From Sedimentisphaerales bacterium (GTDB taxonomy: Bacteria; Planctomycetota; Phycisphaerae; Sedimentisphaerales; SM23-30), in NCBI GenBank assembly GCA_963666285.1, contig OY762711.1: a stretch of 64,000 nucleotides of DNA. One strand, given 5' to 3'. The notes under the pieces were generated by a model that saw only the letters and a program-made list of their open reading frames with translations, was not told where the DNA came from and did no database searches. Both the position numbers and the translations under genes were made by a program. Each line of letters opens with the position of its first letter. Position 1 is the first letter of the stretch. This document shows positions 1 through 64,000 of the stretch, piece after piece.

Positions 1-1368
1 AATAATACTCAAACAACAAACGCTGAAACTGATAGCGAAAAATTCTTTCCTATCCCACTCAAGCATGTATCGGCACGTCAGTTAGAGAAAATCCCTATTT
101 ACCTTTTAACTGAAAATGAATACTGCCTTTATAGTACCGATGGGCTGGGATTTAATAATGAAGACAGGCAGAGGCTGCTGGATTCTCATATTAAATATAT
201 ATTTATCTCTGTACAGGATCACGAGCAATATTTTCAGGCAATGTCTGATGCAATGCTTGATGTTGCAAACGATACGACAATCCAGTATGAAGATAAAATT
301 GACATGCTGCACGGAACTTCACTGGGACTGGTCAATAAACTTAGCAATGAACCACTTGATAAAATAAGTGTTGACCAGACTCTAATGCAAAGTAATTCCA
401 GTGCTCAAATGATTATGAATGGTGTTGAATATAAGGACCTGTTTGATATGTGCAGCCAGGACCCGGAAGATGTAAAAAACCTTGTCGCAATGAGTGCTAC
501 TATGCAGGGTTTTGCCCATAAGCTGGGGCTGACTGATAAAAATGCCTTGAGCATTATGGGAACAGGTGCAATGCTGCATGATATTGGAAAAGTATTTCTC
601 CCTAAACATAACAGAACTATTGAACAAATACGTTCGCATGTTAAATTGGGCGTACAGCATCTTGACACTATCCCCGGTATTCCAATGGAAATTAGGAATA
701 TTGTAGCTGAACATCACGAAAGAATTGATGGGTCTGGATACCCGTATGGGCTAAAAGGCGATGATATCTCACTCATGGGACAAATCGCCGGCCTTGTACA
801 TACTTTTCACACATTAATAAATCAAAGTGATTATAAAAGTGAAAGGGAAAGAATTGCAGACGCATTAAATATTCTCGAAGAAAAACTATATAAGCAATTT
901 GACAACAACATGCTCAAAAGCTTTGTTGCTTTTGTGTCTAATACTTTACTGGAAGCTGCTGAAGATAAGACAAAACTGTCGATGTTCAATGTGTCTGAAC
1001 TTGATATAGGACATCGGAGAAATAACCCCAACGGTCGCAGGCATGAGCGAATGTATTTTCGCAGCAAAGGATCTATGGAAATTCTTTTCCTGAAAAATGA
1101 AAAGTGGACAGTAAAATCAAGTCACGATATTATCATGCATAATATCTCCCAGTCAGGTATGGGGTTCATGACTTACCATAGATTACAGGAAAACGAAATT
1201 GTCCTGGCTAAACTATATGTTACGAACCAAAATGAACCTGTCTGCCTGGTTGGTAAAGTTGCCAGAATTCACGAAGTTACAAAGGACCTGTTTATAATTG
1301 GTGCTGTTTTCTTCGAAGCAAATTCCCAGGATGCAACTAAAAGGCTTTTCGAAAAGTTCAATAAGTAA
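1..1368 (+). CDS. HD-GYP domain protein with C-terminal PilZ domain (5' end outside window)
   Basis: Frame is open from base 1. LHDIGK and HHERIDGSGYP motifs; C-terminal RRHER...NISQSG PilZ motifs. Confidence 0.85.
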   Translation, partial: NNTQTTNAETDSEKFFPIPLKHVSARQLEKIPIYLLTENEYCLYSTDGLGFNNEDRQRLLDSHIKYIFISVQDHEQYFQAMSDAMLDVANDTTIQYEDKIDMLHGTSLGLVNKLSNEPLDKISVDQTLMQSNSSAQMIMNGVEYKDLFDMCSQDPEDVKNLVAMSATMQGFAHKLGLTDKNALSIMGTGAMLHDIGKVFLPKHNRTIEQIRSHVKLGVQHLDTIPGIPMEIRNIVAEHHERIDGSGYPYGLKGDDISLMGQIAGLVHTFHTLINQSDYKSERERIADALNILEEKLYKQFDNNMLKSFVAFVSNTLLEAAEDKTKLSMFNVSELDIGHRRNNPNGRRHERMYFRSKGSMEILFLKNEKWTVKSSHDIIMHNISQSGMGFMTYHRLQENEIVLAKLYVTNQNEPVCLVGKVARIHEVTKDLFIIGAVFFEANSQDATKRLFEKFNK

Positions 1369-1634
1369 CAAAACCAACTGATATTCTATCCGCCCCTTAG
1401 AGACGGATCTTTTCAAATTCACAGATTATTAGACCTAATCCTAATGGCTTCACTGGTCCCCGCGGCAAAGAGTCCCTCTCACCTTCGGCATTATAGGACC
1501 TCTTTTGGAAACCCAGGAGAAATTTTCTTTTCTTTTTTTTCATTCTAATAAATTACATACACTGAACAGCCGATTAAAAAACTGGTTGTTACATTATGAA
1601 TGATTGAGAAGAATTTTTATTAGGTTTATTTGAT

Positions 1635-2642
1635 ATGACCACAACTGAAATAAAAAATTACAGGCTGGAACTAAAAAAGCTTATTAAGAAAGGTAAAATT
1701 CCCACTCTTCCGGCTGTTGCTCAGAAATTGCTCATGCTATGCAAGGATGATACCGCTGATTTTTCTGAGTATGCTTCTGTAATTGAATCTGATCAGGGGA
1801 TGGCAACCCGTATTCTTCATGTCGCCAATTCCGCTTACTATGGTCTGCGACAAAAAGCAACAACTGTTGAACGGGCTGTATCGGCCCTTGGCCTAAAGTA
1901 CGTGCGGTCTATTGCGCTTGGCTATAACCTGCTTAATACTCTCAGCCGCTTTGAAACTAAAGGATTTAACCAGCAAAATTTCTGGAATCAGTGTCTGCTG
2001 AGAGCCGTGGTCGGTAGACAACTTGGCGCCAGGTATTGCCCAAGCCTAAAAGAAGAAGCTTTTTTGATTGGACTAATTCAAGACTCCGGTGTTCTATTAT
2101 TGCTGCAGGCAATTGGTGAACATTATGCCGCTCTTTGGAAAGACTCTTCACTCTCTCATTTTGCTATATATAATATGGAAAAGCAACTGTTTCAATTGAA
2201 CCATATTGAAGCGACTGGCTTTCTTGCCAGGGCCTGGGGGTTGCCTTCGATGCTGATCGGGCCGATCTCTATGCACCATACCAAACGGACTTTAAGCCCG
2301 GCTAAAACTTCTGAACTAAAACTCTACCAGATAGCATATTTCTCTGGTATGTTATCATTCAATAATCCAAGCGAAGTTTGCAAGGACGATCTGGAGTTAA
2401 GTATATATTGCAGAAAAGTATTTTCTCTCGATAGTACAGAACTCAAAACTTTCTTTGATGATGTAAGAGAAGAATATAGCAGCATCTATTCTATTTTTGA
2501 AGATATAATACAAAGCCCAATGAATATTGCAGATATACTGATCGAAACTAATAAGTTATTGAGCGGGCTAACTGAAGAAACCAGCAGGGTTGTTTTAGAT
2601 TTTGAATCCTCAAGTGATACTGACGACATGTTTGAAGTATAG
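1635..2642 (+). CDS. HDOD domain signal-transduction protein
   Basis: IPTLPAVA, SDQGMATRILHVANSAYYG, EEAFLIGLIQDSG, AWGLP...HH. Confidence 0.9.
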   Translation: MTTTEIKNYRLELKKLIKKGKIPTLPAVAQKLLMLCKDDTADFSEYASVIESDQGMATRILHVANSAYYGLRQKATTVERAVSALGLKYVRSIALGYNLLNTLSRFETKGFNQQNFWNQCLLRAVVGRQLGARYCPSLKEEAFLIGLIQDSGVLLLLQAIGEHYAALWKDSSLSHFAIYNMEKQLFQLNHIEATGFLARAWGLPSMLIGPISMHHTKRTLSPAKTSELKLYQIAYFSGMLSFNNPSEVCKDDLELSIYCRKVFSLDSTELKTFFDDVREEYSSIYSIFEDIIQSPMNIADILIETNKLLSGLTEETSRVVLDFESSSDTDDMFEV

Positions 2643-2671
2643 GATTTTCTTATATTGCTGGCTGGAGTGTT

Positions 2672-4534
2672 TTATCTTTTGCCACGGCGGCTTCTGCCGG
2701 TTGTCCTGGCATTGGTTTTCTTCTCTTTTCTCTGCCTGTTAAATTCGGCATCGTGAAACTTTAATAGCTCCATTTGAGATTTCTTTTCCTGTCGCCCTCT
2801 GGCAATATGAATCTCATTCCCATGCTCGTCCAAACCGCTAACATACATTGCTGTTGCCATTGTAAGCGGAATCGGTGTAAAGTCCTGAACCTGCCTCAAC
2901 CGCCAGTTACGCCTTGTTAAATAGTCGTTCAACTTTTGAGCCTGCTTCATCGAACTGCCGGGGTGGGCACTTATAAAATATGGAACTATATATTGCTCTT
3001 TACCGGCCTTGGCAGATAGCTTGCTAAATAATTCTTCAAACTCTTTAAAAAGTTTGAACGGCGGCTTACCCATTTTCTTCAAGACACTCGGATCGATGTG
3101 TTCCGGGGCCAACTTCAAATGTCCGCCGGTAAAATGCTCTATTAGCAGCTCGGCATAACGTTTCTTGCGACTGCCCTGCTTACAGCAATGCAGCACCAGG
3201 TCATGTCGAACTCCGGAAGCTATAAACACATTTACTTTTCTGCCCTGCCTCTTCTGCCAGTCCCGTACTCTCTCCAAAAGCTCTACCGCTTTTGAATCGT
3301 CTGCACATAAATTCTTACAAGGCTCAGGAAAAATACAGCTGCTGCGGGAACATGGTTTTTCGAGTTTACATCTCATTCCATACATATTTGCTGACGGGCC
3401 GCCGATGTCCGAAATTGTCCCCCTAAAATCCGGGTGGGCTAACAGCTTATCGGCTTCTGCTAAAATCGATTCTATTGAACGAGAGCTTATTACTTTGCCC
3501 TGGTGATAATACAAAGAACAGAAATTACAGCCGCCAAAACAGCCGCGATGCGATGTTATCGAAAATTGAATTGATTGCAGTGCCGGAACGCCGCCTTTAT
3601 TATCGTAAATTGGATGCCAGCGTCTGGTGAAGTCTATACTGTATAACTCATCCATCTGTTTTTCTGATAATGGTACCGCTGGAGGATTCACTACAACCCT
3701 GCCCGGGTTCTGCTCCTGCACAACCGGCTTACCGGCCGGTTCCGCCTGGTCATGATAAAGCTTATGGCCCGTCATAAACAGTTCTCGGTTTTGATCCTGA
3801 TCCTTCGCTCCCGGCAGCTCTACCGCTCCTTCCGGAACCTTCCTGCCTTTCGTAACCGGCCATGCGGTGCCGGCAATATTTACCAGCTCCTCTATTTTCT
3901 CCCCTTCGGCCAGCCGCTTAGCTACCTCCAATATCTGCTGCTCGCCCATACCAAACACCAGCAGGTCTGCTTTGGCATCCACAACTATCGATCGTTTTAC
4001 CTTGTCCTCTATATAATCATAATGTACCAGACGCCTTAAAGACGCTTCCAGACCGCCCAGTATTATCGGCACAGCGTTGTAAGCCTCGCGGGCCCTTGCC
4101 GCATATACTGCCAGCGGCTTATCCGGGCGCAAACCATCTTCGCCGCCAGGGCTAAATACATCTTCCTTCCTGCGATGCCCCATTGATGAATAATTATTTA
4201 ACCGTGAGTCGACCGAACCACCTGTTATCCCCCAAAATAAACGCGGCTTGCCAAAACGTAAAAAATCCTTCTCGCTGCGCCAGTCCGGCTGTGCCAAAAC
4301 GGCTACCTTGTATCCATGTTTTTGCAGCCATCGGCCTATTAACGCTACGCCAAATGATGGATGATCGACATATGCATCGCCGGTCACTAAAACAATATCA
4401 ACTTCATCCCAGCCGAGAGCACGAATCTCGTTAGCTGTCATCGGCAGCGGCTCAATACCAGCAATACTTGCCTGTTTAGTGTTCTTAACAGGAAGCCTCT
4501 TCGAGTTTTTCTTTGTTCGATTTGCCCTATTCAA
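2672..4534 (-). CDS. ygiQ: YgiQ (UPF0313) family radical SAM protein
   Basis: VTGDAYVDHPSFG, RGCFGGCNFC, LAPEH, YFISAHPG, VQDFTP. Confidence 0.9.
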   Translation of the reverse strand: MNRANRTKKNSKRLPVKNTKQASIAGIEPLPMTANEIRALGWDEVDIVLVTGDAYVDHPSFGVALIGRWLQKHGYKVAVLAQPDWRSEKDFLRFGKPRLFWGITGGSVDSRLNNYSSMGHRRKEDVFSPGGEDGLRPDKPLAVYAARAREAYNAVPIILGGLEASLRRLVHYDYIEDKVKRSIVVDAKADLLVFGMGEQQILEVAKRLAEGEKIEELVNIAGTAWPVTKGRKVPEGAVELPGAKDQDQNRELFMTGHKLYHDQAEPAGKPVVQEQNPGRVVVNPPAVPLSEKQMDELYSIDFTRRWHPIYDNKGGVPALQSIQFSITSHRGCFGGCNFCSLYYHQGKVISSRSIESILAEADKLLAHPDFRGTISDIGGPSANMYGMRCKLEKPCSRSSCIFPEPCKNLCADDSKAVELLERVRDWQKRQGRKVNVFIASGVRHDLVLHCCKQGSRKKRYAELLIEHFTGGHLKLAPEHIDPSVLKKMGKPPFKLFKEFEELFSKLSAKAGKEQYIVPYFISAHPGSSMKQAQKLNDYLTRRNWRLRQVQDFTPIPLTMATAMYVSGLDEHGNEIHIARGRQEKKSQMELLKFHDAEFNRQRKEKKTNARTTGRSRRGKR

Positions 4535-4537
4535 ATT

Positions 4538-4936
4538 TTAGCCTTCTATCACTTTCACCACACACTTACGGCTGCGAGGACCGTCAAATTCACAAAAATA
4601 TATACCCTGCCAGGTACCAAGCACCGGTTCGCCGTTTTCTATGATAACTGTTAATGATGGACCAAACAATGACGACTTAACATGTGCGTCAGAATTACCT
4701 TCACCATGCCGATATCCCAAACGCATCTGAGGTAAAAGTTCTTCCAGCGTCATTAAGATATCATGTATTACATCCGGATCAGCATTCTCATTAATTGTAA
4801 CTGCCGCCGTCGTATGTGGGACATGTATCACCGCCAGACCGGAGGATACCCCGCTGTCATCTATCGCCCGGCGAACCTCGGCAGTTATATCGATCATATC
4901 GCAACGCTTGTGTGTTTTTACTGATATTGTTTTCAT
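4538..4936 (-). CDS. yjbQ: YjbQ/UPF0047 family protein
   Basis: PHTTAAVTINENADPDV, HGEGNSDAHVKSS, LGTWQGIYFCEFDGPR. Confidence 0.92.
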   Translation of the reverse strand: MKTISVKTHKRCDMIDITAEVRRAIDDSGVSSGLAVIHVPHTTAAVTINENADPDVIHDILMTLEELLPQMRLGYRHGEGNSDAHVKSSLFGPSLTVIIENGEPVLGTWQGIYFCEFDGPRSRKCVVKVIEG

Positions 4937-5128
4937 TTCTATCAACCCTTATTTGTTAAATATTTGCACTGCCACTATTATAGTTTATACCTCCGTAAAA
5001 CAAAAGATCTACCTCCGCCACATTTTTTCTAATCATAACTTTATTACATAGCAGTTTCATGATACAATAGTGCCCCAAATTTGAGAACAACTACAGTAAT
5101 TACACACCCAGATAAGGAAAACTTATTA

Positions 5129-5623
5129 ATGTCAGAACCTACGGAACTAAAGGAAGTTACAATTTATACCGATGGCGGCTGTTCGCCCAACCCCGGACCT
5201 GGCGCATGGGGAGCCATATTAAGCTGCAAAGGCACAACCAAAAAATTGTCCGGCGGATACAAACTTACGACCAATAACCGCATGGAAATAATGGCTGTTA
5301 TTGAAGCTCTTAAAGCTCTAAAACAAAGATGTAAAGTTACCCTTTTTACCGACTCCCAATATGTCTTCAATTCTATTACCAAGGGATGGGCTGAAAACTG
5401 GCGCAAAAACGGCTGGCGTAAAGGGAAAAATAAACGTGAAAAAGCACTTAACCCGGACCTGTGGGGAACTCTGTTGGACCTCATCGAACAGCATGATATC
5501 GACTTTAACTGGGTTAAAGCTCATGTAGGCATTCCCGGCAACGAAGCTGTTGACCAGCTCGTTAACGATACCAGGGATGCCGGCAACCTGGCAGAAGACA
5601 CTGTGTACCTGCAAAACCAATAA
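5129..5623 (+). CDS. rnhA: Ribonuclease HI
   Basis: IYTDGGCSPNPGPG, TTNNRMEI, TDSQY, WVKAHVGIPGNE; ATG at 5129 after AAGGA. Confidence 0.95.
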   Translation: MSEPTELKEVTIYTDGGCSPNPGPGAWGAILSCKGTTKKLSGGYKLTTNNRMEIMAVIEALKALKQRCKVTLFTDSQYVFNSITKGWAENWRKNGWRKGKNKREKALNPDLWGTLLDLIEQHDIDFNWVKAHVGIPGNEAVDQLVNDTRDAGNLAEDTVYLQNQ

Positions 5624-5625
5624 AA

Positions 5626-6867
5626 ATGGAAACTTCCCTGGAAAACCAAAAATCTTCACCCGTCATGATTGCCCGCCTTGCTATCATGATGTTTTTGCAA
5701 TATATATCATACGGCGCGATCCTGCCTATAGTCACAAATTACATGAAGCATAACCTCCATTTCGGCGGCTCGCAAATTGGATACGTCTCTGCCGCTATGG
5801 CCATTAGTGCTTTAGCTTCTCCCTTTGTCGGCTCATTTCTGGTTGACCGTTTTATCTCTGCCGAAAGAATGTACGTAATCTGCCATAGTGTCGCTGCTAT
5901 CACAATGTTCTTTATCGGTAAGGCTACAACCTTTCCCGCCTTTTTCACTCTTTTTGTAATTTATTATGCCGCCTATGGGCCATCAATGCCTTTGTCAAAT
6001 GCTATCGCTTTCCATCATCTGCCAAACGAAAGAAATAAATACGGGTTTGTCCGGGTCTGGGGAACAATAGGTTGGGTTTTTGTGGCAATTGGTTTTAGTT
6101 ATCTCTGGCTTAGAGACCCGGTCACCAAGGAATACATACCGGAGCGACTGCCCGATTGCTTTACCCTGGCATCGATAACTTCTGTTTTTATGGCGGCATA
6201 TAGCCTGACCATGCCGAAACGAATGTGTGAACCGAAAAAAGACAAATCTATTATCCCGGTATCTGCCTTTAAGGTATTTGCTAACTATAAAATTGCGATT
6301 ATAGGATTTGCTTTCTTTATGATTTCAGCTGTTGGCAAGTACTATTATGTTGGTGCTTCTATTTACCTGGAAGACTGGGGGATTCAAAAGCCTGATATCA
6401 TGCCGCTTATGTCTATCGGTCAAATCCCGGAAATTTTTGCCATGGTCTTCCTCGGAGCGATAGTAAAAAAAATTGGTTTTAAGACTGTATTTCTGCTAGG
6501 GCTGGTAGCTGAACTGTGGCGCAATACCAGTCTTATTCTCGGCTCCAATATGTTTGTCCTTATTACCGGCCTGTTCTGCCACGGCCTGTCATACGGCCTG
6601 TTTATAACGCCGATATATATCTTCCTGGATAAAAAATGCGATAAAGATTCCCGTAGCGGTGCACACCAGTTATTCTCAATTCTTAACGGCGGATGTGCCG
6701 GGCTGGTCGGCAACCTGCTTGGCGGTCAATGTCTCGACTGGTTTGCCACTAATACCGGGATAGACTACCGATATTATTGGGCCGTTCCTTTTGTAATGAC
6801 CTTTGTCTGCTTCCTGCTTATTATGCTTGTATTCAAGCCGACAGCAGAAGAAAACAGTGTTGAATAG
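5626..6867 (+). CDS. MFS transporter, nucleoside:H+ symporter (NupG-like) family
   Basis: About 12 hydrophobic segments; MMFLQY, RVWGTIGW, MSIGQIPE motifs. Confidence 0.8.
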   Translation: METSLENQKSSPVMIARLAIMMFLQYISYGAILPIVTNYMKHNLHFGGSQIGYVSAAMAISALASPFVGSFLVDRFISAERMYVICHSVAAITMFFIGKATTFPAFFTLFVIYYAAYGPSMPLSNAIAFHHLPNERNKYGFVRVWGTIGWVFVAIGFSYLWLRDPVTKEYIPERLPDCFTLASITSVFMAAYSLTMPKRMCEPKKDKSIIPVSAFKVFANYKIAIIGFAFFMISAVGKYYYVGASIYLEDWGIQKPDIMPLMSIGQIPEIFAMVFLGAIVKKIGFKTVFLLGLVAELWRNTSLILGSNMFVLITGLFCHGLSYGLFITPIYIFLDKKCDKDSRSGAHQLFSILNGGCAGLVGNLLGGQCLDWFATNTGIDYRYYWAVPFVMTFVCFLLIMLVFKPTAEENSVE

Positions 6868-6874
6868 AAGATTT

Positions 6875-7270
6875 TCACTTTCCGATTGAACACAACACAA
6901 CATCGACAATTATAGCAACTGTCGAAAGTAAAAAGATCGCGTAATAATTTATATTCTCTTTGCTCTTGATAATTGATTTCAACAAATATAGTGCAGCCTG
7001 ACGCTGTTCACTTGTCATTTCCTGTTCTGACTCTAGTGTTTCGATCAGCTCAAAATCCTGCACCGCCCTGCGACGCTTTACCGAGATCTTATACCTGAAC
7101 AAAAAGAAAATCACATAACCAACAACACCAAAATACCAGACAGGACGCACCAGTTCCGGCGACAACTCACTCACTATTGTCAGCGAACGAAAAGCTATAT
7201 TGCACAAAAGCCCGAGTATGAAAAATCCATTAATCCATATCGGGCTTATTGTCTTTGGTAAATTACTCAT
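6875..7270 (-). CDS. Small membrane protein, function unknown
   Basis: Three hydrophobic segments; follows gyrB on the same strand. Confidence 0.65.
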   Translation of the reverse strand: MSNLPKTISPIWINGFFILGLLCNIAFRSLTIVSELSPELVRPVWYFGVVGYVIFFLFRYKISVKRRRAVQDFELIETLESEQEMTSEQRQAALYLLKSIIKSKENINYYAIFLLSTVAIIVDVVLCSIGK

Positions 7271-7395
7271 CTTCAAATTTAATCGTATTGATATTAAACC
7301 TGCATATAAATAGCGAACGTAGAACAATAAATTACTACACGAGTAAAGCGTACAAAGCAACTTTTAAACACTAGTTACTTTTTAGCTGCTTAAAA

Positions 7396-9933
<2,538 letters not shown>

Positions 9934-9981
9934 TTATTTAATTATACTATATTTAATTATTTATAGTTGGTTTCTAGTCCT

Positions 9982-10383
9982 CTAAAAATCAACTATCTTG
10001 TTTCCTTCTTCGTCTCTATGATACCAGCTGCCTCGCACAAGCTTGATCTGGAACGCTGGCAAATTCGGCTCTATCTCCAGGATACGGTCAACCAGCCCAC
10101 TTCGTACCAGCATATCAAGCTCGGCATAATAAACCTGGCTGTCCACCAGAACTTTCAAAACTCCTCGGTTCAGACTCTCTATACAACTATGCTCCTGCAA
10201 AGTCACAGGCAGAAGCTCCTGCCATGCATGTAAAATCTTGCCAAGCTTATTATACTTCTTCTTGACCTTACGCTTGAAAAAGTCTTCGGCTATCTTGCCA
10301 AGCTGCTTGTCCTTGCGGCGAAACTGACGAGCCTTGTCTAAGTTAATCTTCTGCCTTAACTTGTCATCTGTCCAGTATTCCAT
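9982..10383 (-). CDS. DciA/DUF721 family protein
   Basis: Size, position between dnaN and gyrB, W-x-E...GVLKVLVDS pattern. Confidence 0.7.
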   Translation of the reverse strand: MEYWTDDKLRQKINLDKARQFRRKDKQLGKIAEDFFKRKVKKKYNKLGKILHAWQELLPVTLQEHSCIESLNRGVLKVLVDSQVYYAELDMLVRSGLVDRILEIEPNLPAFQIKLVRGSWYHRDEEGNKIVDF

Positions 10384-10465
10384 AATATTGTGGATTACCT
10401 GTGCAATTCTTACCCACAGCCCCAATGAAGCTACGAAGCCGGAATCCTAAACTTTATATTTTTGC

Positions 10466-11569
10466 TTAAAGTGCAACAGGCATAATCACGTATAAAAAAT
10501 CTGTTCCTATCTTTATTACACCTGGCTTGTTCGCATCCTGCATTTCTAGCGAGATCAGCTCAACCCCGGCATTCTTCAGAACATCTAAAATATAATATGG
10601 ATTAAAGCCCATCTTCAGTTCCGGACCATCATAATCTATTTCCATATTAAATTCCGCATCACCAGCTTCCGGCGTGCTGCTTGTCAGTTCAAGACGCCCC
10701 TTGGTAAACTCCAATGCCATCCCCCTGGTAGTGTCATTTGTCATCGTCGCTACCTGGCGGATACCGCTGGCGAATTCGCCAACATTAATCTCGGCTTTCT
10801 TGTCACAGCCACTCGGGATAACATCTGAATAACGTGGAAAACGACCTTGTACCAGGTTGCTGCTTAGCTTGATACGGTCAGTACTGAATATTACCTTATT
10901 ATCCTCCAGGACAACCTTAACCTTCTCCTCAGGCTTGTCCAGGACCTTTTCCAAAACCTGCATCGCTGCTACCGGCACAATAACCGACTTCTCGCTCTCT
11001 ATCGATGAGATCAGCTTACCCTCTATCTTCGCCAAACGCCGGCCATCTGTCGCCACCATCAGCAGATCTTTACCCTTAAGCTCCCACAGAATGCCATTCA
11101 GGGCATAACGACTGCTCTCCTTTGCGGCAGCAAAAGAAGTCATCTTGATCATTCGCTTCAAAACTGCTGCTTCTATTTCATTGCTCTCGTCCGATAATTC
11201 TACTTCCACTGCTGGAAACTGCTCGGCGTCATCGCCATAAATATCGAACTTGCTCTTATTCTTACCTCTTATCAAACAGATATTACCCTGCCAGCTAAGC
11301 TCCAGGTTCTCTTCACTGCATTCAAATAGGATAGAAGCTGTTCGTGCGGCAGGTATTACCATCTCACCTCCCTGCTCAACCTGGACCTGCTCAACCTTAC
11401 AGTTCAGCGTCATCTCGTTGTCTGTCGCCGAAACTGTTAAAGTCTGCTCCTCCTGGTCGGCAGTAAATAATGCACAACTTAAGATTGGTTTGGTTGATCG
11501 TGCTGGTACGATTGAACTTGCAAGCTGTACCGCTTCATGCAATGCTGCTCTGTTGCACTTCAATTTCAT
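10466..11569 (-). CDS. dnaN: DNA polymerase III beta sliding clamp
   Basis: KPILS, ATDNE, MVATDGRRLA, GRFPRY, GFNPYYILD, YVIMP. Confidence 0.97.
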   Translation of the reverse strand: MKLKCNRAALHEAVQLASSIVPARSTKPILSCALFTADQEEQTLTVSATDNEMTLNCKVEQVQVEQGGEMVIPAARTASILFECSEENLELSWQGNICLIRGKNKSKFDIYGDDAEQFPAVEVELSDESNEIEAAVLKRMIKMTSFAAAKESSRYALNGILWELKGKDLLMVATDGRRLAKIEGKLISSIESEKSVIVPVAAMQVLEKVLDKPEEKVKVVLEDNKVIFSTDRIKLSSNLVQGRFPRYSDVIPSGCDKKAEINVGEFASGIRQVATMTNDTTRGMALEFTKGRLELTSSTPEAGDAEFNMEIDYDGPELKMGFNPYYILDVLKNAGVELISLEMQDANKPGVIKIGTDFLYVIMPVAL

Positions 11570-11899
11570 AAGATCACCTCTATCGTTTCTTATCCTGTAA
11601 TAAGTATGGCTTTCAAGCTTCCCCTATTACCTTACTTAACTTTTATAATAGCTTTTACTATTATTACGTTCTTTTCTCTTGCTTTATAATTATTATACAG
11701 GCACAAATACCTGTCCGCTCAATCAGGCAAAGGTACTACCTTTTCCTGCTGTAAACACTGATTCCAATACTAATATCAATTATTATACTGGAATTCATCT
11801 TGTTTCTATTAACTTTTAGTTTGCTGATTTTTCTTTAGGAAGTACATTCCAGCTTTCATTGAATATTCATATATTCGCAAGCATATCATTATAATATGA

Positions 11900-13000
11900 T
11901 TACACAATTTTCACAATAAGCCAAATTTAACTTCTGTATATATTTTTATTATACATATCTTGCAGCTCCCCACCATTACCTCCTTAACTGAATTTTACTT
12001 TCAGGCAAACCGTGAATCTGTCTGTTACTTAATATAATTAATTAACTATATATATAATTTATTAATATTAGTAATATACCCTGTGAGATATGTTACTTTT
12101 TTAATCGCTATATTATAACCTGTTTTAAGCAGGAAGTTTAGCAAAAAAAAAGCATTGTGGAAAAACTGTTTGATTAGCAGTGATTAATCTTCGATATCAA
12201 TGTTAATAATTACTTCAGACCTGAAGTTTTCCACAATTTCAGCATTGCTGTTTGTATTAATCGCAGGCAAATAACAAGTTTTCCACAATAAATAACAGCC
12301 ATTAATAACACTGTTAGGCGTTATTGCTATTGACAGGGTCTTTCTATTTCTCAAGGGCCGTCCAGATGAAGAAAATTATCCCCAGGTTTTCCCCAATTTA
12401 CTGTATGGCAAAACGATGTGTATTTTTATAGGACTAAAGCGTAAGTCATCTGCTGCAAAACAGTTCGAGTCAGTCCATTTCTACATAATTATATGTAACT
12501 AGTCTTCTTATTTGGCAATTTTATTCGAATTTTCAAATAAATTGTTTAATAGCCTTATTTCTTGAAATTAATTTTTCATAATAGACATTTATACTTCTAT
12601 CCAGTCGTGATTTTTTCTATCTTTAAATCAATGTTTTGTGAATTCCTATAAAACATTATATGCAGGATACACTTTTCTAGTAGAAATACCTCACGAAAAA
12701 TTTTACTTCTAATTTCTTTCTATCAACTAATGCGTTGACATATATTTGTTAGTCCTATAACTAATATGTTAATAAGTTGTGCAAAAAGTGTACAATTTGT
12801 TAGTCTTTTTAATATAAATTATTTCAAAATAGGTACTTATGAATTGTTAATAAATACCGCAATCATGTTTATTGTCTGATTTTATGCCTCGTATTATTAA
12901 GATTATCTATATTATCTAGAAAGAAATGCAGCTTATAGGACTTTCGGCTGACTTTGTTATCATGGCTTTTCAACATGTTATGCACAATAAATGTTAATAA
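11900..13000. promoter_or_regulatory. oriC: Probable replication origin oriC (AT-rich unwinding element plus DnaA-box cluster)
   Basis: TTTTCCACA at 12156-12164 (reverse), 12227-12235 and 12279-12287; TTATCCCCA 12376-12384; TTTTCCCCA 12387-12395; TTATGCACA 12978-12986; near-pure AT tract 12028-12078; upstream of dnaN; flanking genes point away from it. Confidence 0.75.
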
Positions 13001-13840
13001 CTTTTGATTTATACCCATCACTGTTAAAAATTCCATTCAATTATGGTATTTTATTATCATCATCATTGCCTTCTGCGATTAGATCAAGTCAAGCATTCTA
13101 TAAAAACTTTAGCTTGGTGAATTTGATAATAATGATTTTAACGCAGCTATTTCAAATCGGTGGTTCTTTACTTTTTCATTCGGATCAACATGTTAAATAG
13201 ATATGATTTCGTATCTGATGTTATACCAAAATAGATTATATTTATTGACAATATAACCTGCTTTTATCTGATCCAATATATTGCCCGGGAGTTTGTAATT
13301 GAGAGCTGGTTGCAGAACAATTTTATCAGATTTGCATTGTCAGGCTTTATTATTTCGAGACTTCTTAAGTTGTAGTTATTGTCGAAATGGTTTGTGAGGC
13401 ATAATTTTGACATTATGATCCTCTTACCGAAGGCAGGCACACAATGTTTTACTGATACATCTATCCTTATTGCTTCTAAGAATCCGGCTTACTTCTCTAT
13501 GTTTTATAAAATATAGCAAGCCAGGTTTTGTTCATTTATGACCACAAGTGACATTTATTATGAGACTTTATGCCCAATTATAATAAATCTTCAATATGGA
13601 GATAAAGCCATCAATGCCTGTATAACATGCAATTATTTGACAAAGTAAGGTTTGGCCCGGCATAAATGTATTAGTTGGGGCCTAATGTTGCTGGAAAGGT
13701 GAACTACTTTCTATATTAAACTAATATATTTTATTCCAGAACTTGTTTAAGGTAAAGGCTTGCATATGCTATATAAAGGGCATAGATTATAAGTTTGATT
13801 CTTTTTTAAACATCTCTCCTAACTTGAATAAATGTTCATT

Positions 13841-13849
13841 TGTGGATAA
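13841..13849 (-). promoter_or_regulatory. Consensus DnaA box
   Basis: TGTGGATAA is the reverse complement of TTATCCACA. Confidence 0.6.
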
Positions 13850-13896
13850 TTACGACATATTAAATGAATGTTTGCTTACCGCAATAAACTGGAGGA

Positions 13897-13912
13897 TGTT
13901 TCACGTGAAACA
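13897..13912. promoter_or_regulatory. parS: parS site 1
   Basis: Perfect TGTTTCACGTGAAACA; palindrome extends over 13893-13916. Confidence 0.95.
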
Positions 13913-14069
13913 TCCTAAGAAATGTTTATTATTGCCAAAATGGACATAAAATGTTATTATTTAGCTCCGTTTTAGGGAATAAGACTTCTTAAAACAGAGT
14001 TTTCAGCAATATATGCCTAAGGTGTCTATTGTTTGAAAGTCGCTAACCGAATACTGCTTGCTAATAAAG

Positions 14070-14085
14070 TGTTTCACGTGAAACA
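14070..14085. promoter_or_regulatory. parS: parS site 2
   Basis: Perfect TGTTTCACGTGAAACA about 170 bp upstream of parB. Confidence 0.95.
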
Positions 14086-14252
14086 ATCCCGATAAACCAA
14101 ATAAACAACTTCAAGGGTTATTAGCGATATTGTGATGTTTAACTTTAGACCGCAATATCGACACAATCTCTTTTCAAATATGGAGATTGAAGCAAAATAT
14201 TAGCTTAATGCAGTTTTTATAATAAAATAAGAAATATAAAGGAGATTATTTA

Positions 14253-15179
14253 ATGGCCGAACAAAAAAAACGATTAGGCAGGGGCCTAAACTCTCTACTT
14301 TCGCCTACCAGGTATGAAACCGTTGAACCGGCACCTCCTATCCCTCAACCACAGGCTGCCCCCGCACCAAAACCATTTTCTGGCGAATTTGTGGCTAATA
14401 TTCCCCTTGAAAAGATCAAAACTAACCCACATCAGCCGCGTTTTAACTGGAATGACGACAAACTGAAAGAGTTATCAGACTCTATAAAGGCTAATGGTCT
14501 TGTACAACCTATTATTGTCCGCGAAATGGATGATTGCTACCAGTTAATCGCTGGAGAAAGAAGATTGAGAGCCTCGCAACTTGCCGGATTATCGGACATA
14601 AAAGCTATTGTCAAAGAGGCTACCGAAGAACAAATGCTTGAATGGGCTCTTATCGAAAATATCCATCGAGATGATCTATCACCTATGGAAAGAGCCAAGG
14701 CATATAACAAATACATATCGGACTTTTCTCTTACCCAGGCAGAAGCTGCCGAAAGAATCGGCGAAGATCGGTCAAATATTGCTAATTATATGAGATTGCT
14801 GACTTTGCCGTCTGATGTGCAGGATCTTATTAATGCCCAGGAATTAGGCATGGGCCATGCCCGCGCCTTGCTTTCTCTGCCCGAACCTAAATTGCAGTCG
14901 AAAGTGGCTGCTCAAATTATCAAAAAAGGTCTTTCTGTTCGTGCCGTTGAAAAACTGGTCAAAGACCTGAAAAACAATGCCCAGAATCCTGAAGATAGTA
15001 AAGAGTCGAAAATAAAAGAAAAGCATCCTAATATTATTGAACTTGAGAACGAAATGACACAGGCTCTTGGCACAAAAGTATCTATTGAAACCAAGGGCAA
15101 AAAGACTCATCAAGGAAAAATTATCATAGATTTCTATAATTTAGATGATTTTGACCGCCTCAGAGAAATATTGGTATAG
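14253..15179 (+). CDS. parB: Chromosome partitioning protein ParB/Spo0J
   Basis: LGRGLNSLL, NPHQPR, LIAGERRLRA, ALIENIHRDDL, HTH region RSNIANYMRLL. Confidence 0.96.
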   Translation: MAEQKKRLGRGLNSLLSPTRYETVEPAPPIPQPQAAPAPKPFSGEFVANIPLEKIKTNPHQPRFNWNDDKLKELSDSIKANGLVQPIIVREMDDCYQLIAGERRLRASQLAGLSDIKAIVKEATEEQMLEWALIENIHRDDLSPMERAKAYNKYISDFSLTQAEAAERIGEDRSNIANYMRLLTLPSDVQDLINAQELGMGHARALLSLPEPKLQSKVAAQIIKKGLSVRAVEKLVKDLKNNAQNPEDSKESKIKEKHPNIIELENEMTQALGTKVSIETKGKKTHQGKIIIDFYNLDDFDRLREILV

Positions 15180-15272
15180 CGCCTAAGTAATTTTTAATAA
15201 ATATCTTATGAGAAAACAGCAGGGCGTAAAGTTTAGATTTATCGCCCTGCCAACTATTGTGTGTAGTTTATA

Positions 15273-15687
15273 TTGGATTGTCAAAACGATAAAATTGAGA
15301 CAGATATATCTTCTGAACCGCCTGCTGGCGATGAAAATTATTATATCATTTCCGGTCGATATCAGCACAGGCTCCTCATCATTCTTATCTATATTTTGGC
15401 CGCTGTCTTTATCTATCATTTTGTAAATAATAATATGAAGGTAAATGACGGGCTGATAGTTGAGATTAATCATGCTCAAAATCAACCCGAACACTGCCAC
15501 CTGGCAGCAGCTTGCTCAGCTACCCGGCATTGGTCCTCAAAAAGCTAATGATATAGTTTTATATAGAAAGCAGATGGCAAAATCAGAAGCTGTTATTGTT
15601 TTCAAAACTCCTGACGATCTTACAAATATTACAGGCATAGGACCTAAAACCGTAGATGGTATTCGTTCGTTCCTAGTTTTTGAATAA
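15273..15687 (+). pseudogene. comEA: ComEA-like helix-hairpin-helix DNA receptor, split across two frames
   Basis: TM anchor in the 15273 frame; KINPNTAT...LPGIGP...ITGIGPKT HhH domain in the 15460 frame; frame change between about 15460 and 15480. Confidence 0.65.
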
Positions 15688-15954
15688 TATTTCAAAACCA
15701 TATTTATAAATGATTGTAGTTTGCATGTCTTTTGTGGTTTTCTCTTTTAAGGTGATAGCATTGAATATAAATGCCATTGATTAATATATACATAATTGTT
15801 TATACCGTATTAACTTAATTGTTGAAATTAATCAAAACTCCCGCTATTATCGAACTTTGAGTTCTTTTGAAACGGATTTTTCATAAATTGGATATAACCT
15901 TATTCCTATATTAATACAAGTACTTCGTAAGTGCTTTATTGACAGGGGTTCGAT

Positions 15955-17496
15955 ATGCTCGCACGTATAATTAGTTCGGCAATGGTGGGAATTGAAGCGA
16001 TTACCTGCGAAGTTGAGGTGGATATTCCTGATGAGATTGGCGAAAAGGATAAAAACAGATTTGTGGTCGTGGGCCTTCCGGATGCCGCGGTTAAAGAGAG
16101 TATCGAACGCGTTAAGAGTGCTGTTAATAATTGTGGTTATACCTTTCCGATGGGCGAAGGTGTTATAAACCTCGCTCCGGCAGATATTAAAAAGGAAGGT
16201 CCATGCTATGATCTGCCTATCGCGCTGGGGATACTATGCGGCATGAAATATCTGTCATACGAAAAGCTACGCGATACTGTTGTGATAGGCGAGCTGGCTC
16301 TCGATGGCAGGGTCCGACCTGTTCGGGGGATACTTGCTGCCGCTCTTATGGCAGCGAAAATCGGCTGTAAAACAGTTATCGTGCCGGCAGAAAATGCTCG
16401 TGAAGCCGCTGTGGTCCAGGAGGTAGATGTTATTCCGGTTTCATCGCTGAGCGAAGCGGTTGGTTTTTTGAACGATCATCTTCCTTTGGAACCAACTTGC
16501 GTTGATATAGATGAGGTTTTTGCGGTTTGCAGCCAGTATGATATTGATTTTTCAGATGTAAAAGGGCAGGAATCGGTTAAGCGGGCAATTACTATCGCTG
16601 CCGCCGGTCGGCACAACATCTTAATGGTAGGCCCACCCGGAACCGGCAAGACAATGCTGGCAAAACGGATACCAACTATTATGCCTCCGTTGACCGTTGC
16701 TGAGTCGCTAGAGACCACCCGTATCCATTCGTCGGTCGGTCTGTTAGCGCCGCAGCAAGCCTTGCTTGCCCGTCGGCCGGTTCGCCATCCTCACCATTCA
16801 GCGAGCGGGCCGTCACTTGTCGGCGGAGGCGCCGTGCCTCGGCCGGGTGAGCTTTCGCTGGCCCATCATGGTTTGTTATTCCTAGATGAGTTTCCAGAAT
16901 TTTCACGTAACGTTCTGGAAAATATTAGACAACCGCTTGAAGATAAACAAGTTACAATCAGTCGAGCTGCTGGCACGCTAACCTTTCCGGCTAATTTTAT
17001 GCTGGTCGCAGCTATGAATCCGTGCCCTTGTGGGTATGCTACCGACCCCAAGCGGCAGTGTAAATGCAGTCCGCCGCAGGTTGACCGTTACCTGGCGAAG
17101 ATAAGCGGGCCGCTTGTTGACAGGATCGATATACATATCGATGTTCCTGCGGTACCGTTCAATGCACTGCAAAGTGACAGGACGGGTACCGGTTCGTCGC
17201 ATATGCGTGAGCAGGTAATGAACGCTTGTGATGCACAACGTCGCCGTTTCGGTGATGTGCCGAACGCATATAACTCGGGTATGACCAGCAGGCAGATCCG
17301 TCAATTTTGCCGACTTGACGAATCCGGTCAGGCCGTAATTAAGAACGCTGTTTATGAGATGGGTTTGTCGGCCAGGGCCCATGATAATATCTTGAAGATA
17401 TCGCGTACGATTGCAGACATGGAAAATTCCGATGCGATTTGTGCCGAACATTTGCAGGAGGCGATCCAATACAGGAGATTAGATCGTCAGTATTAA
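15955..17496 (+). CDS. comM: YifB/ComM Mg-chelatase-like AAA+ ATPase
   Basis: VGLPDAAVKES, NLAPAD, GPPGTGKT, LAHHGLLFLDE, AMNPCPCG, SGPLVDRID. Confidence 0.95.
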   Translation: MLARIISSAMVGIEAITCEVEVDIPDEIGEKDKNRFVVVGLPDAAVKESIERVKSAVNNCGYTFPMGEGVINLAPADIKKEGPCYDLPIALGILCGMKYLSYEKLRDTVVIGELALDGRVRPVRGILAAALMAAKIGCKTVIVPAENAREAAVVQEVDVIPVSSLSEAVGFLNDHLPLEPTCVDIDEVFAVCSQYDIDFSDVKGQESVKRAITIAAAGRHNILMVGPPGTGKTMLAKRIPTIMPPLTVAESLETTRIHSSVGLLAPQQALLARRPVRHPHHSASGPSLVGGGAVPRPGELSLAHHGLLFLDEFPEFSRNVLENIRQPLEDKQVTISRAAGTLTFPANFMLVAAMNPCPCGYATDPKRQCKCSPPQVDRYLAKISGPLVDRIDIHIDVPAVPFNALQSDRTGTGSSHMREQVMNACDAQRRRFGDVPNAYNSGMTSRQIRQFCRLDESGQAVIKNAVYEMGLSARAHDNILKISRTIADMENSDAICAEHLQEAIQYRRLDRQY

Positions 17497-18089
17497 AGTG
17501 TTCTGAATTAGAGTGTTCTAATAAATGAGTTATTGGCGTTCAACAGTTGTTTCGATATTCAATTTTTAAAGATCATATTTATTTTTGAGACGAAGTTTTC
17601 GTCGTTGTTAAGTTTTGTAGAAAGCTGATTTTTGTTGGTTCTTATTTTTTGTTAGCTCTCTACAATAGGATGGTATGTCGAAAGTGCGCTGATTTTTTGG
17701 GCGGGATGGTTGGCCCGAAAAATTGTAAGGTGTTGGGAGTAAGCGGGATAAAATTTTTGGGAATTATAGATTTTCATGATTTGGTGGTTGTAAAAACGCG
17801 GTGATTTTTTCGAGAAAATCAGGGGCCAGGGATCTGGTTTCAGATGTCAGGGAAGGTTGCTCGCTACCGCTCGCGGCTGATTGATGGGTGGCGGGAGGTG
17901 TGCGGAAAGGTAGCGGGGCAGCGCGGCGGGTGAACGGCGGCGAAAAGAGAAACGGATTTGAGCGGAGGCGTATTGCGGGCTGCGGACAGTATACGGCGGA
18001 ACGTTGAACAGGTACGGAAGCCCAAACACGGTCATGGCGTGGGAACGCGAATGTAGGTAATAAGTAAGAGGTAAGAGGTAAAAGTTGAG

Positions 18090-18126
18090 GTGTCTTGATG
18101 TACGTTGACATCAGGAATAATTCGCT
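18090..18126. repeat. 37-bp hairpin repeat A, copy 1 (others at 20364-20400 and 23689-23725)
   Basis: GTGTCYTGATGTACGTTGACATCAGGAATAATTCGCT, stem TCCTGATGT/ACATCAGGA. Confidence 0.9.
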
Positions 18127-18293
18127 GACGCAAGCTATTTTAAATCGCCTTCGGCGAAGAAAGAGCTAAACCACGAATAAGCTATGGTAACCGGAGCCTC
18201 CCGGTTAATTCAGGATCGAGTATAATATAATACGACGTCCTATTTTAAACGTGCTCGAAGCACAAACAATAAACCTTATTGGAGGCCCCAGTT

Positions 18294-19337
18294 ATGATTA
18301 AGTATATCGGATTAGATATGGATAGCAAGAAAACAGTTTCAATGGTATATGAAAATGGTACAGAGAAGTACGCGACATTACCTCCTGACATTGGCAGTTT
18401 GCAAGATTTTTTGATAAAGCATAAGTCTAAGAAGAATAAGGTATTTGTGGCGTTTGAGGTTAGCGGTTTGGCCGGTTGGATATATGATCAGATAGTTGAC
18501 CTGGTGGATGAAGTGAAGGTAGTGAATCCCACCAAAGCTACCTGGATATATCGTACCAATAAGAAAAACGATCGAATAGATGCGCGTAAGATGGCGATTT
18601 TGTACAGTATTGATGAATTGCCAAGTGTTTATATGCCAGATAAGGCGGTAAGGCAATGGCGTCAGATGATATTGCATCGCCAGAAGACGGTACGTAAAGT
18701 TGGCCAGACCAAGAATCAGATAAGAGCGTTGATAAAGAGCAATGGCTATTTAGTGCCAGAGCATAAAGGCACCTGGTGGAGCAAGAAGAATCGAGTCTGG
18801 ATGGAGAGCTTAACAAAGTCAAAAGAAGATGTACTGTGGAGTCTTCAGTTGGAAGATTTACTTGAACAGTTAAAATTACTGGAGAATCAAAGAGATAAGA
18901 TAACAGCCAGACTGGATGAGAAGATAAAAGATAATCCGGGTGCGGAATTATTGATGAGTATTCCCGGGGTTGGTCCAAGGACAGCTGAGGCCATGCTTGC
19001 TTATACAGATGATATAGACAGGTTTAGTAACTATAAGCAATACAGTGCCTACTTTGGCTTAACGCCAAAGCTGGATGAGAGCGGTTCGACTCGCAGATTG
19101 GGACATATCAGCAAGCATGGTCCGCAGGTAGTGCGATGGGCATTATGTGAGTCAAGCTGGCGTGTTGTGAGGTTTTGCCCGGCGATAAGGCAGTTTTATG
19201 AGCGGGTAATGGCTGGTCAGGACGGCAGGAAAAAGATAGCGATAGTTGCGGTAGCACGTAAGTTGACATCGATAATGAGAGCGATGTTGAAGACAGGCGA
19301 GATGTTTAACGCAGAAATGATAAATCAGGCTGCATAG
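18294..19337 (+). CDS. IS110-family transposase/recombinase (DEDD RuvC-like plus Tnp20 domain)
   Basis: IGLDMDSK, AFEVSG, KNDRIDA, LMSIPGVGPRTA, AYFGLTP..DESG, AIVAVARKL; GGAGG upstream of ATG. Confidence 0.95.
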   Translation: MIKYIGLDMDSKKTVSMVYENGTEKYATLPPDIGSLQDFLIKHKSKKNKVFVAFEVSGLAGWIYDQIVDLVDEVKVVNPTKATWIYRTNKKNDRIDARKMAILYSIDELPSVYMPDKAVRQWRQMILHRQKTVRKVGQTKNQIRALIKSNGYLVPEHKGTWWSKKNRVWMESLTKSKEDVLWSLQLEDLLEQLKLLENQRDKITARLDEKIKDNPGAELLMSIPGVGPRTAEAMLAYTDDIDRFSNYKQYSAYFGLTPKLDESGSTRRLGHISKHGPQVVRWALCESSWRVVRFCPAIRQFYERVMAGQDGRKKIAIVAVARKLTSIMRAMLKTGEMFNAEMINQAA

Positions 19338-19700
19338 AAGACAATATAATAAAGGCTGAGCGACTATGCCGTAAGATCCCGGTGAATGTCAATTGAAGTT
19401 TAAGTTTACTTAAAACCTCGTCACGAAGAATGGGAGTTACGGTCTGTATAAAGTTTAATGTGCCGCCGAATAAGGTGAGTACGAATAGGAGGTTAGGTCG
19501 TTGAATGCCTGCCAAAAGCAGCTCAGTTAATAAAATATGAGGCCTCTGCCTCAGCTCAAAAGCTAACAGGGTTAGCCCCTGTAACTTCTTACGCCATCGG
19601 CATCAGCCCATGTTTGGGTGAGAGCTGACGCCGAGGCGACGAAGCTACAGGGGCAAAAACCCAGGAAATTTGATAAAAATGTAAAAAAGAAGAAAAACAA
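19338..19700 (+). ncRNA. Putative bridge/seek RNA region of the IS1111-type element
   Basis: About 370-bp non-coding end downstream of the transposase, as in IS1111 elements; long bulged hairpin 19575-19654. Boundaries are not determinable from sequence alone. Confidence 0.55.
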
Positions 19701-19806
19701 CTTGAAATGCTCCGGTTCATAGGATGGACACGAATTCACACCAATAATATATAAGGTGACTCGCTACCGCTCGTGTTATTTTCATGCTCAGCCGAGGACG
19801 GCTAAG

Positions 19807-20166
19807 CTACTATGTCCTTAACGATGCTGGTTTGGTTGGAGATTGGAAGGATATTATGCAGAGTGGTTTTGATAGGATTTATCTCTCGCAAAGGGCGCAA
19901 AGATCGCAAAGTGTTATTGTGGAATATAACACTGACGGTCACGGACAGGCACAGACAAACACGGCAGGCAGGAAACAGCGAAATAGCGACCAGCTATCAG
20001 CTATCAGCTACCAGCAAAAAGCATATTAACTTCGTGCTTCGCACTCTGGCACATCATTGGACAAGTCCAATGATGTGGAGGTGTCGCTACGCGACCTGTT
20101 TTAAATAATGTGTCGAGCTCCGCCTGAGGCGGATTTTATTCTGCTCGGCGTTGGCAGGGGTGAAGG
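19807..20166. repeat. Long dispersed repeat block (homologous to 24970-25356)
   Basis: Near-identical 19807-19967 vs 24970-25130 and 20033-20166 vs 25224-25356, with different middles. Confidence 0.9.
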
Positions 20167-20321
20167 ATGGGTTAAAAAATGGAATTGAATTGAAGGGTGC
20201 GGTGATATAAGAACAGGTGCATGGAGAGTTGCGGAGGTAGTGCGGCGGGCGGGGGATTTTTCGTGAATTGATGTAAGTTGTTATTTTTGGTTTGTGGGCA
20301 GACCAGACAGGTGCCGTGAAA

Positions 20322-20470
20322 CGGCATCAAAGTGTAAAGGGTAAAATAAAAAGTGTAAAGGATGTGTCCTGATGTACGTTGACATCAGGAATAATTCGCT
20401 ATTGCTCACAACTTGTTTTAAAGCTGACGCATAGGTAAAGTTCAATCAAAATTGCGGCACCTGAAGGATG
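20322..20470. repeat. Repeat modules D1 (20322-20369) and D2 (20404-20470), shared with 60584-60751
   Basis: CGGCATCAAAGTGTAAAGGGTAAAATAAAAAG.GTAAAGGATGTGTCC and GCTCACAACTTGTTTTAAAGCTGACGC.TAGGTAAAGTTCAATCAAAATTGCGGCA.CTGAAGGATG. Confidence 0.9.
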
Positions 20471-20571
20471 AAAAGAGTTAGAAGCGAGGAGAGAGTAGGG
20501 AGGGGAGAAATTAAAAATTAAAAATTCAGAATTAAGAGAGCGCCAAGCTAAGCTGGTGCAGTCAAGCCGGT

Positions 20572-20796
20572 CAATCCGGTAAGGGTAGTCGCCAGACCAG
20601 GAAATACTGCAAGCTGAATGAGCAGGGCAAAGCCATGATAAAACAAGCAGTCTATGAACTAGGCATAAGTGCCCGGGCACATGATAAGATTCTGAAAATA
20701 TCACGGACGATCGCCGACCTTGAAGATTCTGATAATATCCAGGCTCATCACATTGCGGAAGCTATTCAATATAGACGGCTGGATAGGGAGTTTTAG
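20572..20796 (+). pseudogene. comM: Diverged comM 3'-end fragment
   Basis: SRQTRKYCKLNEQGKAMIKQAVYELGISARAHDKILKISRTIADLEDSDNIQAHHIAEAIQYRRLDREF*; 48/69 aa identical to the C-terminus of the resident ComM; in-frame stop upstream at 20533-20535. Confidence 0.92.
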
Positions 20797-21012
20797 CAAA
20801 TTTATAACTTTACAAATAGTATTGCTTTAGGTTAAATTGTATCTGATACCGGAAACAGAAATAAAGCATTAGAAATGTATGCCTGTGCAAATAAAATAAT
20901 GCCGACATTGAATAGGGTGATATGTCTATTTACAGTTTCGCGTGATGAGATTAAGAAGTTCAAACCTGATTTACGATAATCATATTTGAAAATATAGAAA
21001 GGGATTAAGATT

Positions 21013-21873
21013 ATGAAACGTACTCTAACAATTTTATTATCGACCGGTCTAGTATTATTTGCCTTTGCGGAAAAAGCTAATGCTGTATATAACTCTGAAA
21101 CAGGTCGCTTTATGCAGCAAGACCCGTTGGGGACAGTGCCAGAGGGATATGGAAATAAATTTAATTTTGTTGAGCAGAATACAGATGGGGTAAATAGTTA
21201 TGTATATGTTAGAAATAATCCAACAGTATATGTCGATAGTACTGGGCTAGTTTGTGGAGTTACGATATATCGACAAAAATTTGACGGAAAGTATATCGCT
21301 AAAGGGGGAGTTGCAGGAGATATTGATAATGATGGTACAAGTGATGGGGATCCGACTAAAGGACGTGAATGGATAGAGTGGAATGGCGGCTCTTTTGGGT
21401 GGTATCCTGTGGAAGACGGGGATGCAAGGGGTTTATATAGTGGCCAAGAAGGGTATTTACAAAACCCTGATGAAAAAGAAGGTAAGATATGGACAATACT
21501 CCAGCCAACAGCTTGGGATCACTCGCCAAACAAAAGTATTGGTCATGGCCCAAAGGCTGGAATCTCGTGTGAATGCATTGATAAATGTGAAGATATTAAT
21601 GAATGTATAAGTTCGTTATTGAACAAGAATATTCATGGTACTTGGGGAGGTGGAGGCCTTAATGCTGTTTTAATGGCAGAGGGTGGTATATGTGGGCAGC
21701 CCGGACCAGCATATGAAAATTCAGAAACTGAATTCAAGATAAATCGTGGACATTGCAGAGATTTTGTTAATTATGTACTTGAGACATGCTGCTTGAAAAA
21801 AACTAGTTTTTGGAAGGAGTATGTAAATGGAAAACCCGAGTGGCAAAATGTTGGATATCCAAGACAAAAATAA
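21013..21873 (+). CDS. Secreted protein: signal peptide + Rhs-associated core tip + variable Cys-rich C-terminal domain (putative polymorphic toxin)
   Basis: MKRTLTILL...ANA signal peptide, then YNSETGRFMQQDPLG...NSYVYVRNNPTVYVDSTGL. Confidence 0.8.
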   Translation: MKRTLTILLSTGLVLFAFAEKANAVYNSETGRFMQQDPLGTVPEGYGNKFNFVEQNTDGVNSYVYVRNNPTVYVDSTGLVCGVTIYRQKFDGKYIAKGGVAGDIDNDGTSDGDPTKGREWIEWNGGSFGWYPVEDGDARGLYSGQEGYLQNPDEKEGKIWTILQPTAWDHSPNKSIGHGPKAGISCECIDKCEDINECISSLLNKNIHGTWGGGGLNAVLMAEGGICGQPGPAYENSETEFKINRGHCRDFVNYVLETCCLKKTSFWKEYVNGKPEWQNVGYPRQK

Positions 21874-21948
21874 GAATGACGTTCCTGTTAATATAGTGAT
21901 TAACGGTCTTCCAATTACATCACCACAATATTAATTAGTAAGTTGCAA

Positions 21949-22431
21949 ATGCGTTTTAAGGTATATTCTATAATATTTATTGTTTTTTTAGTTGGCGTTG
22001 CGATATTTTTCCATAGAGAAGATCCGCATCATTTAGACCAAAGGTTTGCTTGTAAGATAAATGTCGATGACATTAAAAATGTTATTATTTATGATACAGA
22101 GGCTATTAGTTCTTTAAGTAAAGCAACGAATTATAGATATAGCCAGAGTTTGTTTAAAGAATGGGTGGGAAACCTTTATCTTAATAATGAGGGATTCCTA
22201 AATAAACCGTTTTGGATGGGCGGCAGTATTCTGGAATTAAATTTTTCTGATGGTACCCAAAGATATTTTTTGAAAAGCTGCTATGGGGCATGGATAATTG
22301 ATTTGGAAAGTCGAGAGATATTTACAACAAAATTTGAAACGGAAGAACAGAAGAAGATATTTTTTGATAATTATCTAAAAGAAGAGCAAGATATTAACAA
22401 ATATTTTATCAGTAAAAGAAAAAGGGAATAG
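21949..22431 (+). CDS. Membrane-anchored hypothetical protein, candidate immunity protein
   Basis: N-terminal TM helix; low GC; directly downstream of the Rhs-tip gene. Confidence 0.6.
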   Translation: MRFKVYSIIFIVFLVGVAIFFHREDPHHLDQRFACKINVDDIKNVIIYDTEAISSLSKATNYRYSQSLFKEWVGNLYLNNEGFLNKPFWMGGSILELNFSDGTQRYFLKSCYGAWIIDLESREIFTTKFETEEQKKIFFDNYLKEEQDINKYFISKRKRE

Positions 22432-22459
22432 TTCTTCTTATAAATGAGCAATGTTACCA

Positions 22460-22492
22460 ATTCTCAAAATATCACGGACGATCGCCGACCTT
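22460..22492 (+). repeat. 33-bp comM-derived direct repeat (ILKISRTIADL codons)
   Basis: 32/33 identical to 20689-20721. Confidence 0.9.
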
Positions 22493-22567
22493 TAATGATA
22501 ATTATTCAGCGCATTGTAAAGGTGGAAAGTTATAAGCTAATTTAATAGAAGTTAAAAAAGGTTCAAA

Positions 22568-23230
22568 ATGAAATATTTATGTTCAATAATGATATGTCTT
22601 TTTGTATCTAGTTGTTGTGATTCACCAGAAAGTCGATGTAAAAATTTGATTAAGGAGGTCGTATATGCTGTCACGGCTGATGGAAGAACAATTGAAGAAC
22701 CCTTTATAGTAGTATTTGGAAATCCTGGTCATTCTATTGAGGCTAATGTTTTATATTTACTTCGACATGATGGTTCGTTTATCTGGTCTAATGATCAAAG
22801 TGGAGGGGGGGAACCGTATTACCAAAGTCATATACCAAAGGCAAAATTTGCTGAATTAAAAAAAGAGCTAAAATTTCCTGAAAATGTAAATTGGCAATTT
22901 AAATTTATCCCGACTTATTTTATGCCCCCAGACTATGGTTTTGGAATTATGAATATAGTGGATGACTCAGTTATTTTCAGTGTTTTACTTACATATAAAT
23001 CGCATTATATGGGTAATGATGTCTTTTGGTGGTTTGATGATAAAGAAAGCCTCTTAAAGTTTGCAAAAAATAGTGAAACACAATTACTGGAAGAACGAGC
23101 AAAAGTTGCTACTGATCTTTTTACTTACATTAGTGAAATTGTTGGGAAATATAAACCTGAAACTGGTATAGAAGTTAATTTATCTTTTGAATTGCGACCT
23201 GTTGAATATGAAGTTCAAGATTGTAAATAA
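22568..23230 (+). CDS. Putative lipoprotein, function unknown (candidate orphan immunity protein)
   Basis: MKYLCSIMICLFVSSC lipobox-like N-terminus; low GC. Confidence 0.6.
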   Translation: MKYLCSIMICLFVSSCCDSPESRCKNLIKEVVYAVTADGRTIEEPFIVVFGNPGHSIEANVLYLLRHDGSFIWSNDQSGGGEPYYQSHIPKAKFAELKKELKFPENVNWQFKFIPTYFMPPDYGFGIMNIVDDSVIFSVLLTYKSHYMGNDVFWWFDDKESLLKFAKNSETQLLEERAKVATDLFTYISEIVGKYKPETGIEVNLSFELRPVEYEVQDCK

Positions 23231-23292
23231 CCTTATATTTGTGAAAAGGCGAATTTATAACATTGTGATGGTGAATTTTGCTAATATTGCTA

Positions 23293-23466
23293 TCAAATCT
23301 TTCCTTGGCTAACTCTTTCCTTTTCCCAATTTAACACAGAGTCTTCAGTGACTTCAATTATCTCGGCTAAGTTTTTTGCAGTAAGGTTTCTATCAAGTCT
23401 CATTTGGCGTATCTTTTCGCCGAGAGTTGTCGGGTTTTCTGGGTAATCTGGTATTTTTATAGACAT
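23293..23466 (-). CDS. XRE-family HTH protein or remnant
   Basis: TLGEKIRQMRLDRNLTAKNLAEIIEVTEDSVLNWEK. Confidence 0.65.
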   Translation of the reverse strand: MSIKIPDYPENPTTLGEKIRQMRLDRNLTAKNLAEIIEVTEDSVLNWEKERVSQGKI

Positions 23467-23549
23467 TGGAAGTTCGTTATGATATTCATAATTATGTGGA
23501 AAATCGTGAGATAAAAATTTCAAATAGTTGTAGTTCTGTGCCGCCCGGG

Positions 23550-23586
23550 GTGCCCTTGCGGGTATGCTACCGACCCTAAACGGCAG
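23550..23586 (+). repeat. 37-bp comM-derived repeat (CPCGYATDPKRQ codons), att-like
   Basis: 34/37 identical to comM 17022-17058. Confidence 0.9.
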
Positions 23587-23737
23587 GAGCTAAATAAAAG
23601 GGGTCGTCCTTTTATTTCTGTCCTGTCCTACATTTATTCTACGAGGATCAATTACCATCGATATTCTATTTTTAGCCGAAAAGTGAAGGTGTCCTGATGT
23701 ACGTTGACATCAGGAATAATTCGCTGTCGCGAGCTAT

Positions 23738-23844
23738 TTTAAATCGCCTGCGGCGAAGAAAGAGCTAAACCACGAATGGACGCGAATAAACACTAATAAT
23801 ATATAATGTGACTCGCTACCGCTCGTGTTTTATTAATATAGGTA
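23738..23844. repeat. Repeat B, empty IS1111 target copy 1
   Basis: TTTAAATCGCCTGCGGCGAAGAAAGAGCTAAACCACGAATGGACGCGAATAAACAC...CTCGCTACCGCTCGTG. Confidence 0.9.
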
Positions 23845-24016
23845 CTTGGGAAGGAAATCTCGATGTGCCGGTAAAGCTGATTAATTGTTGCAGGTGGGGT
23901 GGGAAAATGCTTTACTACTGAAATATCTGAAGAGACGGAAAAAGGAAATAGGACATATGCGACGCATGCGACATATAGGACGGATAGGACAAATAAAGTC
24001 TGAGATCTCAGAAAAG

Positions 24017-24252
24017 ATGGTGTTGCTGTTGTTCGACTTACAGCGCTCGCTCAGGACAGGTGTGTGACCAAGTTTAAATCGGCTGGCGCCGAATATGCCG
24101 AGCCAGTGCTCGGCGTTCCCAGGAATTATGAGTCGCTGCGCGAGGGCTGGTTTATTGTCAGGCAGGGATGCCTGACCTACTATGTCGTTAACGATGCTGG
24201 TTTGGTAGGAGATTGGAAGATATTAAGCAGAGTGATTTTGATAGTATTTGTC
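24017..24252. repeat. Long repeat block (homologous to 24810-25046) containing several hairpins, including a GTAG-type REP at 24157-24180
   Basis: Direct alignment by eye. Confidence 0.9.
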
Positions 24253-24580
24253 TATCGTAGAGGCTGCAAAGAATAAAGAGGATACTCGCTTCAGGCTTCG
24301 CTAAAGCTATGGCTCGATAAGAACGCTTTTATTTTATTTTTTTTAGAACCACGAAACACACAAAAAATCACGAAAAAAATATGAGATGGATAGGACGGAT
24401 TGAATTATGAAAAACTTTGTTTTACCATGAAGATAGTTAAGGGCATGAAGAAGAGTTTTTTGTGCCGTACATTACTGGGCTGCAAATTAAAAGGTAAAGG
24501 AAGAGTAATTTTGCGGAACGGCAAGTTAAGAACTAAGAATTTTGAGTGAAGAATTGAGGATTCGGCTTCGCCGAGATTGT

Positions 24581-24687
24581 TTAAAATCGCCTTCGGCGAA
24601 GAAAGAGCTAAACCACGAATGGACGCGAATAAACACTAATAATATATAAGGTGACTCGCTACCGCTCGTGTTTTATTAATATAGGTA
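24581..24687. repeat. Repeat B, empty IS1111 target copy 2
   Basis: Near-identical to 23738-23844. Confidence 0.9.
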
Positions 24688-25655
24688 TTAGGGGCAGGGA
24701 ATGAAGCGGCTATGCCGAGGCTAATTAATCAGCGTGGGTAGTTTATCAAACAAGTTTGATAAAATCTACCCACCCTACTGTCATATGTAAGATATTTTGA
24801 GAAGGAAATATGGTGTTGCTTTTGTTCGACTTGCTGTGTTCGCTCAGGACAGTCGCGTGACCAAGTTTAAATCGGCTGGCGCCGAATATGCCGAGCTGGT
24901 GCTCGGCGTTCCCAGGAATTAGGAGTCGCTGCGCGAGGGCTGGTTTATTGTCAGGCAGGGATGCCTGATCTACTATGTCCTTAACGATGTTGGGTTGGTT
25001 GGAGATTGGAAGGATATTAAGCAGAGTGGTTTTGATAGGATTTGTTTCTCGCAAGGCTCGCAAAGATCGCAAAGTGTTATTGTGGAATATAACATTGACG
25101 GTCACGGACAGGCACAGACAAACACGGCAGACAGAACGACCAAAGGTCGTTAGAGATTAGAGCAGGTGAGCAGTAGAACAGGAATGTAGCCAACAGCGGC
25201 GAGCAGCCAGCTGTCAGGAAATACGTGCTTCGCACTCTGGCACTTTTCGACCGTAGCCGAAAAGTGAAGGTGTCGCTTATGCGACCTGTTTTAAATAATG
25301 TGCCGAGCTCCGCCTGCTGCGGATTTTATTCTGCTCAGCGTTGGCAGAGGTGAAGGTGTCGAAAAGAACGAAAAAAAATTGTCCGCTGAATCCTGCTGAT
25401 GGGCGCAGATAAAGAAAAATGGGGCGGACACTTTTTAGAGTTCTCCAAACTGCGAAATCAGGATTAAACCTATCACAACCAATTTGTACAAACATGCTGG
25501 CTGGCTAATGCTGCGCTGAAATAATTCTTGCCGATAATTTCCACCGTCATTACAATGTGTTTTTACAAATACAGAAAAAGATTTCTTTTGGAGCAATACT
25601 TGTGCCGAACAGGATTGTGTCTGCAACTTTAATTTCACTTTAGAAATATATATAT

Positions 25656-26819
25656 ATGACCAACCGAACTAATATTTTTACCCGTCAGCCGATATATTAT
25701 TTATATCTGCATCGGGTGTTGAACGAGTTTGCTGATAGTTTGATCAAGGTGTTTGTGCCTGTCGTTATTTATGACAGGACATCGTCAATAACTGCGGTTA
25801 TCTGGTTTGTGCTGGGCTATTATATACTCCAGTCGTTTCTGAATCTGACCTTGCGAAAGGTGTTGGTGCGTCGTCCGTTGCCGGTAATAGTTTTGCGTCT
25901 GCTGCCGGTACTGATCTTGCAGTTTTTGCTGATAAGTGATTTTTCCCGGCTCGATATTAATTTGTATATTGCCGCACTTGCGATAGCGACAGCTTTTTCG
26001 AATTGTTTATATTGGCTGCCGCTGAACTCGCTGTTTACAATGCTGGCGGGCGAAAAGACCGGAGTCAAAACCGGCCGCTTTACTGCAGCCTCTCGAATTG
26101 GTAATATGCTGGCGCCGATTTTGTCAGGTTTTCTGATCGGTAGTTTTGGGATATTCTCATCTGTGGTGCTGGCGATAGTATGTTATTTTCTGTCGATAGT
26201 TGTCCTTGTGCTATTGTCCTCGCATGTCAAAAGCTTTGTTAGCGAGCAAGAGGTCCGGAGAGAATCCAGGCTGGAACCAATAAAGCCAACCTTTGCACTT
26301 TTTGTTATGCTGTACTTTATGGTAGGGATATTCGATACAGCCGAGATGTTCTGGTCGTTATATATATACTCAGTTTCGGCCCGGTTTGTTATTGTTGGGC
26401 TGGCCACCGGTCTTATCAAACTGGGTGTGATACTGGCGAACCTTATAACAGGAACTCTAACCGATGCCGGTAGATGGTATATACCAGCGGTGGCGGCATT
26501 GATAATTTTTGGTGTTTTATGGCTGGCAAGGGTTTCTGTTACTGATATATACTGGATGTGCCTGATTTCGATAGCGACTGGATTCGTTAAGCCGTTTTTC
26601 CTGGTGCCCGCTTTTTCAAAATTTATTTGTTTTGTCAGGCGATCGGGGCAGGTTGATGATATGCTCATGTCGCGCGAGCTAAGCCTGAAGGCCGGCGGAG
26701 CATCAGCGATTGTGCTGAGCTTGCTTTTACCTGTTTCAGTCATCAAGGCACCGTTTGTTATTGCCGGGGCAGCGTCGATGGGGGTGGTAGTTTTGTTGAG
26801 GAAGATAGTTAAGAGCTAA
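25656..26819 (+). CDS. MFS-type membrane transporter
   Basis: About 12 hydrophobic segments; GNMLAPILSGFLI, GTLTDAGR. Confidence 0.75.
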   Translation: MTNRTNIFTRQPIYYLYLHRVLNEFADSLIKVFVPVVIYDRTSSITAVIWFVLGYYILQSFLNLTLRKVLVRRPLPVIVLRLLPVLILQFLLISDFSRLDINLYIAALAIATAFSNCLYWLPLNSLFTMLAGEKTGVKTGRFTAASRIGNMLAPILSGFLIGSFGIFSSVVLAIVCYFLSIVVLVLLSSHVKSFVSEQEVRRESRLEPIKPTFALFVMLYFMVGIFDTAEMFWSLYIYSVSARFVIVGLATGLIKLGVILANLITGTLTDAGRWYIPAVAALIIFGVLWLARVSVTDIYWMCLISIATGFVKPFFLVPAFSKFICFVRRSGQVDDMLMSRELSLKAGGASAIVLSLLLPVSVIKAPFVIAGAASMGVVVLLRKIVKS

Positions 26820-27089
26820 TAGTTGTGGTGGGCTGGATAAATTCACAAAATAATGAATTCTGTTAATAGAGTTATGTTAAAACAAGTAAAAAAGACGTTC
26901 AAAGTATATCTTAAACTGAACAATATTGTCCAATAGTCAACAGCACTTGACGAAATTTGATATATAACTTACAATCAATGCCGAATTAATGTATAGGAGG
27001 ATGATATAGCGGGCGTTTCAGTTTCAGATCCGAATATCAATCCTGAAAATCCATAAGCTTTCCCTTTATCGAATTGAAAGGATACAGCC

Positions 27090-29453
27090 ATGCGTTTGAA
27101 TAAGTTATTAGCAGTCTCCCTGTTATCGTATCTGATTTTAATGGCAACGAGTTCAATTTATGCCGGAGATATCACCAGTTTTGACAGTTCGTGGCTGTTT
27201 TGCCAGGATGATGAGCTGACGGGTGCTGAGGTTGTCGGTTTTGATGACAGTGGCTGGCGAGAGGTTGACCTGCCGCATGACTGGAGTATCGAGGGGCCGA
27301 TCGACCGCGACAGCCCGACTGGCCGGGGCGGCGGTTTTATGCCGTGCGGGATAGCGTGGTATCGCAAATCGTTCGCGGTTCCGGCGTCTGATAAAGGCAA
27401 GCGTATATTTATCGATTTTGACGGGATCATGTCCAACAGTGAAGTCTGGGTTAATGGCAGGCCGCTGGGAACTCGTCCGTTTGGTTATGTTTCGATGAGA
27501 TACGAGCTGACCGATAAGCTGAACTACGGCGGAGCAAATATAATCGCGGTAAAAACCGATACCTACGATCAGCCGGCCAGCCGGTGGTATACCGGTGCGG
27601 GTATCTATCGTCATACATACCTGGTGAAAACCGCCCCGGTTCATTTTGAGCATTGGGGAGTATTTATTATGACGCCGAAAGTGACGGAAGCAAAAGCCGA
27701 GATCAAAATAGATAATAAAATTGTTAACCAGGGAGATACTGATCAGGATTTTCAAGTTGTAACGAATATATACAAAAAGGATGATATGACCAAGCCGGTA
27801 TTTGCGTTGTCGTCATCGGCTAAGGCCGCGGCCGGTAAGACGGTTGATATAACACAAGGCTGCCAGCTGTTGGGGCCGGCTTTATGGAGCGTTAAAAATC
27901 CGAACCTTTATATAGCAGAGAGTACGATAGTAAAAGAAGGTAAAGTAATTGATGTTGTAAAGAATATTTTTGGTATCCGCTCGTTTGAGTTTAAGGCAGA
28001 GACGGGATTTTGGCTGAACGGCGAGAATATAAAGATCAAGGGAGTATGTCTGCATCATGACGGCGGTGCGGTAGGTGCGGCGGTGCCGAAAGAATATTTG
28101 CGATATCGATTTGAGAAGCTGAAGGAGATCGGATGTAATGCGATTCGTACCGCCCATAATCCAATGTCGACAGAGTTTCTGGATTTATGTGATGAGATGG
28201 GTTTTGTGGTGATGGATGAGGTATTTGATACCTGGCGTGCGAGAAAAAATCATGCCGACTATGGCTATCAGCATTATTTCGATAAATGGTGGTATGCTGA
28301 TAATCGTGATACCGTTATGCGCGACCGGAACCATCCGAGCATTATCCTGTACAGTGCCGGAAATGAGATTCGCGACAACCTCGACAGTAAGAAAGGGTTC
28401 GATACTTTCAAGTCGATATACAATAATTTCAAGGAATACGACCCGACCCGACCGGTAACGCAGGGTGTTTTCAGGCCGAACCACAGCAACCTGTACGACA
28501 ATGGCTATGTAGAGATGATGGATGTGGTGGGTCAGAACTATCGAGAGAACGAGCTGGTAGCGGCGCATCTGTCCAGGCCGTCGCGTAAAGTGATCGGGAC
28601 AGAGAACGGTCATTCGCGAGAAGCGTGGCTGGTGCTGCGTGACAATCCGTATATGGCCGGTCAGTTTTTGTGGACTGGTATCGATTACCTGGGCGAGGCA
28701 GACTGGCCGAATGTCGGCTGGTCAAATGCATGTGTGAATCGCATCGGTACAATCCGTCCGCTGGGCTATCAGCGACAGAGCTGGTGGAGCGACGAGCCGG
28801 TTGTGCATATCGCGCGCCGGGAAGCGGCATCAGGCGGCGCAAGTGGGAATATAGGCGGCGGCGAGATAGTTTCGCATTGGACGCCGCGCGATTATGATAC
28901 TTACGACCAGGCAACAGTCGAGATATATAGTAACTGCGAGCTGGTCGAGCTGTTTCTGAATGATAAGTCGCTGGGCGAGAAGGTTGTGCCGGCGGATGCG
29001 TCGCCGATCAAGTGGGAGCTGGGCTTTAAGCCGGGAACGCTGAAGGCGGTCGGAAAAATTAATGGCAGAGAGGCAGCGGTATACGAGACGACCAGTTCGG
29101 CTTACCCGGTAGCGATAAAGATCGAGCCGAATAAGACAGTGATAGCAAATGAGTTTGACGATGCGGCTGTTGTGCTGGTATCGTTTGTGGATGAAAAGGG
29201 GATAAAATGTCCGTGGGCGGAAAAGCTAATAAAGTTTGAGATTTCCGGGCCGGGTAAGATTATTGCGGTCGATAACGGCGACCCGCAGTTTCATGATTCC
29301 TACCAGGCGTCTAAGTGTCGAACATTCCACGGGGAGTGTATGGTAGTTGTAGCGGCAACTGCTGATAGCGGCGATATAATGTTGAAGGCAACCTGTCGCG
29401 GGATCGAGTCGAGCAGTGTAACGTTGCAGTCGGAACCGGCGGCCCTTCGATGA
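27090..29453 (+). CDS. Secreted GH2 glycoside hydrolase (beta-galactosidase-like)
   Basis: Signal peptide; LPHDWSI, KGVCLHHD, NAIRTAHNP, RDRNHPSIILYSAGNE, FLWTGIDYLGE. Confidence 0.92.
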   Translation: MRLNKLLAVSLLSYLILMATSSIYAGDITSFDSSWLFCQDDELTGAEVVGFDDSGWREVDLPHDWSIEGPIDRDSPTGRGGGFMPCGIAWYRKSFAVPASDKGKRIFIDFDGIMSNSEVWVNGRPLGTRPFGYVSMRYELTDKLNYGGANIIAVKTDTYDQPASRWYTGAGIYRHTYLVKTAPVHFEHWGVFIMTPKVTEAKAEIKIDNKIVNQGDTDQDFQVVTNIYKKDDMTKPVFALSSSAKAAAGKTVDITQGCQLLGPALWSVKNPNLYIAESTIVKEGKVIDVVKNIFGIRSFEFKAETGFWLNGENIKIKGVCLHHDGGAVGAAVPKEYLRYRFEKLKEIGCNAIRTAHNPMSTEFLDLCDEMGFVVMDEVFDTWRARKNHADYGYQHYFDKWWYADNRDTVMRDRNHPSIILYSAGNEIRDNLDSKKGFDTFKSIYNNFKEYDPTRPVTQGVFRPNHSNLYDNGYVEMMDVVGQNYRENELVAAHLSRPSRKVIGTENGHSREAWLVLRDNPYMAGQFLWTGIDYLGEADWPNVGWSNACVNRIGTIRPLGYQRQSWWSDEPVVHIARREAASGGASGNIGGGEIVSHWTPRDYDTYDQATVEIYSNCELVELFLNDKSLGEKVVPADASPIKWELGFKPGTLKAVGKINGREAAVYETTSSAYPVAIKIEPNKTVIANEFDDAAVVLVSFVDEKGIKCPWAEKLIKFEISGPGKIIAVDNGDPQFHDSYQASKCRTFHGECMVVVAATADSGDIMLKATCRGIESSSVTLQSEPAALR

Positions 29454-29570
29454 GCTCAGGGCGGGCGGCAGGCTAATTTAAATTTGAGCTTGATAGATTA
29501 TCTAAAAACATGTTAAAATAATATGTAGATCCTGTATCGGTCAGTTTTATTATTTTAAACATGTAAATAG

Positions 29571-30065
29571 ATGGAATATATGAACATACTAATTATTAAT
29601 TCTAAATGTGAAAGAGCAAATGAACATTCAGTTCAGTTTGAATGTCCAAGTTGTAATAATGTATCTGAATCTGTGGCGACAGCGTTAAATTATAAATATT
29701 TTCTATTTAATTTAATTCCGTTTCTCTGGCATACTGATAACAGGCTGCAATGCGGCTCATGTCAGAAAGTATTTGAACTGGATTTTGAACCGGCAAAAGC
29801 GGAAATGTTCAAGCCTAAGGAATTAAAAGATTATGTGAATTTGCCACCTACAAAATTAGAGGTGGTATTTACAATTCTGGCAGTATTTTCCTGTCTTTTC
29901 CCTGTCTGGGGATTGTTAATTTCAGTTCCGGCTTTTTTTATTAACCGTAGGAAAAAAGGAAAATATAAAACGGTAACAACAACCTGTTTGTACATATCAA
30001 TTGGTTTAGCATGCTTTGTTGCAGCGATTATTATGTTTGTATTTTCTATTCCGCGCGAAAACTAA
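29571..30065 (+). CDS. Zinc-ribbon membrane protein
   Basis: CPSC...CGSC followed by two TM helices. Confidence 0.7.
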   Translation: MEYMNILIINSKCERANEHSVQFECPSCNNVSESVATALNYKYFLFNLIPFLWHTDNRLQCGSCQKVFELDFEPAKAEMFKPKELKDYVNLPPTKLEVVFTILAVFSCLFPVWGLLISVPAFFINRRKKGKYKTVTTTCLYISIGLACFVAAIIMFVFSIPREN

Positions 30066-30154
30066 ATCACATGTTATGCACAAATATTATACAAATTGTG
30101 GAATAAGATTCAGAGAAGTTGCGTTGAAAGCGGGAGCGGCGGAGTAATAATTTG

Positions 30155-30181
30155 CTCAAGCTGACCGAATGTCAGCTTGAG
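30155..30181. repeat. REP-like hairpin family G (also 31095-31120, 37180-37205, 59974-60000, 60173-60196)
   Basis: Consensus CTCAARCTGACC-N3-GGTCAGYTTGAG. Confidence 0.7.
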
Positions 30182-30467
30182 AGGTATTGGATATTAGTGT
30201 TCAGGTATTAGGGAAGGAAAGCCGCGGTCCTTCGATAAACTCAGGGCAGGCGGCAGACAAATTTAAATTATTAATGTAACAGACTGTGCTATATTTTGTT
30301 ACAGCAAAGCAAAGTGTAGAATTGGTCAGTTTGAGTAATTTAAATATGTAACAAATTATCTGTTTCTACGTCTATATATTGAAAGTGAAAAATAATAATT
30401 AACCGAAGGTTTGTTTGAGAAGTATTAGTTTTTAGATATTGGACGTGATTGTTTAGGAAAGGATAAT

Positions 30468-31058
30468 ATGTTTCACACAATAACAGCACAAATGCAGGCT
30501 CGCATGAAATTTCTTGAAGATATAGATGCAACAGACAGGCAAGACGGCACCGAGCGGCTTAAGCGATTGCGGCAGATCCCGCCGGTGACGGGTAAGTTTA
30601 TTGCATTACAGGCGGTGAACTGTCCTAAAGGGAAGATGGTTGAGATAGGCACAAGTGCAGGTTATTCGACGATGTGGCTGTCGCTGGCGGCGAAAGAGCG
30701 GGGTGATGTGATAACAGCATTTGAGATCCTGCCGGAAAAAGTTGTCCTGGCAAAAGAGACATTCCGAGTGGCGGAGATAGAGCAGTATGTAAACCTGGTT
30801 GAAGGAGACGCAGTTGAATTTTTAGAAGATATGGATGAGATAGCTTTCTGTTTTTTGGATGCCGAAAAGGAAGTTTATGAGGAGTGCTATGAGCTTATCA
30901 AAGATAAGATAGTACCGGGCGGTTTGATCGTTGCTGATAATGCAATTAACCATTACGATACAATTAAGCCAATGATCGATAAAGCACTGGCAAACACTGA
31001 TTTTGATTCATTGGTGGTGCCGATCGGGAAAGGTGAGCTGGTTTGCAGGAGGATATAG
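30468..31058 (+). CDS. SAM-dependent O-methyltransferase (YrrM-like)
   Basis: [31 protein letters not shown]. Confidence 0.9.
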
Positions 31059-31124
31059 CGGTGCACCAAAACTTTTTGGGCATATATAGATTAACTCAAG
31101 CTGACGTTTATTCAGTTTGAATGA

Positions 31125-31928
31125 TTATTCTGTTTTTTGGGAGTATACTCTTACGTACTCAACAGCCATAGTTTTCGGCAGTTGTTCATTATGGACATTC
31201 CCGGCCCATTTTGCCGCTTCAATAGTAATTTTAAGATAAGCAGGTGTTTGCATAACTCCCCCGGCAGAAGTTCTCCAGGTTTCTTCATCATCAATATAGA
31301 AGACATACTCCTTTTCATTCCACAGTAGAGCATACTTATGATATCCAGTATAAAGCCTGTCGGCATTTTCCATTGTATGTGCCTGGCTTTTGTGTTCTTT
31401 GCCATAGCCATCCCAATGCAGAGCATGATTGACATGATTCTTGTCGGAAAAGATAGATTCGTAAATGTCTATTTCTGTACCGTCTCTTCCGTCATTGCCA
31501 ACATTATTGCCATTGGCCGGCATCATCCAGAACGCCGTCCAGCCGCCATGAATGACAGGTACTTTACATTTGATTTCGAAATAGCCAAATTTCTTTTCGA
31601 AAAGCCCTTTTGTCCTGACGGCACCACAAAATATTTTGTTGTTGTCTTTACGTATACGCAGGATAAGCTTACCTTTACCATCAACAAAAGCGTCTTCATT
31701 GTTCCACTTACAGAACCCATCGCAGCGATCCCATTCCGGGCAATGTTTCCATTTTGTTTCGTCTAACTTATCGCCGTCGAATTCATCCTGCCATGCCAGC
31801 TGCCATTTAGCGGCATCTAAATTGCGGGGGAAGTCGCAATTATTGGGGTCGTTGATATTGTCTGCCCGGCAAAAAGAAAGCAAAGAAGCCAGCATTGAGT
31901 AAATGAATATTACAGATATTCTTTTCAT
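31125..31928 (-). CDS. Secreted GH16 glycoside hydrolase
   Basis: WQDEFDG, WTAFWMM, catalytic EIDIYE, VEYVRVY. Confidence 0.92.
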   Translation of the reverse strand: MKRISVIFIYSMLASLLSFCRADNINDPNNCDFPRNLDAAKWQLAWQDEFDGDKLDETKWKHCPEWDRCDGFCKWNNEDAFVDGKGKLILRIRKDNNKIFCGAVRTKGLFEKKFGYFEIKCKVPVIHGGWTAFWMMPANGNNVGNDGRDGTEIDIYESIFSDKNHVNHALHWDGYGKEHKSQAHTMENADRLYTGYHKYALLWNEKEYVFYIDDEETWRTSAGGVMQTPAYLKITIEAAKWAGNVHNEQLPKTMAVEYVRVYSQKTE

Positions 31929-31941
31929 TTTGTATTCCATA

Positions 31942-34818
31942 TTATTTATTGTTAGTGAGATTGGCTGTTGATTTTTCGGTTTGAGGTTTATACCACAAAC
32001 TTTGCCAGTATTGCTCATCCAGTTGGTAAACATCAACGTTTTGTTTGCTTATATCGAAGTCAGCAGGCAGTATACCATACTTTTTCATTTCGCGTATGTA
32101 AGCATTTCTTGGCTTAAAGTCTGGCATATCAAACCGCTTGATCTGGTCGAGCTTTTGTTTACCGGCATTAATCATAGCGAGTATTTTTTGATAGTCGCTA
32201 TCATTAGTATCCTTAAATATTACCGGATGGGATTTTTCATTTTCACTGGCGTATCCTCCTGCAGTGTTTGCCAGGGGAGCCATCAGGATAATTGATTTTT
32301 CCGGAATGGTGAGGTTAAACACACAATGTCGAGAAAATGTAATAGCTTTCGAGTTCAGGTCAGGCTGCCAGAAACTGATTCCACCTTCATCAGAGAGTTT
32401 ATACGGCAGTCGTTTTTGACCATTATGACATTCCGAACATCGTCGGTGGATAGCGTCAGCTGCTACACCTGAGACCGGCCACTGATGATCGCTGTTGATA
32501 ACCTGTGCATTTTCCAGGTAGCCACCGATCATGCCGGTGCCAAGCGAGGCGTATGTTCCAGGATAAGTTGCGGCGGACTCGATCCAGTATCTGATATAAT
32601 TAATTTCCTTTTCCGAAAGTTTTGCTCCGCCATGTTCGTTCAGCGCTTTTCTCAGAAGTTTGCTGGGATAAGCCCCGATTGCATATGGCGGGTAGTTACC
32701 GTACATGCGGTTACGCCCATCAGCAAACTGCCCGTAAATTGTTAGGTATGCATAGCTATGGCTAAACATTGGGCCATGGTCGCCGGTGAGCAGGATTTTT
32801 CCTTTACGGTTGTCCGGGTTATGGCAGCTAACACAATGTTTATCGAGAATAGGCTGAATATCTCTCGGGAAGTCGAATACCTGCGGAATGCCTTCCAGCG
32901 GCTTTGGTTTATGCGGTACCTTAGCAGCCGCTGCAACGGTTGTATGAATCGGGGACGAGGTTCTGTTTTCATGACAGCCGACACAACTGCTTGTCTCTCC
33001 GGGAGCAATCGAGGTGAAGCTGTGCATACGTTTGACAGCGTTATTATTTTCGTCCAGTGCGATAAAAAATACCGATCGGTTAGCGGGCAGCTCCATATAA
33101 GCCGACCCGTCAGGTTCCACCGGTATGGTACCGAGTATTCTTTCTAGAGTAAACGATCCGCCGTATGTCAGCGGGTCCATTCCGCCGGTATAGTTAATAG
33201 GTTTAGGGAGTGTTTCCATGACCAGTAGTTTTTTTATACTACCGTAAGCGACGTCTTTCATTTGCCGGCCAATATAAACATTAGTCAGCAGCAGTTTACC
33301 GGTGGTATCTGCCGGATTGATAAGATCAGGGATGATTCTCTCCCGCTGTCGTTTTATAACAGGTCTGGGTTCGTGTACGGAAAATTCCGGCTGATATTTT
33401 TGAGGGTCAAGGCTGAAGATGATATTAGATTTACCGGTCATATCCATTAACTGAATATTTCTACCAATACCAATAATAAAATGTTCTTTAGAAAGCGGAT
33501 AAGGATCACGATATTGAACAGAGTCGTTCAGTATTTTGATAGCAGACAAGTCGTCCGGTCCCAGCTTACTGGTTACAGTTGCAATGCGTCCGGCATGTTC
33601 ACTTATGCCGTGGCCCGGCGAATCGATCATAAGCACATCGGTTGTGCCGGGAATCGGCCTGGCATCGAGATATACTTCTCCGGGATTTTTATTGCCGAAA
33701 AATACAATCTGGTTGGTACCGTCCGGTCGCATAGACCATAAATGGTGGAAGTGGACCTGGCTGCGATCAACGTATTCCCATCGGGTATAAAGTATCCTGC
33801 CGTCCGGCAAAACTGCCGGGGTATTGTCTTGTTCGATATTGGCGGACAGCTGGTGAATATTGGTGCCGTCGCCATTACAGCGATATAAGGTTGCGACCTG
33901 GGTAAGCCAGCAGTTAACCCATCGGTTACATCGGCTGGATACGAAGATAATTTTTCCATCAGGCAGATATTCAGGTTCGAAATCATCGAAAGGGCCATAG
34001 GTAATTTGCCTGAGATTGCTGCCGTCAATATTTATCTCATACAGGTTGAAATGTTCCTGTTTGTCCTTGCGGTATGAAAACAGAATTTTCTGAGCGTCAT
34101 AATGAACAACCGGGTCCCTGACAGAGCCTGACAGGGCATCTACTAAAACGGTTACCTCGCCAGTTGATAAATTAAGTTTACAAAGCTGCCCGCCGGGTAT
34201 ATGTGGTTTTCGGTTTTCATCTTCGGAATAGTAGGCGAAATTAGCATACCAGTGAGGATCCATCCCTATTATTCTTACAGCAAAGACAATTTCATTACAT
34301 TTATATGTGTCTCTCAGAATATTCAGCTTTTGTTCCCTGGCAGCTATTTTATACTGTTCAATAGCATTATTTATCTCCGGGCTATCAAATTTAACTTCCC
34401 AGATAGAATATAGCGGATGAGGACCGTATTTCAGACAGTTAATTTTAAGGTATCTTCCGTTCGCATTGAGGTTATTGTGTGAGGAGGTCCCACCATTTCC
34501 TTCAGTCACTTTTGCGATAGTTTGCCAATTTGTCTGATTTTCAGAAATAAGTATTTCATATTCTTTGGCAAATGCAGCTTCCCAGACTATAATAATGTTG
34601 GTTACAGGCAGGGTTTTGCCAAAGTCTATGAGAAGAAAATCATTATTTCTATTAGTTTGTGAGGCCCAGCGGGTTTGCGGGTCATTATCAAAAGCGTATT
34701 CCGGGAGAAGAGTGCTGTTATAATTACTGGAAGAATTGAAACTGATCAGATCACTATAGGCCAATGATTGAAATGATGTAACGATCAGAATAAACGATAA
34801 TAATTTTACTGCCTTCAT
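31942..34818 (-). CDS. Secreted F5/8-type C (CBM32) + beta-propeller/HzsA-like + triheme cytochrome c protein
   Basis: AFDNDPQTRWAS discoidin motif; DGRILYTRWEY, PVEPDGSAY...FFIALD HzsA-like segments; CVGCH, CVSCH, CSECH. Confidence 0.8.
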   Translation of the reverse strand: MKAVKLLSFILIVTSFQSLAYSDLISFNSSSNYNSTLLPEYAFDNDPQTRWASQTNRNNDFLLIDFGKTLPVTNIIIVWEAAFAKEYEILISENQTNWQTIAKVTEGNGGTSSHNNLNANGRYLKINCLKYGPHPLYSIWEVKFDSPEINNAIEQYKIAAREQKLNILRDTYKCNEIVFAVRIIGMDPHWYANFAYYSEDENRKPHIPGGQLCKLNLSTGEVTVLVDALSGSVRDPVVHYDAQKILFSYRKDKQEHFNLYEINIDGSNLRQITYGPFDDFEPEYLPDGKIIFVSSRCNRWVNCWLTQVATLYRCNGDGTNIHQLSANIEQDNTPAVLPDGRILYTRWEYVDRSQVHFHHLWSMRPDGTNQIVFFGNKNPGEVYLDARPIPGTTDVLMIDSPGHGISEHAGRIATVTSKLGPDDLSAIKILNDSVQYRDPYPLSKEHFIIGIGRNIQLMDMTGKSNIIFSLDPQKYQPEFSVHEPRPVIKRQRERIIPDLINPADTTGKLLLTNVYIGRQMKDVAYGSIKKLLVMETLPKPINYTGGMDPLTYGGSFTLERILGTIPVEPDGSAYMELPANRSVFFIALDENNNAVKRMHSFTSIAPGETSSCVGCHENRTSSPIHTTVAAAAKVPHKPKPLEGIPQVFDFPRDIQPILDKHCVSCHNPDNRKGKILLTGDHGPMFSHSYAYLTIYGQFADGRNRMYGNYPPYAIGAYPSKLLRKALNEHGGAKLSEKEINYIRYWIESAATYPGTYASLGTGMIGGYLENAQVINSDHQWPVSGVAADAIHRRCSECHNGQKRLPYKLSDEGGISFWQPDLNSKAITFSRHCVFNLTIPEKSIILMAPLANTAGGYASENEKSHPVIFKDTNDSDYQKILAMINAGKQKLDQIKRFDMPDFKPRNAYIREMKKYGILPADFDISKQNVDVYQLDEQYWQSLWYKPQTEKSTANLTNNK

Positions 34819-34945
34819 TGCATTATCCGTATGTGTATGATTAATAAGACTTTATACGATGAAAGGCTATACAATGCCTTTTGTTCAAATGTAATAATGA
34901 TGATACAGATATCTATGGTATATGTCAATAAATGAGGTATTTTAC

Positions 34946-35157
34946 AGTGCGGTATCGCACTTTTGGCTGTTCAACATTACACGCAAAGGCCAGAACAGGG
35001 CCAATTATGTGAAAAATGAATAATGAAAAGTGAAAAATTAAGGTATTCGACTATCTTTCGACCAGCTCAGGACAGGTTGTCTCGCGTTTCGTTTAAATTC
35101 AAAGTGCTGCAGAAAGGCCCTTTTAGGCGATTTACCAACTAAAAATTGCGAAAGTAA
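34946..35157. mobile_element. MITE-like element family E, copy 1 (others 44422-44616, 52677-52855; partial 37687-37742)
   Basis: Conserved AGTGCGGTATCGCACTTTT left end, GAACAGGGCCAATTA and AAGGTATTCGA core, TGCGAAAG right end. Confidence 0.7.
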
Positions 35158-35219
35158 TACATATAATATTCAATATTAATGAAAAAAATTTGACTTATTG
35201 GCTTCCGGCGGCTTATTAA

Positions 35220-35237
35220 TAATAAGAACGATTATTA
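35220..35237. promoter_or_regulatory. Putative Fur/Per box
   Basis: TAATAA-N6-TTATTA inverted repeat just downstream of a TTGACT promoter-like hexamer and upstream of perR. Confidence 0.5.
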
Positions 35238-35254
35238 TTTAGAGGTAAATAAAA

Positions 35255-35638
35255 TTGAAATATAAACACAGTAAGCAGAGAGACAGGATACTTGAGCTGC
35301 TTAATGAGACAGATGTTCACCCGACAGCAGACTGGTTGTACCAAAAACTAAAAGATGAATTTCCGAGTCTGAGTATGGGAACTGTTTACAGGAATTTAAC
35401 TATTCTTCAGGATCAGAACCTGGTTCAGAAGCTGCCTTTTGGCAGTACTCATGACCGGTATGAGGCGAAGAAGATTCCGCATTATCATCTTGTATGTGAG
35501 AAATGCGGTCGTGTTCAGGATTTTGAGATGCCTCAGTATGCGGAAATTAATGAACAGGCTCAGCAGGCGAGTGGTTTTGATATAACCAGCCACAGAATAG
35601 ATTTTTTTGGTATATGTGAAAAATGTCAGCAAGAATAG
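35255..35638 (+). CDS. perR: Fur-family regulator, probably PerR
   Basis: HPTADWLY, SMGTVYRNL, HYHLVCEKCG, CEKC; directly upstream of catalase. Confidence 0.85.
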   Translation: MKYKHSKQRDRILELLNETDVHPTADWLYQKLKDEFPSLSMGTVYRNLTILQDQNLVQKLPFGSTHDRYEAKKIPHYHLVCEKCGRVQDFEMPQYAEINEQAQQASGFDITSHRIDFFGICEKCQQE

Positions 35639-35721
35639 AAAATAACTTTGTGTCCCAGGCATAAAAGACAATAAAACTGAATTGTGAAACTTAATAACCT
35701 AACCGGAAGGAGTACACCTTT

Positions 35722-37179
35722 ATGAAGGATAAAAAACTTACTAACAATGTTGGAGCACCAGTAGTTGATAATCAGAACGTTATAACTGCCGGTCCGCGTG
35801 GTCCGCAAATGCTGCAGGATGTCTGGTTCCTGGAGAAGCTGGCCCATTTCGACCGCGAGGTGATCCCGGAACGTCGTATGCATGCCAAGGGATCGGGAGC
35901 TTTTGGTACTTTTACTGTTAAGCACGACATTACAAAGTATACCAAAGCGAAGATCTTTTCAGAGGTAGGAAAGAAGACGGATTTGTTTGTGCGTTTTTCA
36001 ACGGTTGCCGGTGAGCGTGGAGCTGCTGATGCAGAGAGAGACATTCGTGGATTTGCGATCAAGTTTTATACCGAGGAAGGCAACTGGGATCTGGTCGGAA
36101 ATAATACCCCGGTGTTTTTCCTGAAAGATCCGTTGAAGTTTCCGGATCTTAATCATGCGGTGAAACGCGATCCTAAAACCAATCTTCGCAGCGCAAAAAA
36201 CAACTGGGATTTCTGGACAAATCTGCCGGAAGCTCTGCACCAGGTTACGATAACAATGAGCGAGCGAGGCATACCGCTATCATATCGTCATATGAACGGA
36301 TACGGGAGTCATACATACAGTATGATCAATGCCAAGGGGGAACGGTTCTGGGTGAAATATCATTTGAAGACCCAGCAGGGAATAAAATGTCTGACCGATG
36401 AAGAAGCGACAAAAGTAATCGGCATGTGCCGTGAGAGCCATCAGCGAGATCTGTTTGACAGTATCGAAAAGGGTGAATTTCCTAAGTGGGATGTTAAGAT
36501 CCAGGTTGTGCCTGAAAAGGAAGCAGCGAACTTTCCATTTAACCCGTTTGATTTGACCAAGGTATGGCCTCATAAAGATTATCCACTAATTGATGTAGGT
36601 GTTTTGGAGCTGAATAAAAATCCGGAAAATTATTTTGCGGATGTTGAACAGGCGGCATTTAACCCGGCTAATATTGTGCCGGGACTTGGTTTTTCGCCAG
36701 ATAAAATGCTGCAGGGCAGATTGTTTTCTTATGGTGATGCCCAGCGATATCGCCTGGGAGTGAACCATCATCTTATACCGGTAAATAAGGCACGCTGCCC
36801 GGTAAATTGTTTCCATCGTGACGGTGCGATGCGGGTTGACGGTAATTATGGTGCAACGCCTGGCTATGAACCGAACAGTTATGGCGAATGGCAGGAGCAG
36901 CCGGAGCATAAAGAGCCGCCATTGGAAGTAAGCGGTGCAATCGATCACTGGAACCATCGTGAGGATAGCGATGATTATTATTCACAGCCGGGCGATCTGT
37001 TCAGACTGATGAATGCCGATCAGCAGCAGGCATTGTTTGGCAATACAGCCAGAGCGATGGGTGATGCTCCGAAAGAGGTAAAGGTTCGTCATATCGGAAA
37101 TTGCCTGAAGGCTGACCCTGCATATGGTAAGGGTGTGGCAGATGCACTTGGTATTGATCTTAGTGAAGTACCTAAATAG
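35722..37179 (+). CDS. katA: Monofunctional heme catalase
   Basis: [42 protein letters not shown]. Confidence 0.97.
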
Positions 37180-37250
37180 CTCAAACCGGCCAATGGTCAG
37201 TTTGAATAATGAAACCACTAACGCTGGGAATATATAGTGTACCTCAGTAA

Positions 37251-37420
37251 TTAAGACTACCTCTAAAAATTCATTTTGTGCTGCGAACAAGCACTTTTGT
37301 CTGCTGGACTGCGTCACATAAAACCGTAAATATCGTCAAATATGCACGATTTTATGTTTCTTGCCAGCAAACAAAATATCTAGTTCTCGCAGCAAAAGCA
37401 ATTTCTAGAGGCACCCTTAA
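37251..37420. mobile_element. Palindromic MITE-like element family F, copy 1 (copy 2 at 50469-50635; ends-only remnant 54183-54219)
   Basis: TIR TTAAGACTACCTCTAAAAATT / AATTTCTAGAGGCACCCTTAA; internal nested inverted repeats. Confidence 0.7.
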
Positions 37421-37492
37421 GAAATACGTTTGAGTGTTTGATATGTAAAAATATAATATCCAGTACTCAATGGGTATCTTAATACGTGAGGT

Positions 37493-37525
37493 AAAAGGAG
37501 CTGTTTTGATAGCAGCTCCTTTTTT
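37493..37525 (+). terminator. Rho-independent terminator after katA
   Basis: AAAAGGAGCTG...CAGCTCCTTTTTT. Confidence 0.75.
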
Positions 37526-37769
37526 CATGATGTGATTTATTCGCGGGGAGATGGTTGGTGTTTTAGAAAAATGAAATTAATTATTGCTGTATTATGTTTT
37601 TCAATAAAGGAGGAAGTATTCTGAAGTCAAAAGGCAGTTAAGTCAAAGCTTTGCCGGTTCATTATGATCCGCAGGAATTTATAATCGCTGCAGGGAGGTC
37701 CATTTATGCATTTTTTGCAACTTAAAAACTGCGAAAGTAAACTCTTGATTAAAATATTTAATCAAACAT

Positions 37770-39137
37770 CTATTCTACTTCCTTTAGCAGTCTCTTTGCC
37801 TGTCCGATCATATAAAACGGCAGAGACACTAATTGGTATTTTTTCTTTTCCTGATCTTTAATATTGGATTCCGCTTCGACAATTGACGGCAGATCAGAGT
37901 TAAGCCTCAATGCCAGTTTTGTATTTTTTTGAGCGACAAATACCTGAAGAGATTTTAAGCTTCCGGTTGTTCCGGCTTTAACCTCAACGGGAATAATATT
38001 TGAACCTTGTTGTATTACATAATCGATTTCCGATGATGTCCCGGTTTTCTGCCGCATCCAGCAGTGTAATTCCGGCCTTTGGTAAAAAGGAAAGTCATAT
38101 AATAGATGCTGACCGACAAATTGTTCGCATATTGCCCCGGAGTTTACCAAGGATAAATCATTAATATCGATAATATCTGTAATATCTAAATTGCAGGATT
38201 TACACAAAAGTCCAACATCTAAAAACAAAGTTTTAAAGCGTTTATAATTTATTTCTGCGCCAAGAGGGATTCCATTTGCATTTGTGTGGTATATGCGATT
38301 TATAACTTTTGCCAGCTCTAAATTATTAAGAGCATCAGATAAGATGCGGCTATTTATGTCTCTATCAATATTTACATATTTAATTTTTTGTCCTACAAGC
38401 AAAGGAATTTTAGTAAATACTTTTTGCATTAAAACAGTATCAATTTTTTTTCCATATTTATTAAAATCATCGATGTAGTTGGTAAGTATTGATTCTAATA
38501 TCTTATTGACTTCAAAGTATGATTCTGTTTGAGCAAAATTTGCTACGGCTTCCGGCATGCCGCCAATAATGCAATATTTTCTAAATTCTTCTATCAGCAT
38601 TTGATGGGCCGGTTCAAACCATTTATTACCAAATGAGAAATTATGCAAATGTTCCAGTGTAATTTCATTATTGGTAGCGAGTAAATATTCTTCGAATGTC
38701 ATCGGGCCAAGGTGCAGGTATTCGATCCTGCCGACCGGCATAGAAAAGTCATGTTCAGCCAAAACGAAATCAAGCAGTGAACCAGCGGCAATTATATGAA
38801 GTTCCGGCAATTGCTCATAAAAATATCGTAATTTTGCTAAAACGATTGGTAATGCCTGTATTTCATCCAGGAATAAAAGAGTTTTACCCGGAATGATTCT
38901 TTGTTTGAATTTGGTCTGCAGGAAGTCGATTGTCTCTTTTGGCTGCAGATCTTTAAAACAATTGTGAACACCGATATCGTTTTCAAAATTGACTTCGATG
39001 AGATTATCAAAATTACTATTTCCAAAAAGCCTGGCAAGATAAGATTTTCCTACCTGTCTGGCACCTCGGATTACGATTGGCTTTCGATTGGAAGAATCTT
39101 TCCAATCATTAAGGTATTTAAGTGCTTGTCTTTTCAT
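37770..39137 (-). CDS. AAA+ ATPase with DUF4143 domain
   Basis: GARQVGKS, FLDEIQ, AAGSLL, GGMPEAV, EIDYVI..PVEVKAG. Confidence 0.88.
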   Translation of the reverse strand: MKRQALKYLNDWKDSSNRKPIVIRGARQVGKSYLARLFGNSNFDNLIEVNFENDIGVHNCFKDLQPKETIDFLQTKFKQRIIPGKTLLFLDEIQALPIVLAKLRYFYEQLPELHIIAAGSLLDFVLAEHDFSMPVGRIEYLHLGPMTFEEYLLATNNEITLEHLHNFSFGNKWFEPAHQMLIEEFRKYCIIGGMPEAVANFAQTESYFEVNKILESILTNYIDDFNKYGKKIDTVLMQKVFTKIPLLVGQKIKYVNIDRDINSRILSDALNNLELAKVINRIYHTNANGIPLGAEINYKRFKTLFLDVGLLCKSCNLDITDIIDINDLSLVNSGAICEQFVGQHLLYDFPFYQRPELHCWMRQKTGTSSEIDYVIQQGSNIIPVEVKAGTTGSLKSLQVFVAQKNTKLALRLNSDLPSIVEAESNIKDQEKKKYQLVSLPFYMIGQAKRLLKEVE

Positions 39138-39191
39138 AGCTTAAGTTTTATGTGGATTGAAATTACTTATTAATATTTATATATGAATTAT

Positions 39192-39280
39192 AAAACATGC
39201 TATTGTTTCTGTCAAGTATTGTTGAAAACATGCTATTGTTTTTGTTAAACTATAAATAAAACACCCTATTGTTTTAGCAA
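39192..39280. repeat. Three direct repeats with 33-bp period upstream of the DUF4143 ATPase
   Basis: AAAACATGCTATTGTTT at 39192 and 39225; AAAACACCCTATTGTTT at 39258. Confidence 0.8.
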
Positions 39281-39395
39281 ATATACTGAATTTATCGGTA
39301 ATATTATTGTCAATCTTTTATTTAGTAACAGGGTTTTCAGCATGTTTTGTTTGTGATATAATTATGGGACAATAACTCATTAGAAAGGATGCAGA

Positions 39396-42300
39396 ATGAG
39401 CGCTAACAGCTTTACTCATTTACATTTACATACAGAATACAGTCTGCTGGACGGCGGCTGCGGCATCAAGAAGCTGGTAAAGCATTGTAAAGAGCTGGGT
39501 ATGGAAAACCTGGCGATAACCGATCATGGCAACATGTTTGGTGCTACCAGTTTTTACAGTGCCGCCAGAGGAGCCGGGATTAAGCCTATTGTTGGTATTG
39601 AGGCGTATATCGCGCCTGGCAGCCGATTTGAAAAAGACAGTAAGGGTATGTCGGAGGCCAGTTATCATTTATGTTTGCTGGCGGAAAATTTAACGGGATA
39701 TAAAAACCTGCTGAAACTGGCTACGATAGGCTATACCGAAGGTTTCTATTATAAGCCTCGAATCGATAAAGAAATACTGGCCGAGCTGAAAGAAGGTCTT
39801 ATCTGTACCTCTGCTTGCCTGGGCGGTGAGATACCAAGCCTGATTAATCAGGAGCGGTTTGACGAAGCCCGTGAATCAGCCGAATGGTATTTGAAGACAT
39901 TCGGCGAAGAGCGTTTTTATATAGAGATCCAATGGCATTGCGAAGATCAGAACCGGGTAACGCCGCATTTGGTAGAACTTGCCAATAAGATTGGTGCCCC
40001 GCTGGTGGCGACCAATGATGTTCACTTTCTGAAGAAAGAAGACTACCGGGCACATCAGGCGCTGACGTGTTTGAGCACGGGTAAGACGATGGACGATCCT
40101 AAAAAGATGGTCTATCCGACCGAGCTGTATTTGCGTCCGGCGGAAGAGATGCGAGAGACATTTGCCCGCTGGCCGGAAGCGTGTGACAATACGATGAAGA
40201 TCGCCGAGATGTGTAATCTTGAGCTGGACTTTTCGACCCAGCATGCCCCGGTATATAAATGCCCGGACAAGATGACCGCGGATCAGTATTTACGCAAACT
40301 TTGTGAGGAAGGGCTGCGCAAACGGTTTGGCGAGATTAATGAAGAGCGTCAGGCGAGACTTGACCATGAGCTGAAAGTTATCAGTGACAAAAACTTTTCC
40401 GGCTACTTTATTATTGTATGGGACTTTGTAAATTTTGCCCGCCGTAATAATATCCCGGCGAACCCGCGTGGTTCCGGTGTCGGTACTCTGGTTGGTTATG
40501 CCCTGGAGATTACCAATGTTGACCCGATGCGATACGGTTTGCTGTTCGAACGATTTATGGACCCAGAGCGAAACGAGATGCCCGATATCGATATCGATAT
40601 CTGTCAGAACGGTCGTCAGCGGGTAATCGAATACGTACAGAAAAAATACGGTCACGTCGCCCAGATCACAACCTTTGGTACGTTAAAGGCCAAGGGAGTA
40701 ATGCGTGATGTATGCCGGGTATTGAATATACCGCTTGATGAGGCGGACAAACTTGCCAAGCTGATACCGGATGATCTGAAGATGACGCTGGATAAGGCCT
40801 TGGAGCAGGAGCCGGAGCTGCGCGAATGGTGTGAGCGTGACCCGAAGGTAAAAGATGCCTTTAATATAGGCCGCACGTTGGAAGGTCTTACCCGCCATTG
40901 TTCGGTGCATGCCTGTGCGGTGGTGATTGCCGATGAGCCGTTGACGAATTTCCTGCCGCTGTATAAAGCCACCGGCAGTGACGATTTGATCACCCAGTTT
41001 GAAGGTCCGTTGGTCGAGCAGGCCGGTCTGTTGAAGATGGACTTTTTGGGTTTGCGAACCTTAACTATTGTAGACCGTGCATGTAAACTGATCAGGGAAA
41101 ACAAGGGTAAGGACATCGAAGTTTACCGCGATATCGACCTGACAGATAAGGAAACGTTGAATCTGTTCTGCCGCGGTAAGACAAAAGGAGTGTTCCAGTT
41201 TGAATCAGGCGGAATGCAGGATCTGCTGCAGAATATGAGACCTGACCGGGTGGAAGATCTAATCGCGGCAAACGCGCTGTACCGTCCGGGGCCAATGTCA
41301 TTGATTCCTGATTATAATGCTCGTAAACATGGCCAGGAGTGGGATGCCCCGCACCCGATTATGCGTGAACTGCTGGAAGAGACCTATGGTATTATGATTT
41401 ACCAGGAACAGGTCATGCAGATTCTTAACCAGCTGGGCGGGCTGCCGCTTGGTCGTTCCTATCGTTTGATCAAGGCTATCGGTAAGAAGAAGGAAGATAT
41501 TATTAATGCCGAGAGCGCCGCTTTTGTCGAAGGTTGTGTCGCAAAGGGAATCGACGAGAAAAAAGGATGGGAACTGTTTGAGCTGATCCAGAAATTTGCG
41601 GGTTATGGTTTCAATAAGAGCCATTCGACCCAGTATGCGATCCTTGCTTTCCAGACTGCCTGGCTGAAGACTCATTATCCGACCGAGTTTATGGCGGCAT
41701 TGCTGACATTTGAATCCGGTTCGATCGAAAAGGTTGCTGAATATATTGACGAGGCCAAGAATATCGGCATAGATATTATGCCACCGGATATAAACGAGAG
41801 TAATGTTGACTTTACCCCGGTATATGACATGCCGGAAGGTGAGCGTAAAAAGGAATATGATGATGCCGGCAAGCTGGTCGGCGAGCATATCCGCTTTGGT
41901 TTGGGCGCGATCAAGGGGCTGGGCGAACGAGCGGTAGAAGAGATAATGAGATCTCGAACAGAGCACGGTCAGTTCACAAATATTTACGATTTGTGTCAGA
42001 ATATCGATCTGCGTACGGTTAATAAATCTTCGCTGGATGCTTTGATCAAAGCGGGTGCTCTTGACAGCCTGGGCGGCAGCCGAGCCCAGCATCTTGCGGT
42101 TCTCGAGGAAGCGATTTCAGTTGGCAACAGGATGCAGAAGGACAAGCTGGCCGGCCAGATGAATCTGTTTGGTGCATTCGATGAAGCCGAGCAGCAGGTA
42201 AGTGAAGATTCATATGTACTACCGGACGTTCGGCCGATACCAAAGCCGCAGCTGCTCCAGTTTGAAAAGGAAGTGCTGGGCATGTATGTAACCGAGCATC

Positions 42301-42893
42301 CGCTGGCAGAGTATGCCGAGACGATCCATGACTATAGTACCGCCCATACCAATACCTTGATCGATTTCCCGGAAGGCTCAGAGATAATGATCGGCGGTAT
42401 GATAAATTCTGTTCGTCCGTGTGTTGTTAAGAAAGGCAAGTCAGCCGGCAGCAAGATGGCGATGTTTACGCTCGAAGATGTAAACGGCAAAGTTGACGGT
42501 GTTATCTTTCCGAGCGATTATGCCCTGCATGGTTTTTTGATAGAAAAAGATAAGATGGTGTTTATCCGCGGCAAAGTCGACAAGCGTCGTGAGCAGCCAA
42601 GTATAGTTGTCAACCAGGTATTTGACATGACTCGTGCCGAGGAAGAGCTGACCCATGAGGTTCGTCTGAATATTGATAAGGATATGCTGAACCATAATAT
42701 AATCAGCCAGTTCAAGACAGTTTGTGCGGCACATCGCGGCCGGACGCCGGTATTTGTCTCGCTTCGTTCGCATAATAATATGCGGGTGACAATCCAGACC
42801 GAACATGGCGTTAAACCGGATGTCGATTTCAGGCGTAAGGTAACGAATATGTTTGGCCATGAGAATCTGAAATTGACAGGCCCGGGAGTTTGA
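39396..42893 (+). CDS. dnaE: DNA polymerase III alpha subunit
   Basis: HLHLHTEYSLLDG, RGSGVG, PDIDID, KMDFLGL, GYGFNKSH. Confidence 0.97.
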   Translation: MSANSFTHLHLHTEYSLLDGGCGIKKLVKHCKELGMENLAITDHGNMFGATSFYSAARGAGIKPIVGIEAYIAPGSRFEKDSKGMSEASYHLCLLAENLTGYKNLLKLATIGYTEGFYYKPRIDKEILAELKEGLICTSACLGGEIPSLINQERFDEARESAEWYLKTFGEERFYIEIQWHCEDQNRVTPHLVELANKIGAPLVATNDVHFLKKEDYRAHQALTCLSTGKTMDDPKKMVYPTELYLRPAEEMRETFARWPEACDNTMKIAEMCNLELDFSTQHAPVYKCPDKMTADQYLRKLCEEGLRKRFGEINEERQARLDHELKVISDKNFSGYFIIVWDFVNFARRNNIPANPRGSGVGTLVGYALEITNVDPMRYGLLFERFMDPERNEMPDIDIDICQNGRQRVIEYVQKKYGHVAQITTFGTLKAKGVMRDVCRVLNIPLDEADKLAKLIPDDLKMTLDKALEQEPELREWCERDPKVKDAFNIGRTLEGLTRHCSVHACAVVIADEPLTNFLPLYKATGSDDLITQFEGPLVEQAGLLKMDFLGLRTLTIVDRACKLIRENKGKDIEVYRDIDLTDKETLNLFCRGKTKGVFQFESGGMQDLLQNMRPDRVEDLIAANALYRPGPMSLIPDYNARKHGQEWDAPHPIMRELLEETYGIMIYQEQVMQILNQLGGLPLGRSYRLIKAIGKKKEDIINAESAAFVEGCVAKGIDEKKGWELFELIQKFAGYGFNKSHSTQYAILAFQTAWLKTHYPTEFMAALLTFESGSIEKVAEYIDEAKNIGIDIMPPDINESNVDFTPVYDMPEGERKKEYDDAGKLVGEHIRFGLGAIKGLGERAVEEIMRSRTEHGQFTNIYDLCQNIDLRTVNKSSLDALIKAGALDSLGGSRAQHLAVLEEAISVGNRMQKDKLAGQMNLFGAFDEAEQQVSEDSYVLPDVRPIPKPQLLQFEKEVLGMYVTEHPLAEYAETIHDYSTAHTNTLIDFPEGSEIMIGGMINSVRPCVVKKGKSAGSKMAMFTLEDVNGKVDGVIFPSDYALHGFLIEKDKMVFIRGKVDKRREQPSIVVNQVFDMTRAEEELTHEVRLNIDKDMLNHNIISQFKTVCAAHRGRTPVFVSLRSHNNMRVTIQTEHGVKPDVDFRRKVTNMFGHENLKLTGPGV

Positions 42894-42953
42894 TGGATGT
42901 ACTAAATATTATCTGTTATTATTTTTGATAGAATATAAATGTATGGAGGTTAT

Positions 42954-43604
42954 ATGGATTTGTCTGAATATAGGAATTTATACAAGAAAAAAGATGCGTC
43001 TCCGGGATGGGATGCTATAAGTTCATGTTTAGAAGAATTGTATCCAGGGCAAAAGCCAATGCATTGGGGAACAGTAATCAGTCATATGCTTGGTGGTCCT
43101 GATCCACTTGATGGAATAAGTGCATATTGGTGTAAAGATATAAGTGGAGATCATCTTCATTTTTGTACGTACGGATATACCTCATTATATTATGATGAAG
43201 ATTCCGTTGGTGGAGATTATAGCCAATATGGATTTGAAATGACATTTCGCCTGGCAAATATACAAAATGATACAAATGAGTTAGTTTGGGTATGTAATTT
43301 ACTTCAAAATATTGCACGGTATGTTTTTGAATCAAACCGCTGGTTTGAGCAATATCATTGGATACCAGCAAATGGTCCGATTTGTTCAGATTGTGATACT
43401 CAGATAGTAGGACTTGCATTTTTGAATGACACAACTTTAAGGCCTATTGATTCCCCACATGGGAGAGTAGAATTTATTCAAGCTTTTGGTGTCACTCAGG
43501 CTGAATTAGATACTTTTAATAATACAAAAGAAACAGTAAAGGAAGTTATTGAATATAATCGAAAAACTAATCCTCTTTTAGTTACAGATTTATTGCGAAA
43601 ATAA
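42954..43604 (+). CDS. Suppressor-of-fused (SUFU) domain protein
   Basis: PGWDAI, LGGPDPLDGIS, HFCTYG, YGFEMTFRL, NIARYVF, SPHGRVEFIQAFGVT. Confidence 0.88.
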   Translation: MDLSEYRNLYKKKDASPGWDAISSCLEELYPGQKPMHWGTVISHMLGGPDPLDGISAYWCKDISGDHLHFCTYGYTSLYYDEDSVGGDYSQYGFEMTFRLANIQNDTNELVWVCNLLQNIARYVFESNRWFEQYHWIPANGPICSDCDTQIVGLAFLNDTTLRPIDSPHGRVEFIQAFGVTQAELDTFNNTKETVKEVIEYNRKTNPLLVTDLLRK

Positions 43605-43667
43605 AGTATGTATATTCATTAATTCATTACTTGCTTTTTATTATTCTCTTTAGATTTTCATAAAATA

Positions 43668-44402
43668 ATGAACATTATTGTCCTTGAGAAATCAGACCAT
43701 CAGCAATTCGATCGATATGTTGTAAATGACTTTCGGCTGGAGCATATCCGCGATATACTGCGGGCGGCACCGGGAAAGACTCTTGAAGTTGGCCTGGTTA
43801 ACGGCCCGCTGGGTATGGCAACTGTCGAGACTATTGACAAAACAAAGGCTGTGCTGAATTGTGAGTTTCGTTCAGAAGTTGAAGAGGCTGGCGCGGCTGT
43901 TGACATTATCTGTGCCTTGCCCAGACCTCAGACATTGAAGAAAGTTTTGCATTCGGCGGCAGCTATGGGGGTAGTTAGTATACATTTTATCCGGTCGAAC
44001 AGAGTTGAGAAAAGTTATTTCGATTCGCCGCTGCTGGAAGAAAGGAAATATCGCAAGTATCTGATCGAAGGCTTAGCGCAGGGAAAGCGAACGAAAATGC
44101 CGAAAGTTGTTTTTTATGATCGGTTCAAACCTTTCTTTGAAGATACACTTCCGAACCTTATCACACCCGATACCCGCAAACTGCTGTTTGATCTTGATGC
44201 CGGGAGTAATCTATTACAGGCGGAGATCAGAGCCGGGCAGTCTGTGGTTCTTGCTCTTGGTCCGGAAGGCGGCTGGGTGCCGTTTGAAATCGAACTCATG
44301 AAGGGGTGCGGTTTTGAGCCGGTAATACTTGGTCCGTGGACACTTCGGGTGGAAAACGCGCTGGTTGCGGCATTAGCACAGCTGGCTCTAGTGTTAGAGT
44401 GA
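43668..44402 (+). CDS. rsmE: 16S rRNA m3U1498 methyltransferase RsmE family
   Basis: HIRDILR, ALPRPQ, LALGPEGGW, LRVENA. Confidence 0.85.
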   Translation: MNIIVLEKSDHQQFDRYVVNDFRLEHIRDILRAAPGKTLEVGLVNGPLGMATVETIDKTKAVLNCEFRSEVEEAGAAVDIICALPRPQTLKKVLHSAAAMGVVSIHFIRSNRVEKSYFDSPLLEERKYRKYLIEGLAQGKRTKMPKVVFYDRFKPFFEDTLPNLITPDTRKLLFDLDAGSNLLQAEIRAGQSVVLALGPEGGWVPFEIELMKGCGFEPVILGPWTLRVENALVAALAQLALVLE

Positions 44403-44421
44403 TTTATATTTGCTGATCCAT

Positions 44422-44616
44422 AGTGCAGTATCGCACTTTTGACTGTTCAACACTATCCGCAAAGTCCGGAACAGGGCCAATTAAGTGAAAAATGAAAAAT
44501 TAAGGTATTCGATTATCGTCTCATGCTTAGTTTTAAATCAAAGTATTGCAAGAAGATACTGTTGGGCGATTTACCAGAGGCACTTCGTTATTGCAACTTA
44601 AAGACAGCGAAAGAAA
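44422..44616. mobile_element. MITE-like element family E, copy 2
   Basis: Homologous to 34946-35157. Confidence 0.7.
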
Positions 44617-44697
44617 ACCCATATTGACTCGGGATTATAGAATGGATACAATCAGATTGAGTACTAAACAGGAAATATAATTTTATTGAGGTTTTCG

Positions 44698-46431
44698 ATG
44701 CTTCGTATCCGCCATATACATGATGCCGCATTGCCGCTTAGCCGGGACAGAATCAACCAGGCAGGTGATATCCTTCGAGAGAATTTTCCGGAGCTTTCCG
44801 ATCGGGCAGACAAGATAGCTGATCTGTTGACAGACCCTTTTGATGCCATGTATCGAACCATTCTCCTGGTAGCAGAATCGAAACTCGGCAAGGTTGTTGG
44901 CTTTTCTCTTATTTTACATTTAAAGGAGATCAACAGTAGTTTCCTGGATTACATAGCGGTAAAAAAAGATATTCGCGGTGGTGGAGTTGGAAGTGCTCTC
45001 TATGAGGCAACCCGTGAATATTGTCAGGCAATAGAGTCGCGTGGTATATATATGGAGGTTGACCCTGACGATCCTGTAATTCCGGTATCAGAAGCTGAGC
45101 TTAGCCAGCGTTGCAAACGTATGCGATTTTATGAAAGTTACGGAGTTTATCCGCTTATTTATAATGACTATCATCTTCCAGTTGGTGAACCGGCAACCTG
45201 TGCTTATCTTTTGTTTGACCCGCTCGGTCGTAAAGAGCCATTAGGCAGGGCGGAAGTTCGGTCGGCTGTAAGATGGATTTTGCAGCGGCGGTTCAGGCAT
45301 GTTGTGGATCAGCCGTATATTGAAAGGGTGGTTGAATCATTTATAGATGACCCGGTAAAGTTAAGGGAGCCGAGATACAAAACTAATATTGAGTCCAAAA
45401 CCAAAGTGTATAAAGGCAAGCTGCAAAAAGCTTTTGTTGCCGTTAGTGACCAGAAACACCAGGTTCATCATGTACGGGCCCGCGGTTATTACGAAAGACC
45501 GGCACGGGTTGACGCAATCAAGGAATCAATAGAATCTTCCGGTTTGTTTACTTGCATAACACCAAATCGCTATAGTGAAGATATAATTCTGAAAGTTCAT
45601 GACAAACATTTTGTGAATTTTCTTAAGACGGTATGTACGAAACTTTCTGCAGATCGTGCGGTATATCCGGACACTTTCCCGATCAGGAGGCCGGACCGCA
45701 GGCCTAAGAATCTTCCAACCCAGGCAGGTTATTATTGTATTGATTCATGTACCCCGCTTGATCGGAATGCGTACGATGCAGCTCGTTCTTCTGTTAATGT
45801 TGCGATGACAGCAGCAGATGAAATTCTTGCCGGTTCCAGGGTAGCTTATGCTATCTGCCGTCCGCCCGGTCATCATGCCGAAAGGCGAGTTTACGGCGGG
45901 TTCTGTTATTTTAATAATGCAGCGATAGCCGCCAGCCATTTATGTGGATATGGCAAGGTTGCAGTTCTGGATCTGGATTATCATCACGGCAACGGTACTC
46001 AGGATATTTTTTATGAGCGTTCTGATGTGCTTACCATTTCCATTCATGGTCATCCGGATTTTTCATTTCCATATTTTAGCGGCTTTTCAAATGAGACCGG
46101 AGATGGGCCTGGTTTGGGTTATAATTTTAACTACCCGCTCGATTCTGGCTCTGATGGACCTGTTTACTTAAAGACGTTGGCAAAGGCATTGGCTGAAATC
46201 AAAAAATTTGCCCCTGATTTTCTTGTTGTATCTCTTGGAATGGATACATTAAAAAATGACCCGACAGGTACTTTTAATCTTACCGCAAATGATATATTTG
46301 AAATTGCGCGAAATCTTGGTGGTTTAAAACTGCCACTGCTAATAGTGCAGGAGGGAGGCTACAATTTAAGAAATTTGAAATCCGGAGTAACCTCGTTTTT
46401 TAATGCACTTGCCGAAACGCTGAGTAGATAG
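44698..46431 (+). CDS. GNAT acetyltransferase fused to Zn-dependent HDAC/acetylpolyamine amidohydrolase domain
   Basis: FLDYIAV..IRGGGVGSALY; RPPGHHA, GFCYFNN, DLDYHHGNGTQ, SLGMD, EGGY. Confidence 0.88.
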   Translation: MLRIRHIHDAALPLSRDRINQAGDILRENFPELSDRADKIADLLTDPFDAMYRTILLVAESKLGKVVGFSLILHLKEINSSFLDYIAVKKDIRGGGVGSALYEATREYCQAIESRGIYMEVDPDDPVIPVSEAELSQRCKRMRFYESYGVYPLIYNDYHLPVGEPATCAYLLFDPLGRKEPLGRAEVRSAVRWILQRRFRHVVDQPYIERVVESFIDDPVKLREPRYKTNIESKTKVYKGKLQKAFVAVSDQKHQVHHVRARGYYERPARVDAIKESIESSGLFTCITPNRYSEDIILKVHDKHFVNFLKTVCTKLSADRAVYPDTFPIRRPDRRPKNLPTQAGYYCIDSCTPLDRNAYDAARSSVNVAMTAADEILAGSRVAYAICRPPGHHAERRVYGGFCYFNNAAIAASHLCGYGKVAVLDLDYHHGNGTQDIFYERSDVLTISIHGHPDFSFPYFSGFSNETGDGPGLGYNFNYPLDSGSDGPVYLKTLAKALAEIKKFAPDFLVVSLGMDTLKNDPTGTFNLTANDIFEIARNLGGLKLPLLIVQEGGYNLRNLKSGVTSFFNALAETLSR

Positions 46432-46749
46432 ATTTAGATATTTTATTCGTAATGGTTGTGATACCAGTTGTTTTTACATAAAAGTTTGTCAGTTGACCCT
46501 CCCAAAACTGCTTCCTTATGTTTCAGAGGGAACAAAGACTGAGGCACTTTTTTGCTTACAGTCTTTTGGGAGCAATCCAGAAATGGAATATTTAAATCCT
46601 GAACTTGCCGAGTTAATTGCTTCTGTTGAGAAAGTTGTAAAGCCATCGAACCAGTGAAACCATGTGAGTCAAAATTAAACTATAACTGATTCAACTAAGC
46701 TGTATTAAGTTATCATAATCGGTTGAGTTAAGAATACATCACTTCTTAC

Positions 46750-48690
46750 TTACTGGATATCCATCCAGTCTTCCCACATGCCTTGCTCGCGTAGTTTTTC
46801 GCGGTGTTTTTCGAACCGGAAGATACGTTTTCGCTGTTTGGTCATATTCTTTTCGATCTTATTCTGGGTCTTGACAAAAAGCTTATCCGCCTGCGGCAAA
46901 GCAATCGGTTCGTTTCTCTTATCGCGGCTTTTCATTCTTATGCGGGTAACTTCCTTTGTCTCGGCGTAACGGAGCAGATCGTCTTTCAGTGAGATATAAA
47001 ACTGGCATTCGCCGGGGTCGCCCTGTCGACCGACTCGGCCGATAAGCTGGTCGTCGAGTCTGCGGACAAACTGTCGGTCAGTACTGAAAAGGAACATGCC
47101 GCCTTTTTCTGCGACTCCTTCGCCCAGTTTGATATCAACACCACGGCCGGCCATATTTGTAATTATCGTAATGCGGCCCATGTGACCGGCCTCCGCGATT
47201 ATCTCAGCTTCGCGGGTGTGGTTTTTGGCATTTAATATATCATGCGGTATATTTATCGAGTCTAAAAGCATGCCCAGGTATTCCGATTCCCGAACAGAAG
47301 CGGTACCAACCAGTATCGGTCTGCCGGTCTGGTGGATGCGTATTATATCTTCAATAAGCGCATTGTGCTTGGCGTCGAGATGCCGGAATATTTTGTCAGG
47401 ATGTTCTTGTCGGATAACAGGTTTGTTCGGCGGGATCTTGATAATCTTCAGTTGGTAAACAGATTTAAATTCCAGTGCATTAGCCATTGCAGTACCGGTC
47501 ATCCCGGCCAGTTTATCGTATTTCCTGAAGAATGTCTGGTATGTTGTTTTAGCCATGCCCTTAACTTCGCCGGTAGGAACGATTCCATTGAATATTTCGA
47601 TTGCCTGGTGGATACCGTCGGGCAGTTGTCGTCCGGGCATAAGTCGTCCGGTATTTTCATCAATCAAAACAATTCGACCGTCTTTAACAACATAATGCTG
47701 ATCAATTTTATATATATTCCTGGCAGCCAGCGCACAGGTAACATAACGCTCCCAGCGGTGACCGGTCGGCAACATCCTCAAGACATTACCGGCATGTGCC
47801 CGTGCAGATGATTTACCTTCATCTTTCAGCTCAACGCTGCGGTCATCGTGCATCAGTCTGAAATGTTTTCCTCTTACCAGCTGACCGGCTACCTGGTTGG
47901 CGCGTTTATATAGTTCCAATTGCGGCGAGACAGAAACATCACCGGCCAGCGATAGCGGACTGCGTGCCTGGTCGATTAGTACGCTGTCAATTTCATCAAT
48001 GATCGCAAAATGATACTGGACATTTAACTTATTGCCATGCTGGGGCCGAAGGATTGTATCGGCCTCGCTCATACGTTTCTGGCGCTGCGGTTCACGCAGG
48101 CTGTCGAATACAATTTCTTTACTGGTAGCATATACAATATCGTTACGATATGCCTGGGAACGTAGAGCCTGGTTTTGGCCGGGCACTATTACCCCGACAG
48201 AAAGTCCGAGCCCGTGCAGCAGCGGTGCCATCCACTGGGCATCACGTGCCGCGAGGTATTCGTTTGATGTAACTATATGGATAGAGCTTCCGACTTTGCC
48301 CAGATGATACAAAAATGCGGCAAGCGGAGCCATCAGAGTTTTACCTTCGCCGGTGTGCATCTCTGCAATACAACCATCATACAGTGCCAGTGTTCCAATC
48401 AGCTGAACATCGTAGTGGCGCATGCCAAGCTTTCGGAAGCTGACTTCGCGGCCAACGGCCAGAGCTTCAGGCAATAATGGCTGAATATTTGCGTTAGCAT
48501 GGGCACGAGTATGCAGTTCGTCGATAAAATGGGTGATTTCATCGTCGCTCATAGCCTTAAATTTATCTTCCAGCTTATTAGCTTTCTCGACTATGCCGCG
48601 ATAAGCTCTCATCTTGTGACTTTGGTATAAGTCCTTATATAGCATATATAAATAATCCATAGGAGCACTATTATCTGGTAATTTTGTCAT
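46750..48690 (-). CDS. Accessory, C-terminally short SecA paralogue
   Basis: MRHYDVQ, MHTGEGKT, NEYLAARD, IDEIDSVLID, GMTGTA, TNMAGRGVDI, QLIGRVGRQGDPG; only 646 aa. Confidence 0.88.
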   Translation of the reverse strand: MTKLPDNSAPMDYLYMLYKDLYQSHKMRAYRGIVEKANKLEDKFKAMSDDEITHFIDELHTRAHANANIQPLLPEALAVGREVSFRKLGMRHYDVQLIGTLALYDGCIAEMHTGEGKTLMAPLAAFLYHLGKVGSSIHIVTSNEYLAARDAQWMAPLLHGLGLSVGVIVPGQNQALRSQAYRNDIVYATSKEIVFDSLREPQRQKRMSEADTILRPQHGNKLNVQYHFAIIDEIDSVLIDQARSPLSLAGDVSVSPQLELYKRANQVAGQLVRGKHFRLMHDDRSVELKDEGKSSARAHAGNVLRMLPTGHRWERYVTCALAARNIYKIDQHYVVKDGRIVLIDENTGRLMPGRQLPDGIHQAIEIFNGIVPTGEVKGMAKTTYQTFFRKYDKLAGMTGTAMANALEFKSVYQLKIIKIPPNKPVIRQEHPDKIFRHLDAKHNALIEDIIRIHQTGRPILVGTASVRESEYLGMLLDSINIPHDILNAKNHTREAEIIAEAGHMGRITIITNMAGRGVDIKLGEGVAEKGGMFLFSTDRQFVRRLDDQLIGRVGRQGDPGECQFYISLKDDLLRYAETKEVTRIRMKSRDKRNEPIALPQADKLFVKTQNKIEKNMTKQRKRIFRFEKHREKLREQGMWEDWMDIQ

Positions 48691-48838
48691 AAAATCAAAT
48701 GAAAACAGTTGGCAATTCCCTGTAAAACATGTTTGGGCCCTCCAGAAATGTCTTTACATTCGGCTCCAATTTTGTACAATGACCCATTTGCTGACTTAAA
48801 CACCAAATAGACAGCCTATAATAAACAGGAGAATTACA

Positions 48839-49252
48839 ATGGGCGCATCAAAAGAAGTAGAAGTAGGTTTGAACTTTACCCCTAAGTTTGACGCAAATGG
48901 ATTGATCCCGGCAATAGCCCAGGATGCCGACAGCGGTCAGGTACTTATGGTGGCATATATGAACAACGAAGCACTGGCAGAGACTGTTAAGCTTGGTCGT
49001 GCTGTTTACTATAGCCGCAGCCGTAATAAGCTATGGCGTAAAGGCGAAGAATCCGGCCATGTTCAGACAGTAAAAGAAATTCTGGTTGATTGCGATCAGG
49101 ACTGTTTGATCTTAAAGGTCACTGTTGACCAGGGCCAGTGTCATGTAGGTTACCAGTCATGTTTTTACCGCCGTGTCAAACCCGGCACAGAAGCTGAACT
49201 GGAATTTATTGCCGAGCCGGTTTATGACCCGAATGAGGTATATAAGAAATAA
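48839..49252 (+). CDS. hisI: Phosphoribosyl-AMP cyclohydrolase
   Basis: YYSRSR..LWRKGEESG, DCDQD, CHVGYQSCFY. Confidence 0.95.
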   Translation: MGASKEVEVGLNFTPKFDANGLIPAIAQDADSGQVLMVAYMNNEALAETVKLGRAVYYSRSRNKLWRKGEESGHVQTVKEILVDCDQDCLILKVTVDQGQCHVGYQSCFYRRVKPGTEAELEFIAEPVYDPNEVYKK

Positions 49253-49280
49253 ATATTTTTGCGATTTGTATTTGGAAAAG

Positions 49281-49318
49281 AGCAGCCGGAGTAAAATTTT
49301 GCCCCGGCTGTTTTTTTA
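49281..49318 (+). terminator. Rho-independent terminator between convergent genes
   Basis: CAGCCGG...CCGGCTG followed by a T-run. Confidence 0.7.
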
Positions 49319-49355
49319 TATGATAATATTTGAAAGATCATTTGTATTTTGCTTA

Positions 49356-50321
49356 TTACCATTTAGCCCGAATTTTATCCATAGTTTTCTGGATTTCCAG
49401 GCTTTCAGCCAGCGGCATGATATCACTGTCAAGCATCCCTTTTTTTATGCAATTGGCCACATGGTCGGCTTCGTAAAATAAACCGATACCAGGGTTAGCA
49501 AATTCAAAAGTCTTGTCCTGTTTTCTATTCATTCTTAATGAGAGATTGGTCGGACAGGAGAACTTTTCGTTTACAATGATCATTCCTTTTTCACCGTATA
49601 TCCTGGCCTGCTGTTTATAGGATACCTTACTACTGCAGCCTAGTATCGCGAATTCAGTTTCATCGTATTCAAAAGTTAAAGCGGTATGATCATCAACACC
49701 TTTAGAATGAAAAGAAGCGGCACAGAAAATCTTTTTCGGCTGTTTGCCGTATATCATTGAAGCGAGAGCGACAGGATATATTCCCAGATCGAGCAGGGCG
49801 CCGCCGCCGAGTTCCGGGTTGAAGATACGATGTTCAGGTCCAGCATCAAACTTCACTCCGAAGTCAGCTTCAACTGTCATAATTTTTCCAACTTTATCTT
49901 CAGCTAATAATTTGCGAAGTTTTGCCATTGCCGGGAAAAATCTAGTCCACATAGCTTCCATGAGAAAGACATTGTTTTTCTTGGCGGCAGCTATAAGTTT
50001 TTTTAACTGGCCGGCACTAACCGTTATAGGTTTTTCGCAAAGAACATGTTTGCCGGCATTGATCGCCAGCATAGAATTTTCCATATGGAATGGATGGGGA
50101 GTAGCTACGTAAACGACATCAACTTCCGGGTCTTCAACTAACTGCTGATAACTGTTGTATGCTTTTGGAGATTTATATTGTTTTGCAAATTTGTTTGCTT
50201 TTTCTTGGCTGCGAGAAGCAACAGTTGTCAGCTCACAGTATTTTGTTAAAGGCAGATCGCCTGCAAACGAACCTGCAATATTGCCGCAACCCATAATGCC
50301 AAACCTGATTTTTTTTGCCAT
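49356..50321 (-). CDS. Gfo/Idh/MocA family oxidoreductase
   Basis: GIMGCGNIA, YVATPH, KHVLCEKP, GGGALLDLGIY. Confidence 0.92.
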   Translation of the reverse strand: MAKKIRFGIMGCGNIAGSFAGDLPLTKYCELTTVASRSQEKANKFAKQYKSPKAYNSYQQLVEDPEVDVVYVATPHPFHMENSMLAINAGKHVLCEKPITVSAGQLKKLIAAAKKNNVFLMEAMWTRFFPAMAKLRKLLAEDKVGKIMTVEADFGVKFDAGPEHRIFNPELGGGALLDLGIYPVALASMIYGKQPKKIFCAASFHSKGVDDHTALTFEYDETEFAILGCSSKVSYKQQARIYGEKGMIIVNEKFSCPTNLSLRMNRKQDKTFEFANPGIGLFYEADHVANCIKKGMLDSDIMPLAESLEIQKTMDKIRAKW

Positions 50322-50468
50322 GCTAAATCCTTTTCTGATATCAAAAAATATTTCTACATATATTCAATTAGTTCATAGTTAAAATGATATCCAGTACAAA
50401 ATAATATATCCATAATATAATTACAAATACTATATATTGTTCGAATTTTATTAGTCAGAATGGGAAGT

Positions 50469-50635
50469 GAAGGCAACTTTGAAAATTCATTTTAAGCGAC
50501 TTGTTTTTCTTTTGCCTGCTGACATGCGTCACATAAAACAGTGAATATATCCCAACATGCACGATTTTATGTTCTTTGCCAGCAACCAAAATTTTAATCT
50601 ATCGCATCAAAAGCAATTTCCAGCGGTCACCTTAA
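50469..50635. mobile_element. MITE-like element family F, copy 2
   Basis: Homologous to 37251-37420. Confidence 0.7.
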
Positions 50636-50640
50636 AATAA

Positions 50641-50670
50641 AAAGCATGGCTTGTGTTATTGCCATGCTTT
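50641..50670 (-). terminator. Terminator of the ECF sigma operon
   Basis: AAAGCATGGC...GCCATGCTTT. Confidence 0.65.
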
Positions 50671-50746
50671 CTTTTTGAGGAATACCGGACTGTATATTGT
50701 ATTGCATGGTATTCCTGCTCGATTGAAAAGAAGTTAAGTTATGAAC

Positions 50747-51676
50747 TTAATTTATATCCAGTTCTCCTTCAGATTTAGTGTCAGGTAATCTGTGACAGAA
50801 CCAGTCAGGAGGAAGCTGGTCTGTGTTTTTTAATGTAATTACCATGTTGTATTTTTTTGTTTCAAAAGAAACGTTGATACAAAACAATTTCTTTATCTGG
50901 CCGTTGTCAGGATCTACCCATAAATCTATTCTTTCGGGCAGTCTTAGTGCCGGAATATTTTTCTTAAAAGCTACATAATACAATCCGGTCATGTTGCCAA
51001 TATTGTCCCTGCCGCGTGTGACTTTGTATTTATTACACATAACATTCAATAGTTCGCCGATATCGACAAACAGTAAATCAGTTACACCCTCAGGTACGAC
51101 CCTGTGAATTGAACCTGGCTTGGAAAACTTCCTGGGTTCAGCTTTGTCTGACCGCCATTTATTGGTGCCGTCAAATCCGTTATATATAAGAGTACCATCT
51201 TTCAAAGTTCGTTCCAACACATATTGGTTGCCACGAACATATAAAGTGGCACCGTTTATTTCACGCATGGTTTTTATATTGCGAATGTCAAGCCTGGTTG
51301 GCTTATTATTCTCGTTTGAATCGATGTTTTGTATTTTATGGATTGTTATTTCATATGTCTGGTCGCAAGTGCTGAACCGTTTCATAATATTATCGAAATC
51401 GGCATAGACATTGTCCGGGTTAGAAAAAAGGAAGCTAAGCCCAATGATAATCAATAAACCGGCAGCCATAGAAGTCGCAACCTTTAGCCAGGTATGATGC
51501 CATATGCCGGATGAATGCTTTATACTAAGATAGACATTATCAACTCGGCGGCTGACAGATTCAGGGGTGTCGTGATACCGGCTTATCAGCATTGCGTGAA
51601 CCAGTCGCAGCTGAGCTTCATGAAGAGAGTCGAAATCTTCCGGGTTTGTGTTGTCTTGTATATTTTCGTTTTCCAT
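50747..51676 (-). CDS. Putative single-pass anti-sigma factor
   Basis: Directly downstream of the ECF sigma; one TM helix followed by a beta-rich, possibly LolA-like domain. Confidence 0.65.
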   Translation of the reverse strand: MENENIQDNTNPEDFDSLHEAQLRLVHAMLISRYHDTPESVSRRVDNVYLSIKHSSGIWHHTWLKVATSMAAGLLIIIGLSFLFSNPDNVYADFDNIMKRFSTCDQTYEITIHKIQNIDSNENNKPTRLDIRNIKTMREINGATLYVRGNQYVLERTLKDGTLIYNGFDGTNKWRSDKAEPRKFSKPGSIHRVVPEGVTDLLFVDIGELLNVMCNKYKVTRGRDNIGNMTGLYYVAFKKNIPALRLPERIDLWVDPDNGQIKKLFCINVSFETKKYNMVITLKNTDQLPPDWFCHRLPDTKSEGELDIN

Positions 51677-51705
51677 ATAATTTGAATTTCGATGTTTACG
51701 AAATA

Positions 51706-52257
51706 TTATTTCCCTGACGCTTCAACCGAATCACTGAACAATCGGTTACGTTTCAAACATTCTGCCAGCATAGCCCTGGCCCGTTGTAATCTTTTTTTTA
51801 CGGCTTCGCGAGATGCTTCCATAATTTCGGCAATCTCTTCTGTTTTATGTTCTTCTTTATAATGCAGCTGAATGGTCATCCGGAAATTTTCCGGCAGTTT
51901 ATTTATGCATTTTTCTAACACCTCGGTTTTATCTTCCCAGGTATCTCCGGTTTTCGACTCGACAATAATCATCTCATTTTCGATATGTGTCAGTACGGTT
52001 TCTTCACAGTAAATAGGTTTTTTCTTTTGCTTACTGTAGTATGACAATATCAGTTTGTGTGCAATTCCTCTGAGCCATCGAGCGAACGGGCGGCTGCGAT
52101 CGTAATCAGCCAGTTTCCGCCAGGCTGTTACCATTGTTTCCTGGTAGATATCGTCAACTATGCTTTGGTCATCTATCGATGCCCGTATATATGCCAGCAG
52201 CATCGAACTGTTTTCACTCACTAAAACAGCGAAGAGGTCTTTTGAATTTCGGTCCAT
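51706..52257 (-). CDS. ECF-type RNA polymerase sigma factor
   Basis: VDDIYQET..AW, FARWLRGIA, CINKLP, EEIAE..AVKKRLQRAR. Confidence 0.92.
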   Translation of the reverse strand: MDRNSKDLFAVLVSENSSMLLAYIRASIDDQSIVDDIYQETMVTAWRKLADYDRSRPFARWLRGIAHKLILSYYSKQKKKPIYCEETVLTHIENEMIIVESKTGDTWEDKTEVLEKCINKLPENFRMTIQLHYKEEHKTEEIAEIMEASREAVKKRLQRARAMLAECLKRNRLFSDSVEASGK

Positions 52258-52676
52258 ATCTTACTCTTTACTACCACTTGTGAATGATTATACAATATTA
52301 TATGAAAAATATTTTCATATAATATCTTGCAAAACAATACTTTAGGTCAATAAGCCTGTCGGTTTCATTCACATTGTGCATCAGAGCCCTCTTGTACCGG
52401 CTCTTATTCACACTTTCCACATTTATACTTGGTAAACATTATGTTATAGGGGACAAAAAACTATAAAATTCATTTCTAGCCGTTTGTTATGCTAAGGTAT
52501 TGAAAACAAGAAACTTAAGTTGTGGTTTTGCTTATAGTTTCAATATTGCAGACATAATATTAGCTCATATACAAACAGCATACTACATAATAAACGAAAA
52601 TTATGACAGGTATATTTCAATATTTATCTGTCCCCGGTCTGCCTGGTTATACCAACTAATAACAGATATTATTATG

Positions 52677-52855
52677 AGTGCGGTATCGCACTTTTGACTG
52701 TTCATCATTACACGCAAAGGAAGGAACAGGGCCAATTAAGTGAAAAATTAAAAATTAAGGTATTCGACTATCGTCTCATACTTAGTTTTAAATCGAAGTA
52801 TTGCAGGAAGGCCCTTTTATGCGTTTTTTGCAACTTAAAAACTGCGAAAGTAAAC
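52677..52855. mobile_element. MITE-like element family E, copy 3
   Basis: Homologous to 34946-35157. Confidence 0.7.
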
Positions 52856-52961
52856 TATGACTTATTCCACTATATTCGTTTTTTCTCTAAAAAACGAATC
52901 CACACAATTGGCGAGATTATATATATCTCGCCTTTTTTATTTATGGCAACTGTTTATACAT

Positions 52962-52995
52962 AAAAAAAGTACGCTTCAATTAAAAGCGTACTTTG
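52962..52995 (-). terminator. Rho-independent terminator
   Basis: AAAGTACGCTT...AAGCGTACTTT preceded by an A-run. Confidence 0.7.
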
Positions 52996-53020
52996 AATTT
53001 GAACAAAATATTGATAATGT

Positions 53021-53896
53021 TTAATTGATATCCGGTTCTGTTGAACGTGTCCATAACCAGTTATTTGCCAGGATTGCAACATCTAGCATGTTGACATATC
53101 CATCATTATTAATATCTGCGCTGTTTTTTAGTAATTCTAATTCGAAGTATACTGGAGAGCTGACTGAAGCATATCTGAAGCTGGTATCTGTTTGATGAAC
53201 GGAACATCCTACCTCAATGAAGATTCCAATTACATCACCGATCTTTGCTTCAAACTCAATTGAGCCGGAATCTGAAAATGAACTATTAGTGAGTATATTT
53301 TCGTGTGAATATATTTCAGTTTCTTCCGTAGGCATACCATTTTCATCGTATTCAGGGTTTAATGCAATGCAGAAGTGATCTCTTCCGGCCGGTCCTCGCA
53401 TCCATACATAAGTATTATCACCTTTGATATCTACGTAAGGGTTCAGGTTTATCGTTACTGATACTTTATCGCCGGCTTTTTCTCCTTCTTCAGAAGGTAT
53501 TATTTTTACAAAATATCCAAGACTGTCAGGTTCATTTGCTGTTGTAAACTGAGAGAGAACGTCTATGTCTGTACCTGATTCATAACTTATGCTGGAAACC
53601 GAACATGATGCATGCAGGTCAGCTAGTTGTTTGTCACAATCCGGAAATGAATTCAGACTCATATATGTGTTGGCGTTTGAGCTGGAATAATTGTTTACTA
53701 TTTCGATGCCAATGTCAGAAAATGAAGTTGTAAATATTTCTGAATCTTCATTGGAAATAGGTCCACTGTAATCGGTACCGGAAATAGAAGTGGTGATTGA
53801 CTGCTGGCCGGAATCATATTGAAGGTCCACGGCATAACTAATTGATGCTGTAACGAACATTGCACAAAAAGTGATAATTTTACTGATCGTATTCAT
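53021..53896 (-). CDS. Secreted protein with C-terminal dockerin-like motif
   Basis: Signal peptide; ADINNDGYVNMLDVAILANNWL. Confidence 0.75.
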   Translation of the reverse strand: MNTISKIITFCAMFVTASISYAVDLQYDSGQQSITTSISGTDYSGPISNEDSEIFTTSFSDIGIEIVNNYSSSNANTYMSLNSFPDCDKQLADLHASCSVSSISYESGTDIDVLSQFTTANEPDSLGYFVKIIPSEEGEKAGDKVSVTINLNPYVDIKGDNTYVWMRGPAGRDHFCIALNPEYDENGMPTEETEIYSHENILTNSSFSDSGSIEFEAKIGDVIGIFIEVGCSVHQTDTSFRYASVSSPVYFELELLKNSADINNDGYVNMLDVAILANNWLWTRSTEPDIN

Positions 53897-54240
53897 AATA
53901 GTCTTTTCTCCTAAGAAATATATTAAAAACAGTAAATGAACTCTAATATAAAATTTAAAAAGACATGCGTGCAATTGAAGTTTGAAATTATTTTAGCTAA
54001 TTGAAACAATAATTTATTTATATGTCCGAATATTGGGATAATAACGGTTAAAATAATAAAACAGGGAGAATGTGATAATTATATCGTTTATGACTTGTGG
54101 CCGGTAACGAATTATTGCTTAAACAGCGTTTATAATTGCAGGTGTAAAAGTTTAGAGATATTTTAAATAGTGAAACTGAGTATAAAGGCAACCTCAGCAA
54201 TTTCCAGAGGTCACCTAAAGTTTTACTTAAGAAACTTTAC

Positions 54241-54942
54241 TCAGTTTTGGTTGATTGTTTTTCGCAGCTTAAATAGTTCTCTAAATGCTTTCAGGATTAC
54301 CCGGATGTTGCCGCCGGTTGGCTGACCGAATTTTCTTGGATAATGATTAACTCCGTACTGCACCATGGAGTATCCGGCTTTTTTGGCCCGGGCCAGTACT
54401 TCTGTATCGATCAATGCACCCTGGCTGACCATTTCCATATTATCAAACATTTCACGGAGATATAGTTTGAAAGCGCAATCGATATCACGCAGTCCAAGTT
54501 TGAAAAGTAAATTTACCAGTACGCACCATGCCCAGCCGTTGAGCTTACGAACAAAATTATCCTGCCGGTTTTTACGATAGCAGGTGACTATATCATGTTT
54601 TTCTGCAAGCGGCAGAATATCTATCAGCTCTTTGATATCAAACTGGCAATCGCCATCAGTATAAAACACCCACTCTTTGCTGCAAGCTCGGAAACCACTT
54701 TGCAGTGCGGCACCGTAACCGCTGTTTTTATCGTGATGAACAGCTTTTACCTGTGGATACTTTTCGGCAAGCTGATCAGCTATCTCACCGGTTCTATCGG
54801 CACTGCCGTCGTTGACAATGATTAGTTCGTAGTCATCAGTTATGTCACGCGCAACTCCAATAGCCTTCTCGACAAGAGGCTCAATGTTGTCCTGCTCGTT
54901 ATAGCAGGGAAAAAATATTGATATACTATTAATTGTGCTCAC
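54241..54942 (-). CDS. GT2 glycosyltransferase (polyprenol-phosphate glycosyltransferase-like)
   Basis: FPCYNEQ, VNDGSAD, GYGAAL, YTDGDCQF, DIDCAFK. Confidence 0.9.
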   Translation of the reverse strand: MSTINSISIFFPCYNEQDNIEPLVEKAIGVARDITDDYELIIVNDGSADRTGEIADQLAEKYPQVKAVHHDKNSGYGAALQSGFRACSKEWVFYTDGDCQFDIKELIDILPLAEKHDIVTCYRKNRQDNFVRKLNGWAWCVLVNLLFKLGLRDIDCAFKLYLREMFDNMEMVSQGALIDTEVLARAKKAGYSMVQYGVNHYPRKFGQPTGGNIRVILKAFRELFKLRKTINQN

Positions 54943-54962
54943 TGTTAACCTGTGCTTTTATT

Positions 54963-57344
54963 TTACCAGAATAATTTTGAGTTTTCCCGGTCAATCTTTT
55001 CTCTTAATTTTTCAGCGTATGTTAAATACATGTCATTGTAGAATTTTGCCCGGTCGTTATCTTTATTTGACCTGGCGATAGTTGATTGGTACTGACAAAT
55101 GGCTGCCAGTGTTTCCAGGTTTGACAATCGTCCGAGATCAACTTCATCATCAACAAGTTTTTTCAACCGTTCATAATGATTGTCCAGGATATCTTTGAAT
55201 TCATCCTGTTTGCGGAGCATGCTTTTTGACTGGAATATCAGTGGCAATGCGGCTTTTATGTACTGATCATCTACGGTAGCCAGGAGCTTGTCTGCCTTTA
55301 CTATGTTGTTATAGAATTCAGTGTTATTATTAAGCCGGTTGTTCAAATAATAATGTGCCAGGGATAGAGTACGTGACAATTCATCCGGGTAAACGAGTTC
55401 TTCGACAGGCTTGTCAAACAACTCTTTGTTTTCGGGTGAGTCTACTCTAAAGATCAAAGTAAAACTCTCGTCCATATAGAGAATTTTCCAATTGTCGTTT
55501 TTGCGAAGATATTCTATTGTTCTTTGTGATCTGGCGTTTTTGGCCAGAACAACATTAATACCTTCGTGTTCCAATATTTTGCCATAGAGATTATAATCTA
55601 CCGCCATTGCAAGCAGCAGGTTAAAATATGTTTTACCTTCTCCGTAAGTATCAATTAATTTGTCATATAACCTTGAGGAGTTCTTAGATAGCCTGGTACT
55701 TGAGATTAATTGATCAAGCATTTTCTGGCGTCTTTGCATTTCATTGGAAGCAGAAGGAAAGTTAATATTCATAAACTGCCATTTTTCAAAATGACTTATT
55801 CTATAAGCAGCCTGTGCCCTGCCGTCCATGAATACTTTACATGCGGGAGCCCCAGTTTTCTCGTCTGGAGTCTGACCCCAGGGTACGATACCGCCGTTAG
55901 TCCATTCGTTCAGTACAACGCCGCTGATATGGTTGGCATCGAAAAACGGCATCGCACGAACCGGTTGATCATTAATTCCTACCATGTGCCGAAATACTGT
56001 TCGCTCAATTCCATCAGCAGGAGGTCGAACATAAATATCCTGAACTGCCATGTAGAGTATTATTGTTAAAGCAGCGGTTGATAATATTGCTAAACCTGCT
56101 TCAAATTGTTCAATAAGTTTTGGCTTAAATAATTTCTTCCACATTTGTGCTGTCATTACAAATATCTGCTGGATAAGTATAGCCATAAACGGCGCCAGTA
56201 CAACCGCTGCGAGAAATACAAAACGGCGACTGTCAACAGACATCTTAAGCGTACCGGCAATAATACCGAACCAGGCGAAGTCGAAATCGATAATATCTGG
56301 TTTTTTTTCTTCAGAATTGCATGATGTTTCATCTGGGCGGTACATTATCCTGATGACTATCCAGATTAAAGAAATAAACAGGAATATAGAAGCAAAGACT
56401 ATATAAGGTTTAACGTTACCAAATCCATCGGAAAACAGAGGATGCCATTCTGAAACCTGTCGCCATTTAGAACCATCTTTCCCCATCATAACCATTAGTG
56501 GATGGATAAGGTTTTCTGTACCAAACGGGCTGAAGATCATCGGGGTAAGTACTGTAATAGCAAAACCAATTAGCAGCCAGAGGTAGTCCTTTTTCCAGTC
56601 GCATTTATAGAAAAGGTTTGGGTTAATTTCTGCCATAATATTACTGGCGGCATAACCACCACAGGCAACCCCCATAACTACGATTCCATATATGAACCCA
56701 CCGTGTACGTTCGACCAGATAATCATAACCGGCAGCAGCCAGAGCATAGACTTTGGGTGGCCCGCTTTCCATCTGAACAAAATCTGGAACATAATCGCGG
56801 CCATAAGGATCGTACTTATGTTTGGCCGCATATCGATAAACGATCTGGCGAGCAGTACACCAAATGAAGCGCAAATAGCTGCCAGGAAATAATTTACTTT
56901 TAATGCCCTAGCTGCCCAGAAAGCAAACAGGGCAGTTAATATAGCCTGAATGAATTTGTATACCACTATTGAATTTTCGCCAAATGCCATGTTTAGTTTA
57001 TAGAACATGACATGGCTCAGCCAGTTTTGGTTGACCCATCCTTCACAGTCTTCGATGCCTTTTCTGTATGGGCGGCTGTTGGCACTAAACGGGTCTTTCC
57101 ATGTTACGTGTATGCCGAACAGGTCCAGTATTTTCATCTGAATTGTGCGGTCGAAGTCATTTTTGGCCCATGGTCCAACGGTATAACGTCCGCATGCCAT
57201 AGCGACCCATGTGTCACCGCCGCCTACCGGCTTGTCAGCGCTGTGCAAAGCCGATACTATAACCAGCAGGTAACTGAATATGACAAGTATTATTCCGCAT
57301 AATGCAATTTTTGATCCACTTGTTTTTTCTTCCAACTCACTCAT
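54963..57344 (-). CDS. Polytopic membrane protein, probable GT-C-fold glycosyltransferase
   Basis: DTW..MACGR, WVNQNWL, RP, WSNVHGGF, SEW, FMDGR; adjacent to the GT2 gene. Confidence 0.65.
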   Translation of the reverse strand: MSELEEKTSGSKIALCGIILVIFSYLLVIVSALHSADKPVGGGDTWVAMACGRYTVGPWAKNDFDRTIQMKILDLFGIHVTWKDPFSANSRPYRKGIEDCEGWVNQNWLSHVMFYKLNMAFGENSIVVYKFIQAILTALFAFWAARALKVNYFLAAICASFGVLLARSFIDMRPNISTILMAAIMFQILFRWKAGHPKSMLWLLPVMIIWSNVHGGFIYGIVVMGVACGGYAASNIMAEINPNLFYKCDWKKDYLWLLIGFAITVLTPMIFSPFGTENLIHPLMVMMGKDGSKWRQVSEWHPLFSDGFGNVKPYIVFASIFLFISLIWIVIRIMYRPDETSCNSEEKKPDIIDFDFAWFGIIAGTLKMSVDSRRFVFLAAVVLAPFMAILIQQIFVMTAQMWKKLFKPKLIEQFEAGLAILSTAALTIILYMAVQDIYVRPPADGIERTVFRHMVGINDQPVRAMPFFDANHISGVVLNEWTNGGIVPWGQTPDEKTGAPACKVFMDGRAQAAYRISHFEKWQFMNINFPSASNEMQRRQKMLDQLISSTRLSKNSSRLYDKLIDTYGEGKTYFNLLLAMAVDYNLYGKILEHEGINVVLAKNARSQRTIEYLRKNDNWKILYMDESFTLIFRVDSPENKELFDKPVEELVYPDELSRTLSLAHYYLNNRLNNNTEFYNNIVKADKLLATVDDQYIKAALPLIFQSKSMLRKQDEFKDILDNHYERLKKLVDDEVDLGRLSNLETLAAICQYQSTIARSNKDNDRAKFYNDMYLTYAEKLREKIDRENSKLFW

Positions 57345-57477
57345 ATTATAAGTCCAAATAGTAATTCACTGTATCAGATTTCAGTTCATATTTATTTAAG
57401 ACAAGATATTGCTGTCTAATTGATAGCTGTATCTTGTTTGATATTCATGATTTATATTTCAGAAAACATAAGGATAG

Positions 57478-59334
57478 TTAAGCTATAACTTCCATAGCAA
57501 ACTCAACATTTCCAAATGGTGCGCTAATCGCATAGCCGTCTACAAAGCTGTCGATCTCTTCGATCAGCTCGCGTGCTATAGCAACGCCCAGCTTGCGGCC
57601 TTCTTCCCTGGTTTTGGCCGAGCTCATTCTCTGAAGAATTTTTTCTGGTACTACCACGCCGGGCACTTCGTTTGCCATGAACTCAGCGTTTTTGTAACTC
57701 GTGAAAGGCCAGATACCTGCGATAGTTGGTATACGATAATCTTTGGTAGCTTCCATGAAGCTCCATAGCATATCCGGGTCAAAAATCGGCTGGGTGACAA
57801 CATATTCAGCACCGGCTTTGACTTTCTGTTTGTATCGTTCAATTTCTCGTTCAAGCTCGAAGGCGACGGGGTTAGCGCCAACGCCGATGACGAGTGATAG
57901 TCCGGGTTGAAATTCGTTGCCGGCAACATCGAACCCGCAGTTGAGATTGTTGACAATTTGCGTAAGTCCAATAGCATCAAGGTCGAAGACGGCGGTGGCA
58001 TCTGGATATTCGCCTAATTTAGGCGGGTCACCGGTGATGAGAAGCATATTACGCAAGCCTGCGGCCTGGGCACCGAGCATATCGCTCTGCAGACTAATGA
58101 TGTTTCGGTCTCTGCAGCATACGTGAAGGATCGACTCGATTTGTGCCTGGCGTTCGATTTCGATTGCCGTGATCATAGGAGATAGCCGGCTGCTGGCACG
58201 AGGTCCATCGGGTATGTTGATAGCGTCTATCCCGTTGTCGCGACAAAGTTTAGCTTTATCGATAATAGTTGTAAGGTCAAATCCTCGTGGCGGTGTAACT
58301 TCAATAGAGACGACACGCTGACCGTTTGCGAGCTTATTGGCCCATTTAGATCGCTGCTCGAGCGGTACTGCAGGAGTGCGTTTGGGTTTATCATGTTCAC
58401 TAAGTTCTTTGGTAATAGAGGCTTGAGCTGCGATAGCAGCCTTATCAACCGAGTGAACGGCCCTGGCGATTTCGCGGATATGTTCCGGAGTTGTGCCGCA
58501 GCAGCCGCCGATGATGCGGGCGCCAGATTCGAAAAATCTTTTCGAATATTCAGCGAGATATTCAGGAGTGCTTAGGTATAGCATCCTGCCGTCCACCTCT
58601 TTGGGTAGCCCAGCGTTTGGCTGAACGATGAGCGGTTTTGTAATTTTATCTTTAACTTTTTCCAGGGCGGTGAGCATTAAGGACGGCCCAATTGAGCAGT
58701 TGAAGCCGACGACGTCGGCGTTGGGGTGCTCGGCGATGCTAAGTAGAGCATCGTCGCCCTGATGGCCGTAACTAGTTTCGCTAAAGTGGTTTACTGTCAG
58801 CATTGCTATGGTTGGCATTTCGGGAGCAATTTCAGCGGCGGCAGTCAGCGCGATCTTGAGTTCGGTGGGGTCGGCGAAGGTTTCGAGAATGAAAAAGTCA
58901 ACGCCGTTTTCGCGTAGTGCTTTAAGCTGGGTGGCGAATGCCTCTTGTGCCTGCTGGGCGGTGATGCGTCCGAGCGGAGAGATGCCAGCGCCCAACGGCC
59001 CGACAGAACCTGCGATCATGGTAGTGCCACCGGCGGCGGCTACTGCCTTGCGAGCGATTGCTACGCCTGAGGCGTTGATCTGGTCAACCTTGTCGGCGAG
59101 TCCGAAGCCAGCGAGTTTGATCGGGTTGGCTCCGTAAGTGTTGGTTTCGATGAAGTCAGCGCCTGCTTCGATATAGCTTTTGTGAACCTCTTCGACGAGA
59201 TCTGGCCGTACCAGATTCATTTCATCGAAACATGCGTTGATGAATACGCCTTTCTGGTAGAGCATAGTGCCCATGGCACCGTCGCCGACGAGTATTTTCT
59301 TTTTGATGATATCGAGGAATTCAGTTTTGGTCAT
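57478..59334 (-). CDS. yitJ: Bifunctional homocysteine S-methyltransferase / methylenetetrahydrofolate reductase
   Basis: DGAMGT, GFNCSIGP, QPNAGLP, IGGCCGTTPEH; HVCCRDRN, ITGDPP, TQPIFD. Confidence 0.92.
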   Translation of the reverse strand: MTKTEFLDIIKKKILVGDGAMGTMLYQKGVFINACFDEMNLVRPDLVEEVHKSYIEAGADFIETNTYGANPIKLAGFGLADKVDQINASGVAIARKAVAAAGGTTMIAGSVGPLGAGISPLGRITAQQAQEAFATQLKALRENGVDFFILETFADPTELKIALTAAAEIAPEMPTIAMLTVNHFSETSYGHQGDDALLSIAEHPNADVVGFNCSIGPSLMLTALEKVKDKITKPLIVQPNAGLPKEVDGRMLYLSTPEYLAEYSKRFFESGARIIGGCCGTTPEHIREIARAVHSVDKAAIAAQASITKELSEHDKPKRTPAVPLEQRSKWANKLANGQRVVSIEVTPPRGFDLTTIIDKAKLCRDNGIDAINIPDGPRASSRLSPMITAIEIERQAQIESILHVCCRDRNIISLQSDMLGAQAAGLRNMLLITGDPPKLGEYPDATAVFDLDAIGLTQIVNNLNCGFDVAGNEFQPGLSLVIGVGANPVAFELEREIERYKQKVKAGAEYVVTQPIFDPDMLWSFMEATKDYRIPTIAGIWPFTSYKNAEFMANEVPGVVVPEKILQRMSSAKTREEGRKLGVAIARELIEEIDSFVDGYAISAPFGNVEFAMEVIA

Positions 59335-59629
59335 TGTATTTTAATAGATATTAGGTTTTAGGTACTAGGTATTAGGGAAGGAAACGCCCCGCCTGAGGCG
59401 GACTTCACTTCGTTCAGCTTCTGCGAGGCTAATGTATTGTTAGCTGACGCAAAAGTTGGCTCCTTTTATAATCGTTGTAATTATATAAGATATAATATTT
59501 TACGTTCAGAGAGTTATTTTTGTTCTGGCCAATAAAAACGGTCCGCACTTAACGGACCGTATGATATTATTATTTATATATAATCGACAGAATAGTGTTC
59601 TGTCATAAGAAAAATGTCAGTTTGGGCGG

Positions 59630-59944
59630 TTAGAATCCGTTAGGGTCGCTGCTGGTGTTGGTGTTCATGTCCATGCCCATATCCAAGCTATCGTCAGCGG
59701 CGGGTTCGGCTGTATCGGCAGCGACGGGAACGGGTTCGGCTTTGGCGACTGCGACGTCTTCGATAGAGCCTGTCTGCTGTATTTTCCTGGCGGTTTCGAG
59801 GTCGAGCTCAACGCTGGAAACGCTGGTGAGACCGTCGTATTTGTAGTCGAATGAAGCAGATTCTTCTTCATCGCAGGATACGACGAAGCATGCCAGAGAA
59901 GCTGTAATAGCAGTTAACCCTATTTTTTTCAGTACATTGCGCAT
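59630..59944 (-). CDS. Small lipoprotein, function unknown
   Basis: Lipobox FVVSC; GAGG upstream. Confidence 0.7.
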   Translation of the reverse strand: MRNVLKKIGLTAITASLACFVVSCDEEESASFDYKYDGLTSVSSVELDLETARKIQQTGSIEDVAVAKAEPVPVAADTAEPAADDSLDMGMDMNTNTSSDPNGF

Positions 59945-60249
59945 GTTTTGATACCTCTTGTGACTGTATTTTACTCAAACTGTCCGATGGTCGGTTTGAG
60001 GGGCATTAGTTGTTAGGTATTGGGTATTAGGTAAGGATTGCCGCAGAGCGGCAGGCTAGCTAATTTCAACATAAAGAATTTTCTTACAATGTGTTATGTT
60101 AAAACATATTGTAAAATCACTCACTTTGGAATATTTTACATGATTAGATGAATATTTTCAATATTTAATTAGTCAAACTGACCGTTGGCCAGTTTGCGGG
60201 GGGGAAGAAATAAGGGATAAGGGCTGGATGCCGCTGAGCGATAAGTTTA

Positions 60250-60950
60250 TTTAACTTTCTGCCTGGGATAGGGGTGTGTTTGCGGCCAGGGTGTGGCTAA
60301 AATTGAGGGTGGATGGATGTGGTGGTGGGGTGCGGGGAGGTGAAATTCGGTTTAAAAAACAAGGGCCTGTAAAGGGGGGTGGGGAGAGGAACGGCGGTGA
60401 AAAGAGGCAGCGCGGCGGGCGACGGCGGGCAGCGGCGGGGAACGGCGGGGAACGGATTGGACTGAAATTTGGTAAAATCGGGTGATTTTGGGGTTGGGCG
60501 GACCAGAAAATAAGTGATGAGTGAAGAGTTAAGTATGCTTCGCATGTCGCAAGCGAGTGAAGAATTGAGGTGTTCGCCTGGCGGCTCACAACTTGTTTTA
60601 AAGCTGACGCGTAGGTAAAGTTCAATCAAAATTGCGGCATCTGAAGGATGAGATATGAAGGATGAAGGATGAAAAGAGGGAGAGAGTTTAAATTCAAGAA
60701 GGGCGGCATCAAAGTGTAAAGGGTAAAATAAAAAGAGTAAAGGATGTGTCCGCATTCGCGGACGACTTGTTTTAAAGCTGGTGCGGGAGTAAGGATTGAA
60801 CCGCGGATGGAGGCGGATCGGCCTGAGGCGGGCTAAGAGCTAAATCACGAAACACGAGGAGAAGAGGTGGGTTGTCTGAAGTTTGAAGGTGTTTATGCCG
60901 GGGCGGGTTTGGTTGTTGGGGGTTAAAAAGGGGGGAGATTTAAGGGATTA
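60250..60950. repeat. Non-coding repeat mosaic related to 17800-20530
   Basis: D2 at 60584-60650, D1 at 60704-60751, GC-rich GAACGGCGG.GAAAAGAG block, GAAGGAT tandem repeats. Confidence 0.8.
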
Positions 60951-61041
60951 TTGCTTTGTTCCGATAGTATAATTATTATATATATGGTTATTTAAGATAA
61001 CTCCTGTATAATAAGATAATTACGAAAGGAATCAAGCTAAA

Positions 61042-61995
61042 GTGAGTCAGAAAGTCAGGACAATTGATCTGTTTTGTGGTGCAGGTGGCAGCAGCTGGGG
61101 GGCGTACTCTGCGGGTGCGGAGCTGGTAGCCGGATTTGATATGTGGGAGACGGTGAAGGATGTTTATAGGGAAAATTTCCCGAAAGCTGAATTTTTTTGT
61201 GGAAAATTAGAGGAAAGTACGCCACAATCGTTGAAAAGGAAAATTGGCAAGGTTGATCTGATACTGGCATCTCCGGAATGTACGAATCATAGTGTGGCCA
61301 AGGGTAATAAGCCCAGATGTGAAAAGAGCAAGGATACGGCGCTGCTGGTATTGAAGTTTGCGAAGGTATTTAAGCCTCGCTGGATGGTGATAGAAAATGT
61401 GGTCAGTATGAAAAACTGGGCTCGGTATCATGAGCTGATAGATGAGATTGAGTCGATGGGATATCATACTCAGACAGAGGTTTTGAATTCGGCTGACTTT
61501 GGTGTGCCACAGAGCAGACGCAGGATGTTTATTTTGTGTGACAGGAAGAGAAAGCCTGATCCGCTGAAAAAGAGTAAACGGAAAGTCAGACCGGTTAAGG
61601 AAGTAATTAATGGAAACGGCAAGTACAGGTATTCGCCGCTGATGATGCCGAAGCGGGCCAAGGCTACGTTGGAGCGTGCCGGACGTGCGATGGAAAACCT
61701 GGGTGAGAAAGAGCCGTTTCTGATTGTGTATTATGGGACAGACCATGCCGGAGGATGGCAGACGGTGGATGTGCCGCTGAGGACGATAACAACAATCGAC
61801 AGATTTGCTTATGTGAAGCCAACTGATGATGGCCATGTAATGAGAATGCTGCAGCCGGAAGAATTGAAACTGGCTATGGGGTGGCCGAAGAATTATCAGT
61901 TTAGTTTTGGCAGCAGACGAGACAAGATAAAAATGATAGGCAATGCGGTTTGTCCACCAGTGATGGAAGCGATTGTAAAGAATTTGATAAAGTAG
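61042..61995 (+). CDS. DNA (cytosine-5)-methyltransferase
   Basis: DLFCGAGG, motif IV variant ASPECTNHS, ENV, QSRRR, IGNAVCP. Confidence 0.9.
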   Translation: MSQKVRTIDLFCGAGGSSWGAYSAGAELVAGFDMWETVKDVYRENFPKAEFFCGKLEESTPQSLKRKIGKVDLILASPECTNHSVAKGNKPRCEKSKDTALLVLKFAKVFKPRWMVIENVVSMKNWARYHELIDEIESMGYHTQTEVLNSADFGVPQSRRRMFILCDRKRKPDPLKKSKRKVRPVKEVINGNGKYRYSPLMMPKRAKATLERAGRAMENLGEKEPFLIVYYGTDHAGGWQTVDVPLRTITTIDRFAYVKPTDDGHVMRMLQPEELKLAMGWPKNYQFSFGSRRDKIKMIGNAVCPPVMEAIVKNLIK

Positions 61996-62014
61996 TTTAT
62001 TATTGGAGTTAAAA

Positions 62015-64000
62015 TTGGTTGATGACATTGGTTATTTTATAAAGCCTGCAGGAAGGCATATAATGACCATTGGTCGAGATTTAATTCATGACCAATGTGC
62101 TGCTGTTTTGGAACTAGTTAAAAATGCCTATGATGCAGATTCACCTCAGGTAACTATTTCATTACTTTGTAATAAAGACAAAGACGGCTTTAAGGTAGTA
62201 ATTGAGGATTCGGGTCATGGTATGACCAGGGATATTGTTATCAATAAATGGTTAGTACCTTCAACAGATGATAAACTTAAAAGAAAAGTTAGTCCCAAAG
62301 GCAGAACGATGCAAGGGAGAAAAGGTGTTGGCAGATATGCTGCATCAATTCTAGGTGATGATTTGCTCTTAGAGACTGTTTCAAGTAGTTGTGAACAAAC
62401 TACAGTATATGTTGAATGGAAGCGGTTCGAAAAAGCAAGGTTTCTTTCTGATGTTGAGATTCTAGTTGATACAGAAAAGACAAATCGTAGTACTCAAACC
62501 AAGTTAACTATCAATAACAATACTAGCTATAAGAATGTTTGGGATAATTTACAGATTAAAAAACTTAAATATGAACTTAAGAAATTGATATCTCCTGTTC
62601 ATGCTATTTCTGAATCAGAAAGCGATGTGTTTAATATTTTAATCAAATATGATGTTATCGAAGATGAGATTATTGATGGAGTTAAGGTTAGAGAAATTGT
62701 TGAGCACTATGAAGAGGAGATTAAGCCCTACCCTATTTTAGATTTATTTGATTATAAAATTTCAGGTACAATCAACAAAGATGGGTATGGTAAATTTAAA
62801 TATTACAATCAAAGGGTAAAGAATTCAATTGTTAAAGATGTGATTATTGATTTAGGGAAGACCACAGGATGTGGTGAAGTTACTTATGACTTAAGAGTGT
62901 ATGATCGAGAAAAAGAAGCTATTGATAATCTTATTTTGAGAGGCCTAAAAGACGATGATGGTAATTATGTAGGTAAATTACAGGCTAGGCAACTATTAAA
63001 TGACTATAATGGTGTTGGTGTCTATAGGAACGGATTTAGAATAAGGCCTCTTGGTGATGCTGATTTTGATTGGTTAAAGCTAAATTCCCAACGTATACAA
63101 AATCCTTCTTTAAAAATAGGAATTAATCAAATTATTGGGTTTGTTTATATCCAATCAGAAGAATTGTCAGGTTTGGAAGAAAAGAGTGCAAGAGATGGCT
63201 TACGTGAAAACGAAGAATATAAAAAGTTGATAGATATTACCCATAAAGTTATTAATGAACTTGAAAATAGACGATTTAGTTATCGCAAAAAAGCCGGACT
63301 TAGCCGTAAAGCAGTTAAGATTGAAAGAGAATTTGAAAAACTTTTTGAGTATAACAGTCTTAAAAAGAGAATAAAAAAGACACTTAGGAATAGTGGTGTT
63401 TTGCCTGAAATGGTGGATAAAATTTCTAATTTAATTGATTCAGAAGGAGAAACTAAAAATAAAGTAGCTGAAGAAATCAAAAGAACTGTAGCTATTTATC
63501 AAGGGCAAGCAACATTAGGAAGAATTGTTAATGTTATCCTTCATGAAGGGAGAAGACCGCTTAACTTTTTTAAAAATCAAGTAGATAATGTAAATTTTTG
63601 GGCTACTCAGCTTAAAGATAATTATTCACAGGAAGCCTTGGATGAAATTGTTCCAATTACAAATGGCTTCGGAGAAAATGCTAAGCATTTTGTTGAGCTA
63701 TTTGGGAGGCTTGACCCACTCGCGGCTAAAAAGAGAAATAAAGCTTGTCAAGTAGACCTTAATGAGACAATTCAAAGTGTGTTCTTAGTTTTTGAAAATG
63801 AACTTTTTGAAAATCAAATTAAATATTCAATCTTATGCCCCCAAGGTACAAAAGTATTTGGATGGAAACAAGATATTTATGTAATACTTACTAATTTGAT
63901 TGATAATAGTATTTTCTGGATGTTAGATAAAAAATCAAAGAAGAAAGAAATTACATTAACCATAGAAGTTTCTGATCAAAAGATAGTATTTATTGACTAC
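62015..64000 (+). CDS. GHKL (HSP90/MORC-like) ATPase fused to a C-terminal histidine-kinase module; runs off the window
   Basis: Not in the ORF track. TTG start after GGAG; ELVKNAYDAD, EDSGHGM, GRKGVGRYA, VYRNGFRI, then H-box ILHEGRRPL and N-box TNLIDNS. Confidence 0.85.
   Translation, partial: MVDDIGYFIKPAGRHIMTIGRDLIHDQCAAVLELVKNAYDADSPQVTISLLCNKDKDGFKVVIEDSGHGMTRDIVINKWLVPSTDDKLKRKVSPKGRTMQGRKGVGRYAASILGDDLLLETVSSSCEQTTVYVEWKRFEKARFLSDVEILVDTEKTNRSTQTKLTINNNTSYKNVWDNLQIKKLKYELKKLISPVHAISESESDVFNILIKYDVIEDEIIDGVKVREIVEHYEEEIKPYPILDLFDYKISGTINKDGYGKFKYYNQRVKNSIVKDVIIDLGKTTGCGEVTYDLRVYDREKEAIDNLILRGLKDDDGNYVGKLQARQLLNDYNGVGVYRNGFRIRPLGDADFDWLKLNSQRIQNPSLKIGINQIIGFVYIQSEELSGLEEKSARDGLRENEEYKKLIDITHKVINELENRRFSYRKKAGLSRKAVKIEREFEKLFEYNSLKKRIKKTLRNSGVLPEMVDKISNLIDSEGETKNKVAEEIKRTVAIYQGQATLGRIVNVILHEGRRPLNFFKNQVDNVNFWATQLKDNYSQEALDEIVPITNGFGENAKHFVELFGRLDPLAAKKRNKACQVDLNETIQSVFLVFENELFENQIKYSILCPQGTKVFGWKQDIYVILTNLIDNSIFWMLDKKSKKKEITLTIEVSDQKIVFIDY

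Follow-up and report, generated by a model that had tools for sequence, protein, structure and literature searches.

An intact IS1111-type element of Sedimentisphaerales and its predicted two-loop guide RNA

Introduction

The closest described systems are the IS1111 group (ISEc11, ISPa11, ISKpn4; PMC11187229) and the bridge RNA elements IS621 and ISCro4 (PMC11208160, PMC11208158). IS1111 elements encode proteins of 330–350 aa with a GL-P----SG motif and have inverted repeats that leave extensions of 7 bp on the left and 3 bp on the right (PMC11187229). For IS621, pairing of the handshake guide with the partner DNA drives the exchange and cognate pairing blocks it, and the second base of the core is nearly invariant while the first is flexible (PMC11208158). 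Bridge RNAs have already been predicted in 93% of the catalogued IS1111 elements, with the donor-binding bases in a multi-loop (PMC11208160), and there is a stated disagreement on whether IS1111 elements recognize their donor via an RNA as in IS621 or by a different mechanism (PMC11187229 versus PMC11208160). A literature search combining IS110 with Sedimentisphaerales found nothing, and the partial texts retrieved on the IS1111 handshake, the donor-binding loop and covariation contained no report of handshake covariation in an IS1111 clade, which two ortholog surveys in Science may cover; the related literature includes PMC13626964, PMC13604230 and 10.1101/2025.10.25.684509.

Here, we describe an element from a Sedimentisphaerales genome of 6.35 Mb in four contigs (GCA_963666285.1). 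It lies in a stretch of 64,000 nt of contig OY762711.1, the window, to which all positions without a contig prefix refer; all features of the element are on the + strand. Like the IS1111 group as described in PMC11187229, it has a non-coding region 3′ of its gene, subterminal inverted repeats extended by 7 and 3 bp, a protein of matching length with the GL-P----SG motif, a junction promoter motif, a top-strand match 5′ of the bottom-strand match and one orientation in a repeat target. It differs from that group in its target, a short tandem-like intergenic repeat and not a REP or attC site, in its imperfect inverted repeat and in an evident second, donor-matching loop. With IS621 and ISCro4 (PMC11208160, PMC11208158) it shares a protein that combines DEDD and serine sites (E 5e-17 and 4e-19; PDB 8wt6, 9t56), two predicted guide loops, a half-fixed, half-flexible core, a candidate handshake base 3′ of the second guide and a repeat target; unlike them, it carries its RNA downstream of the gene, its ends are inverted with respect to that gene, its inverted repeats are long and its core is mostly AT while the RNA keeps AG, and the proteins align well only in the C-terminal half. 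The element is not a new kind of system but an ordinary member of the IS1111-type family.

Results

The intact IS1111-type (IS110 family) element spans positions 18177 to 19725, 1549 bp counting both AT dinucleotides, and encodes an IS110-family recombinase of 347 aa (18294..19337) with GGAGG at 18281. Both Pfam domains, PF01548 (N-terminal, DEDD) and PF02371 (C-terminal, catalytic serine), were matched, as was NF033542 (217 bits, cut-off 140). Residues D8, E55, D93, D96 and S263 are kept across the 68 of the 120 listed homologues that entered the conservation alignment and were also aligned to IS621, and the fit of the protein to IS1111 rests on its length and the GL-P----SG motif. Homologues with 60–64% identity are labelled Sedimentisphaerales, Planctomycetota and, once, Oscillospiraceae, among them the uncharacterized IS110 transposases P0034 and P0100 (60–63%); the best-ranked plasmid matches are ~30% identical to the recombinase.

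The filled site reads CCACGA (18171-18176), AT (18177-18178) and the body of the element from 18179; the right end at 19723 is followed by AT (19724-19725) and by GGACACGAAT from 19726. These ends had been claimed as exact in an initial annotation of this DNA, and each motif quoted there was found at its position. The 7 bp left terminal extension (18177..18183), consisting of the core AT and the donor arm, is identical in all copies and is followed by an imperfect subterminal inverted repeat (18184..18197; an exact 9 bp, then ATG beyond a 2-nt insertion) that is kept in relatives. Its right counterpart (19709-19720) with a 3-bp extension (19721-19723) is likewise seen in copies and relatives. 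The genome contains four full copies that are at least 99.3% identical, with identical ends and protein sequences in 4/4. Three of them lie in the same repeat, and the fourth (C1:2394581) occupies a variant that departs from it by two changes on the left arm and by others on the right; the orientation within the repeat or its variant is the same in all four, indicating a specific target and no variable target duplication. A check on the ends and targets of other copies, which the initial annotation had proposed, therefore leaves its reading standing. The no-duplication boundary of IS1111 (PMC11187229) fits here and gives an element of 18177-19723. Compared with the other three, the window copy has ten differences in the gene, all of them synonymous (~1e-7 if random), a pattern suggestive of mosaicism involving a sister element under purifying selection.

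The 12-mer CCACGAATGGAC occurs twice in the window (0.004 expected) and seven times in the genome, all empty (0.4 expected). Empty forms of the target had been claimed at 23770..23787 and 24613..24630 and are present there, located by motif position and picked by the guides together with a G at +1; they are paralogous repeat copies with GGACGC and not the pre-insertion allele. The empty copy at C1:4811854 resembles the flanks of the window site when these are rejoined, through the target and for ~30 bp to its right.

The surroundings of these sites (17500-18170, 19726-21000 and 23230-25650) are long non-coding stretches pieced together from several repeat modules; one module, 40–50 bp long, has dozens of genomic copies. 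Positions 21013-23230 hold an orphan C-terminal RHS-core cassette (TIGR03696) and, after it, two ORFs that have no Pfam match and are possibly immunity genes. Upstream, intact and unrelated to the insertion, are genes for ParB (14253-15179) and a Mg-chelatase-like ATPase (15955-17496), which we take to be of the ComM/YifB type. A possible tie of the repeat to GxxExxY genes was rejected: PF13366 was not found with the query used (genome 97% complete), and the titles and abstracts retrieved on GxxExxY concerned other topics. Neither the filled nor the empty sites lay consistently near four-helix-bundle genes or near RHS cores, for which the query gave only four matches.

Two further IS110 families were observed in this genome. 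The second, IS1111-like family has nine copies (C1:714500, 716544, 909038, 915071, 3250486, 3961189, 4025551, 4653018 and 6011449) with a protein 34% identical to that of the window element; all nine follow ACCACGAA and lie in a sibling of the same target repeat, and the RNA has matching guides in the same order as in the window element (9/10 and 8/10). The third family, with three copies at C1:3804247, 5397358 and 6012043 and 23% identity, also occupies the same repeat, but in the opposite orientation and shifted by a few bases relative to the window-family site, and one guide matches at 9/9. This repeat family hosts all 16 IS110 copies found with the query used.

When the ends are abutted, TTGAAA (19702..19707) and TAAGCT (18178..18183) are spaced by 17 bp and match the sigma70 consensus at 5/6 and 3/6 positions, respectively, so that the promoter motif claimed for the junction is present on joining the ends and is conserved in relatives: the putative −35 hexamer begins TTG in 46/49 loci, the putative −10 hexamer reads TAnnnT in 43/49 loci with both ends, and the spacing is maintained (49 loci, not de-duplicated). 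A linear promoter scan returned no site at the left end. TATAAT hexamers are located ~30–40 nt inside the left end (18221..18231; within the first 70 nt in 44/64 loci), without a clear −35, and could be a possible internal promoter. No circle junction was found in the assembly or in the contigs of four public runs (of five; contig depth was not taken as copy number), and contigs drop rare forms. A check of the sequencing runs listed no RNA run with the element; neither negative speaks against activity. A contig joint skipping 18176-19724 was considered as excision and rejected, as it is explained by the empty paralogous repeats.

The 2-bp AT core of the initial annotation stands for this element, with AT at both junctions in 4/4 copies, but only its first base holds more widely: in relatives this is A at both junctions in 46/46 loci, whereas the second base is the same at both junctions in 37/46 and differs in 9/46. 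Since the elements with G at the left junction form one clade of six plus L067 (quick tree), the left core base travels with the element, and the right core base completes the local repeat, as judged by eye. The AT is thus better divided into a left, element-derived and a right, target-derived dinucleotide. Read on the opposite strand, the core fits the rule described for IS621 (PMC11208158).

The gene is followed by 386 nt of non-coding sequence and preceded by 115 nt; the folding z score of the whole non-coding region is −5.7. Folding and the consensus structure predict a bridge/seek RNA core with two guide-bearing loops at 19354..19537 (ends approximate). In the consensus built from 44 sequences, 23 of the 35 pairs show compensatory change, more than in all 500 shuffles and all slid controls, the structure having come from the same alignment that was used to score compensatory change. 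An Rfam search of 17400-25600 gave no match at E up to 1. Folding and comparison place a long 3′ hairpin at 19575..19654; relatives have a different conserved hairpin in its place, and the hairpin region (19543-19660) has a solo homologue (74%) at C4:42547-42660, just past a gene end.

Relatives were found in 24/301 order-level genomes and, at lower identity, in 8/401 phylum-level genomes (both including the own genome); a search of viral contigs for related loci yielded none, and one of genome contigs with a single protein gave one distant match, which was excluded. From 130 loci, 77 were kept (at least 48% identity), of which 64 had the first RNA hairpin and 53 were distinct. Within the clade, ends and RNA scaffold are shared, while guides and targets vary from element to element, and the flanks fall into several repeat classes (by eye). 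The left flanks of L071 and L074 contain the right end of another element a few bases upstream, that is, two insertions in neighbouring repeat units.

Within the first loop, target guide 1 (19385..19393) pairs with the top strand across the target-derived core AT and right arm (19724..19730, defined by copies, guide match and relatives) at six of the first seven positions, with an A-G mismatch at +1. Target guide 2 (19420..19430) consists of 19420-19426, which pairs with the left arm in the repeat outside the element (18170..18176) at 7/7 positions, two by wobble, the invariant AG 19427-19428 and an AA assigned by position. This AA matches the first donor bases, at the handshake position, and provides no covariation evidence because it is invariant. 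At the fourth copy (C1:2394581), the left arm pairs at only 5/7. The top-strand match stands 5′ of the bottom-strand match, which is the IS1111 order. Another candidate target guide, 19481-19486, was rejected, being nearly invariant whereas the targets vary.

Both target guides covary with the flanks. The 7 nt before the conserved AG matched their own left flank at 0.657, compared with 0.453 ± 0.020 for shuffled flanks (n = 45), the signal coming from positions −5 to −1 and being absent from −7 and −6. For the 5′ side, complementarity to the core and right flank was 0.737, compared with 0.512 ± 0.022 (n = 46); the rule for cutting out this guide ignores the flanks but was written after the relatives' flanks had been inspected. 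Only Watson-Crick pairs were counted, and 0/5000 shuffles, which ignore relatedness, reached the observed match on either side. As judged by this covariation among relatives, the target loop pairs with both target strands. Of the 11 elements whose right arm matches poorly without gaps, eight attain 7 of 8 once a single base is bulged, compared with 388/1388 non-cognate pairs (p 0.003, relatedness ignored); a tolerance of target insertions has been noted for IS621 off-targets (PMC11208160).

The second loop repeats this layout with a candidate donor guide that matches the right end (19485-19489) and is followed by the same invariant AG (19490-19491) and the candidate handshake base G 19492; 5′ of it, a candidate guide (19452..19459, paired by eye) complements the left end if one bulge is allowed. 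Because 19485-19491 is invariant across the 44 aligned sequences, it shows no covariation itself, and because the ends hardly vary, the matches of the donor loop to the joined ends are present with little covariation. The left-end guide has a C at one position in 5/7 elements with an AG left junction. The base 3′ of the second-loop AG is the same as target +1 in 40/45 distinct elements (one more lacks the motif), compared with 31.5 ± 1.3 in shuffles (0/20000), and it is never A, the base able to pair with the element's own end. All five misses have AG or AA at the right junction. The signal rests on the five elements with a non-T base (C or G) and a known right flank, which match in 5/5 cases at four separate places in the quick tree, and hence on few independent changes. 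Among five held-out loci, two were T/T matches (uninformative), two were unscorable and one, L135, was a mismatch: it is a further copy of a C-handshake element, yet has T at +1. The second handshake position showed no covariation (11/45, shuffle 14.2). Four AT-core elements have a conflict between target guide and handshake base, and the handshake base was found at +1 in all of them; the window element has G at +1 in 4/4 copies, matching its handshake base G and not the target guide, which calls for T. Read on the opposite strand, the RNA would have the layout of IS621: left guide, right guide, invariant AG and handshake.

Discussion

Comparison of the copies and their relatives reveals a recombinase gene, conserved ends, four copies, a predicted structured 3′ RNA and covariation of two target guides with the flanks. 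The four copies, their identical ends and this covariation support the initial proposal that an intact recombinase of the IS1111 type is directed at a multicopy repeat. We consider it very probable, on sequence grounds, that the element is intact, recently mobile and RNA-guided in a bridge-like two-loop scheme. By analogy with IS621 and ISEc11, it would excise as a circle whose joined ends form a promoter that serves both recombinase and RNA; the first loop of the RNA would open the target and pair with its two strands around the core, the second would pair with the joined ends, and the serine and DEDD sites would swap the strands. We further infer that the core reads N-T on the opposite strand and that the handshake base of the donor loop would pair with target +1 after the exchange.

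Within the 6.35 Mb genome, the guides together with a G at +1 select exactly seven sites, all of them empty copies of the repeat. When the base at +1 is left free, 34 sites qualify, and the two perfect ones are empty sites outside the repeat. The restriction to the repeat could also arise if other insertions were purged or the flanking structure were helpful, the handshake base not acting as a specificity filter, an alternative that we regard as possible but doubtful. Since 24 of these 34 sites lie in ORFs and seven of the other ten are the G-type repeat, selection alone can explain the placement of the copies, and specificity and selection are not told apart by this genome on its own; in the same direction, ISPpu10 is described as gated by a target stem-loop (10.64898/2026.03.19.712850), and two unrelated IS110 families occupy the same repeat. 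Against it, C1:2266616, a perfect target-loop match outside ORFs with T at +1, is empty, which is a single case, and selection leaves unexplained that the RNA base and target +1 change together in separate lineages. Purging or structure and specificity through the handshake base can both hold.

More doubtful still is the view that only the first hairpin guides, as a seekRNA, while the protein recognizes the ends via their inverted repeats and the second loop is part of a precursor or scaffold, which we consider unlikely. Movement of ISEc11 was better supported by an 82-nt seekRNA than by the long form (PMC11187229), the right-end donor guide of the window element is invariant, and the left-end one, identified by eye, pairs only with a bulge. 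Yet, the second loop repeats the order of guide, AG and handshake and matches the element's right end, the base after its AG tracks target +1, and the left-end guide has its C in most elements with an AG left junction. Finally, we regard as very improbable that duplication of the surrounding repeat has spread dead remnants of the element, or that the copies stem from an assembly artefact: three have common repeat flanks and no junction was seen, but the similarity between copies ends at the element ends or inside a short repeat module, the flanks of the fourth copy differ, all frames are open, every one of the window copy's ten differences is synonymous, and contigs from public runs, though possibly from the source sample, span the element end to end.

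Returning to the two-loop scheme, we lean slightly towards a wider reading in which IS1111 seekRNA and IS110 bridge elements would share one mechanism, the reversed guide order only reflecting ends that are inverted relative to the gene. The handshake base would then be a specificity position able to override a target-guide mismatch in this clade, the right arm would tolerate a 1-nt bulge so that one guide serves unevenly spaced repeats, and three unrelated IS110 elements would have converged on one short repeat.

The guide RNA of the relatives appears to have been re-aimed naturally at many different targets, and the clade constitutes a natural reprogramming set with one scaffold, one pair of ends and dozens of guides with matching targets. 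This set bears on the question of seekRNA versus bridge RNA, between which base 19492 and one loop would discriminate. As donor, target and all predicted guide positions are mapped, the element is directly testable, and it is also a distant (~30% to the best-ranked plasmid matches), AT-core candidate for bridge-editing screens.
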